From Eledone cirrhosa (taxonomy: Eukaryota), in the NCBI GenBank assembly GCA_964016885.1, contig OZ024742.1, positions 354,454,001 through 354,518,000 on the forward strand: a stretch of DNA of 64,000 nt, in the 5' to 3' direction. Below, piece by piece: positions 1 through 64,000 of the stretch. Position numbers and translations under genes: made by a program. Below the pieces are notes generated by a model. The model was not told the origin of the DNA. It saw nothing but the letters and a program-made list of their open reading frames with translations, and ran no database searches. Numbering within the stretch: position 1 is the stretch's first letter; every line of letters begins with the position of its first letter.

Positions 1-47
<47 letters not shown>

Positions 48-52
<5 letters not shown>

Positions 53-61
53 AGATCATAT

Positions 62-101
<40 letters not shown>

Positions 102-893
102 AGATCAAAAGATGGTTAAAGGAGTTCAATATACTTTATTATGCGCATTTCAAAAACAAACATCATCAAACAATAATATTTGTGTTTTCATCAGATAAAA
201 GAGGAGAACATGATATGAAGGCTAAAAAAAACACTTGTTGATAGTGCAGTTTTAAATCAACATATGAAAAGTGGTTTTAGATTGATGTGTGATATTGGGA
301 AAAATATTTTATTTAGAGAGGGGGGGGGGAGAGAAAAGGATGAAAAGGGAAGGAGATGAGAGGGAGAGATGGGTGATAGAGAGAAAGAGATAGTTTTTAT
401 AACTGAGAGGAGATATATTTTATATAGAGGGGTTGAAAACCGTTGGAAGATACTGTATAAATTAAAAATTTTGAAAATTAACGAAGGGAGGATATGTGCG
501 AGGAAAAAATATATTATATTTAGGGAGGGGGGGTTGGAAAGGATGAAAAAAAGGGGAGGAGATGAGAGTGAAGGTGGAAAGGGAGAGATGGGTGATAGAG
601 AGAAAGAGATAGTTTTTATAACTGAGAAAAAGATATAATGTTTTAATATAGAGAGGTTGGGAACCGTTGGAAGATAATGTATAAATTAAAGGAATTTGAA
701 AATTAACGAAGGGAAATTATGTATGAAGATAGAGAGAAAAAAATAATAATTGTGGGTGAATATTCTAACGTCAAAAGAAGAAATGTAGGAATCTTAAAAT
801 TAGCAAAGAGAAAAAGTTTATGTGTAGAAGGATTTGATATCTTATCCGATATCTGCATTGCTTTATTGTACTACAATAAAACTCACCTCCTAC

Positions 894-895
<2 letters not shown>
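48..895 (-). mobile_element. PLE pseudo-LTR/3'UTR-like fragment between (TA)n tracts; outer part is the same family as the 42408-42752 palindrome
   Basis: 97-270 matches 42408-42580. It carries an HHR, a purine-rich ~219-bp internal direct duplication (362 vs 581), and 835-895 recurs at 42785-42845. Confidence 0.6.
135..199 (-). ncRNA. Type I hammerhead ribozyme (intact core)
   Basis: Minus strand reads tttat CTGATGA [long stem II aaacacaaatattattg..tgatgatgtttgtttt] t GAAA tgcgca T A ataaa. Stem III is the palindrome ATGCGCAT and the triplet is AUA. Confidence 0.75.
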
Positions 896-1305
<410 letters not shown>

Positions 1306-2593
1306 GGGTCTGTGGGTTTGCGCGCACCCATACTTGTACGAAGATGCGTGTGAGTATAATTTGACGTGAAATGTATGTCACCTTGTTAAATTGTTTGATA
1401 CTTTTTCTGTGTGGTAGCACACTTTTGCTTGTATTGGCTATGGTACAGTTTGTTGTAATGCTGATAACAATATCATGCAAACTATAAGAAGATTAAACAG
1501 AAATTATTCTATGTTGGAGCGGTTGATTGAAGCATATTTTGATATCAGTTAGATATATTTGATGATATTTCAGTATAACTTTTTTTTTCAGAATTCAGAT
1601 TTTAAAAAATATATTTGATATTGTTTCAATTCATTTTTTACATTTCTTTTGTCATTTTATTCCCAAGTGAAATGTGTGTGTTGTAAATATACCTGTTCAA
1701 ACATTTCATTCATTACATTAGAAAAATCTGATCCAAAGTTCAATAGGAAACAACGAAATAATAAAAATTATAGGAATAAATTATATGTTTCCCTCGCTTT
1801 TGCTGCAGAATATTTAAATTGTATATTAAAGTTGAAATGAAAAGGTAAGTTTGAAGAGAAAACAATAAGAAATTACAAGTGTAAGAGCAATGAAATGAAT
1901 TTGAATGAGAGAGGTATGTGAAAAATGTACATAGTATATAAATTATGCCTTTTAAATTTAATAATTTTATATTGAAAAAATATAATTTCATTCTTTGCAC
2001 ATCAGCGACATATTTTCGGAAGCAAATTTGTAATAAAATTTGCTTCAGTAGATTATTATATAGCAATGGATTATTATGTTGAATTGGGGGAAAAATTGTA
2101 TGTTTTATTCTGAAACAAAATGAATTTAGAATCAATTTTGCTCCTACATTTTTCTATGTTGTTATTTATGAAATATATGCTGCATATTAAATTCCTGAAT
2201 ATGTATATAATAGATATTTAAGCCTTGAATATTTCATATTTCTGTATTTTAATATATATACTCATACATTTGGATTCCTGTTCAATTCTTGGTTGTTATA
2301 AATACAATGATTCGTTTCAATTATTGAATGCGGATATTTTCCAACTCCCATTAACATACTCGAGAATTTGAATCGTTAGATTATTCTAGACCCAACAAAA
2401 CATTGGGCTAATTAGGGTATTCATGCTAAGAATAATTCTGTAATAGATATCCTTGCAGATAATTAAATATCATATTCTCATATAATTTTGTTGTATCTAC
2501 TGGTAATGCTGATCTTATGAGGGTATTTCATTTGTACTGTTACCTCCACTGCTCTTATCTTCATGTCTTCCACAAAACATAATAATAATAATA

Positions 2594-2970
2594 ATTGTTT
2601 CTACTTTTGGAACAAGGCCAGCAATTATCCCAGTGTATTACTGGCACTTTATTTTATCAGCCCCGTAAGGATGAAAGGCAATGATAACCTCGTCGGGATT
2701 TGAAGTCAGACCATAATTGATTTGCTGCTAAGAATAGCGTCCGACCCTCTACCGATACTGCCAATCCACCACCCTTCTAATAATTGTTTCTACTTTAGGC
2801 ACAAGGCCAGAAAATACCCAGTTCATTACTGGTACTTTATTTTATCGTCCCCGTAAGGATGAAAGGCAAAGTCAACCTCGGCGGGATTTGAACTCAGATC
2901 GTAAATGGACGTAACTATACTGGAAAGCATGGCGTCCGACCCTCTACCGATACTGCCAATCCACCGCCCC
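2594..2970 (-). mobile_element. Tandem dimer of a tRNA-derived SINE with a Meta-like central domain
   Basis: Two copies (2594-2774, 2783-2970). The second copy has A box TGGCAGTATCGG, B box GAGTTCAAATCC and the domain gcctttcatccttacgggg.cgataaaataaagtaccag; the first is more diverged. Confidence 0.85.
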
Positions 2971-3069
2971 TTCTAATAATAAACATAAGCATATGTTATT
3001 ATACACACATGCAAACGCAACTATACATAATGACACACACATATACACACACATACACACACACACGCA

Positions 3070-3136
<67 letters not shown>

Positions 3137-3829
3137 TGATAGTCTGTGATACTGGAACGAGAAGACAACAAATGAAAGACGTCCATGATACATGATGAAA
3201 TATGTAGGGAATCTAACTCGAGCTCGGGTTTTCATTTAGTTACTGAGACGCGCTTGCACACATTGTGTACACGACCCTTTATAGAAATACCACGTCAGAG
3301 GGACACGTTATGATGTTAGTTTGTCTGATAAAGATTACAGATAAAGCTACTTTATGGTGAGCTGAGCGAGGTCATGCGTTCAGTTGGTGAACGGAAGACT
3401 ATCCTAAATTATCTTTCAACATCTCAATATCAATCGCTATAGATTAGAATCAATATAGTAGATCACTCAAACACGTGAAAGAAAATTTTGAGGTAGCATA
3501 TGAAAAGAATTTTAATATATATCGATATGCCAAATATTGGAGTTTAACAAAGTTTAACAAAGGTTAATTATGTAAGTATGTGTCTCGACGCTGATACATA
3601 TGGGAGCATAGTGTATTGAATTCAAATCACATAGCACCATAATGATTTGTTTAAAATATATAATTGAAAAAATGTGTGAACAATTCTGAGAGGGAATAAT
3701 ATTTCATGTAAAGAAGCCGTTTTAAAGGAATATTTCTCTTTGTAATATTGTTGGCCATATAATCTGTGTGTGACAGCTCACACCTATGCAGGTTTAGAGG
3801 CCTCCTCCAAGGTATATCTCGTTGGAGGT

Positions 3830-4006
3830 GTTTTGGGGGATTTAATGATAGGGATCCCAGTTCTATCATTTCATTTCTACAGCTGAGTAAACTGGAGAAA
3901 CGTGAAATAAAGTGTCTTGCTCAAAGTAACAACACCCCACCCGGTCCGAGAGATGAACTCATAATCTTTCAATTGCAAGTACAATGCTCTAAACACTAAG
4001 CCACGC
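3830..4006 (-). mobile_element. Second tRNA-derived SINE family (CORE-like domain), degenerate
   Basis: aaagtgtcttgctcaaagtaacaac CORE-like motif and a tRNA-like head (cgcgtggcttagtgtttagagcatt on minus). Confidence 0.6.
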
Positions 4007-6439
4007 GGCGCCTTCACAAAAAAATAATAATATGTAGCCTCCTTCAATATAACGTTGCTGTTTGTTCTTATAGGCTACACATGATCCTTTAACACTTTCA
4101 TTTCACAGAAACACGTGGTACGTTAATTAGGGTGACATCAGCAATTGTTGCATTATAACAAGAACAAAATATGTATATATACATGGACACATATTTGTGT
4201 ATGTATACTTGTCTTACTTTGCGTGTTTGAGTGCTTGTGTGATTGTGTGTTACACAAATTATTATAAATGAAAACCTTCTTTACGATAAGAAAAGTGTAT
4301 TTTGTTCGCTTTCAATTGTCTTACCTGCACATTTCTCGTATTAGTTACTAGATACATTTTACCTTGACTCTTCCTACTCCTTAAACGAGTATACATCCAG
4401 AAATTTAATGTTCGACAGTTAATCATTATGATGTTGCCTCTTATGACAATTATATAATTCAAATTAAGTAATTTAATCTGAAGTCGGTTTTTATTTGTCT
4501 AAAGTCTAATGTTATTTCATGAATAAATGATCTCATTTACTGTTTATATATATGATAAGTCCACTGATAATGTAATGGTAATTAGAAATATACGATGGTG
4601 TTTCAAATCATATTTTATCTTAGTCTTATTCTCTGTCTGCCTTTTATATATAATTACAAAATATTTTAGGTATTTTCCTTAAACTGGTGGCTGGAGTTTA
4701 GTAATAATAGTTAACACATTAGTATAATAATATCTACACTGACTGATAAAATGACAAGTCAGTTCATCATATTGGTGGCCTCGCCCACAGCTCCGTCGAC
4801 AAAATGGAGAACGTATTTTCCTTTGTGTTTGATTTTAACATCTGTTTAACAGTTTCGATATATATAGTTTTATACAGAACGAGGATGCCGAATCGAATCT
4901 AAGCTGCAGAATGTTCTTACTTTATTCCGTATGATATATATACTACTCACAGTAAATATATGTGTATTAGAGATTCAATTTATTTTCTCATTTCCAACAG
5001 CATTATAGATTCATTTCATAATATTCTATACGCGGTTACATTTTCCGCTTTAATCAAACATGTTAACAAATGACCTAACATTTCATTGACATTTCATCTA
5101 CATCTATATTACTAGTACGTTATGCACCTAATACCTAGCACCCATTGCATTTAGAAAACTAAGTGAGTTAAATAAAGTAAAATTTCCTAAACTATAGTAC
5201 ATAAATCTGTAAACATTTCACATGTCTTCTCGTACTAAATTAAAGGAAATATTTCCAAGCGGAAATACCTGCCGCTTTCATATTGAATGAAATCGATAAT
5301 GAAAAGTGTCTTATCAAACAAAAATCTTTCATTTCTTCAGATTTCAATATTATCTTTTTAAGTGTTTGTTATTAGAAATGATAAATAATAAAATTTATGT
5401 TTCTTTTAGTTAAGAAATCTACACCTCCAAATATTCAATTTTGCTTTTATTTCAAAGGAACTTTTTAAAGATTTTCTTATAAATATTTCAACAGAATTCA
5501 AACGTAGACTGGATTTCAAATAACATTAGCATTACATTTATATACATACTGTTGTATCTTACATTACTTCCTCACAATATACAGTAGATCCAACTACCAA
5601 CATTTCAAATGGTGATGTATGAATGGCTGTCAAATGATTACAGCACAAATGTAAGTTCCTTTATCCATTTGTTAAAAGTGTAGTTGATATGAAGCTCTCC
5701 TTTAATCGTTCATAAATTTCATCAGTAATCTTTTGTTCGCAATCCAATGTATGGTCATCGTCACCGCCATCATTGCTACCGATACAACAAACAGTGTCAT
5801 TTTCATCACACAATATTTCATAATCAATTTCACCATCAACATCATGAAAATCTATGATAATAGGGATGGAATGATAGCGGTAAAATAGGATCCCTCCGTA
5901 TATATTAGTTTTGATTGATCTCACTACACCCTCTCAGAAATCAAATCAGATATCATGAAACGATTCGCTATCTTTATTCAGTCATCCCTGCCTGAAGCAT
6001 GTGTCAATTAATTTATGAACCAGCTACATTGCCATCTAGCTGACACTAAACGATTTTCGTATTACTTAATATTTTACTTACATTGATGCATACTCATAGT
6101 CATTTCTTCACTAAAAGGAATTCTAGATATATTGATCATGTTTTATAGCCATGCATAATCTGATATGCTATGCATGACACTTAATGCTTACATCCTGTAT
6201 AGATGGATAGAAACGTTAATCTATTTCCGGTGGTTTAGCCCTAGGTTACTCTTGGTCGTTTGAAATTAAACCAAGGCTTTCTAGCAAGGAACAACATTGT
6301 TTCGAATATACTTTACTAAGGACTGAATGTTCCTAAAGTATTATTCTGTGTTTTCAAGATAGTTGCATTTGATATGGAAGTTTGTCGAGTGTTTGGTTCC
6401 ACTTGTCGTATTACTAAATCCCATCTAGACCAATCTATG

Positions 6440-7440
6440 AAGAACAGAACTTCAGCAACTCAGAACCAAAAACCCTTCATAATTCGACATCAGATATCAT
6501 TTCATCTGTCTTAGCTAGCAAGATATCTCATGCCATCAAAAATATGAAGTGAGGAAAAAGCGCTGGATTTGACAACATATACTCAGAATTCATCAAATCT
6601 GGAGTTTAAACAATTATCAAAGCAATTCAACATCTTTTTAACTGTATTATCAGGAAAATGCCCAGATATGTTCAAGAAATTATTAATAGTTGAACTCTAC
6701 AACAAATGTAGCAGACGTGACTGTTGTAACTATCGTCCTATCAGCTTATTGAATCACGTTTACAAGCTTTTCATGATTATCATTGCAGCACGAGTGACGT
6801 CAGACCTTAACGCCTCATTTCATGAAACACAATATGTGTATCAACCTGGAAGAGACACCATTGAGCCGACCTAATATCCAACGCACAATCTACACCCAGC
6901 AAATTGCTCCAGTTACGGTGTTTGTATATCTCGGTCACAAACTATCATCAAAAAACAATAATATGGTTGCTGCGCAGTTAGATCTGGCAACTTTCAACAA
7001 AAACAAGGAAGTACTAACATCAAAACGAGTTTCCCATCATGGACAGCAACGTATCTTCAATGTCCCTTCAAAAGCGCTCTGTATTCCAGAACTTCATCCT
7101 GAGACTTATAATTTTCAAGCGGTTGAGCAGCCGTATCTGTATCAGTGAGCTGCTTAACATTACCAAACCTAGACCAATTACATCAATTGTCAAGTCAAGA
7201 GTACTCAAACTATACGGTCATATAAACAGATCAACTAGCGCTGTGAGTAGGTTATGCCTGGAAGGAAGGTTGACTGGTAAGAGAAGCAAAGACCGGCAGC
7301 CAAAACGCTGGCTTGATAATGTCAAACTATTGACTGGACTTGATATTTTCACTTTAAATTCTGCTGTTGGTGATCGAACTTTGTGGAGAGAGATATCACA
7401 TGTGAACGCGCAGTCTGCCACTGGTGGAGTTTAGTGTCAA
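6440..7440 (+). mobile_element. Internally deleted RTE-type LINE ORF remnant
   Basis: NYRPISLLNHVYKLFM (pre-RT motif), FVYLGHKLS, and the C-terminal LKLYGHINR..EGRLTGKRSKDRQPKRWLDNVK typical of the RTE clade; frameshifted. Confidence 0.8.
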
Positions 7441-7982
7441 ATGTTCTTACACCATTGAATCCTGAAACACTTATACTTGTTACGCGATGAAATAGTTTTC
7501 TAAATATAATAACTTAACTAATAATATAAACATTTTTATCGATGGACAACGCATCCGTAAATCATTAGTTCGCCACACAATTTTCTCTGTATTTCTGTAC
7601 ACATTTATTGATATAAAAGCTGACAATTTCCATTTGTGTTCAAAGTACAAAGCTATTCCATTCATATATCTGTGATGTTTGCAATACAAATATAATGCTA
7701 GAAGAAGGATAGATTGTAAATGGCGTAGGCATCGTGATACACACCAACAGAAATATGCACACATGACCACTCACTGAAACACACGGACACGTGTATTACA
7801 ATTATATATATACATATATTAGAATTGGCGCGCTGAAATAGCGATATATATATGAATGTATATATAGTGTATTTTGCAATACACTGTATGCTTAATTAAA
7901 AGCATTTAGAAGACCTTATGCTATTGTTTTAGAGTAGTGACAGTCTCACTTACTTTACATGTTCAGCAAACAGGGGAGCTAA

Positions 7983-8027
7983 AACTGACAGAGCTATGTT
8001 TCGTACTGATTGGTACTTATCAAAGCC
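7983..8027 (-). ncRNA. Type I hammerhead, U3-A8 core variant
   Basis: ggct TTGATAA gtac caatca gtac GAAA ca tagctc tg T C agtt; GUC triplet. Confidence 0.7.
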
Positions 8028-9082
8028 AAGTACTCCACCTGTTTGATGAAAATCATGAATATTTGATTCCCATAGAATTTCTAATAATAATCAGGAACTG
8101 ATTATACAGAGCGGTTGCCGGTCAAGCAGAAATTGAAAATTAGAATTGGCGCTCTGAAATAGCGATATATATATATTAATGTATATATAGTGTATTTTGC
8201 AATACACTGTATGCTTAATTAAAAGCATTTCGAAGACGTTATAATGTATATACATTCATATATATATATGCACTATATATACATTCGTACATATATCGCT
8301 ATTTAAGAGCGCCAATTCTAATTTTCAATTTCTGCTTGACCGGCAACCGCTCTCTATAATCAGTTCCTGATTATTATTAGAAATTCTATAAGAATCAAAC
8401 ATTCATGATTTTCAGCAGACAGGTGGAGTACTTGGCTTGGATAATAACCAATCAGTACTAAACATAGCTCAGTCAACTTCATCTCCCCTGTTTGCTGAAA
8501 ATGTAAAGTAAGTGAGGCTGTCACTACTCTAAAACAATAGCATAAGGTCTTCGAAATGCTTTTAATTAAGCATACAGTGTATTGCAAAATACACTATATA
8601 TATATATTCATATATATATATATCGCTATTTCAGAGCGCCAATTCTAATTTTCAATTTCTGCTTGACCGGCAACCGCTCTGTATAATCAGTTCCTGATTA
8701 TTATTAGAAATGTTATATGAATCAAACATTCATGATTTTCAGGAAACAGGTGGAGTACTTGGCTTTGATAAGTACCAATCAGTACGAGACATAGATCTGT
8801 CAGCTTTATCTCCCCTGTTTGCTGAAAATTTAATGTAAGTGAAACTGTCACTACTCTAGAACAATAGCATAAGGTCTTCGAAATGCTTTTAATTAAGCAT
8901 AAGGTGTATTGCAAATACACTATATATACATTCATATATATATATCGCTATTTCAGGGACCCAATTCTAATTATTAATTTCTGCTTGCCCGGCAACAGCT
9001 CTGTATAATCAGTTCCTGATTATTATTAGAAATTCTATAAGAATAAAACATTCATGATTTTCAGCAAACAGGTGTAGTACTT

Positions 9083-9127
9083 GGCTTTGATAAGTACCAA
9101 TAAGTACGAAACATAGTTCTGTCAGCT
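9083..9127 (+). ncRNA. Type I hammerhead, U3-A8 core variant
   Basis: ggct TTGATAA gtac caataa gtac GAAA ca tagttc tg T C agct; predicted cleavage after C9123. Confidence 0.72.
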
Positions 9128-9248
9128 TTATCTCCCCTGTTTGCTGAAAATTTAAAGTAAGTGAGACTGTCACTACTCTAAAACAATAGCATATGGTCTT
9201 CCAAATGCTTTTAATTAAGCATACTGTTTATTGCACAATACACACACA

Positions 9249-9281
<33 letters not shown>

Positions 9282-9287
<6 letters not shown>

Positions 9288-9580
9288 TAAAGGAATTCCA
9301 ACCTGGTCTGATTTACTCGTTTTATTTACAATCCTTTAAAATTTATAATGGTATTATAATGAAATAGTATGATAGAATATTAAATGTTAAGTGTTAATTG
9401 AACAAGTACTTCATGCTTTCGCAATCTTCAGGTTCATAATGTGTGGTGACAGTCAAGTTTGCAATTAACACTTAACATTTAATATTCTATCATACTATTT
9501 CATTATAATACCATTATAAATTTTAAAGGATTGTAAATAAAACGAGTAAATCAGACAAAGTTGGAATTCCTCTTATTAAT
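9282..9580. mobile_element. Palindromic pLTR-derived element (family of 21850-22242), asymmetric
   Basis: Arms ttaataaaaggaattccaac.. / ..gttggaattcctcttattaa; degenerate HHR at 9400-9435 (minus). Confidence 0.75.
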
Positions 9581-9620
9581 ATAATTTTCTATACACAATC
9601 ATACACACCCGTGTATATTT

Positions 9621-9915
<295 letters not shown>

Positions 9916-11690
9916 GTAATCGAAACGAGATTTCAAATGTTTTGTCATACGAGTGTTATCCATATTTCAATGACAATCTCTTCTCGAACAATGAATAATA
10001 ATGTTTACGGCTACTATGTATTGATTTGTGTCAATGTTGCACTTTAGTAAAGCTGCATATACAACATCTATTAAGGTGTATCTTTATAGATTACGTACAC
10101 GAATGTCAAATTCAACTAATAGTAAGCAAAACTGCTTTCTCATACGTTAACGGCTTCTTTTCATGGAAGAATAATTAAACGTGTTCAAGTTTATATAAAT
10201 TATATGCTATCAAATGTAGGAATAACGAAGCACTATCTCCTCTTTGAATTGTCGGGTCTAACGGACTTGTAACTGTAACTGAATTAATATTATGTCGTGT
10301 AATAATAAAAAAAAAAATAGCCTGACAATCAATAACATATTCTTCATAATTGGATAAACACTTGAAAATAACGACCCCAAATAATCGCAAGATGGCGACT
10401 GAATTTAACAAAAAGTATATAGTAAATATACATAACTTTGGTGTTTATTATTCTCGTGAATGTTGCACCTTATATAAATGAATGACAACTGAAAGTCTTT
10501 CATTTTGATCTCGATTTGTCGTATATGGTTTCACTTGAACCGACTGCTCTTACAGTTTGACCTAACACCTTTACATGTAATCATTTTCACATCATTAATA
10601 ACTTACTTAATATGGAAATCTCATATTGGTTTCAAAGATAGTTGTATATATTGTATTTTTAATAGGCTACTCAATGGAAAACAAATGACTGGTGTAGTAT
10701 GAATGTCTGGTATATTTACAAATCTGTCAGAAATAAAAAAAAGGTAAACCACATGGTTTTACACATTCATTTCCTTTCCGTTTTTGTTCCTGTTTTCTTT
10801 TCTTTTTTATCTGTAATTAATGCTTCATGTGAAACAATAAAAAATGTTTATCTAGAGATAATTACTTAGAAACTACTTGCATTATTATACGAGAAAAAAA
10901 CATGATAATAGTAATCGTTTAGACCATACATACAAATCTATAAATAATGGCATCTCACAAAACTTAAATATTTACTTAGCTCTTTACGTAGTTGGGATGT
11001 GCTCTGAATTGACCATCAACGTGCATTTATAATGAAGCTATGCTCAAATCAACTGATATTCAGTCATGCAATATTTTACTGGGAGATATTATTAAAAATA
11101 AAAGAATCGTCTTTAGCTTGTTTCTGTAGTGACCATTATGTCCAGATGAGAAACCATCGCAATCTTGATAAAAAGAAAGGAATAATATGTTATGATATTT
11201 AAATTGCAATACATAATCATTTTATGTCTAAAGAAGAATAGGCTTATATCTTTATAACCTTAAGGAATCTCTAACCATTTAGCACCAGACATCTGACAAT
11301 AACTAGACCGAGCTAGTAGAGATTTTATTCTACTCTAGTCATGTATTGTGTTCTGCGGAGTTAATTGTCACACACAACGATTTGTAACTATAATTGTGTG
11401 ACTGCATTCAACTTACTTTTTCTTTGCTTTTAATTTTGTTTTTACGAAGAAAATTTGAGTTTCCTTCCTAGCATATAACTCAAGTGAGGTAATGTAGGAT
11501 AATTTATTTCCCCTAAAAATGTTTTGAAACCGGTACAACTAATTTCATTTATCAATCTCTCTGTATAATGTTAGAATTTCTGCACACAATATTCTAAATT
11601 GTGAAGATGAAACTTGCTTCAATGATGCGGCTTCAACTCCAAACGATGACTCTTTTCTCCCATCATTGTAATATCCTCATGAAAGTAATT

Positions 11691-11874
11691 CATTGTTTCT
11701 ACTTTAGGCACAAGGCCAGCAATTACCCAGTGTATTACTTGTACTTTATTTTATCGACCCCGTAAGGATGAAAGGCGAAGTCAACCTCGGCGGGATATGA
11801 ACTCAGATCGTAAAGGGTCGTAACTATGCTGGAAAGCATGGCGTCCGACCCTCTACTGATACTGCCAATCCACC
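11691..11874 (-). mobile_element. tRNA/Meta-like SINE with target-site duplication
   Basis: Same family as 2594-2970. TSD cctcatgaaagtaatt at 11675-11690 and 11873-11888. Confidence 0.9.
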
Positions 11875-14597
11875 TCATGAAAGTAATTAATGCCATGTAA
11901 TAGTATTCCAATTAAAAATAATATGTAATCGTTTGTCTTGGAAATATATCAATGCTATTGTATTTTCTATAAAAAAATTCAACTGAAGCAAACACTTTGA
12001 ACTTTTTTGTCATTTATCATTTAAAAAGATTATAACAATAATTTACACTACTAACTTCAAATATGGTGAAAATGTTTGCCACTTGAAAGATAGACAGATT
12101 GGTGTGACTGTGGCACATACAAATAAGGAACCGGGTAACAGACCATTTGGAGAACAAGAAAAGAAGCAATTGACAATTAAGTAGAGTTTGGAAAGTTACC
12201 GTCCTACTGGGTCCCAATTTAATAAGACGTACTGAAATATCTTAAAGCTAAGATTGATTCATCAGGGGAATCACATTTATGTCACACTATATAAACAAAA
12301 GTTATTGGTAATTTGGAAGTGGAATGCGAGGGGAGGGACTTCATGTGATATGTTGAGTGAGGGAGTGAGGAAATATGCATATGAAATGGAAGTGAAGTAA
12401 ATAAGAGACGGAGTGTAGGTATAGTGTACATTCAGACATTGGCTGGGGTATATTTATGTGGGGTTCTTGTGAAATTGGCCGACTTCATGGAAACACGTAA
12501 TGTAGGGGATATGAGGTAGATTGTTATACCAGTAATAACACACACCTACCATCTACCACTTACACACTAGCCATCTCTGTCGTGCACACATCATCCATCA
12601 ACCACACACACATCTTGGTTTGTTGGTACCAAACGATATAAATGCCTAGTTCTCATAAAGCACAGGCACGTACATTTTTCCAACGTTTTCACTGCTCTCC
12701 TCATCACACTCACAGTAATATATATAATATACCATAGATCCTATATACTTCTATCACTAAATCTATCCAGGACCTCCTCGCTTAATGCACGTCGCTTCAT
12801 TCCATGTAAACCACTTCTTTTCACCCTTTCACCTGTTTTCTTAACTATTAAAACATACCTTGATGTTTATATAACATTTTCTAAGTACTTCCATCTCATT
12901 TTATTTTCCACTAAAGACCGCATTCCAAACTATTGATTTCAACATAATTATACATCTTTACTACTTTTCAAAGATTAGTTTTCACAATACTCTTTCGAAT
13001 TCCAGCTTAGTATTATCTCTAAAAGTATAAAACAAAACACAAGAAGTGAAATCATATTTTCAAACATATTCCTATTTGATACCAGAAATCTGATCATAAT
13101 TAAAATTACTGTTAAACACCTGGATTTACTAATTAATCACTCTGCTGTAGGCTATGTAAGAAGCTTAAGAAACAAAAAGATCATTGAAATTGTTTATGAA
13201 ATTTCTCTTCAAATTATTACACTGATGAATTTTAAAAAAGATGGACAAGATTACATTACGTCATGCTTTAAGTCCATTCATTTGTTCTAAAATATTTTCT
13301 TGAAATTAATTCAATTAATTTTAAAACTGAAAAATTAGCTGATAAAAATGTTTTAAACTTCTTTCTGCTTAATGATTTTAATACTTTTTTTTTCTTACAT
13401 TTTATATTTGATGATGGCAGTACCTGTGTGATGGTGTTTTTAAAAGTGATGTTGCGACATTGGTTATTGGTGGGGCACTGGGAATGTGGTATTAGTAGTG
13501 GTAAATATGCTATTGTGCCACATGTGATGCGTAGCAGTATTAGCAAAGGGGGTAAGATTAATATTACTTGGAGTGAATGCTCACGTCTACACACACACAC
13601 AAAACACACCTGTACGTTCTCTATTTCAGGCTGATATTAAAATATATTCCTAAATTCCTGCATTCACATGGTCAAATAGAAAGACAATCATAGCGTAATT
13701 CCTTTACTACAGAGTATTGTTTATATTTTACTTAATAACACTTAATATTTTCCAGTCCTATCTAGTTTTTGACAATACACCATAAGAGTACATTTCAAAT
13801 ATTTATTGTTGTAAATTTGAAAGTTAATTCATGATTCACGACACACATGTTAATGAAATGTGGCTCACGTGTTATAAAAGTCTCATAGGCCTGATGATTC
13901 ATATTTTGGTCTCTCTCCTGACATATATATATATATAAATGTGTTTATGTGTGTGTGTGTGTGGGGGGGGGGGTATGCGTGTGTGTGTGTTTGCGTGTGT
14001 CAGTATCACTCTTCATTATGCTGAATTCTCAGTTAAGAAAACACGTTATAATAAGTGACATCTGAAAGAAATTAAAGTACAGAGAATCTAACGTGGTTTC
14101 CAGTTCTGTCTTTATTCAGTGATGATTCTGACAGGTTTAGTGCGAAAATATATTAAATGGGTGTGCTCATTCCTTAGCAAGCATAATCATAGTATTTAAT
14201 TTGTTCCATAAATTAAGTTCTAGAAGATTGGGAGATGATTATATACTCTTTTGACAGTAAAATATTACATTAGATGTAACTCCGTCTCTGTATACATATG
14301 CCAGTGTTCCATCAAACAATGAACCGTGAAATCTTATAGTTGATCGCATCACGTGATTTTTTTTCATTTTCCTGTTGTTTATTTTGAAAGTGATTATGTA
14401 TATTTTTGAATCAAATGATAATGAAACAATAAATTTAAAACTTAACCACTTAATTAAATATTTAAACTTAAATGCACAAACACAACTATACACATCGTCC
14501 TATATGTACACATATGCATATATATACATATACATACATATATATATATATACATATCTATATGTGTGTGTATATACATATATATATATATATATAC

Positions 14598-14669
<72 letters not shown>

Positions 14670-14755
14670 ACACACACACACATACACACACACACATATA
14701 TATATATATACGTCTAAATCTATATATTTATATAATAATACATAATTGCGAAAGC

Positions 14756-14816
<61 letters not shown>

Positions 14817-16489
14817 ATGATAAATCTGCAAAAAGCAACACGGTTTAGTAGACAAATATCTGCTTTTACAAGGAGATATTACTTTCAGCCCCCATTTGAC
14901 AGCTTATATTTAACTTAAGTGAATGTACGAAGCTACAGTGCAACAATATTAATCCTAAGCGGCCAATTTCCCAGACATCTAAATCATATCTCTTGAGTAG
15001 CGTCCATTTAAAGAAGACCATGTAAATATATACGATGTATTCTTAGCGAAGTATTTCAGACAGAAAGCAAAAGGAGATAACGCGACGTCAAATGTAACTG
15101 CTGAAGATGCGGTTTTCCAAAATAATACTTTCTTTGTTTGTGTATATCTCGGGGAAGTGGGGGGTATATTATAATGTGTTAATACAATATAAAAATGCAT
15201 TGATTGTGTTTTACGCAGGTGGTGAGGTGATTAATTGTTGGTTTGTATGAGGGATAAATTAAACAAATGAAAATACACAACAGGTATAGAAACCATATTA
15301 ATTATGTCAGAAACGGTGCTGAATAGAATCAGTAAAATGTATAATACTGCTAGATAATAAACCATTCAAAATTTGGATAATATGAATGACTCACGGGGGT
15401 TAATTAAAAACTTTGTTATTCCATTAACTAGAAATATCATTTTAGCTTTTATCAACATCATTAATTGTTGTCTATGTGAATGTGTTTAATGTGAAACTCT
15501 CTTTCTATGTGAAATTCGTTTATATTTTGCTATAAAAAGAAACATCGCATGAGATATATTTCTTAAACTTGTAAACAAATGACTGATATTTCTTTTTATT
15601 CCAATAACTATACAGCACACACACTACCATACGTGTGGAGACAGTAAATTGTTTTCAGGAATAGGATGTGTTTTTCACATTTTCTTAAAACCTTTCTAAT
15701 GAAATAGTTGAATCTCTGCAGCTGAGAACAATGAAATAAAATTAACTGAAATGTTAATCGCTTCCCAGAATATTTCTGTGTTTTTCCAATTAATCTAATG
15801 TCTCGAATCTCCAGAGTCCTTTACCTCCTACTTCCAGTAATATATGATCACTTTCAAGTATCTCCATTTACAACAATCTTCAAGTGTTGAAGGATATGTA
15901 CATCGTGTACAATTAGCGTACCTTATCGGTTACCAGAAGATGTCTGGTCAATATAATATCACATTACTCATGAGTACACATGATCCATAATCTACGGGTT
16001 TCTACTAAAAAGACACATATATCTGTCATCTTTGGCTGTATGGGCGGGAAAATATCACACGATAAGGTTGTAAGTATGTTCATACTTAATACTAGAACAT
16101 TGAATACTCCATCGGAGCAATGATTAAACAACATTCTGTCAAATACATATTTATATTTATATACATTTATATTTGAGACAATTGTTACTAACCAGAGCAA
16201 ATTATTTAATACCGTATCTAGGAAGAATTTTGTACTGAGTAATCTTTCATTGGTTGACTTTAAGATTATATACATGATGTTATGTACTCGTTCTTGGATA
16301 TATATATATATAGAGAGAGAGATAGATAGATGGAGAGGCGGAGGAGAAATAAATAAAGAGAGTGTGATAGAGAGGGAGAGAAGAAAGGAGATATATATAC
16401 CCACTGAGGATCTCCCCATACAGTGATTACTCCCATGTTTAGTGGTCTCTGTGTTCTCAGCAAGTATATATATATATATATGCACATAT

Positions 16490-17760
16490 ATTCGACCCCT
16501 TACACATAAACCTCCCCATTACATTTAAAGATGAAGAAATGAAAAATAATCCTAGAAAAGGCAACAGAAATCACCAAAACACGTTCTCACTGGAACAAAG
16601 ATACACAACCAATCTCCAGCCTTACGGTAACAAAATACATAAGAAAAAACTGAGGCACATGCCTATACTTAATTGAAGGATAATTCACGTTTAAAGATGG
16701 CCAAACGTTCATAGTGAAAAGAAACTTCACTTGCAACTCTGAGAACATCATGTACGTAATCATATGCGGTGGCTGTCGACATAACTACATAGGACAGGCG
16801 GGTGTTTCATTATGCAAAACAATGATCATCCATCTCCAAAAAATCCGAGACGTAAAAACAAGAAAAATCCCCTTACGTGGCCACAGATTGTGCAGGAATG
16901 ATCCTACCCAACTTTAAAATATTCCCCCTTTTGCAAGTGCCCATATTCTTTCAAACAACAACAAAGAATAAAAAAATATGTTTATTAACAAATTTAAACC
17001 AACATTAACGATACAATCAGCACCATCATTTCTCTTTCTCCCACCCCCTATCCCCCCGCCACACACACAACGAAATAAGAGAAAAATGCTCATACAAATA
17101 TTTTACAATTCCTGATTGAAAGCCACCACTGACGCTTTGCTCTGTTTTCTTTTTATTTCCCACCACAAAGTGACCTGTGACAGACATTCTGAAGCACCCC
17201 CTCCCCACACACACATGCATGTATTTTTTAAATATATAAATTCTCAGACTCTCTCTCTAAATCCATATTATAAATATAGAATTTCTTTTACAGCCCTACT
17301 GTTGCCAATCCCATAGAATTTGTCTCTAGCTTAACATTGCCTCTTTCGCCAACACCCAACTGAAATCTTGACCAGTCCTTTAACACAATGGAGATTCTGT
17401 AAATATTCTGTAACAGAATACACATATTTACAGAATAATTCCTTTGTCCCTAAAAACAATTTTCTTCTGTGCGAAGAAACACAACTACCAACACTGCTGC
17501 TGTCCATATCATGATGACACAACACTTTATATATACACGAGGCACCATGTTCTAGTCTCCTTCTCAACGGTTGTAAACATTTACCCTAACACTAAATTTT
17601 TAATTTTTAATTTTTAGATTTCAATACATATTAATTCACTTTAATTGTAATACTCAACATTTGACAATATTAATTTTACTAATACATCGAAACCGGTTAT
17701 GTTTTAGATACTTTATATGCATTATATACTTTATATACATTATAAAACCCTCTTTATAAA
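16490..17760 (+). mobile_element. 5'-truncated PLE (Neptune-like GIY-YIG remnant plus 3'UTR/pLTR)
   Basis: KRNFTCNSENIMYVIICGGCRHNYIGQ (GIY-YIG with CxxC). HHR-like motif aacat TTGACAA..GAAAccggTT atgtt at 17656-17703. Confidence 0.7.
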
Positions 17761-17929
17761 AGAACTGTCCATCTCATTTTTTCAATAATGTCACTTTGAC
17801 GAATCAAAGATTGAGAAAACAAAGATAAAACAGACCCTTAAATATATATTCCGTGCTATATCGAATTTCACATTTTCTCTATAACTACTGTTTTGTATAG
17901 AACTTTACATCCCTTTTCAAATATGTATA

Positions 17930-18271
17930 TATACTAGCAGCAGTACCCAGCGTTGCCTGGGCAGGTAAAATAATATATGCTTTGATGTAAAGGTGTTGAT
18001 CTTCGCGACTGCAAGTTTCTTGAAAATCCATCGTAAAGTGTAGCAAATGGCGAAATGTTGAGTGAAATCGTATGGAATATGTGGGAGGTGGAAAAAATCG
18101 TATTTTGAAGAGTTAAACGGCTTCCACGCCGTCCCTGAACAAAAAATGCAAAGTGTAAAGCTACTATAAGATGTGCAATGATAGGTCCTATCGTAGTATG
18201 AAAATTGAACCAAATAAATTGATTTATGTGTGAGGTATAGCCGAAGTTTCGAATTTGATCGAAATCGGTTG

Positions 18272-18275
<4 letters not shown>
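17930..18275 (+). mobile_element. Possible non-autonomous Helentron/HINE-like element
   Basis: Starts tactagcagcagtacccagcgttgcctggg, with a subterminal hairpin cccag..ctggg, and lies in a TA context. Resemblance only. Confidence 0.4.
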
Positions 18276-18342
<67 letters not shown>

Positions 18343-19224
18343 CAAAATTAATATAAATCAAAATGAATTTAACCTAAATCAAAATTATGGATGTCATGCC
18401 ACAAGGCATGCGCCATATCACCCGTAAAATAAGCTCCAAGATTCTAATGAATAGGTCCGAGCAGTATCTATTTTTGAAGTTCTAGTTAACTTTATTTAGT
18501 TACCTACCTAGCTGTGTGTGCTTACACACTTGTACAAATTATGCCCTGTGATTGTTTCATATCTTTATTTATATGTTAATCAATTTCTAGTTGTTATATA
18601 TATATATAAATATATATATTAAAGTGTTAAACAATATTCAATGATTATGTCAAAGAATGAGTTTTACAGTAGATTGGAAGCACTAACACACTTATCGAAT
18701 TTATAAAAATAATATATAAATAACGAGCAAATAATTCTGAAATCTGGAGTCTTCACCTTAATATTATAAATTAAATATTTTCAAATGTAACCGTTTAACT
18801 TTGGAAAAAAATCGCCTTCTGCATATATCACATTTATCTTTCCCTCTTTGTAAATCCTTTTCCAGTGGCTATCACTGGCTGTTATGATTCATGAGATGTT
18901 TTCATAGATATATCGTAGTATCATACATTTTAAAACCTCTAGAACAGTTACAGTAAGCAACGTTTTCTTACTCACACATTCTCTAATGAATTCATTACGT
19001 TTTCGCATTTTCTCATAATTAGGCTATATATGTAACATTTTCCCTTGGGTTAATCACTACCTTGATGAAATCTTAACCATTTAACATCTCAGGGTATGTC
19101 ATGTATCATTATATTTTGTCTGATGAGGACGTACTGTTGTACATCCGAAATATGTATAATAAAATGTAATTGATCAAAAGAACATCTATTTTACTTTTTT
19201 TAGTAATCGTCCCTTTCTCCCTGT

Positions 19225-19265
<41 letters not shown>

Positions 19266-19268
19266 TGT

Positions 19269-20090
19269 AAACGTACATACATATATGTATACAGACGTAC
19301 AGTAGTATGTATATATATATATACATACATGCACACATATATATATGTACTTATGGATTCACCGAACATTTATTATAATGCTCGGTGTGTTTGTAAACAA
19401 ACATTCCGAATTAAGCCGTACAGTATCTAGCAACAATCGTTGCTCATTTGTTCAACACTGACAAAGGAACGCTGTAATAGTTTCAAGCTTATTAGCTATC
19501 GTAAGCAACGTATACATTCCTGCCAGATGGTTGAACGTCTGAAAGTATATACTTTCCTTATGCATATTAACGGCTGACTAGCCTAATTTGCATATCGAGT
19601 GAGTCAATCGGCCGGGGTACCGAAAACGATAAACGGAAAAAAATGAAACGAAATTTCATTTCTCACTCTTAGTACGGCTGTTACTTAAATATAAGTATGT
19701 ATACGTACATACATATATGTATACAGAGGTACAGTAGTATGTTATTATATATACATACATGCACACATATATATATATGTACGTATGGATTCACCGAACA
19801 TTTATTATATTGCTCGGTCTGTTTGTAAATAACCATCCCGAATTAAGCCGTTCTGTGTGTCTAGCAACCATCTTTGCTCATTTGTTCAACACTGACAAAG
19901 GAAAACTGTACTAGTTTCAAGTTTATTAGCTATCGTCAGCAACGTTTACCTTCCTGCCAGATGGTTGAACGTCTGAAAGTATATACTTTCCTTATGCATA
20001 TTAACGACTAAGCAGCCTAATTTGCATATCGAGTGAGTTAATCGGCCGGGGTAACGAAAACGATACACGGAAAAAATGAAACGAAATTTA
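19269..20090 (-). repeat. ~434-bp tandem dimer with octamer and degenerate HHR, related to the 468-bp unit
   Basis: ctaatttgcat at 19583 and 20017; gaaacgaaattt motif. Minus strand aggtaaacgttg CTGACGA..GAAActagTA at 19902-19948. Confidence 0.75.
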
Positions 20091-20094
20091 AAGA

Positions 20095-20292
20095 AAAGAA
20101 GGGGAGAGGGTGATAGAGAGAGAGATAGGCAGGGGTTGGAGAAATGGGAGAGAGTGGTATGTACATGTCTTAATCAAATTGTCGTGGTAGGGGTTTTATT
20201 ATACTGGTTACTCTTAAAGCGACAACCTTAAGCGATGCGTTGATAGTCAAGGTTGGAATTAGTTATTGCCACAGAGGGCAGGTTCATAGATG

Positions 20293-20387
<95 letters not shown>

Positions 20388-21320
20388 AGAGAGATATAGA
20401 GAGTGAGGGGGATAGACAGAGGGGAATGTAGAGAGGGGGAGAGATAGGGAGGAAACAGACGAAATCTATGTGGTGGGTGTACATTGAGTTCATAGTTGTA
20501 GGCTACAAATTCCACTAAGTTTCCATTTATAGTGATAAGCAGGGTATTGTCTTGTAGTGTGGGGGAAGAGAAAGTGGTTAGCTAGAAAGCAATGTTCTAG
20601 TTACAGGTTCGAATGTTAAGTTATTTTATAGTTTGAGAATTTAGCCTTCAGTTTGTGGTTGCAGTATAATGATCGTTCGATTCTATCATTTAGTAATTTA
20701 TTTTTGTATTTTAAGATGTAAAAGAGTTCAAGGTTAAATAACCTACAGTACTTCAATCCACTCCGATATGCACTAGCACTGGAAAGTATATCCCATTTCA
20801 AGGTGAACTGTTGGTTGCGTTCACGGAGTTGCCAGGTCATGTTGGCGAGTGTGGTCACAAAACGGTGATTAGGATGTTTAATTGAGAATAGATGACGATA
20901 CCAGCGAGATTTAAAGGAGATAATGGTAGACCCGATGTAATACGTTTTCTGGTCGTTCGATTCAACAGTGCATTGGTATGTTGGACTTTAGGCATTTATT
21001 CTTCAATGGACATCTTTCAGGTAGGTGGCAGTTACAGTTTTTGTTGTGGGTAGCGAGTATACCATGGAAAGGTTGGGATAGCACTACAGGAGGGGTGTGT
21101 AATACACGTCTCCCATTTAGTGGTTGGGAGGCCGATATTAATGTTATGCTTATATGTTATTAAAATATTTTGTTTTATAGTGTTGTTTAATTGCTTCAAG
21201 TTAATTTTTTTTATGTATGCTTCAAGGTTCGGTGCCGTGGAGTATGATAGCTTAATAGTTTTAGAGTTCAGAATTGTACTGCATTTATGGTAACTAGGGA
21301 AATGGTTAAGATATCCACAT
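20095..21320 (-). mobile_element. 5'-truncated Hydra-like PLE (thumb/linker/GIY-YIG remnant plus 3'UTR)
   Basis: LNHFPSYHKCSTILNSKTIKLSYSTAPNL; CNCHLPERCPLKNKC (CxCx5C); WQLRERNQQFTLKWDIL..CRLFNLELFYIL. Confidence 0.8.
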
Positions 21321-21763
21321 ACCACTCTATCCCATTTATCCAACCCCCGCATATCTATCTCTCTCTCTCTCTCTCCCCTTCTTTTATCTATTCCTTTTCT
21401 ACTCTATCTTCCCCAATAACTTCACTTAAGGGTATTTACATTTTACATTTTAACCATTCTGCTCCGATGATACAGTGGTCACATCATTTGATAATTGAGT
21501 TTTGCAAATAATTATAAATTTGCACATAACATAACTAGACTGTATAAGCACCGTGGAAACATTTGTAAGCACACATAATAAATTTCCTATTTATGATGTC
21601 TACCTGCTATTATTCATTCTTTATCTACACTCCGGAATACATAAGGATCAGGAACTGAGTTTATTCAACTATTCTTCCATAACTCGTTGAGTAACCTCTC
21701 ACCGTACGTAGACTCCATCCAGTGTAGTAATTAACCATTACTACATCCAGGATAATCCTATAC

Positions 21764-21809
<46 letters not shown>

Positions 21810-21849
21810 TAAATATACACGGCTGTGTATGATTGTGTATAGAAGATTA

Positions 21850-22372
<523 letters not shown>

Positions 22373-23464
22373 AGTCCGGTATTAGTTTATATGTGGAAAC
22401 TGTGCCTCTATCCAGGGCACCGCATTAATATACGTGTGTACACAATTATATTACAGGAAATAAAAAGAAATAAGAACCAATATTTATAATTTATTTCAAT
22501 AGTTTCTTCAAAGCAGGGCAATTATATGAAGACACTCTTCTAAAAGTGTTTTATTTGTCCTCAACGTAAAAGTAATTGCAATCACGCTTCTGTAATTAAA
22601 TCCTGATATAATTATACTTGCAATTCTCTTGGAGATTAATTTACCCAGGAAGGATATTTAAAACATCCCAATCACACAATATTGAAACCATATCAAAACA
22701 ACATCGCATATTGCTATCTCAAAATAATATAAGTATAATAGAATAGAAATAGGATTTCGCTTGAACCATAGCTTTACACAAATATGTATAGACATTTTGT
22801 ATTTCTAAAGAAACACATAATAGTTTAGATGTATATGATAACAAACCAACATGAATGGCGGATTCTTCGATTGTGATGATAATTGGGAAGTATTGTTATC
22901 CCGGAGTGTACGATGGCATGCACTGGGTGGCTGAATATGTCAATCTTAGACCAGAAGGGTCTAGTATATTTGAGGCTCGTGCGTACTTGGTCAGTTGTTT
23001 GTTGGGTGGCGAGGCACTTTTATCTTTGATAGGTTTGCATTCAGCTGCCGTATTCGATAGCAGGATGCATAACACTCACTAAGACATTCATACACACACA
23101 CGTGTGTGTATGCGTGCACATACACGAATACACACGCATACGCACACACACATACACACAAACACATACACTCATACACACACACATACACATACACCTA
23201 AAAATGAAAAACAATATATATATTTTACTGAACATACACGTGGTTTTTTTGTGATACTTTTCCATTTCTTCTTCGTCGAATCTCCTGCACCTTTCTATGC
23301 CTTTTATTGCCTATTCCATCTTTTAATGCGGGACAAGTTTCAGAATCATTAAGACTCTTTTTTTCTATATCAAGCGTTAAACTAATGTATATCTTCAGTG
23401 TACTGGATTGTTTGCTGTGTTGTTTTATGTTTACATTTCATACATACATATATATACATACACG

Positions 23465-23503
<39 letters not shown>

Positions 23504-24469
23504 GCATACACACACACACACACCCACACACACACACCCACACACGCACGCACACACATATATATATATATATATATAAAACAGTATATCGTATTATGAT
23601 ATTTACTCTCTCTCCATCGTTATTCTGAGTTTCGCGATAAATTGTCGATTGAGCAGCAAGTGTACAATTCCATGAATACCGTATGCATACTGTTATCCAT
23701 TTTCACCAAGTCACTGGTTTTGTTTGTCAAAATATAGCTTCGCTTGGTTAATGTTTTCGCTTTGTTCATGACATGTACTGCATGAGACTTAAGAAATTAG
23801 TAATATCACTGATAACAAAAAGAAACTTAAACGCAGAAACCCCTTTAGCACTGATTTTATCAACCGAAAATATGAACAGATTCAACAAAAATATGTCTTT
23901 TTTCATCACATATTTATTTAAGCAAACCTATTAATACAGAAATTTCCGGAAATGCTTCTTAAGCATTTAAAAATTGATATCGTGTATTTTGAATGAAGCT
24001 ACTAGAACCATATTTGAATAGCATTATAGAATTTAGTATGCTCTTAACACCCGCAAAATCCATTCGATTTGCGCACCTAAGCATGTATAGATGTATGCCG
24101 AAACCAGATATGTTGGCACGTTTTATAATCCTAAACACATCTTCAATAGTCACTACTATTCCAGTCTTTATTTATATAACCATGATATATGTATTTCAAG
24201 TCAGCCTGATCATCAGTGCAATTGGAATATTGTTGTTAGTTTAATACAATGTTCCATACCATACTCAAACCTCACTCAAATATTTCATTATATAATTAGC
24301 TTACGTTCAGACATTTCCTAAACCATGTAAGAAAATATTAGTCTTTATCACTGTGAATTCTTTCTATATTACTGAAAAGATTTTGCTGACTTGGCTCATA
24401 ATCACTATAATGATTTTCTTTATTAGGCAAACGATGGCTGAATGCAATACAACATGGTTGGTATGACAG

Positions 24470-24870
24470 GTGATTCTGTTTCAGGCACGAGGGCAATAAA
24501 TTAGGGAGGGGGAGTCGATGTTAATCGACTGCAGTAAGAATGAAAGTCATAGCTAACCACGGTGTGATTTGAACGTAATGGGACTTAATTATATAGAGCA
24601 GAGCATGTCCCACGCTCTATCGATACTGCCAATCTACCCCCCTGATCTTAATCATTATCATGGTTTCTTATTTAGGCAAAATTCCAAACATTTGGCGGGA
24701 TGGGAATCGATTAAATTGACCCAAGTGCTTAACTCTTAATGTTATTGATTCCGTAAGGATAAAAGGCAAAAGTAACTTCCACAGGTTTTTAACTCAGAAT
24801 GTAAATGGACATATCATTAGGCCACCGACCATTTAGTTTGACGCTCAACCGATATTACAAATCCACCATT
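24470..24870 (-). mobile_element. Two degenerate SINE copies
   Basis: Diverged matches to the 2594 family (cgtaaggataaaaggcaaa, gatactgccaatc). Confidence 0.6.
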
Positions 24871-24897
24871 CCCATGTTGATTATTATAATACAAACA

Positions 24898-25115
24898 GAG
24901 CGGTGGATTGGTTGGCTGTGTCGGTAGAAGGTCGGACGACATGCTTTGTATCAAAGAGTTACGGTCTTTATGCTCTGAGTTCAAATCCCGCCGAGGTTAA
25001 ATTTGCCTCGCATCCTTACGGGGTCGATGAAATAAAGTACCAGAACGAACTGGGGTCGATTTAACAAACTTTCCCCAACACCAAAATTGCTGGCCTTGTG
25101 CCTATGTAAGAAACC
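24898..25115 (+). mobile_element. tRNA/Meta-like SINE with TSD
   Basis: B box gagttcaaatcc. TSD attattat[a/g]atacaaaca at 24880-24897 and 25116-25133. Confidence 0.88.
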
Positions 25116-25689
25116 ATTATTATGATACAAACAAATCCCTCATATAGGCGTATTCCGTTATTTGTTTAATAATCAATGAATTTATTCTATTCCACGCTTC
25201 TAAGATTCCTATTTTATTTGTCGACTTGTATTGTATACGTCAGCCACTGTGGGTATTGAAATGAGAGCGGAGAGCTACAATATATGCCATAATTAATTTA
25301 GTCCGATCAGTGAGAAATCCTACCCATTATATTTAATGCTATATACTTCATTAAAATAATCGTAAGTTAATCATGCTCTATGAATGACACAGCTACATGC
25401 TGCTTGCGAAATGACAACCAAAGGTGGAAGGTCTATGTTAGAAATGCTAATCAATATTTATCGAACCTAATTAATGAATCGTAATGAAAGATCTTTCGTT
25501 GAACGTATGTCATTTACCCGAAGTAGATTCTTGACGAGGCAACTAAAATAAACAATAACATCAACAGCAGAAACAATAAGTACAGCAGCAACAATATGCG
25601 TAAAAAACAAGGAAAATATTCGAAAATCAAAATTATAAGGAAGAATATTCGGCAATATGTGAATTCATACTGACTGCAAATTGACTGGG

Positions 25690-25905
25690 CAGTTTGCAGA
25701 TATGCAAATCTGGCTGATCAGTGGATCTGTTAATATGCAGATCTGACTGATCAGCCACTTGCTAATATGCAAATCAGGCCGACCAGTCAGTGTGTATTTT
25801 TGAAAATAGCATATATTTTAACTAGCTCTGACAGATTAGCAGGTAAACAGTGAGCTGTAGTGATGAAGGGATATGCCCAGAAACGTTAGTGCCTGCAGTT
25901 CTGTT
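25690..25905 (+). other. Octamer cluster followed by a decayed type I HHR (probable solo retrozyme remnant)
   Basis: ATGCAAAT at 25702 and 25767, ATGCAGAT at 25735. gagctgta GTGATGA aggg atatg ccca GAAA cgttagtgcc tgcagttc. Confidence 0.45.
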
Positions 25906-26084
25906 CGCATGCCAAGATAAGAGCAAGAATGAAGTATTCAATCTACTGACATGGCTATAAAATTGAGGCTTCTTTACGTAATTGCAAACGAATCGATATT
26001 GTTGTTTATATTCGAAACAATCAGATTACATTTATTGTATTCAGCCATGTAGAGCAAAATATTATTTTTTATATATATATATAT

Positions 26085-27252
<1,168 letters not shown>

Positions 27253-27289
27253 GTATATATATATATATATATATATCATTTATTCCAAT

Positions 27290-27988
27290 TTGAATCGGAG
27301 GTACCGCAGTAAGTAAGGTATTCAATACATAGCAGAGTATAAAAGTGTTAATATAAAAGAGCATCTACAGGACTAGAAATATTTCATTCGTGAGAAATCA
27401 TCAAGAAGCTGACTGTCCAAGTAAATTATAGTATTTAAATATTTCCATGTTTGTTGGTAGGATAGGGTGGGTATTGGCATGGGTGTAGTTCATTGGTTGA
27501 AGGATTTTAAAAAAATGGAGTTCCTTAAAAGCTAATTCTTAAAAGCTATAATATTAACAAAGGCAGAAAGAATACTGTAAACAAATTCAAAATAGGAATA
27601 CCAATCCTTGTTTATCACTTAGACTAACGCTGCCTGTAAGACGGGTGTCTACAGGATGGCTGGGGTTTATTGGTTTAAAGTAAAGGGAAATCCTCTAGAA
27701 GCTAATTCTTTAAGGCTGAGTTAAGGGTGACGAAGGCAGAAAGGGTTCCATCAACAGGTTCAAGTGTTGGGGTGATACCCGTTATTGTGAAGTTTCTCTT
27801 AGTATATAGTCCAGGTGTCCAAAAACCCAAATCATACACGCGCCCACTTACACACGTACACACACATAGACGCACGCACACGCAAAACAAACATACATAA
27901 TGGGACATACATATATACAAATATATACATACGCATATTCATATGTATATACATACGTGTACATACATACGCATACATATATATATAC

Positions 27989-27995
<7 letters not shown>
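27290..27995 (-). mobile_element. pLTR/3'UTR-like repeat with HHR; inverted homolog of 43455-44100
   Basis: About 600 bp of clear similarity. HHR consensus gcttc CTGATGA t-ttc tcac gaa-t GAAA cag..ctg TA gaagc from the copies at 27360-27410, 44045-44095 and 53495-53535. Confidence 0.7.
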
Positions 27996-28047
<52 letters not shown>

Positions 28048-28132
28048 CACACATACATACAAAGATATATACACACACACGCACTCACGTTTTCATGCGT
28101 ACACTCGCACACACACACACACACACATATTC

Positions 28133-28205
<73 letters not shown>

Positions 28206-28299
28206 AAGTAATTCCGTCGGAAAAAGTTCTGGAAAAAAGAGTGCTCTATGTAGGTAACAGAGCTTAATAGTTATGTAATAAACAACATAAGGCAATTAT

Positions 28300-28358
28300 T
28301 TCATTTACCAGTGGTTTCTTAAAAGCAAAAAAATATTGCTTTTAATCATCAGAATGAA
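28300..28358 (-). ncRNA. Type I hammerhead (intact)
   Basis: ttcatt CTGATGA ttaaaagc..gcttttaa GAAA cca c tgg T A aatgaa; GUA triplet. Confidence 0.82.
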
Positions 28359-28519
28359 GAAATCCTGGTGTATTTATTGGCGTTGGATTTTAAAAACAAA
28401 AATATAATCTATATGAAAGTGAGGCTGGAAAAGGAAGAAGGAAAGGAAAAATAAAAACACATATGCAAACATACACACACACACATATATACATACACAC
28501 ATATATATATATATATACA

Positions 28520-29137
28520 TGGTGGCTGCCAACTCGTTTTCGAGTACGGCCACTACTTTATATCCATGTAGGAGAACCCCTACCTATGCGCTGAACGAGT
28601 GTGACTTTTTAGTCCAGCCACCGACTTGAAAACTCTAGCACAAACACCCCACTTGTGACGATTATTGACATATAGTGCTGGGCCCATGGTACATGTGATG
28701 ACAAGTGCAGAGATATCTCCAGATATAAAGCAATGCCTGTGCCGTGAAGCTTTTATAGTGAGCAAAGGCACTGCACAAAGCCAGTCCCACTCTCTTAACC
28801 AAGATGATATTTACCAAAAAGAAGAACAAGTCAACATCATTGGATACCATCAGGGTTGCAGGTGTTATATCAGAGTTTTCCTTCTCCTAGAATTCTGCCT
28901 TGACAAAGGCTAAGGGGTCATCTCTCCCTGTGATTTTGGATGGCCATTGACTCTTAAGAGCTCCTTTGCCCTTTGACAGGTCTTGTTTTTAGTCCTGCAG
29001 GATGTCCAAAGTCACCCTCCTCACCAAGAAACCTTGGTGGGGTTGCCAGTTTAGTCGCCAACAACCCGACCATGAGACAGGTTGTACTGGGATACATGTT
29101 ACCAGTAGCACCAACTGGTGACCAACTGGTGACCTGA
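28520..29137 (-). mobile_element. Short non-autonomous RTE-derived element (5'UTR-like part plus 3' C2H2 zinc-finger end)
   Basis: WGVCARVFKSVAGLKSHTRSAHR* resembles the RTE C-terminal zinc finger. The upstream part contains agaaggaaaactctga, typical of RTE 5' regions. No RT lies between them. Confidence 0.55.
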
Positions 29138-29802
29138 CATATATATACATACACACATTCATACACACACACATACACACACACACACATATATATGTGT
29201 ATATACATCCATACACATACATATACACATACATACATACACACATATATATCAACATATCCATACATACACATAGATACACATACACAGACGTGCATAC
29301 ACACACACACACATATACATGCAAATATATATATATATATATATAGACATAAACAAATATATACATACATACACACACATACATATATATACACACGCAC
29401 ATATATATATATATATAGACATACATATATACATACACATGCATACATACATACACACAATCATGCGTATATACACACGTACATACATACACATACATAC
29501 ACACATATATGCACAAATATAGAAATATATACACACACCTACATACTCACACACAGAAATAAATATTAGAAAAAATATATAATAATAAAAATGAATATAA
29601 AGATTATTATAGTGTTGACAACGATACAGGCAACAAATAAATGAACAAACACACGTGGTAAGCAATACCCATAAATGCACGTACACATACATACGTAAAA
29701 ATAAATACATACACATACTCTCACACATAAATATACATATACAAATACATAAACACATACATACGCATACACATATACATACACACATACATATACATAT
29801 AT

Positions 29803-29891
<89 letters not shown>

Positions 29892-29903
29892 TACATACAC
29901 ATA

Positions 29904-32101
29904 AAATCTCATAAATATCCACCTAGAATTAAAGACATGGCCAACTTCGAATTAGACCTTGTTAATTTAATTAGTGATATCAAATTTCGTAAGTACAATA
30001 ATAATTTTCAAACTAAACTGTCTAACGATATTTCTAATTTTAAAAATTCTACAAATACCTTTGTTCTTTCCGTTAAAACTAAAAATCTCTTTGAAGTTAA
30101 TAGTATTGTGTATAACCAACTTTTAACTAATAGTATCACCAACAAATATCAATTAACTAATAATAATACCTACAATACTATTAATAAAGAAGCTAAAGAA
30201 CTAGCTAGTTCTTTAAAAATAAACAACCGGATTGAAAGCTTAGCAAAGTGTAAAGAATATATTACCCTTAAAGATCATAAATTAGACTTTACTAATCGAC
30301 CTAGGTGTAGACTTATTAACCCGGCTAAATGCGAAGTTGGCCTTGCAAGTAAAACAATCTTAAGAAAAATAATTCTCCAAATTAGAACTAAGACTGACCT
30401 ATCACAGTGGTTAAATACTTTCCTCTGTTATTTCTTGGTTTAATAATATACTAGGTAAAATAAGTGTAGATTTACCCAATTTGATGTTGTTGATTTTTAC
30501 CGCTCTATTACTGTTTCATTATTAACTAATGCCATAGAATTTGCAAGACCCTTCATTAATATTTCTAAATTAGAAGAAGGCATTATCTTTCATGATAGAA
30601 AGACTTTACTCTTTACTAATGAAAATATTTGGGTTAAAAAGTCAAACCCTGAAAACTCTGTTGATGTTGCAATGGGTTCATATGACAGTACAGATGCGTG
30701 TGACTTAGTAGGATTATTCCTTCCCCACATACTCAAAGAGAAATTTCTTTCCCATAATATCGGTTTATACCGTGATGACGGATTGGCAGTTTCTCATACC
30801 ACCAACGGCCATAATCTTGATAAATTCCGTAAATATTTAATCAATACTTTTGCTAATCTTAACCTTAAAATTACTATAGATACGAACCTTACCAATGTTA
30901 ACTTTCTTGACATTAATCTTGATCTACTTACCGCCTCTTTTAAACCTTATCATAAACCTAATGAAAATCTTAGATATATACACAAAGAGTCTTGCCATCC
31001 CCCTATAGATTTAAAAATCTTATTCCCAACATTAGCCGTAGGATTTCTACCATATCTTCGTCTATAGACATTTTTAATAAAGCGGCCTCTTATTATAATA
31101 AAGCCCTTAATAACAGCCTGTTTTACAGAACACATTTATTATTTACCTACTCCCCCTCCTAAAACTAACAACAATAATAGGAAAAGGAAAATTATTTGGT
31201 TTACACCCGTTCTCTCTAACTGTCATAACTAATGTAGGAAGGAAATCCATTGACCTCTTAGATAAACATTTTCCTCCTAATCATAGATATTATAAGATAT
31301 TTAATAGAAATGCTGTTAAGATCAGTTACTCTTCTTGCCCATGAATGAAGTCTAAGATCACTACTTCAAATCATACGAGAACAAATCCAGGATGCAGTTG
31401 CAGGAAGACGGATGAATGCCCATTACAGGGCAAATGTAACACCAAATCTGTTGTTTATGAGGCCAAAGTGACACCTTTAATCAACAACCAGCAGCCAGGA
31501 GTGAGCGATATGTTAGCATGACCCAGGAGAGGTTTAAAACCAGGTTTTATGCACACGTCGCTTCTTTTAAGCACTCCGATAAACGAACAACAACGGCCAT
31601 CGCAAGTAAGCTGTGGGAATTCAAGGATAAAAACATCCCGTACTCTATCGATTGGTCTATTTTAGACCATTCGAGGGAGTACCAAAGGGGCACAAAGAAT
31701 TGTTCTTTGTGTACCACAGAAAAATATAGGATTTTGCTAAACTTGAAAGCCACTTCTGCTTGCCTGAACTGAAAGGCCGAGATCTTCAGATGTTGTCCTC
31801 ATCTGACATCACATCTGATCTGTAACTGGGTTGACATTCCTATGATAACTCAACCACCTTGAACTCCTCTCCTGCTCTTTACTTCCACTACGGTTTTTTT
31901 ATCTGTTGAATCCACGTTCTGTACTCTCGTATGCTCTTTCTCCCTTATCTCCCTTTATATTTAAACCTTTTCCTATGTCATTTATTTCCCCCCCCCCTTG
32001 TCCCCCCTATACATTTTTGCCTTACCCTACACATACCGAATTCTTTTTATTTTTAGATATTAATTTTTTTTGTGTGTTGCGTATATGTATGTATATGTGT
32101 A

Positions 32102-32196
<95 letters not shown>

Positions 32197-32420
32197 ATGT
32201 ATATGTGTGTGTATATGTATATGTGTATGTATATATTTGTGTGTATGTATGTTTATATCTGTCTGTATGTATATGTATATGTATATATAATCGTATATTA
32301 TATATTTCTGCTGTATTTGTGCGTGTGTGTGTGTGTATATGTATATTTTTTTATATATTGGTTTTGTGTGTATATATATAATAGCCTCAGAAACGGCTTG
32401 AGCTCTGCCGTGGGGTCAGA
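29904..32420 (+). mobile_element. Hydra-like PLE, near-complete RT plus GIY-YIG, frameshifted
   Basis: YITLKDHK..RLINPAK; QFDVVDFY; MGSYDSTDACDLVGLF..GLYRDDGLA; VNFLDINLDL; CSCRKTDECPLQGKC (CxCx5C); YVSMTQERFKTRFYAH..CSLCTTEK. Confidence 0.9.
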
Positions 32421-32430
32421 ATTGTTCCTA

Positions 32431-32477
<47 letters not shown>

Positions 32478-32544
32478 GTAATTGTATATGTGTGTATTTC
32501 TGTGGTTCTGTTTTAGTGTGTGTGTATGTATATGTATATGTATA

Positions 32545-32605
<61 letters not shown>

Positions 32606-32643
32606 AGGAGGTTATAGTTCACTTGAAGCATTGTGTAATGAGG

Positions 32644-35600
32644 TATAAACGTTAGAATATGTGTAATAAGGCCAAGACAATGCAGGTATGGACATAGAAA
32701 AAATAATGCAATAGTGAAAGATATTGATGTGAATTCGTCTTTCACCTTGAATTTATTTAAATGTCCTTAATTTTCGAGATAATATCTCTTCTTCGGAGGG
32801 AAGTAAGGGTCTCCAACCAGCGTCTTAAATCTCTAATCAAGCCATGCTGACCGGAAATAGTATAGAGTATCTGTTCTAACTTTAATATCAAAGAATTAAA
32901 ATTAGGTGGATAAAGAGTATTCTCCCTTTAAGAGGGGTTTGTTTATGTTATGTTTTTGTTTTTGTTTTATTTTTTTAAATTTTATATGCGTGCCTGTATA
33001 TGTGTGTGGGAGAATGCATGAAGGTGTAGGTATGTGGGTGTGTGTGTGTGAGTGTGGGAAGATAGGTCTAATCGTAAAAGTGGGGGGTAGTTGTTATCTG
33101 GTGTTAGAACTGGTTGTGTGTGTGTATGTGTGAGAGAGAATAAGTGGAGGTGTGCGCGTGCGTGTGTCTGGGGTGTGTAAAAATGGGGCTAGAGGCCCTA
33201 CCAGGTTATAAATTGGGTGTTGAGCTCTAGTCTATTATTGATTGGTGGATGTGTTCTATCTATAATAAGTGCTTCCTTAATTCTAAGGTTGCCGAGGTTT
33301 CTTTCCTTAGTTTCTATCCTAACTGTTATGTTTTTATCGGTGTTTTTGCATTTAACTAGGTGTTTCTTAAATGAGGAAGCGTTAGTATTGAGGTGTTCTT
33401 TCATTCTTATTATTTTATTCTTTTATTCTTGAAACAGAGACTGGACGACAGACTATGGCTCGACATAGAAACGAATTTCTCTCGGACTGCCTACCAACTG
33501 AAATGGATATCGACTCTCGACAACAACACCACGGAATCCACCACACCCAGATTCCCGATATACCAACTAGATCGCCCACTCTATCCACCGCCCGCCAACC
33601 GCGAGCTGGAAGAAAAACTCTCGAGACTAAAACATTCTGTATTTAACATCTTACGGAAACAGAAGAAGATGGCCGCTAACCTCTCCAGGACACAACAACT
33701 CGCCCTGAAGAACCTACGGAATAAGGAACTTATTTACTTACCATCCGACAAAGGTAAAGAGTTCTGCGTCATCTCTCAAGCCACATACAATAACCTAGCC
33801 TTCGAACACCTAAGCGATAGTGAACTGTACACAGTGATCCCGGACATGACCGCAGCCCAAATCGAAAAACAGACCAACTCCATTTGGTTCGATAACTGTA
33901 GGAGAAGACACCTCCCGAATAAAATTAAACTCAACTACACCACTAGAAATAGCAGACTGCCCACTTTCTACCACCTCATCAAGACCCACAAGAATAGCAC
34001 TAAGACGCATATAAGACCCATCGTCTCTAGCATAGAAGGACCCCTATACAAAATTTCCTGGCTCCTCTCCCACGTCCTCAAGCCTCTACTCTCTACCTTC
34101 CCCGGACATGTCAGTAGCTCCGACGAAGTTATACGTAGATTACACCAACTCCAGCCAGAACAACTTAAACTAAATAAATACGCTTTTAGCCTCAACGTTG
34201 TCTCCCTCTACACTACAGTCCCCGCTCATCCAGCTGTCGATTTATTGACGGACTGCGTGGTCGCAGAGAACACCCACAGCTACGGCCTCCACCCGACGGA
34301 CATACACCAGCTTTTGACCTTCACAGTAGACAACACGTACTTCACCTTCCACCACCACACATACAGACAGACAACATGATTACCCATGGGATCCAGCCTA
34401 TCGGGCCTGCTGGCCATCACTTACATGAACCAGCTAGAATGCCGAGCCCTCAACACCTGCCATTCCCATGCCTTCTTCACCCGATATGTAGATGACATAC
34501 TCATCCTTACATCATCCCGTGAGGAGGCAGAGAAAATATACACAACATTCTCCAGCATGGCCGCCAGTATAAAGTTCAGCATGGAACACCCCGATGTCCG
34601 CGGATCCCTATCCCTGCTGGACTTCCAACTCAGGTTAACAGAGGTAGGCAACATCCACACCTGCTTCTATAAAAAATCCGCCAGCAGGGACCTGTTCGTA
34701 CATTTCAGATCGGCCCTCCCACTCGGTGCCAAGTTCGGATACATAAAGAACGAACTGGCACGTATCAAGAACAAATGCACCGATGCCAGAGACCGAGACA
34801 CACACACCACACATTTCCTGGAAGTACTCAAACTGAACGGATACACGACATCCACCACAAACCGTGCCAGGAAGAACAGAGGACACCACACCCGAGGCAC
34901 TAACACTTGCTTCCAGAAGCTCCCACACTTCTGTGAAGAAACAACAACAGCCATCCGCAGAGCCATCAGACGAGAGGGTCTGGATATTCAACTGGCCCAC
35001 TCGGGTCCTTCTTTGCGCAGACGGCTGGCTAAGAGATACTCCACCAGACATGACAACTGCTGCAGACTAGCCAACTGCCCCATCAACGACACAGACCTAT
35101 GCCACCAGGCTTACGTAGTATACAGACTAGAGTGTGACAAATGCAACAACTTCTACGTAGGTAGCACCACCAGACCACTCCACATAAGAATAAAAGAACA
35201 CCTCAATACTAACGATTCCTCATTTAAGAAACACCTAGTTAAATGCAAAAACACCGATAAAAACATAACAGTTAGGATAGAAACTAAGGAAAGAAACCTC
35301 GGCAATCTTAGAATTAAGGAAGCACTTATTATAGATAGAACACATCCACCAATCAATAATAGACTAGAGCTCAACACCCAATTTATAACCTGATAGGGCC
35401 TCTAGCCCCATTTTTACACACCCCACACACACGCACGCGCACACCTCCACTTATTCTCTCTCACACATACACACACAAAACCAGTTCTAACACCAGATAA
35501 CACCTACACCCCACTTTTACGATTAGACCTATCTTCCCACACTCACACACACACATACACATACCTACACCTTCATGCATTCTCCCACACACATATACAG

Positions 35601-35946
35601 GCACGCATATAAAATTAAAAAAAACAAAACAAAAACAAAAACATAACATAAACAAACCCCTCTTAAAGGGAGACTACTCTTTATCCACCTAATTTTAATT
35701 CTTTGATATTAAAGTTAGAACAGATACTCTATACTATTTCCGGTCAGCATGGCTTGATTAGAGATTTAAGACGCTGGTTTGAGACCTTTACTTCCCTCCT
35801 AAGAAGAGATATTATCTCGAAAATTAAGGACATTTAAATAAATTCAAGGTGAAAGACGAATTCACATCAATATCTTTCACTATTGCATTCTTTTTTCTAT
35901 GTCCATACCTGCATTGTCTTGGCCTTATTACACATATTCTAACGTT

Positions 35947-35950
<4 letters not shown>
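32644..35950 (+). mobile_element. Young PLE (CCHH GIY-YIG, Neptune/Nematis-like) with an inverted 5' pseudo-LTR
   Basis: 32644-33410 is a near-identical reverse complement of 35184-35950. Inserted in TA context. Confidence 0.93.
33430..35393 (+). pseudogene. PLE RT-GIY-YIG ORF with one in-frame stop (TGA at 34377-34379)
   Basis: PSDKGKEF, FYHLIKTHK, IRPIVS, SLNVVSLYT, QTT*LPMGSSLS, RYVDDIL, LSLLDF, VVYRLECDKCNNFYVGSTTRPLHIRIKEH. The two track ORFs share one frame. Confidence 0.92.
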
Positions 35951-35981
<31 letters not shown>

Positions 35982-36243
35982 GGGTGTGTGTATATGCATA
36001 ATTACATACAGTGATTTAATGCTCATTTTCAGTGATCTTTTGCTCCAGGAACTGGTTGAGTCATCTAAATCTGCTATACACATTTATACCCTTTTCTAAA
36101 TATATATTTTTTTATTTATTATTTATCGTATTCCAAACTTTTTATTTTAATTTTAATTTTTATTTTTATATATACAATATATTTTTTTGTATATACAATA
36201 TTTATTTTTTTTTTATTTTTATATATATAATGTTTATGTTCCT

Positions 36244-36322
<79 letters not shown>

Positions 36323-36430
36323 TACGTGTGTGTGTGTGTATGTATGCATGCACACGTTTGTGTATGTATATATGTGTGTGTAGGTATATATGTGTACGTG
36401 TGTATGTATGTATGTGTATATGTGTGTATT

Positions 36431-36513
<83 letters not shown>

Positions 36514-36659
36514 GAGTTAAACAAGGTTCATATGAATTATCTAAGAATGAGTTTTACACACACATACATGTGTGTGTTGGTATTTGTATGTATGTGTTTG
36601 TGATATGCATGTATATGCATGTGTATATGTGTATGTATGTGTATATATGTATATATATA

Positions 36660-37801
<1,142 letters not shown>

Positions 37802-37884
37802 TATATAACAAAGTAATTGTGGAAAGGAACCAGATGGGCCATAACGCACCAGAGTACTCAATACTTAGTGTTGTAGAGTGGGAA

Positions 37885-38415
37885 ATAGGAAAAAGTATGA
37901 CTCCAACGGCAGAACTCAAGCCATTTCGACGGCTATTTCTGGACTAAATTAGAATTTTTAGCCTGGTAAATAAATAGCCGAACTTGAGAAGGGGTACTTC
38001 CTTATACGGGAAGATTGTAGTTGTCAATAGGATTTGTTAAAACTTGTGTGTAAACACAAATAAGTCTATCATGGCATTTGGTGTGTAGGTACGGGTGGCT
38101 GAACTTGCATGTAGAACAATAGGTGAGTGAGTGGATATGTATACATATCACTTTCAACGCTTGACCGCTCCACTCACTCCCCTATTGTTCTACAGGCAAG
38201 TTCAGCCTCCCCTACCTACCACCAAATGCCATGATAGACTTATTTGTGTTTACCACAAGTTTTACCAATCCTCTTGACAACAACAATCTTCCCGTATAAG
38301 GAAGTACCCGCTTAACAAGTTCGGCTATTTATTCACCAGGCTGAAAATTCTAAATTAGTCCAGAAATAGAAGTCGAAACGGCTTGAGCTCTGCCGTCGGG
38401 GGTTATACTTTTTCT
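37885..38415. mobile_element. ~530-bp palindromic pLTR-derived element
   Basis: Arms 37890-38136 and 38168-38412. GAAAcggcttgagctctgccgt also occurs at 32390, at the end of the Hydra-like PLE. Confidence 0.75.
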
Positions 38416-38532
38416 TATATATATATATATATATACTCGTACGTACACATATACATACATATATACACACGTACATACATACATATACACATACACACAC
38501 ATACATATACCTACACATATACACACACAGAT

Positions 38533-38595
<63 letters not shown>

Positions 38596-38605
38596 TATAG
38601 CAGGC

Positions 38606-39663
<1,058 letters not shown>

Positions 39664-39779
39664 TCCTATGATTTTCATCGAAAATTGTTGAATGCATCTT
39701 CTCTTTTCATGATATTTGGATTACATTGAGTTCTTCATACCGATTGGACACTACCGTATATTTTGGTAGATTCATCTAC

Positions 39780-39849
<70 letters not shown>

Positions 39850-39855
<6 letters not shown>

Positions 39856-40700
39856 GTGATTGCACAACAATTAGTTCACCATACCGAGAAAAATTGTTTC
39901 ACCTTAGCGGATCCTCACCTCGGAATGGGCATGGTTTTAGGAACAGGAAGGACAACCGTAGGAACGGGCATGCGCAGAAACCCGCTCACTTCACACAGGC
40001 AATACTAGACTGCGTGCGAGAGGTGTAAGGGAGATAACTGTGAAAGTCCGAAAAGGTTTTAGGTTGAAAAATAAAATTACAAAGACTCAGCACGGACCCT
40101 TGTATTTATAATAGGTGTTTGGCGACGTGTGGACAACGTGTGAAAAATTCATTTCTCGTCTTTAGGCAATCACTAATGCGTAATCTCTTTATAATAGTTA
40201 TTCGTTCGTCAATACATAAGCCACTCGTCGGGTTTCCTCTTGCGTATGGCTTGGACTTAATGACGGCTTTCCATTGAATGGAGTAGTCTATACTTGAGTC
40301 CTTGACGGACCATACGTGGATAGCGAGTTTCGTGGATTAACGTCTGTCCCGGTACCTTAAGGTAGACTGGTGGTTCAGGAAATGTTCCTTAAATGGTCCC
40401 TCCGCCATGCCCACATAGGATTTTACCTCCTGTGGTTCGTTTGGTCGATTGAAAGTGACCACAGCTACATAAATTACAGCTGGTGTGTTGCATTGCTGTT
40501 GAAGGGGGCAAGCTTCAGGCTTACGACAAGAGCACCCTGGTGGGGTGTTGCTCCTAGGGCTACTGGTGATGTGGGAATTCATGTTCTTAGCGCAGGATAA
40601 TTCTACTTTAACTTTGTGTCGGTTAAAGATGGAGCGGTATTTATGAGCTATGGGAAAGTGTCTATGTAAGAGAGCTAGAGCAGTTTTTCCTACATTGTTT
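39850..40700 (-). mobile_element. 5'-truncated Hydra-like PLE with pLTR HHR (39884-39923)
   Basis: GCSCRKPEACPLQQQCNTPAVIYVAVV..YVGMAEGPFKEHFLNH; ccgag GTGAGGA t-cc gctaa gg-t GAAA caattt TT ctcgg. Confidence 0.82.
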
Positions 40701-40704
40701 TACT

Positions 40705-42390
40705 ACTTTACTACTATGAACATAGCACACAATATAAATAGAATCAATAACAGAAATTTAAACCCTAACCATAATAACCAAAATAACAGTAACATCTCTA
40801 GCAATATCCAAAATAATAGTACCGTTCCGAATAAAAACAACTCCGCAAAATGTTACTGTAGAATTAAATTAAACTGTCCTTTACAACATAGATGTTTAGA
40901 TAAGGAGGTGGTCTATAAATGTACAGTGAAAACCAATGATAATATATTTAACTATGTCGGTGCAACTTCTACAGAATTTAAAAGTCACTGGAATAATCAC
41001 AAATGCTCTTTCCGAAGATTTGATAAAACATCTTCAACTTCTCTTTCAAACCTGATATGGAACTTAAAATGCAAATATATGGACTATTCATTTACTTGGG
41101 AATTAATCTCGAAAGCACCCGCGTACCGAAACACAGCTTTATCAAGATTCTGCAAATGTTTGTGGAGGAAATTGTTTTCATAATTAAATGTAAGGACTCT
41201 ATTATCTAAGAACGAATATATTTAATTCTTGTAGACATCGCCTGATTTCAACATTTAGAACTATATATAAATTATAATTACACTTATATTTCTACTTATT
41301 TCCATAACAATCTTATCCACTTGGTTTTAATATATTGATATCTCTAAATCATATCTATAACATTTGCTATAATTTCACTTATTAAAGTTACATAAAATAT
41401 ATACATATATAATTCTAATTTGTTTTAAAATTTTATTTTTATTTTAATTGTAATTTTAATCTTAATACTTTTTAATTCTTTATTTTTTATTTCTTTATTT
41501 TTTTAATTTGTTAACACTTTATTTATTTATTTATTTTTTTTAAATACTTATCTCTTATGAATTATTTTTTAAATAATTTTCTCAAATTTCAATATTTTTC
41601 AATAGTTTTTATTAGTTTTATAACCACTAACTAATTCTGGCTAAATATATCTTTCAAGATTTATGCTTATTTTGACAAAATAATCTCATACTAACGAATA
41701 CATAAACTAAACTGGAGTTTTTCCGTATCTTCCCTTTTAAAATATATAATAAATATTCTTTTTAACTCGGTTAATTTAATTTAATTTAACTTAATATTTA
41801 CTTACATTAAATACAAAACCAATATCCCACATAACTCATTAAAACAATCATATTTAAGATGATATTCATTTATTTATCTATTTACTTATCTATTTATTCA
41901 TTTATGTATTTACTTATTTATCTACTTATAACAGAAAACATTATATTAGAAACAAATTTTAAACAACTAATAGTCGTAAATACACGTACTATTAGAATAT
42001 ATTTCCCCCAAATTAACGTTATATGAGTTTTATTCATCCTATCTTGTCTATTTCTTCTCTCTATCTCTCTCAGAATATTGTTTATCTTTATCCCCTAATA
42101 TTTTTTCTCTCTTTCTTGCTCCAGTGTCATTTAAATAAACGGTTGTTTTTCAAATATTTACATATTCATTTACTTATTCACACATAGGTTTTAATAATCC
42201 CTAATATATTTCCACTATCCAGTGAATTTCCGACCGATAAGGTATGATTTTCATGGGTATGTCTCTATTTATAAAACAAACTTTGTATTTTATCTGATGA
42301 AAGCGTACCAATGTTGTCTTGGTACGATTGAAATATATATAATAAAATAAATATGGTTTTATAAATATAGTTTCCATTTATTTAATATCA
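40705..42390 (+). mobile_element. 5'-truncated Hydra-like PLE (different family) with a long AT-rich 3'UTR
   Basis: CYCRIKLNCPLQHRCLDKEVVYKCTV..YVGATSTEFKSHWNNH..WNLK..WELI. Confidence 0.82.
42286..42349 (+). ncRNA. Type I hammerhead (intact)
   Basis: tattttat CTGATGA aagcgtaccaa tgttgtc ttggtacgatt GAAA tatata T A ataaaata. 8-bp stem I and an ATATATAT palindromic stem III. Confidence 0.82.
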
Positions 42391-42407
42391 TTGTATATAT
42401 ATATACT

Positions 42408-42752
42408 TATAATATAAGATCGAAAGATGGTTAAAAGAGTTCCAAGTATTTTATTATGCGCATTTACAATACAAATATCATCATGGGATGATATCTGCGT
42501 TTTCATCAGATAAAATAGGGATGCACGGTATGAAGCTTAAAAAATACTTGTGAATAGTGAAGATTTAAATCAACATATGATAGATATGTTGATTTAAAAC
42601 TTCACTATTCATAAGTGTTTTTTAAGCTTCATATCATGTATCCCTATTTTATTTGATGTAAACGCAGATATCATCCCATGATGATATTTGTTTTTGAAAT
42701 GCGCATAATAAAATACTTGGAACTCTTTTAACCATCTTTCGATCTTATATTA
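42408..42752. mobile_element. Palindromic pLTR-derived element with degenerate HHRs in both arms
   Basis: Arms meet at tcaacatat-gatag-atatgttga. Same family as 97-270. Confidence 0.82.
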
Positions 42753-43176
42753 TTTATACTCCAGTCCTACAAACTGTAGAGTGGTACTTATCCGATATTT
42801 GCATTGCTTTATTGTGCTACCATAAAACTCACCTCATACATTATATATATACATATACATGTATATATATATATATATACACACACATACATATATACAC
42901 TTACATAAACACATATGCACATACACATACACATATATATATATACACATACACATATATATATATATATATACACATACACACACAAAAACAAGATGGC
43001 ATAGGACAGAACAAAGGAAAGACGCAAAAACAAAGAAAATAATCCCCAGTCACTGAAGAGGTCACATAATGTGACATATACGTTCATATATGTATATATA
43101 TATAATGGAAAAATTTGAACAGGAACACAACAGAGAGGCAGTACAACGAATGTTTATTAATTTCATGCTCTGGCGA

Positions 43177-43207
<31 letters not shown>

Positions 43208-43210
<3 letters not shown>

Positions 43211-43402
43211 ATAATAATAAATTTCAAGACTAAATTCCAAAGAGGGCTCGATACGTATAAATATATATCATATATATAAGAACCGTTGAGCAAATATTTA
43301 TTAAGATAACAGATTAAAGTTTAAGCAAATAATCGGTGCTTTCACCCTTAACGGGATCTTCAGAAGACCCCGTTAAGGAAGAAAGCAGCGATTCTTTGCT
43401 TA
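43208..43402. mobile_element. Mini fold-back derivative of the 26085 family
   Basis: agcaaataatcggtgctttcacccttaacgggatcttc-a-gaagacccgttaaggaagaaagcagcgattctttgct. Confidence 0.7.
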
Positions 43403-43413
43403 TGTATATATAC

Positions 43414-43446
<33 letters not shown>

Positions 43447-43454
43447 AATATATT

Positions 43455-44100
43455 TATATGTATATATATGTATGCGTATGTATGTCTACATATGTGTATA
43501 CATATGAATATGTGTATGGATATATTTGTATATATGTATGTGTGTATGTACCATTATGTATGTTTTTTGTGGGTGGGCGTGCGTCTATGTGTGTGTACGT
43601 GTGTAAGTGAGCGCGTGTGTGATTTGGGTTTGCGGACACCTAGACTATATATTAAGAGAAACTTCACAATAAGGGTTCTCGCCCCAACACTTGAATCTTT
43701 TGATGGAACCCTTTCTACCTTCTTCACCCTTACTTCATCCTTAAAGAATTAGCTTCTAAAGACTTTCCCTTTTCTTTAGACCATTGAACCCCACCCATCC
43801 TGTAGACACCTGTCTTACAGGCATCGTTAGTCTAAGTGATAAACAAGGATTGGTATTCCAATTTTGAATTTGTTTACAATATTCTTTCTGCCTTTGTTAA
43901 TATTATAGCTTTTAATAATTAGCTTTTAATGAACTCCCTTTTTTTAAAATCCTTCAACCAATAACCTACACCCATCCCAATATCAACCCTCTCCTACCAC
44001 CAAATATGAAAATATTTAAATACTACCATTTACTTCGACAGCCAGCTTCCTGATAATTTCTCACGAATGAAACAGTTCTAGTCCCGTGGAAGCTCTTCTA
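43455..44100 (+). mobile_element. pLTR-like repeat (homolog of 27290-27995) with a degenerate HHR
   Basis: agcttc CTGATAA tttc tcac gaat GAAA cagttctagtcccg TG gaagct. Confidence 0.7.
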
Positions 44101-44202
44101 TATCAAAACATATATATATATAATGTGATTGTCTATATATATATATATATATATATTGTGAGAGAGGGGGGAGAGACAGTGAGAGAGATAGAGAGAGAGA
44201 GG

Positions 44203-44312
<110 letters not shown>

Positions 44313-44319
44313 GTTTGTC

Positions 44320-47300
44320 TGTAACCGAGACACAGTTTTATACTATTACAACTTGATGACAATCAACTAGTTATAAATATGTATATATATTTTATATATT
44401 TCGTTTCTGAATTTGTTTAGCAATTCTTTATCTGAAAACGTGTGTTGAAACCGATATTGTTATAGTTTGGGGGGTCATGTTGCCAAGCCAATAAGAAACA
44501 CACGCACCAGCTGCTTTCACTCCAATTTATTATAAATTAAATTATAAATTTAAAAATTTAAAAATTTCCGGTTGGTTGGTTGGTTCCACAACCGGACGGT
44601 TGTTCATATATTTTCAAAGTTATTTCGTCACACATTCTGTGACCTCTTCGGTGACTGAGGATTATTCTTTTTGTTTTTGCCTCTCCTTTCTTCTCCCCTA
44701 TGCCATTTAGTTTTTGTGTGTGTTGTGTGCTTAGTGTGCGCACGTGTTACATCCGGATGTCTGTGTGTGTTTTTATTGGTTTATTTATTTATTTATTTTC
44801 ATGTTACTGGTTGGTTGTTTGTTCTATGTGTGTGTGTTGTCATTTTGTCCTTAATTGTAAGTTGTGATGTTGCTATTCCATTCATGTTTTCTATTTAATT
44901 TTGGTTGGAGTTCATTTATGTTTATTGCCTCTGTGATTAGTCTTAACATTGCGTCTTTTCTGTGTGTAAATTTTATTTTTATTTATATGTTCTCTAATTT
45001 GCCCTTATGTTCTATTTTAACATGTTAGTGGAGTACTGATAAATCTTCTCCGATTTGAAGCTCGCGCCAGTGTTCATTAAATCGTTCTCCTATACTACAA
45101 GCTGTCTCACCTATGTACACTATATTCTTATCTTTACATTTTCCTTCAGCACATCTTATGCTGTATACTATGTTTCTAGTTTTACAGTTAATATGGGGGC
45201 TTAGTTTACATATTATGCATTTCCTATCTATTCAGGGAGGACTTTGAAAAGGGTATGTATTACTAATAAGTGTTTTATGGAGGTACCTGGTCTTTCTACT
45301 ATCTTAATATTTAGTTTAAGTTTATCTGGGGCCCTTCTAAATTTGTAAGTTAATTCACCTCTAGGGGTTGTATTGATGAACATTACACTCTGATATTTAA
45401 TGCTATCATACCATGAGTTTATTCTATTAATCTTATTCATAGTTCTTTCTATTATATTCCAGAATTTGCTCCTATACAAGGGGAAGGTCCCCTTTGTATC
45501 ATCATTTACCATTTTTTTCACATCTGGTTCTGTCTCCTCTATATATTACCTCAATGGCAAAGAAAACCCACACATAAATATGGAACTGGTGGACCAGAGA
45601 CATATGGACCATCAAAACCATGATGAACTAAAGAAAATGAATGCACGTGCGGTGGGGGCCAGTATAAAACTAACCCTTAAGGAACATATGTTCAAATTTA
45701 ATGGAAAAACATTTGCCCAAGAGGAGGTAGCAGCTGACACAGCTAAACTATTTATGGTATGGTGGTACAATAAACTTATAGAACAATTAGAAGACATCAG
45801 CCTCTTAACCCTGATAAAGTACTCTTGCTACGTTGATACTATAAACATCGTAGTAAAAACACCCCACTAGAGAACAGCCAGGAATTAGAGAAAAAACACC
45901 ATGGAAAGCATCCAGCAAATACCTAACTCCATACACCAGAGTATTAGAGTTACTATATACTACCCAAGCAAACACCCCAACCATCGTTTACCTGTACAAG
46001 AGAGGGAGCTCTGGTTAGAAACCATTAATATCAACAAACAAATCCTCCATTCCCATTATGCCAAACCCATGACTTCCAAATATCTGATCCACCGAAACTC
46101 AGCTGTTTCGGATCACACCGAAATAAACATACTGATTGCGGATTTGGTACGGTTGATGAGAAACGTGTCCCGCATGTGCAACCCCAAAGAACTAGAGAGG
46201 CACATACAACACTTCATCCACAGTATGCAGTTCTCTGGTTACAATCAGAGAGAAAAAATCAGAGTATATAGAGGAGGCAGAACCAAATGGGAAACAATGG
46301 TAAATAATGATACAAATGGGACCTGTCCCTTGAATAGGAGCACATTTTGGAATATAATAGAAAGAACTAGGAATAAGGTTAATAGAATAAACTCATCGTA
46401 TGATAGCAATAAATACCAGAGTGTAATGTTCATCAATACAACACCTGGAGGTGAATTAGCTTACAAATTTAGAAGGGCCCTACATAAATTTTAACTAAAT
46501 ATTAAAATACTAGAAAGACCAGGCACCTCCATAAACACACTTATTAGTAATACATACCTTTTTCAAAGACCTCCCTGTATAGATAAGAAATGTATAATCT
46601 GTAAATTAAGCGCCCATATTAACTGTAAAACTAGAAATGTAGTATATAGCATAAGATGTACTGAAAGACAATGTAAAGATAAGAATATAGTGTACATAGG
46701 TGAGACCGCTAGTAGAGTAGGAGAACGATTAAATGAACACTGGCGAGAGCTTCAAGATAGAAAAGAGTCATCAATACTCTACCAACATGTATAAATAGAA
46801 CATAAGGGCAAATTAGAGAACATATAAATAAAAATAAAACCTACACACAGAAAAGACGCAATGTTTAGACAAATCACAGAGGAAATAAACATAAATGAAC
46901 TCCAACCAAAATTAAATAGAAAACATGAATGGAATAGCAACACCACAACTTACAATTAAGGACAAAATGAAAACACACACACATAGAACAAACAACTAAC
47001 AAGAGTAACATGTAAATAAACAAATAAATAAACAAATAAAAACACACACAGACACCCAGATGTAACACGTGCGCAAACTAAGCACACAACACACAAAAAC
47101 AAAATGACGTTGGACAGAACAAAGAAGGAATAACAAAACAAAGAAAATACTCCCCAGTCACTGAAGAGGGCACACAATGTGTGACGAAAGAACTTTGACA
47201 ATATATGAACAACCATCCGAACAACCATCCAGTTGTGGAAACAACCAACCAACCGGAAATTTATAAATTTTTAAATTTATAATTTAATTTATAATAAATT

Positions 47301-47455
47301 GGAGTGAAATCAACTGGTGCGTGTGTTTCTTATTGGCAACATGACCCTCCCAAAGAATAACAATATATATATATATATATATATACATTTAATAAAAATG
47401 AGTATCCATAGATTGTCGTCAAGTTTTAGTAATATAAAACTGTGTCTCGGTTAGA
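44320..47455 (+). mobile_element. Neptune-like PLE family B with an inverted 5' arm (44320-45521) and a decayed RT C-half plus GIY-YIG
   Basis: HMFKFNGKTFAQEE, CYVDTIN, HSHYAKPM, MQFSGY, PCIDKKCIICK..NVVYSIRC..YIGET. The left arm is the reverse complement of ~46290-47455. Confidence 0.88.
47157..47199 (+). ncRNA. Minimal hammerhead in the family-B pLTR
   Basis: gtca CTGAAGA g ggcaca caatg tgtgac GAAA gaac T T tgac. Confidence 0.65.
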
Positions 47456-48250
47456 GAGAAAATGTTTCTCTATTCATAATACATATTATTTTTAATATCA
47501 CCAGTAGAATATAAATATATTTAAATATATATATATAAATGCATAAATACATATGTACAACCTTCAAATATAAATGCATACATACACACATACTTGCTTA
47601 CATACAATGAACAGCCATACGGCATCAATATAGTGGATGCAAAGCTGTAAGATTGTCAGCACCAAGACATGCATGCATATTTTGTCGGAAAGCTCCAAAG
47701 TAAAGTTTAGACAACCGAAGTAGACTTTATTGAAGCAACAACTAGTGTATTAGCTCACACTCTATATGTTATGTTTGCAATCCAAGAACGGAACATAACA
47801 ACGGAATACCTGTTTCGCAAAAAGGGATAGTTATGCAATCAATACAGATCAACGTGCCATTAACTAGGCTGTTTAATAAACATCGATGATGTTAATCAAA
47901 TCCTAATAAGGTGTCTAAATGTGTCATCATGTTACTAGCTACATATGAGGCATGATTTAATGGTAAAAGCATTATACAATGCAGCTCATAGAAGAAGTAG
48001 TCATGAAGATAAAAATATAGAAAGGCACAGTGATGTGAAGAGCATATGTACACATGATATGACAAAGAATTGGTGGGGGTGTTCTCGCCAAACCCCCAAT
48101 AAAAATAATACATAACAGACCAGTAGTTATAGCCAGCTATACAGCACATGTGAATATGTTGGTAAATATTTATGACTTTCTTATGAGGAATCTGCTAATT
48201 CTTCACCGTAACAATACCATTATATCTGTAGCTGTGAGTGATTGTGAGGT

Positions 48251-48281
<31 letters not shown>

Positions 48282-48444
48282 GCGTGCATATGTTACTAAT
48301 TGCCTCAGTATAACTATTGAGAAGCAGGACAGCAAAATCGAGGAGTACGGATGACTAGGGAGGATGAATATATGGCAACAGTAAACATATGTAACATATT
48401 CAAGACATTGAGCACGAAATAACTTGATACATACATGTATGTAA

Positions 48445-48567
<123 letters not shown>

Positions 48568-48738
48568 AGGAAACATGAATGTGTGCTCATATAACACACA
48601 ATTTAGAGATTGGAACAATATGCCCACCTACACATACACAAAAGCATACATAGATATATACAGTCATGCTTACGTAAATACATACATACGTAAATGCATA
48701 CATATGTAAATATGTATACACACATATACACACACACT

Positions 48739-48781
<43 letters not shown>

Positions 48782-48864
48782 TCATATATATATATGTATA
48801 TATATATATAAATATATATACATATACTGTATATACATGCCCAGCCCATATACATATATATATG

Positions 48865-48920
<56 letters not shown>

Positions 48921-49724
48921 AACACACATACATATATTTATAAATGCATCAACTCCACCTACAGATTTTAATGTCAGGTTTTCTTGATTAACATTTACAT
49001 ATGTTTTTCAAGACTGTTAGAATTATCAGTTATGGGTGGGAACTGATAATCATGATAAATGAACATTTTTATTTTTATGTTTGGAAAGTTCATCTGAGCT
49101 ATTAACTTTAGTTGTCAAATCACCATTATTGATATATCAAACTATTAGCGAAGTGTAGAAATCCATTTACACTGAAGTTGTTGATGTATGACAAAAGATG
49201 TGACAGATTATGTTCAGATTTACGAAGAATAGGAAGTTCTTGTGATAAATAGGGGAACACAGCGATGAACAAGAATTGATAAATAAGTGGGTTGTATAAT
49301 TGTAATGATTTGATTAAATCACAGTCTAGTGATAAGAGAATCACATAGCTTGAGATATTACTAAATTACTTTATTCATAGTAATGGCATTATTGTTATCG
49401 CTGGGAATTTATTTTCACGGGAAATTGATTGATTTCTCACCGTGCAGCCAGACGTAACTTAAATGCAACGATTTCTGCACGCTTTGAAAAATAGAACCAA
49501 CCTTGTGACGGCACGTTCTCACATTATATTTCATAAAATACCAAAATACATGTATTTTCTAATATCTATCATTATTTATACACTCCGCCTTTTGTCAGGC
49601 TATCAAGTAATATATTTGTAAATTCTTCGGCAATATATACACAATAAAGGACACCTTTTGGAATATAGAGTCATATTTGGAGATTTGTTTAAATGGTGGA
49701 TCAAATACAATACACAGCACCACA

Positions 49725-50050
49725 TACGAGAGGATGCCACTTGCACCGACAATTTCTCCAGCCGCAACCTGGTGCAGTCTCCGACTAATCCAGCTTCTGC
49801 TGCACATCGGGCTGAAGAGGCCAAACTCTCTACATACCGGTCGCTCTGCGACAGGTTTGCCTTCGTACCCTTGGCAGTGGAGACTTCTGGTGTCCTCGGC
49901 CCTAGGGCTACCTCCCTACTAACCACCATAAGTGCTGAGCTGGCCAGTCGCAGGTGTGAGCCTCAGGAGTTGGAATGGCACTTCCAGCGCGTCTCCCTTA
50001 CCGTCCCCGGGGTAACGCCTTCTCTATTCCTTTCGCCGGAGCTCTGGGGG
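49725..50050 (+). mobile_element. CRE-clade non-LTR retrotransposon 3' fragment (restriction-like endonuclease)
   Basis: DATCTDNF..AAHRAEEAKLSTYRSL..FVPLAVETSGVLGPRA..QRVSL. Confidence 0.8.
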
Positions 50051-50774
50051 AGGCCATCAATATAATTGACTCACTAGTCATTTTATAATGTACTTTATAT
50101 ATATATATATACATTTACTTTATGTTTGTGAAATATTAGGAACTGTTTCTTGCAACAATCTTTTGTTTTCTGGAGAAGGCCGACTGTCTCACAAATAATG
50201 CTACACAAATCATTCATAATAGCTTACTATTCACCAAATGGCTTTAAAATTGATTACTTTAAATTAAAAAAACATCCTCGAACATATATCCGCATTAAAA
50301 TACAATAGCAGAAAATCCACCCTACGGGTGGTTTTCTGCTGACGTGTGTAGTATGCATATTGATATTATACACAAATATATATACATGTAGATATGATAC
50401 ATCAAATAAAATCGTAATTAACAATATGCATGGAAATTGAACGAAGTCTATGTTACACTGTCTTCTGTAATCAGTAACGTAATCTATGATACATTAAAAA
50501 AAGACGATATTATATATAAACTGCATTAGTTGAAAATTAACGACGGAAATATATACGATGTTTTTATAAGTGTTATAATATAACAGCCGCTAACCGGAAG
50601 TGTTGACATTTGAACATTTTAAATAAGTGAATTTTAAAGATTTTTAAATAAGCTATAAAACATAGTTAATCAACTGCCACGAAATTTAACACATACATTA
50701 TGGAATATTCATTCATTATTTATTCAAAGTAATGAATGAATATTACATAATGTATGTGTTAAATTTTGGTTAAA

Positions 50775-50924
50775 GGGCGGTGGATTGGCAGTATCGGTAG
50801 AGTGTCAGACGCCATGCTTTCCAGCATAGTTACGTCCCTTTACGATCTGAGTTCAAATCCCGCCGAGGTTGACTTTGCCTTTCATCACTGGGTAATTGCT
50901 GGCCTTGTGCCTAGAGTAGAAATA
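50775..50924 (+). mobile_element. tRNA-derived SINE (internally deleted) with TSD
   Basis: A and B boxes present. TSD attatttattcaaagtaat at 50715-50733 and 50925-50943. Confidence 0.88.
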
Positions 50925-52499
50925 ATTATTTATTCAAAGTAATCCAACTTATTTTACAAAAGGGGTAAAAAAAATATAATATGTTACGCAATCCCCCACC
51001 TCTTTCTTTATTATAGTTTAGATACGTGCTAGGTGAAACTTCAATATGATATATATTTTATTTCATTTTGCATTTCCAGTCATGCTGGAGCAACGTTGTC
51101 AGAGTCGTGGGGGTGTTTTTCAAATTGAAAGGAAAAGCGATGCTTGAGATTAGTTTGAAACATTACATATTAAAATCTTGCTTTTATAAAACAATAATTC
51201 TTATCACTAATTCACTGTTCAATACTATTTAAGACATTAGCAGGGAATATATAACATATCTCACTCACGACACCGAAACGAAGCTTCCACTGATAGATTA
51301 ATGCGGCTGAAATGTGTCTCAGCCGAGTTATTCAAAAATTAAATAAATAATAAATGAATCAAACAAGAATGTATTCTATTGAACACTAAAATGAAGCAAC
51401 GTATTTAATAAAGGATATTTGAAAATTACATTTACTTACTAAGTGAGGAAATTCACAAATAATTAGGAAAATGAGATGGTTTTCTTTTTAATTCTTACAG
51501 AGTTAGTTAGATTGTAGAGTAGGATAAAATGAAAGAAGAGGACATTCCTTATCTATTATGTCTAAATAATAAACTAGGGAAAGGTCAATGACAGAAATAT
51601 CACGTTGTTTAATGTTCATTCTACAATTTAGTTACATTGTTATCAATACTGGATTATATAAACCGTTGTGCAGTGTAAAAAACTATATGCAATGAATATT
51701 TGAAGTAACCTGAAAATTTAGTGCTCAGGTGTAAATATTGTGAATTCTTTTTCCCCTTTTTGTACCGTCCTCTTCCATTTGAGCTGATAATGTTTTTCTT
51801 TTCCTTCTTGAATTTCGCAATATTTTTACTTTTACTCCATCATGCACACTTATCCTCTTTTGCTTTGCTGTTGAATCCATATTCTTTATCATTTCTTCGA
51901 TTCTATTCTTCCTTCTCTCCTCTTTTATTTCACTTATGATTTCCTTACTGTTTTCTTGGAATCCTTAATTGTATAAGTACGTTATATATCATTGTGTAGG
52001 AAATGGTTATTAGTCGACAATAGTAAATTAAATACTGGAAAGAAGAAGAACCAAGTGATTCCAAGATTGTTGTCCAGATTCGTTGTATATTTACATTTAG
52101 TGCTGCAAAGTAATTCTATTAATTTGTTTCTATAAAATAATATATCTGTACATGTCAGGACGAAATGTATACCGTTTAGTACAAAACGAAGACACTCAGA
52201 GCAAATCAATTACATAAAACATAATTTAGCTTTCATATATTTAACGCTGATTCATTTACTGATCTTCCGATTTGGTAAATCAATGTCCTTTATTCTCTAT
52301 AACCAATGTCTTATTGTTTATAATCAATGTAATTACACATACTTTCCAAATTCATGTTACGATATGCCTTTCTGTTAGGGGTGATGAGGGAAGATATGGC
52401 TCAACAGGAAAGTAGGGAAAAGTACTATGAAAGTCACAATTGAGAGAAAAGAATTGGGAAAAGCACGATCTCTAGGTCCACAAAAGAATGGGTGGAAAG

Positions 52500-52822
52500 G
52501 GAGAGGTTGATGGCCTCTGGGCTCTTGGCTACAGGGGGGTTGGGATTGCACCACACGAACAATAGCCAGGGACACGCGCAGCAACAGGCACTCCACCTCG
52601 CGAAACTCCCTCCTGGGCTGTTAACGTTTCGATCTTATTGAAGAGCTCAGCAGTCCGGGGTTTGAATACTCCTGTAGTTTCGACGGCGAACGGTGCGGAG
52701 AGGAAGTGGCCGGACAATCCCGTTATTTCTTTGACGTCCTTTCCTCTTCATTACGGGCTGCAATACGGGGGTTTGTAGCCGAGGCGACTAAGTTGGAGGC
52801 TGAAAAGGTGTCACTAGCATAA
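52500..52822 (-). mobile_element. Second CRE-like RLE fragment
   Basis: DTFSASNLVASATNP..; HFLSAPFAVETTGVFKPRTAELFNKI..; ECLLLRVSLAIVR. Confidence 0.7.
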
Positions 52823-54699
52823 TTGTTAGTGGAAGAAAAAATACCTTATCGTACTCCTCCCCTCTTACTCAGCCGATAACTCGTAGTTATTTTATTGAAA
52901 CCTTTCCACTTTTATTAGATAATATATCATCCAGGTATGGTGGTCACATAGACCCATAAGAAATTCTCCTGAAATACTTTGTGGCACTTGTTCCGTCTTG
53001 TGTTCTGATATCATGTGTGGTAGAACAACACCAAGCTACATTTAGCGGAAGCACAAACATTTTACGAGGCCGCGAAAAATCACGAGACAAGGACTCCATT
53101 ATGACTTCCCTGACTAAGGGCTAAAATATAATTAGATACGTGTTTTAAAATTCTACATAAACTTGCTCTCCTGACAATATCCACAGGCAGAATCAAGCCT
53201 GACACAATATCTGATGAGGCAGCACCTTTGAATTTCAGGTACAGTAAATTCGCTGGGCATAAAACCTTAGCTTCAGTCCTCTGCCAACCTGATATTTTGA
53301 TATAAATCACTTGCTCAAACTTCCACATAGTGCGGCAAAACGTGATACCTAAGGCTTTTGAAGGAAAATGGCAAAACATTTAAATTATTAGTGGTTTCTC
53401 CATACTTGACACGTGATTAACATAACGTACATTATTTTCAACATAATTATGTCACAATTATTATATGTATATATTTCTCTTTAAATATAGAAATTGCTTC
53501 TACAGGACGAGAACTGTTTCATTCGATGGAAATAATGTATACAAAATCCTGCTTGTGAAAATATGGGAAAAATAAATATACATGTTCGCGGTAATCAAGC
53601 ATATTTGTATACTTTCAGAAATGATTAATTTAGCAAATCAAACAATAAATATGTTCCGGTAAATCAAAGAGTTAAGTGCCAGATTGTATTCTTTAGACTT
53701 AGTGTATGCAATTGATACAATTTGTAAGTCTAAATGCAGTCCTGTGTATCATGTTGTAACACCACAAACACTTGTTGTTATTTTAAAACATTTCAAACAC
53801 CTTTTCTTGTGTTGAATTAATAAAGACACCTTTTCTTCTGTTGAAACATCACATGCATCATTTCCCTATTAACATTTCTAAGCACGATAATTGTGATCGA
53901 TGTAATCCGTCACTTGATAAGAATATTGAAATGAGAGAAATGCTTGTGCTCCTGTTTCTTGTTGCAGTAGTCAAGATACCATTTTTTTTTTACTTAAAGA
54001 CACATTGTTATTAAGGTTCTTACACCGCAATAGAAGAACACCTGAATGGGACATAGTAATACTTTTGGCGGTGTATAGGTTTATAAAAAATATATATGCA
54101 ACTAAGGTATATACAAAATTATATACAACTCTCAATTTCTGTTATTTCAAACAGGAAAAAAAAAACACAATGCCCTTTTATTTGGAAGAATATTAATATT
54201 TTAGAAACAATTGAAGATAAAATCTGTATTGATGTTTTAGTAACAAGTAAGGAAAACAACCTTTTTATATATCAGACAAATATTTTAACAACAATGATAT
54301 AAAGCATTTGAACTTTTGTTGTCTTATGCGTGGAAATGTCTCATGAAATAGATGGCATATATTGGAGCATAAGTTTGCTTTGTAGAGAAAATACATTGTA
54401 ATCTACATCTTCTTCATTTTCAATGACTCCACTTGGCATATATTGTTTGGGTTATGTCCATCATTTGGTATCTCTATATTTAAAGAAAACTTCTAGAGAG
54501 AGTTTGTTGACGCGTTAGACAAAGGAGAATCTCTGTTACCTCTTTTGAAATCGGTATAGTCTGGATAGTATTTAAGTCGCATTGAATATCTTGGATCAAT
54601 GGATGTAAAATATTTTTATAGACGTCAATGAGGTGATTGTTGTATGTTACATAATTTTGAATAGATAAATATATTTTAAATTTTGAAATACTATTGTTG

Positions 54700-54885
54700 T
54701 TTCTGAATTAGGATCAATGCGAAAAGTATTAGGGTAGGGGATAGCCGATTAGTAACTGGTGCGTTATTTTTATCGAGCCTATAAAATGTGATTAAAAGCA
54801 GATCTCGGTGGGATTTGAACTTTGAACATAAACAGACGTAACACTATGGCGCAAAGCAGTTTGACCGATACACCTGTACTGCCTA
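54700..54885 (-). mobile_element. Degenerate SINE
   Basis: ctcggtgggatttgaact and tttttatcgagcc remnants. Confidence 0.55.
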
Positions 54886-55946
54886 TACACCTCATTTTTG
54901 AATGATACTAAATCATTACTAAAAAAAAAAACCCAGTCCAATTTATTTTAACAGAAAATCACGAAGGTGCCATGGATGTCTATGACTGAGATTTTAAGGA
55001 CAACTCGGTTAACAACTGTTAAATGTAGAGTAATGTGACGGAAATAAAATGTCTCATGACATGATTTTATATTAGTCTATACGAATATATTTTTTCAGAT
55101 TATTTTTTAAGTAATTTTATTTCTTTTCAAACTGTATTTCGAAATATATAGGTTTATCACTGATATGGGCTATTATTAACCGGCGAAATAGTTTTTATGC
55201 AAAGGTCTGCTTTAAAAAAATTCATCAGATTTCTTTACTAATTTAATCCATATCAAACATTAAACAGGTTTTATACCTAATATAGAATGGTATTTCCTAT
55301 AGAATCAAAGAAAATATAAACACGCCAGTTTTATGACTTTCTTTGATTTTATACGTTATAATTGCAAGCCATTAATACTTTGTCTAGTAAGTTAATTAAA
55401 TGATTTTTTTTCAGCAGATTTCAGCACTTTCCACATAATACATCAAGTACTAAGAATGTCTATTCACTAATAATTATATTTATTTTCTTCCGAACTAGTT
55501 TTAGTCTATCACTTATAGAGATATAGGAGATGAAATTATTTACAACAGACAGGGTCAAACTAAGTTCTCAATTGAGCTTTAATGCAGTTTCATCCACACA
55601 AACTTTTTAGAGTCTTAATAGTCAAGCGGCAATGATAAGATTTCGGAAGAAGAATTGAAAGCAAAAATATACGCAGCATACAAAAGGTGCAATTTATATA
55701 TATATATATATACATATATGTATAATTAAGTTAAAAATGTACATCTACATATGCATACTGAAATACTAGTGTGTATATGAATACACACACGTATACATAT
55801 GTAGGTGTAACAAGTCTTTCACTGGTTGCTTTACTGTGAGCAAACCCAGCTATTCTGTATGTAAACACACAGACAAACCGGTTTTTAGAATCATACTGGT
55901 TTTCGGGGGAACACCTTCCCTCTATTCTCCAGAAAGCCAGAAAAGG

Positions 55947-55991
55947 AATATTGAACTAGTTTCGTTGTTGTTACAACTCATCAGCAATATT
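55947..55991 (-). ncRNA. Minimal type I hammerhead; repeats at +468n (56415, 56883, 57351, 57819, 58287, 58755, 59223, 59691, 60159)
   Basis: aatattg CTGATGA gttgt aaca acaac GAAA c ta g T T caatatt. Stem III is the palindrome ACTAGT and the triplet is GUU. G12C in the copies at 57351 and 59223. Confidence 0.88.
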
Positions 55992-56076
55992 TACCTATCT
56001 ACCGGCCCTTCTGGAGAATTGTAAAAGCACATATCGTTATATGCTTTTTCTATGAAAATTAGTAGTGGGCAGACTA

Positions 56077-56084
56077 ATTTGCAT
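56077..56084 (-). promoter_or_regulatory. Octamer ATGCAAAT in the 468-bp unit, ~90 nt 5' of the HHR on the HHR-sense strand
   Basis: atttgcat recurs with the 468-bp period (atatgcat in units 5 and 9). The same motif and context are seen in the 434-bp family. Confidence 0.45.
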
Positions 56085-59000
56085 AGAGTGTGAGTACGCA
56101 CCGGTTCAGCGGAGACGATAAAAACAAATAACGAAACGAAATTAAATTTCGTTTCATTTGTAACTCACTTTTGTATGACTGACGCTTAAACAATTAAGTT
56201 AAAAATGTACATCTACATATGCATACTGAAATACTAGTGTGTATATGAATACACACACGTATACATATGTAGGTGTAACAAGTCTTTCACTGGTTGCTTT
56301 ACTGTGAGCAAACCCAGCTATTCTGTATGTAAACACACAGACAAACCGGTTTTTAGAGTCATACTGGTTTTCGGGGGAACACCTTCCCTCTATTCTCCAG
56401 AAAGCCAGACAAGGAATATTGAACTAGTTTCGTTGTTGTTACAACTCATCAGCAATATTTACCTATCTACCGGCCCTTCTGGAGAATTGTAAAAGCACAT
56501 ATCGTTATATGCTTATTCTATGAAAATTAGTAGTGGGCAGACTAATTTGCATAGAGTGTGAGTACGCACCGGTTCAGCGGAGACGATAAAAACAAATAAC
56601 GAAACGAAATTAAATTTCGTTTCATTTGTAACTCACTTTTGTATGACTGACGCTTAAACAATTAAGTTAAAAATGTACATCTACATATGCATACTGAAAT
56701 ACTAGTGTGTATATGAATACACACACGTATACATATGTAGGTGTAACAAGTCTTTCACTGGTTGCTTTACTGTGAGCAAACCCAGCTATTCTGTATGTAA
56801 ACACACAGACAAACCTGTTTTTAGAGTCATACTGGTTTTCGGGGGAACACCTTCCCTCTATTCTCCAGAAAGCCAGACAAGGAATATTGAACTAGTTTCG
56901 TTGTTGTTACAACTCATCAGCAATATTTACCTATCTACCGGCCCTTCTGGAGAATTGTAAAAGTACATATCGTTATATGCTTTTTCTATGAAAATTAGTA
57001 GTGGGCAGACTAATTTGCATAGAGTGTGAGTACGCACCGGTTCAGCGGAGACGATAAAAACAAATAACGAAACGAAATTAAATTTCGTTTCATTTGTAAC
57101 TCACTTTTGTATGACTGACGCTTAAACAATTAAGTTAAAAATGTACATCTACATATGCATACTGAAATACTAGTGTGTATATGAATACACACACGTATAC
57201 ATATGTAGGTGTAACAAGTCTTTCACTGGTTGCTTTACTGTGAGCAAACCCAGCTATTCTGTATGTAAACACACAGACAAACCTGTTTTTAGAGTCAAAC
57301 TGGTTTTCGGGGGAACACCTTCCCTCTATTTTCCAGAAAGCCAGACAAGGAATATTGAACTAGTTTGGTTGTTGTTACAACTCATCAGCAATATTTACCT
57401 ATCTACCGGCCCTTCTGGAGAATTGTAAAAGCACATATCGTTATATGCTTTTTCTATGAAAATTAGTAGTGGGCAGACTAATTTGCATAGAGTGTGAGTA
57501 CGCACCGGTTCAGCGGAGACGATAAAAACAAATAACGAAACGAAATTAAATTTCGTTTCATTTGTAACTCACTTTTGTATGACTGACGCTTAAACAATTA
57601 AGTTAAAAATGTACATCTACATATGCATACTGAAATACTAGTGTGTATATGAATACACCCACGTATACATATGTAGGTGTAACAAGTCTTTCACTGGTTG
57701 CTTTACTGTGAGCAAACCCAGCTATTCTGTATGTAAACACACAGACAAACCGGTTTTTAGAGTCATACTGGTTTTCGGGGGAACACCTTCCCTCTATTTT
57801 CCAGAAAGCCAGACAAGGAATATTGAACTAGTTTCGTTGTTGTTACAACTCATCAGCAATATTTACATATCTACCGGCCCGTCTGGAGAATTGTAAAAGC
57901 ACATATCGTTATATGCTTTTTCTATGAAAATTAGTAGTGGGCAGACTAATATGCATAGAGTGTGAGTACGCACCGGTTCAGCGGAGACGATAAAAACAAA
58001 TAACGAAACGAAATTAAATTTCGTTTCATTTGTAACTCAATTTTGTATGACTGACGCTTAAACAATTAAGTTAAAAATGTACATCTACATATGCATACTG
58101 AAATACTAGTGTGTATATGAATACACACACGTATACATATGTAGGTGTAACAAGTCTTTCACTGGTTGCTTTACTGTGAGCAAACCCAGCTATTCTGTAT
58201 GTAAACACACAGACAAACAGGTTTTTAGAGTCATACTGGTTTTCGGGGGAACACCTTCCCTTAATTCTTCAGAAAGCCAGACAAGGAATATTGAACTAGT
58301 TTCGTTGTTGTTACAACTCATCAGCAATATTTACCTATCTACCGGCCCTTCTGGAGAATTGTAAAAGCACATATCGTTATATGCTTATTCTATGAAAATT
58401 AGTAGTGGGCAGACTAATTTGCATAGAGTGTGAGTACGCACCGGTTCAGCGGAGACGATAAAAACAAATAACGAAACGAAATTAAATTTCGTTTCATTTG
58501 TAACTCACTTTTGTATGACTGACGCTTAAACAATTAAGTTAAAAATGTACATCTACATATGCATACTGAAATACTAGTGTGTATATGAATACACACACGT
58601 ATACATATGTAGGTGTAACAAGTCTTTCACTGGTTGCTTTACTGTGAGCAAACCCAGCTATTCTGTATGTAAACACACAGACAAACCTGTTTTTAGAGTC
58701 ATACTGGTTTTCGGGGGAACACCTTCCCTCTATTCTCCAGAAAGCCAGACAAGGAATATTGAACTAGTTTCGTTGTTGTTACAACTCATCAGCAATATTT
58801 ACCTATCTACCGGCCCTTCTGGAGAATTGTAAAAGTACATATCGTTATATGCTTTTTCTATGAAAATTAGTAGTGGGCAGACTAATTTGCATAGAGTGTG
58901 AGTACGCACCGGTTCAGCGGAGACGATAAAAACAAATAACGAAACGAAATTAAATTTCGTTTCATTTGTAACTCACTTTTGTATGACTGACGCTTAAACA

Positions 59001-60679
59001 ATTAAGTTAAAAATGTACATCTACATATGCATACTGAAATACTAGTGTGTATATGAATACACACACGTATACATATGTAGGTGTAACAAGTCTTTCACTG
59101 GTTGCTTTACTGTGAGCAAACCCAGCTATTCTGTATGTAAACACACAGACAAACCTGTTTTTAGAGTCAAACTGGTTTTCGGGGGAACACCTTCCCTCTA
59201 TTTTCCAGAAAGCCAGACAAGGAATATTGAACTAGTTTGGTTGTTGTTACAACTCATCAGCAATATTTACCTATCTACCGGCCCTTCTGGAGAATTGTAA
59301 AAGCACATATCGTTATATGCTTTTTCTATGAAAATTAGTAGTGGGCAGACTAATTTGCATAGAGTGTGAGTACGCACCGGTTCAGCGGAGACGATAAAAA
59401 CAAATAACGAAACGAAATTAAATTTCGTTTCATTTGTAACTCACTTTTGTATGACTGACGCTTAAACAATTAAGTTAAAAATGTACATCTACATATGCAT
59501 ACTGAAATACTAGTGTGTATATGAATACACCCACGTATACATATGTAGGTGTAACAAGTCTTTCACTGGTTGCTTTACTGTGAGCAAACCCAGCTATTCT
59601 GTATGTAAACACACAGACAAACCGGTTTTTAGAGTCATACTGGTTTTCGGGGGAACACCTTCCCTCTATTTTCCAGAAAGCCAGACAAGGAATATTGAAC
59701 TAGTTTCGTTGTTGTTACAACTCATCAGCAATATTTACATATCTACCGGCCCGTCTGGAGAATTGTAAAAGCACATATCGTTATATGCTTTTTCTATGAA
59801 AATTAGTAGTGGGCAGACTAATATGCATAGAGTGTGAGTACGCACCGGTTCAGCGGAGACGATAAAAACAAATAACGAAACGAAATTAAATTTCGTTTCA
59901 TTTGTAACTCAATTTTGTATGACTGACGCTTAAACAATTAAGTTAAAAATGTACATCTACATATGCATACTGAAATACTAGTGTGTATATGAATACACAC
60001 ACGTATACATATGTAGGTGTAACAAGTCTTTCACTGGTTGCTTTACTGTGAGCAAACCCAGCTATTCTGTATGTAAACACACAGACAAACCTGTTTTTAG
60101 AGTCATACTGGTTTTCGGGGGAACACCTTCCCTCTATTCTCCAGAAAGCCAGACAAGGAATATTGAACTAGTTTCGTTGTTGTTACAACTCATCAGCAAT
60201 ATTTGTTTTTATCGTCTCCGCTGAACCGGTGCGTACTCACACTCTATGCAAATTATTCTTGTCTGGCTTTCTGGAAAATAGAGGGAAGGTGTTCCCCCGA
60301 AAACCAGTATGATTCTAAAAACCGGTTTGTCTGTGTGTTTACATACAGAATAGCTGGGTTTGCTCACAGTAAAGCAACCAGTGAAAGACTTGTTACACCT
60401 ACATATGTATACGTGTGTGTATTCATATACACACTAGTATTTCAGTATGCATATGTAGATGTACATTTTTAACTTAATTGTTTAAGCGTCAGTCATACAA
60501 AAGTGAGTTACAAATGAAACGAAATTTAATTTCGTTTCGTTATTTGTTTTTATCGTCTCCGCTGAACCGGTGCGTACTCACACTCTATGCAAATTAGTCT
60601 GCCCACTACTAATTTTCATAGAAAAAGCATATAACGATATGTGCTTTTACAATTCTCCAGAAGGGCCGGTAGATAGGTA

Positions 60680-60724
60680 AATATTGCTGATGAGTTGTAA
60701 CAACAACGAAACTAGTTCAATATT
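60680..60724 (+). ncRNA. Minimal type I hammerhead (inverted arm)
   Basis: aatattgCTGATGAgttgtaacaacaacGAAActagTTcaatatt; predicted cleavage after 60717. Confidence 0.88.
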
Positions 60725-61147
60725 CATTGTCTGGCTTTGTGGAGAATAGAGGGAAGGTTTTCCCCCGAAAACCAGTATGACTCTAAAAACCGGTTTGTCT
60801 GTGTGTTTACATACAGAATAGCTGGGTTTGCTCACAGTAAATCAACCAGTGAAAGACTTGTTACACCTACATATGTATACGTGTGTGTATTCATATACAC
60901 ACTAGTATTTCAGTATGCATATGTAGATGTACATTTTTAACTTAATTGTTTAAGCGTCAGTCATACAAAAGTGAGTTACAAATGAAACGAAATTTAATTT
61001 CGTTTCGTTATTTGTTTTTATCGTCTCCGCTGAACCGGTGCGTACTCACACTCTATGCAAATTAGTCTGCCCACTACTAATTTTCATAGAAAAAGCATAT
61101 AACGATATGTGCTTTTACAATTCTCCAGAAGGGCCGGTAGATAGGTA

Positions 61148-61192
61148 AATATTGCTGATGAGTTGTAACAACAACGAAACTAGTTCAATATT
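61148..61192 (+). ncRNA. Minimal type I hammerhead (inverted arm)
   Basis: Identical to 60680-60724. Confidence 0.88.
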
Positions 61193-61496
61193 CCTTTTCT
61201 GGCTTTATGGAGAATAGAGGGAAGGTGTTCCCCCGAAAACCAGTATGATTCTAAAAACCGGTTTGTCTGTGTGTTTACATACAGAATAGCTGGGTTTGCT
61301 CACAGTAAAGCAACCAGTGAAAGACTTGTTACACCTACATATGTATACGTGTGTGTATTCATATACACGCTAGTATTTCAGTATGCATATGTAGATGTAC
61401 ATTTTTAACTTAATTGTTTAAGCGTCAGTCATACAAAAGTGAGTTACAAATGAAACGAAATTTAATTTCGTTATTTGTTTTCATATATATATATAT

Positions 61497-62620
61497 ATTG
61501 TTATACTTTGGGAGGGTCATGTTGCCAATAAGAAACATACGCACCAATTACATTCACTTCAATTTATTATAAATTAAATTTTAAATTTAGGAATATATAA
61601 ATTTCCGTTTGGTTGGTTGGTTGGTTTCACAACCAGACGATTGTTCATATATTATCAAAGTTTTTTCGTCACGCATTCTGTGACCTCTTCAGTGACTGGG
61701 ATTATTTTCGATGTTTTTGTGCCTCTCCTTTGTTCTGCTCTATGCCATCTTGTTTTTGTGTGTGTTGCGTGCTTAGTTTGCGCATGTGTTACATCCGGGT
61801 GTCTGTGTGTGTTTATATGTGTTTATTTATTTGTTTATTTACTTATTACTAGTTTGTTGTTTGTTCTATGTGTGTGTGTGTTTTCATTTTATCCTTAATT
61901 GTAAGTTTTGATGTTGCTAATCCATTCATGTTTTCGATTTAATTTTGTTTGGAGTTCATTTATGTTTATTGCCTCTGTGATTTGTCTAAACATTGCGTCT
62001 TTTCTGTGTGTAGGTTCTATTTTTATTTCTATGTTCTCTAATTTACCCTTATGTTCTATTTTAGCATGTTGGTGGGGTACAGATGATTCTTTACTATCTT
62101 GAAACACTCGCCAGTGTTCATTTATCCGTTCCCACATACTACGAACTGTCTCACCTATGTGCACTATATTCTTATCTCTACATTGTCCTTCAGTACATCT
62201 TATGCTATATACTACATTTCTAGCTTTACACTTAATATGGAGGCTTAATTTACAGATTATACATTTCTTATCAATACAGGGAGGTCTTTGAAAAGGGTTT
62301 GTATTGCTAATAATATGATGGCGTAGGACAGAACAAAGGAGAGGCACAAAACAAAGAAAAAATCCCTAGTCACTGAAGAGGTCACAAAATGTGTGACGAA
62401 AGAACTTTGACAATATATGAACTATCGTCTGGTGGTGGAACCAACCAACCTGAAATTCATAAATTCCTAAATTTAAAATTTAATTTATAATAAATTGAAG
62501 TGAAAGCATCTGGTGCGTGTGTTTCTTATTGGCAACATGACCCTCCCAAAGTATAACAATATCGGTTTCAACACGCAGTCTCAGATAAAGTATCTTGCTA
62601 AACAAATTCACATACGATAT
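61497..62620 (-). mobile_element. PLE family B, truncated: GIY-YIG plus pLTR on minus (61497-62313) and a short inverted pLTR on plus (62316-62620)
   Basis: NTNPFQRPPCIDKKCIICK..NVVYSIRC..HIGETVRSMWERINEH..FRQITEAINI. Homologous to 44460-47365. Confidence 0.88.
62369..62411 (+). ncRNA. Minimal hammerhead in the family-B pLTR (best copy)
   Basis: gtca CTGAAGA g gtcaca aaatg tgtgac GAAA gaac T T tgac. Confidence 0.72.
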
Positions 62621-62697
62621 ATATATATATATATACTCTTTTACTCTTTTACCTGTTTCAGCCATACGGCTGAGGCCATGCTGGGGCACCGCCCTTG

Positions 62698-62768
<71 letters not shown>

Positions 62769-62769
62769 G

Positions 62770-62855
<86 letters not shown>

Positions 62856-63162
62856 TTATATATATACATATATAAATAGATTAGTAATGATATATATATG
62901 TGTATGTGTATTGGTCTGTGTGCGTGTGTGTGTGTTTGTGGGAGGGTGTGGAATAGGTTTTCCTATGTACACAGAGAGAGAGATATATATGGTTGAACAT
63001 ATATTCAACGACATGCATATATATGTATATATATAAATGGATATTATTATTATTATCAATATTATTATTATTATTATTCTCTACATTCCTTACATTAAAC
63101 TAAAATATGTTGACAATCTTTTAATAATGTCTTCCTTGTGAAATTTGTGGTCTTAACTAATG

Positions 63163-63223
<61 letters not shown>

Positions 63224-63284
63224 TAGAAAGTGAGGTTTTTTTTACAAAATGAAAAATAACCGAGGTGTCCTACACGAGTGAAAG

Positions 63285-63581
63285 TATAAAGAAAAAGAGA
63301 TGAAATCGAAAATGCAACTGGAGTCTTATTTTTAAAAAAAATATATATATTTATTTGGTTCCTTTGCCGGTTCCGCAGTTCTTCTGCTTTTCAAAAGGTG
63401 AGTTGAGATGGAGGGTCAGTGGTTTTTCTCACATCTCTATTGTGAGAAAAACCACAGACCCTCCATCTCAACTCACCCTTTGAAGAGCAGAAGAATGCGA
63501 AACCGGTAAAGGAACCAAATAATTATATATATTTAAAAAAAAAATAAGACTCCAGTTGCATTTTCGATTTCATCTCTTTTT

Positions 63582-63588
<7 letters not shown>
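63285..63588. mobile_element. ~300-bp palindromic element with HHR-like motifs in both arms
   Basis: Plus arm 63476-63512 reads ccct TTGAAGA gcag aagaa tgc GAAA ccgg T A aagg. Minus arm reads cctt TTGAAAA gcag aagaa ctgc GGAA ccgg CA aagg. Confidence 0.75.
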
Positions 63589-63648
<60 letters not shown>

Positions 63649-64000
63649 GTACATTTTTTCTTCTAACAACTTTGATTGTGTACCTAATTGTGTATGTTAA
63701 CTATATGTCTAGTCAATTTCTACGGGCTGTTAGAAATACTGGGTATATCTTCTGTGGCTGTGGATCGCGGATAACATAGATATCATTTATTTGTCTATTG
63801 TTTCTTCATAGATACATGTTAAACTTATAGCCTCGTTTAATTGATTTTTATGTGGTTTCATTATGCTGATTGGGAGAAGAAATACTGTATATATTTTATC
63901 AAATGATTCTATGGACTTACTTTCTTATATATTGCTCTGATTGTTGATTATTTAATTGATTAATTCGTCATTGAGCCACACCCTGAAAGGTTGCCAAAAA

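What the first reader, a model, noticed from the sequence alone, without database searches (positions are those of the whole stretch)
55724..61481. 468-bp self-cleaving satellite: candidate cephalopod non-LTR retrozyme (circular RNA) array
Seen: a homogeneous non-coding 468-bp array with one minimal type I HHR per unit. The HHR has a 7-bp stem I (extendable by agg/cct across a bulge), CUGAUGA, a 5-bp stem II, GAAA, an ACUAGU palindromic stem III and a GUU site. There are 12 copies, 10 intact. Known: tandem HHR repeats in newt satellite 2, cricket, schistosome and cnidarian non-LTR retrozymes yield unit-length linear and circular RNAs, and palindromic stem III allows dimeric cleavage. Inference: this array produces ~468-nt monomer/circular RNAs that are retrotransposed by PLE RT. 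The unit is longer than the ~170-400 nt I recall for animal retrozymes, and I know of no characterised cephalopod family.
Basis: partly seen in the sequence, partly recalled or inferred. Interest (0 to 1): 0.92.

Follow-up and report, generated by a model that had tools for sequence, protein, structure and literature searches.

The report
Ribozyme repeat spread by Penelope machinery
This 468-base self-cutting-RNA repeat is one insertion of a jumping, non-coding element (a retrozyme), and its copies carry the insertion marks of Penelope-like retrotransposons and look as if each was copied round and round from a single RNA circle.

Summary
The array and its hammerheads are real: 12 motifs, 10 intact, predicted cut after 60717. 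It is not a plain satellite. It is one two-armed insertion (9.6 units on -, 2.6 on +, back to back) in (TA)n.

The family has at least 2,190 dispersed insertions. Their outer ends lie at two fixed points inside the unit, about 230/235 and 304 nt past the cut site. 27 of 29 loci with two outer ends have one of each. This is the 'tail', inverted-copy and microsatellite signature of Penelope-like element (PLE) integration. A 429-bp sister family uses the homologous points.

Arms run through the cut site 224 times with no excess of stops, and 348 of 351 junctions keep exact length. 133 variants are fixed across both arms of a locus. This favours rolling-circle reverse transcription of one unit.

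Cleavage, expression and circles are untested, and no helper PLE was identified. Verdict: a new member of the non-LTR retrozymes, probably octopod, and unusually informative about PLE mechanism.

The parts
55695..55723 (.). (TA)n-rich tract, left remnant of the insertion target
55724..60204 (-). Long arm, 9.6 units, HHR-sense on the minus strand. Its outer end at 55724 is the family's 'short' fixed end (q230; q1 = first base after the predicted cut).
55947..55991 (-). First of 10 minus-strand type I HHRs (CUGA begins at 55984, 56452, 56920, 57388*, 57856, 58324, 58792, 59260*, 59728, 60196; * = G12>C, core broken). Predicted cut between 55954 and 55953.
56398..58218 (.). 1,821-bp block repeated without a difference at 58270-60090 (four-unit local duplication after insertion, or assembly artefact)
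60200..60259 (.). Inversion junction: 5-bp microhomology at 60200-60204, then a 60-nt piece (q292-351) joined to q4 of the next unit
60205..61484 (+). Short arm, 2.6 units, HHR-sense on the plus strand. Its outer end at about 61481-61484 is the family's 'long' fixed end (q304).
60680..60724 (+). Type I HHR, predicted cut after 60717
60718..61185 (+). One cut-to-cut unit (468 nt), the predicted monomer or circle; strongly folded (z -8.0 linear)
   Evidence: an internal minus-strand unit folded as a circle gave z -10.6
61148..61192 (+). Type I HHR, predicted cut after 61185
61416..61484 (+). 'Tail' between the two fixed ends (q231-304; this copy lacks 5 nt). It lies in the most conserved part of the unit and is the inferred RT recognition and initiation region.
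61483..61498 (.). (TA)n tract, right remnant of the target, shared with the end of a neighbouring coding PLE

Best explanation
A non-autonomous, non-coding retroelement of the non-LTR retrozyme kind, mobilised in trans by a Penelope-like element (PLE) protein. Step 1 (inferred): tandem copies are transcribed. Neighbouring hammerheads pair through the palindromic ACUAGU helix III and cut the RNA into 467-468-nt units, which a host ligase closes into circles. A lone circle has one HHR whose helix III cannot close properly and should be stable. Step 2 (the DNA pattern is shown, the enzyme is inferred): a PLE RT-endonuclease cuts both strands of a (TA)n tract and primes two cDNAs, one at q304 and one at q230/235, most likely on the same RNA molecule. 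Step 3 (inferred from read-through and haplotypes): each cDNA runs through the ribozyme site and round the unit, from a few nt to more than 10 rounds. Step 4 (shown): the two 5'-truncated products join back to back at short overlaps. The window's array is one such insertion. It has since aged to about 1.3% difference between neighbouring units and gained a four-unit local duplication. PLE-type mobilisation alone I put at about 0.9; a single-unit circle as the usual template at about 0.7.
For: Dispersal: 2,190 exact long-end+(TA) junctions, 1,015 exact short-end(235)+(TA) junctions and 7,451 internal read-throughs of the long-end site (reversed controls 0, 1, 0). Fixed ends: of 39 distinct loci picked by unit similarity, 29 had two outer ends called and 27 of these pair one long with one short end. 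The exceptions are L057 (two abutting insertions) and L058 (broken left arm). TA runs flank the right end in 36 of 39 and the left in 31 of 39. Of 79 loci picked by the long end, 61 have a second, inverted arm from the short end; 56 of those 61 junctions lie within -9 to +11 nt of a direct join. This matches the PLE architecture in 10.1101/2021.04.23.441226 and the two internal RT start sites with extension of both strands shown in vitro in PMC11167929. A coding PLE family next door has the same two-end pattern in (TA)n (11 long ends, 11 short, 1 other in 20 loci; tail 54-56 nt). q221-303 is the most conserved region among 7 subfamilies (3 of 83 positions vary against 87 of 384; P 1e-5), and a 429-bp sister family ends at the homologous points. 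Continuous template: 102 of 140 arms cross the cut site, 224 crossings, with 4 stops within 5 nt against 2.8 expected; 348 of 351 junctions keep exact length. Single-unit template: in 73 two-armed loci, 133 variants are fixed in all covering copies of both arms (78 distinct, 55 seen in one locus only) and 311 are singletons. L089 has 18 identical full units and differs by 5 from the nearest sampled locus. RNA-level selection: in 22 units from 7 subfamilies 99.3% of cells pair, 5 pairs change on both sides (one in HHR stem II), and G.U variants outnumber A.C variants 32 to 5 on the HHR-sense strand. The core and stem II are intact in 215 of 229 full units.
Against: No RNA evidence of any kind, and cleavage is untested. 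Only 1 of 9 Xenopus retrozyme dimers cleaved in vitro. For the one PLE reconstituted, HHR cleavage was not needed and unprocessed RNA was the main substrate. Six variants are shared only by the terminal units of both arms (window, L044, L100, L111, L137, L148). About 12 more are shared by a subset of copies on both arms, after setting aside 42 from the compound locus L057 and 7 from L143, whose consensus rests on one unit. So some templates were heterogeneous multimers. The direct test for purifying selection on the 11 core positions was uninformative (1 of 116 fixed against 2 of 212 singleton variants, P 1.0). No parent-daughter pair was found. No coding PLE with homology to the unit was found in 41 loci of two PLE families, and no PLE ORF ran directly into a 5'-truncated arm. 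Assembly polishing could exaggerate within-array identity, although several arrays keep many singletons. The structure was predicted from the same sequences on which pairs were counted.
Confidence: 0.7

Rival explanations
1. Same PLE-driven insertion, but the template is the uncleaved linear multimer transcribed from a source array. The HHR cuts rarely or is a relic, and homogeneous arrays arise by DNA-level expansion of one unit in source loci.
For: In vitro a PLE uses unprocessed RNA and does not need HHR cleavage. Six terminal-only shared variants show multi-unit templates. DNA-level block duplications exist (window; alternating units in L048). Read-through of the cut site is predicted equally well.
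Against: It needs dozens of independent single-unit expansions in unsampled source loci to give 55 locus-private variants fixed on both arms. The DNA-level duplications seen are multi-unit blocks on one arm that keep heterogeneity. The HHR core is unchanged across 7 subfamilies with a compensated stem II, and the ACUAGU core is kept in the sister family.
Confidence: 0.2
2. The template is the cleaved linear monomer whose two ends are held together by the long stem I (a nicked circle). The RT jumps across the nick each round, so no ligation is needed.
For: The 5' 30 nt and q400-436 form a long conserved helix that brings the ends together. Stops at q1-26 are slightly raised (12 against 7.5 expected, P 0.07). 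It also predicts locus-fixed haplotypes.
Against: No extra bases at the cut site in 351 junctions; the three length variants are two extra A in the GAAA run and one missing base just past the site. No excess of stops at the site itself (4 against 2.8). That template jumps usually leave scars is recalled knowledge of non-LTR RTs, not tested here.
Confidence: 0.07
3. An ordinary satellite or DNA-mobilised repeat, amplified by unequal crossing-over or rolling-circle DNA replication, in which the hammerhead is incidental.
For: A four-unit exact duplication in the window; arrays of about 30 units exist.
Against: Fixed 3' ends with variable 5' truncation, paired inverted arms and (TA)n targeting at thousands of sites; strand-specific G.U tolerance; the same pattern in an RT-coding PLE.
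Confidence: 0.03

Closest known systems
Metazoan non-LTR retrozymes (Cervera & de la Pena 2020, PMC7229834): coral about 225-245 bp, mussel about 350-390 bp, axolotl 330/350 bp
   Same: Non-coding tandem units with one type I HHR each, low GC, a strongly self-paired predicted monomer, thousands of copies, PLEs in the same genome. The weak helix III (one pair capped by a palindromic tetraloop) matches the description of axolotl HHR_Amex1, which cleaves well only as a dimer.
   Different: The unit is 467-468 nt. The HHR is of the dimer-dependent kind although most invertebrate ones are described as monomer-competent. The two-armed insertion with two fixed internal ends in (TA)n is not described in the sections I read. 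A review states that animal retrozymes show no conserved motif pointing to their helper (PMC7761336). Expression and circles were shown for those families and are untested here.
Penelope-like elements: insertion architecture (Craig et al. 2021, 10.1101/2021.04.23.441226) and mechanism (Frangieh et al. 2024, PMC11167929)
   Same: Partial tandems, 5' truncation, an inverted truncated copy, a 'tail' on one end only, a microsatellite target, two internal RT start sites, both strands extended, an HHR upstream of the start sites.
   Different: No RT or GIY-YIG ORF. The tail is about 70 nt rather than 30-40. The HHR is canonical rather than minimal. Up to about 30 whole units per insertion. In the genome the two start sites come almost always one per arm, whereas in vitro no strand preference was seen.
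Vertebrate non-LTR retrozymes proposed to derive from PLE pLTRs (Li, Clavereau & Pollet 2026, bioRxiv 10.64898/2026.07.22.740005)
   Same: Same proposed helper class; the unit length lies within their 51-972 bp range.
   Different: Their evidence is co-occurrence and pLTR homology. The words 'tail', 'initiation' and 'junction' do not occur in that text and no mollusc is mentioned. They propose local tandem amplification after a PLE insertion, while the arrays here look inserted ready-made. No homologous pLTR was found here.

Membership tests
Metazoan non-LTR retrozyme | Non-coding tandem repeats with one type I HHR per unit | tested here: met
   core and stem II intact in 215 of 229 full units
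Metazoan non-LTR retrozyme | Small unit, GC below 45% | tested here: met
   GC 0.357-0.368 across the array; 463-480 bp, above the 170-400 nt of PMC7229834 but within 51-972 bp of the 2026 preprint
Metazoan non-LTR retrozyme | Highly self-paired monomer RNA | tested here: met
   z -8.0 linear, -10.6 circular with 40 shuffles; pairing kept across subfamilies
Metazoan non-LTR retrozyme | Dispersed, recently mobile copies | tested here: met
   at least 2,190 insertions; arrays of 18 identical units
Metazoan non-LTR retrozyme | HHR self-cleavage in vitro | not testable with these tools
   needs transcription assays
Metazoan non-LTR retrozyme | Abundant unit-length linear and circular RNA | not testable with these tools
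   needs RNA reads or northern blots from the host; see Tried and rejected
Canonical metazoan type I HHR (PMC4209133) | Helix I about 6 bp, helix II about 4 bp, helix III 1-2 bp with a small palindromic loop, conserved core | tested here: met
   all pairs of the double-hammerhead form are valid and the ACUAGU duplex is -4.8 kcal/mol
Minimal PLE-type HHR (PMC4209133) | Helix II 7-8 bp, helix I 4-5 bp, unpaired base before stem II | tested here: not met
   helix II is 4-5 bp, helix I is 6-7 bp with an extension, no extra base
Rfam hammerhead clan CL00010 | Score at or above a family's gathering threshold | tested here: not met
   best match HH9 36.5 bits against 52; no gathering-level hit in the window
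PLE-mobilised insertion | Fixed 3' ends at two sites (tail on one end only), variable 5' truncation | tested here: met
PLE-mobilised insertion | Inverted 5'-truncated copy next to the tandem run | tested here: met
   61 of 79 loci picked by the long end
PLE-mobilised insertion | Microsatellite or AT-rich target | tested here: met
   TA run at 36 of 39 right and 31 of 39 left ends in loci not selected for TA
Autonomous PLE | RT plus GIY-YIG ORF within the element | tested here: not met
   no such ORF in the unit; tblastn of 800-bp flanks found only abutting separate PLE fragments
Derivative of a named PLE pLTR | Sequence homology to the pLTR of a coding PLE in the same genome | tested here: inconclusive
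   41 loci of two PLE families gave only nested retrozyme copies and low-complexity matches; other PLE families were not examined

The most novel reading that the evidence does not exclude
These insertions are a genome-wide in vivo record that a dimeric PLE enzyme primes both strands of a (TA)n target from two fixed sites on one covalently closed, ribozyme-made RNA circle and copies it by rolling-circle reverse transcription in both directions. That would explain the tandem, inverted and tailed structure of PLE insertions in general. It would also define a portable cis-element of about 80 nt (q221-303) that makes an RNA circle a PLE substrate.
Probability: 0.45. Interest if true: 0.8.

Novelty: new member of a known kind. 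Interest (0 to 1): 0.6.

Why it matters
Two questions are stated as open in the papers read: which machinery moves animal retrozymes (PMC7229834, PMC7761336), and how PLEs make tandem and inverted insertions, including whether HHR-made circles are the template (proposed in PMC4209133; not needed in vitro in PMC11167929).

This family ties the two together with sequence evidence. It has no ORF, thousands of young insertions, two mapped RT start sites conserved in a divergent sister family, and single-unit haplotypes. A 468-nt RNA with known start sites is a ready substrate for comparing circular, nicked and multimeric templates with a PLE protein. It is not a new class of element.

Tried and rejected
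1. Expression: no RNA holder listed. Four runs of unrecorded kind were laid as contigs; contigs cannot show ends, strand or level, so nothing is drawn from them.

2. Footprint of cleavage as 5' truncations at the cut site: not significant (q1-26: 12 against 7.5, P 0.07; within 5 nt: 4 against 2.8, P 0.31). A few arms were cut off by the edge of the fetched stretch, and the first internal rearrangement was counted as the stop.

3. Selection on the HHR core from fixed versus singleton variants: no power. 0 of 11 core positions differ among subfamilies against 90 of 467 overall, which alone is not significant.

4. Parent-daughter pairs among sampled loci: none.

5. Helper by homology. Neptune-like loci (L151-L169) and Hydra-type loci (L184-L205) show no pLTR homology. 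A 10-nt match between the Hydra-type pLTR and the short end looked promising, but Hydra-type copies do not end there (0 matches): rejected. A GAAACGAAAT word shared with the Neptune-like tail lies at a different position, and the tails share no fold: set aside.

6. 'Minimal HHR' and 'unusually long unit': rejected.

7. Literature: searches found no cephalopod retrozyme and no analysis of retrozyme insertion ends. The library lacks most subscription papers. I did not see the supplements of PMC7229834, PMC4209133, PMC11167929 or the 2026 preprint, which may list such families, and Repbase/Dfam were not available.

8. Earlier scan notes: nothing by sequence, by the first word set or for this genome.
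Full report
OBSERVATION. The window holds a 468-bp repeat at 55724-60204 (9.6 copies) and 60254-61472 (2.6 copies). Each unit carries a type I hammerhead; 10 of 12 have an intact core and two have G12>C. Rfam's best match is Hammerhead_HH9 at 36.5 bits, E 1.6e-7, under its gathering score. Helix III is ACUAGU. In one copy it can form only one or two pairs; two copies can form a 6-bp helix, and all pairs of that double form are valid. By the definition in PMC4209133 (passages) this is the canonical metazoan form, and it matches the text description of the dimer-dependent axolotl HHR_Amex1 (PMC7229834 section 15). I number the unit from the predicted cut (q1 = 60718); most other copies are 467 bp, so positions past 110 shift by one.

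The two runs point away from each other and meet at a 5-bp microhomology (60200-60204). A 60-nt piece follows, then a jump to q4. The outer ends, q230 on the left and q304 on the right, both sit in (TA)n. A 1,821-bp block is duplicated exactly, so part of the length is secondary.

GENOME-WIDE PATTERN. The genome is 3.0 Gb. A search with one unit gave 763 candidates, of which 40 were scored. I fetched 39 of those loci and added the window (set 1). Exact patterns count 2,190 long ends followed by TA, 1,015 short ends (the 235 variant only) followed by TA, 7,451 internal copies of the long-end site and 4,948 copies of this HHR variant. I then fetched 80 of the first 100 listed long ends on contig C1, skipping two already in set 1 (set 2). 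L045 and L104 were dropped as segmental duplicates.

In set 1, chosen by unit similarity and not by ends, 29 of 39 loci have two outer ends and 27 of them pair one long with one short end. L057 is two abutting insertions and L058 is broken. In set 2, 61 of 79 loci have a second inverted arm from the short end, 5 to more than 4,300 nt long. 5' ends fall all round the unit.

Craig et al. (10.1101/2021.04.23.441226; passages) describe this layout for PLEs: partial tandems, an inverted truncated copy, a tail on one end, microsatellite targets. Frangieh et al. (PMC11167929; parts 1-3 of 4) show that the tail is the distance between two internal RT start sites and that both target strands are cut and extended. 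A coding PLE beside the array, Neptune-like by its C-terminal endonuclease-type region and cysteine-rich linker (my reading of the sequence, not a tree), has the same two-end pattern with a 54-56-nt tail.

CIS-ELEMENT. Full units fall into 7 clusters, down to about 85% identity with the window's unit. Only 3 of 83 positions vary in q221-303, against 87 of the other 384 (P 1e-5). A 429-bp sister family (65% identity over 243 nt) keeps the ACUAGU hammerhead with different stems I and II. It ends at q274/275 and q216-221, which align with q304 and q230-235 (12 loci examined). A relaxed motif covering both families occurs 40,624 times, control 16.

TEMPLATE. Of 140 arms, 102 cross the cut site, 224 times in all, with no excess of stops there. 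Across 118 loci, 348 of 351 junctions have the exact length and none has added bases at the site. The template is therefore continuous across the cut: a circle or an uncleaved multimer.

Variant patterns favour one unit copied repeatedly. In 73 two-armed loci, at positions covered by three or more copies on both arms, 133 substitutions are in every copy, 311 in one copy, 37 in a subset on one arm, 61 in a subset on both arms (42 from L057, 7 from L143) and 6 in the two terminal units only. 55 of 78 distinct fixed variants are seen in one locus only. L089 (18 units), L102 (6) and L146 (5) are internally identical yet differ by 5-6 from the nearest sampled locus. The six terminal-only cases, one of them this window, cut the other way: they imply that some templates were multimers, and also that both arms began in the same unit of the same RNA.

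RNA STRUCTURE. The unit folds far better than shuffles (z -8.0 linear; -10.6 circular). In 22 units chosen to span the clusters, 99.3% of cells pair and five pairs change on both sides, including stem II; 0 of 500 shuffles reach the covariation score, though relatedness inflates this. G.U variants outnumber A.C variants 32 to 5 on the HHR strand, which points to selection on that strand as RNA. The structure came from the same sequences, so this leans in its favour.

HELPER. Not identified. The genome has abundant Neptune-like PLE pieces (32,134 candidates; longest open frame among the 150 scored 613 aa) and Hydra-type pieces (49,909 candidates; open frames of 711-718 aa in four loci). Each has its own hammerhead-like motif and neither is homologous to the unit. 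The Neptune-like tail and the sister family's tail are both about 56 nt, a weak hint only.

HOST. The Neptune-like protein's best hit is from Octopus vulgaris (67%). This is consistent with an octopod but is not a direct test.

MECHANISM: SHOWN AND INFERRED. Shown in DNA: dispersal, two fixed ends, one per arm, (TA)n targets, read-through of the cut site, locus-fixed haplotypes, conserved fold. Inferred: transcription, dimeric cleavage, ligation (a protein ligase circularised such monomers in PMC7229834; passages), PLE priming on a circle. The strongest rival is an uncleaved multimer as template. It is backed by PMC11167929, by only 1 of 9 dimers cleaving in the 2026 preprint (parts 1-3 of 5 read), and by the six terminal-only variants.

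COMPARISON AND NOVELTY. It meets every testable feature of a non-LTR retrozyme and of a PLE-made insertion. It fails 'minimal HHR', the Rfam threshold and 'autonomous PLE'. PMC7229834 (sections 14, 15, 17 and passages) and PMC7761336 (passages) propose PLE helpers and circle templates but report no end analysis in what I read. Six searches found no cephalopod case; supplements were not seen. PMC10886601 (passages) was not relevant. Two unchecked earlier scan notes report PLE-type tandem insertions of ribozyme-free units in other genomes; if right, concatemers need not depend on a hammerhead.

VERDICT. A real, young, non-autonomous retrozyme family of a known kind. Its value lies in the mechanistic record in its insertions, not in the single array. 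Interest 0.6.

Noticed in passing
window 19229-20091 (-); L054 3997-7001; L172-L183: Sister 429-bp retrozyme-like family with the same ACUAGU helix III, a U.U at the base of stem II and a GUA site. It has the same two-end architecture; 2,008 first-look candidates.
   Followed up: partly
window 61494-62620: Coding Neptune-like PLE remnant sharing the (TA)n tract with the array: ORF piece 61895-62365 (-), hammerhead-like motifs at 61692 (-) and 62373 (+), one short and one long end. Another motif of this family is at 47161, with ORF pieces at 45394-46494.
   Followed up: partly
window 29619-31772 and 28352; L200-L203: Hydra-type PLE (assigned from the motif description, not from a tree). A young subfamily has open frames of 711-718 aa and its own hammerhead-like motif in a low-complexity pLTR; a candidate active helper.
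   Followed up: partly
window 33375-35393: Broken PLE with RVT_1 and GIY-YIG Pfam hits, Penelope/Poseidon-like by my reading.
   Followed up: no
window 19120 (+), 42294 (+); L153, L165, L200, L202, L205: Further hammerhead-like families with long stem II and AT-palindromic helix III, so the genome holds several unrelated HHR-bearing repeats.
   Followed up: no
unit q250-275: Arm stops cluster at the 13-bp hairpin of the tail (19 against 8.2; best of 467 windows scanned, uncorrected P 6e-4), perhaps from RT stalling or fold-back.
   Followed up: no
L048 3139-6446: Units alternate between two haplotypes, one with a 13-nt insertion, on one arm only: a two-unit duplication or a dimeric template.
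   Followed up: no
L044/L045 and L103/L104: Whole insertions duplicated with their flanks, 78 kb and 18 kb apart (segmental duplication or haplotype duplication in the assembly).
   Followed up: no
G000:C1:5738085-5752751: A single two-armed insertion about 14.7 kb long with 31 hammerheads on one arm; only 3.5 kb fetched (L073).
   Followed up: partly

Follow-up and report, generated by a model that had tools for sequence, protein, structure and literature searches.

The octamer that precedes the hammerhead ribozyme in three repeat loci is, judged by sequence comparison, one ancestral site retained within a single lineage, in two branches that are certain and a third that is probable, and does not stand for three recruitments. 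The loci lie in a 64,000-nt stretch of DNA (the window), a microsatellite-rich animal sequence that may resemble octopus DNA, with several fragments of Penelope-like elements (PLEs). In the reading that we favour, at a probability of about 0.4, the octamer is a predicted POU site in a compact internal RNA polymerase II (Pol II) promoter, made of octamer and TATA-like word, within a PLE-mobilised retrozyme lineage. A promoter role in DNA of some type stands at roughly even odds. The features are collected in Table 1.

Table 1. Features of the three octamer-hammerhead loci and their surroundings (positions in the window)
Feature	Position	Strand	Remarks
468-bp retrozyme array, left arm, 9.6 units	55724..60204	(-)	runs into (AT)n at its 3' end; 5' end falls within stem I
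468-bp array, right arm, head-to-head with left	60200..61484	(+)	60-nt fragment ending at octamer, then 2.6 units
Type I hammerhead, intact core, palindromic short stem III	55931..56002	(-)	predicted cut between 55954 and 55953
AGGTAAA	55990..55996	(-)	part of hammerhead stem I (distal helix, 2-nt bulge); similar to a 5' splice site as well
Predicted Pol II start, CA at octamer +71/+72	56012..56013	(-)	putative
TATA-like CATATA	56038..56043	(-)	41 nt after octamer start; also hairpin arm
Inverted one-mismatch octamer ATGAAAAT	56052..56059	(+)	3' arm of octamer hairpin
Octamer block TATGCAAATTAG	56074..56085	(-)	longest exact run common to 468- and 434-bp units; 5' arm of hairpin
T-run, 34-38 nt upstream of octamer	56586..56590	(-)	insertion ends joined to (AT)n, seen in 12 X1 contigs; array end 61484 is at this site too
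434-bp unit dimer, homologue of 468-bp unit	19258..20090	(-)	hammerhead cores at 19939 and 19505, U.U at stem II base
Octamer, 434 copy a	19586..19593	(-)	TATATA at +42
Octamer, 434 copy b	20020..20027	(-)	TATATA at +42, AGGTAAA at +76
GIY-YIG fragment of Penelope-like element	20619..20987	(-)	same strand, ~530 nt upstream of 434 dimer
129-bp palindrome of about four octamer modules (solo copy)	25666..25794	(+)	exact at 25702, 25767; one mismatch at 25674, 25735
TATA-like CATATA (solo copy)	25810..25815	(+)	43 nt after last solo octamer
AGGTAAA and decayed hammerhead-like motif of solo copy	25841..25906	(+)	single

Three hammerhead repeat loci and their kinship

The 468-bp units form a head-to-head array with both 3' ends in (AT)n. 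Its two inner junctions, each a single event, lie 4 nt after the predicted hammerhead cut, where the 2.6 units of the right arm start, and at the start of stem I; the 3' end of these 2.6 units is the T-run joined to (AT)n. The hammerhead core is intact in most copies of the array, and the copies match Rfam Hammerhead_HH9 with E-values of 3e-6 to 2e-3, below the gathering score. Array copies four units apart (57949, 59821) carry identical variants within 55724-60204; this suggests a secondary duplication of 1872 bp inside the array. In run X1, the summed contig depth over positions 56270-56737 is very high (1e5-7e5), consistent with a high-copy 468 family, and the window copy has the minority allele at 14 of the scored X1 variant sites.

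The 434-bp unit aligns with the 468-bp unit over its whole length (nhmmer E 8.7e-19; 59% identity over 427 columns), and one of its two hammerhead copies has core changes. By their alignment, the 468- and 434-bp units are one family of type I hammerhead retrozymes. The decayed solo copy, which was chosen for its octamers, is probably a third branch of the same lineage. Its hammerhead lacks C3, has A.A at the base of stem II and a triplet that looks non-cleavable, and is absent among the Rfam matches listed. The 66-nt spacer between its octamer and AGGTAAA (both motifs excluded) resembles the 434 spacer, the similarity being reached in 3 and 9 of 1000 shuffles (p 0.003-0.009). Similarity to the 468 spacer is not significant (105 of 1000 shuffles), and the upstream flank has no similarity to the 468- and 434-bp units (453 and 881 of 1000 shuffles). 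The module that makes up the solo palindrome (fold z -8.0) in about four copies occurs once in the 434-bp unit; its multiplication was matched by none of 1000 shuffles, in a comparison whose stretch takes in the start of the next octamer. On the 468/434 alignment and the solo spacer, what the initial annotation presented as three independent octamer cases is one lineage instead.

The motif AGGTAAA had been noted at or just before stem I in all three repeats. It is present in 9 of the 11 full array copies and in the solo copy (25841), which agrees with that description, but in one of the two 434-bp units (19951), the second reading ATGTATA in its place. Its distance from the octamer is 88 nt in the 468-bp unit, 76 nt in the 434-bp unit and 74 nt in the solo copy; 19 nt separate it from the core in the solo copy versus 12 nt elsewhere. 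AGGTAAA was dropped as independent promoter evidence, as the sequence is part of stem I, where it builds the distal helix and the bulge. Its likeness to a splice donor matters because the Penelope pLTR is described as containing an intron that ends at stem I (PMC4209133).

The window has several Penelope-like RT/GIY-YIG elements, all broken and drawn from at least three families, at 33375-35390 (+), 29619-31802 (+), 40647-41180 (+), 45394-46791 (+) and 20619-21403 (-), and some window elements of this kind have inverted 5' copies. On the 5' side of the 434 dimer, about 530 nt away and separated from it by a (TC)n tract, is a GIY-YIG fragment on the same strand; this is the single junction of its type, and the 468 array flanks no RT-GIY-YIG ORF. 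Head-to-head arrangement and (AT)n targets are described for PLE insertions in the literature covered. Other short repeats in the window are also head-to-head and end in (AT)n like the 468 array (7818-9277, 9280-9621 and 21810-22246); the descriptor scan found no hammerhead in the 327-bp tandem among them. There is also a near-perfect long inverted repeat, a MITE-like hairpin, at 63355-63530.

Spacing and conservation of the octamer

The octamer ATGCAAAT is present at 56077-84 (-), 19586-93 (-), 20020-27 (-), 25702-09 (+) and 25767-74 (+). At all five sites it lies upstream of a hammerhead on the same strand, which bears out the initial annotation on this point. From octamer start to hammerhead core there are 100 nt in the 468-bp unit, 88 nt in the 434-bp unit and 93 nt for solo site 25767, the exception being solo site 25702 at 158 nt. 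The window contains 17 exact octamers versus 6.6 expected, a number reached in 0 of 100 shuffles; the excess arises because the repeats supply it, 10 of the 17 being copies in the 468 array. Of the 12 octamer positions of this array, 10 are exact and 2 read ATGCATAT. The remaining octamers lie in a microsatellite (29319), in a GIY-YIG frame (41069) and in unrelated DNA (42797). Background density is about 1 octamer per 20 kb per strand.

Between the 468- and 434-bp units, the octamer lies inside the longest exact run, 12 nt versus 9 nt for the ribozyme boxes, with identities of 8/12 upstream and 7/12 downstream of the run. The chance of some run of at least 12 between the two units is 0.29. 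A second block near the octamer, AATTTCGTTTC (11 nt, no known motif), is almost equally conserved, and the 75 nt upstream of the octamer form a block that is conserved as a whole. Across the three lineages, TATGCAAAT is the sole 9-mer common to all three 370-450-nt regions and the longest three-way run, and the octamer is the best-conserved word of these lineages, whose identity to one another is about 50-60%. For any run of this kind the chance comes to 0.011-0.019 with the three-way identity as measured (36%), and to 0.06-0.12 with a laxer 45%; for three-way retention of this 8-mer, p is 0.001-0.007 with the four modules allowed for. The extra T in TATGCAAAT matches the A/T beside functional nematode octamers, which are described as always flanked by A/T (PMC2841177).

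Within the 468 family, run X1 has 19 places with variants of at least 10%, none of them in the octamer or the hammerhead; the probability that 8 bases are variant-free is 0.71, which leaves the within-family test without power. Runs X7, X13 and X18, from other organisms, contribute 9, 3 and 1 low-depth contigs with the same alleles as X1 and are therefore no independent lineages. Among the sequencing runs listed as carrying the family, none is an RNA run. The proposal that the octamer is more conserved than its flanks thus receives a moderate yes from the sequences, resting on the solo copy: the three-way comparison agrees with it, whereas the within-family comparison is powerless and the 468/434 run is within chance.

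The layout of an octamer before a hammerhead is by itself not evidence. At least 106 metagenome loci and 4 viral loci have an octamer 78-108 nt before a hammerhead, and many of these hammerheads are of the minimal PLE type. Among the matches listed (110 loci), 67 pass the fold filter; they fall into 35 clusters with uniform spacing (KS p 0.47), and no homologue of the window units is among them. The pattern used forces the octamer and has no denominator, and cannot show enrichment. Two clusters among the matches listed, L002 (19 loci) and L001 (9 loci), at positions 601-727, carry an octamer about 90-93 nt upstream of the core, in flanks that differ; they are multi-copy metagenome families with minimal hammerheads, their octamer being forced by the search. 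In the window, none of the five further minimal PLE-type hammerhead-like motifs, at 19120 (+), 42294 (+), 194 (-), 37571 (+) and 28352 (-), has an exact octamer within 250 nt upstream; the loci at 37571 and 28352 share 95% identity. The strict family hammerhead pattern has 0 matches in the metagenome contigs, and the family patterns gave 3 matches in genome contigs and 50 in viral contigs with no homologue among them (best E 0.13). One 306-kb viral contig carries dispersed 60-66-nt periodic repeats (L129, L136, L157, L158 and L159) with TATGCAAATTAG and AGGTAAA, which look like coding repeats unrelated to the retrozyme. A Helenus/Ajax link was dropped, the motif terms having 0 matches.

Promoter site, RNA element or chance

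The position of a YATATA word relative to the octamer is nearly constant: +41 in the 468-bp unit, +42 in both 434 copies and +43 in the solo copy, at a background of 0.015 per 5-nt window and with the copies being related. The dinucleotide CA follows at +71, +71, +71 and +73. TATA-like words are common in DNA of 33% GC, and the present one, itself a hairpin arm as well, is weak promoter evidence. In the reading favoured here, the three loci would represent one non-LTR retrozyme lineage, most likely mobilised by PLEs, and a POU factor would bind the octamer in DNA as part of a compact internal Pol II promoter. The octamer would lie at about -72, the TATA-like word at about -30 and the start directly before hammerhead stem I, 47 nt from the cut in the 434-bp unit and 59 nt in the 468-bp unit. 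Transcription from each unit of an array would run through that unit and those that follow. The hammerheads would then cut the multimer, and the pieces would close into circles, from which reverse transcription starting at internal U-rich sites would place copies in (AT)n targets. The predicted start at octamer +72 makes the promoter reading of the family precise. A portable POU-bound promoter, as originally proposed, is a reasonable reading of these sequences: the octamer is the best-kept word, is multiplied in the solo copy and keeps a fixed distance to the TATA-like word, but it is at the same time the arm of an RNA hairpin.

The initial annotation had overlooked that the octamer is an arm of a conserved inverted repeat, which introduces a rival at the RNA level. 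The octamer hairpin could be recognised by a Penelope-like RT/endonuclease or another RNA-binding protein, the POU match being incidental; this is a real possibility, if less likely than the promoter reading. As predicted circles, the monomers are far more stably folded than their shuffles (z -8.2 and -5.1); their hairpins correspond between the 468- and 434-bp units, and the octamer is the 5' arm of a predicted hairpin in both. The X1 variants respect the fold. After removal of 3 edge rows at 56310-12 and addition of 2 rare rows, 20 variant sites were scored, of which 7 are unpaired and 13 paired; 11 of the 13 keep the pair, 18 sites fit the fold, and none of 60 random sets folds as well. A compensatory pair, 56377/56386, is found among these variants, and the single octamer variant in X1 (0.75%) keeps a G.U pair. 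In these fold models, structural selection on the retrozyme RNA is clear. The conservation of the 75-nt upstream block as a whole would also suit an RNA role. On the side of the DNA site, none of the 14 pairs of the octamer helix has two-sided changes while 10 of 17 helices have some (alignment-dependent); this counts for less in that paired columns are 67% identical overall, giving p 0.04 for 8 identical. Insertion 3' ends lie 34-110 nt upstream of the octamer: 55724 and 19258 are at the same small hairpin, and 61484 and the loose end in X1 (56586) are at the T-run. The octamer hairpin appears well placed as an RNA recognition element because the insertion ends are internal, as in the lizard PLE, for which RT is described to start internally and to need RNA 3' of the starts (PMC11167929). 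However, the solo copy keeps and multiplies the octamer although the upstream block and the local partner arm are lost, and chance is an unlikely reason for the best-kept word to match the POU consensus exactly, with both arms within 1-2 mismatches. The octamer strand is fixed while its pairing partner differs from lineage to lineage, the solo partner being different again; this combination points to sequence recognition, of DNA or RNA alike.

A single chance origin of the octamer in an AT-rich ancestor, with the slow evolution of stems preserving it afterwards, is unlikely. A single origin, the ease of a 12-nt run between the 468- and 434-bp units, the background density of octamers and the many unrelated hammerhead families with the same layout and uniform spacing among the matches listed would all suit such a neutral history; three-way retention speaks against it, p being about 0.01-0.1 if any 9-mer is counted and 0.001-0.007 for the 8-mer itself. 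More improbable still is an snRNA-type promoter, with the octamer as distal element (DSE) next to a SNAPc-bound PSE and convergent or homologous with newt satellite 2, as the initial annotation had suggested. Compact type 3 promoters with a close octamer do exist (H1), and an octamer-like site is annotated in a flatworm U6 promoter, but there it is about 215 nt from the TATA, versus 41-43 nt here. The T-runs in the units (T5 at +347 and +428 in the 468-bp unit, T7 at +384 in the 434-bp unit) would stop Pol III before the next hammerhead. In the comparison of the three lineages with one another, no block is conserved three-way at octamer +100 to +260, the expected PSE zone, which speaks against a PSE only in part; the PSE is described as an essential core element (PMC3499247).

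The favoured reading, a compact Pol II promoter of octamer and TATA-like word, could be joined with the RNA fold, as the inverted second octamer site would allow this stretch to form a hairpin in the RNA circle. The inverted pair of POU sites would then be a dual-coded module, a DNA promoter with a TATA-like element and an RNA hairpin beside the RT start sites; this combination is put forward tentatively, the odds being against it. If true, it would explain the expression of such repeats wherever they are inserted. The hairpin of octamer and partner arm allows a design that separates the DNA role from the RNA role. Two other candidates were set aside. A heat-shock or IRF reading of the upstream hairpin is not canonical against the known consensus, and an AP-1 site beside the octamer is found in 434 copy a only.

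Comparison with known hammerhead repeats

The promoter of newt satellite 2 reportedly combines an octamer with a PSE, and its start is said to lie about 47 nt before the cut, which would match the start predicted for the 434-bp unit. In contrast to that octamer-plus-PSE arrangement, no PSE was found in the window units, and they have a TATA-like word 41-43 nt from the octamer; their membership in the newt promoter type is not established. An internal snRNA-type Pol II promoter (Coats, Zhang and Epstein 1994, as cited in PMC2220036) and transcription by Pol II (PMC6765202) are described for newt satellite 2. Human immunoglobulin VH promoters, as described in PMC2212390, have ATGCAAAT on the sense strand shortly before a weak TATA, as here. 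The octamer-TATA gap is 33-35 bp here versus 8-26 bp in the VH promoters covered, and the genes are unrelated, so that the analogy is one of geometry only. By this analogy the layout is closer to octamer-plus-TATA Pol II promoters than to DSE-plus-PSE promoters.

By sequence features, the window elements are non-LTR retrozymes. Like the metazoan non-LTR retrozymes described by Cervera and de la Pena (2020, PMC7229834), they consist of tandem non-coding units (no ORF of 90 aa lies within a 468- or 434-bp unit) with a type I hammerhead and PLEs alongside, the co-existing PLEs being represented by RT and GIY-YIG fragments in the window. Their GC content of 35-37% (the criterion being below 45-50%) and strongly self-paired predicted circle are similar to the same group, and the unit lengths (434-468 bp) reach or slightly exceed the 150-450 bp quoted there (PMC7229834). 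The U.U at the base of stem II in the 434 hammerhead is also seen in axolotl HHR_Amex2, a variant described as active (PMC7229834). Animal retrozymes are described as strongly transcribed in all tissues examined (PMC7229834), but the main text of that paper names no endogenous promoter for non-LTR retrozymes ('promoter' occurs twice, both times for T7), whereas a candidate internal promoter and internal insertion ends are present here. In the texts covered, an endogenous promoter is named for the newt and schistosome repeats only, and the search of open literature found no report on octamers in invertebrate retrozymes.

The pLTRs of PLEs are described as containing a hammerhead and, within the repeat, an internal promoter and start site (PMC8557442, PMC4209133, PMC6765202), and animal retrozymes have been proposed to derive from them (PMC8557442, PMC4209133, PMC6765202, PMC11167929, bioRxiv 2026.07.22.740005). 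Head-to-head inverted copies, (TA)n targets and an internal RT start are features that the window units have in common with pLTRs as described in these sources (PMC11167929; bioRxiv 2026.07.22.740005 among them). The 468 array differs from pLTRs in that it contains no ORF and in its hammerhead, which is canonical instead of minimal. In the pLTR literature covered, the octamer was not found, and the text of bioRxiv 2026.07.22.740005 contains neither 'promoter' nor 'octamer' (0 occurrences in the portion covered). By analogy, an internal promoter in a hammerhead repeat has precedent in the snRNA-type promoter of the newt, in the Pol III internal promoter described for the schistosome hammerhead satellite and in the pLTRs of PLEs. 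If the dual-coded module is true, the window units would represent a second, architecturally different recruitment of an octamer by a hammerhead repeat besides the newt, or else a relic of a PLE pLTR promoter.
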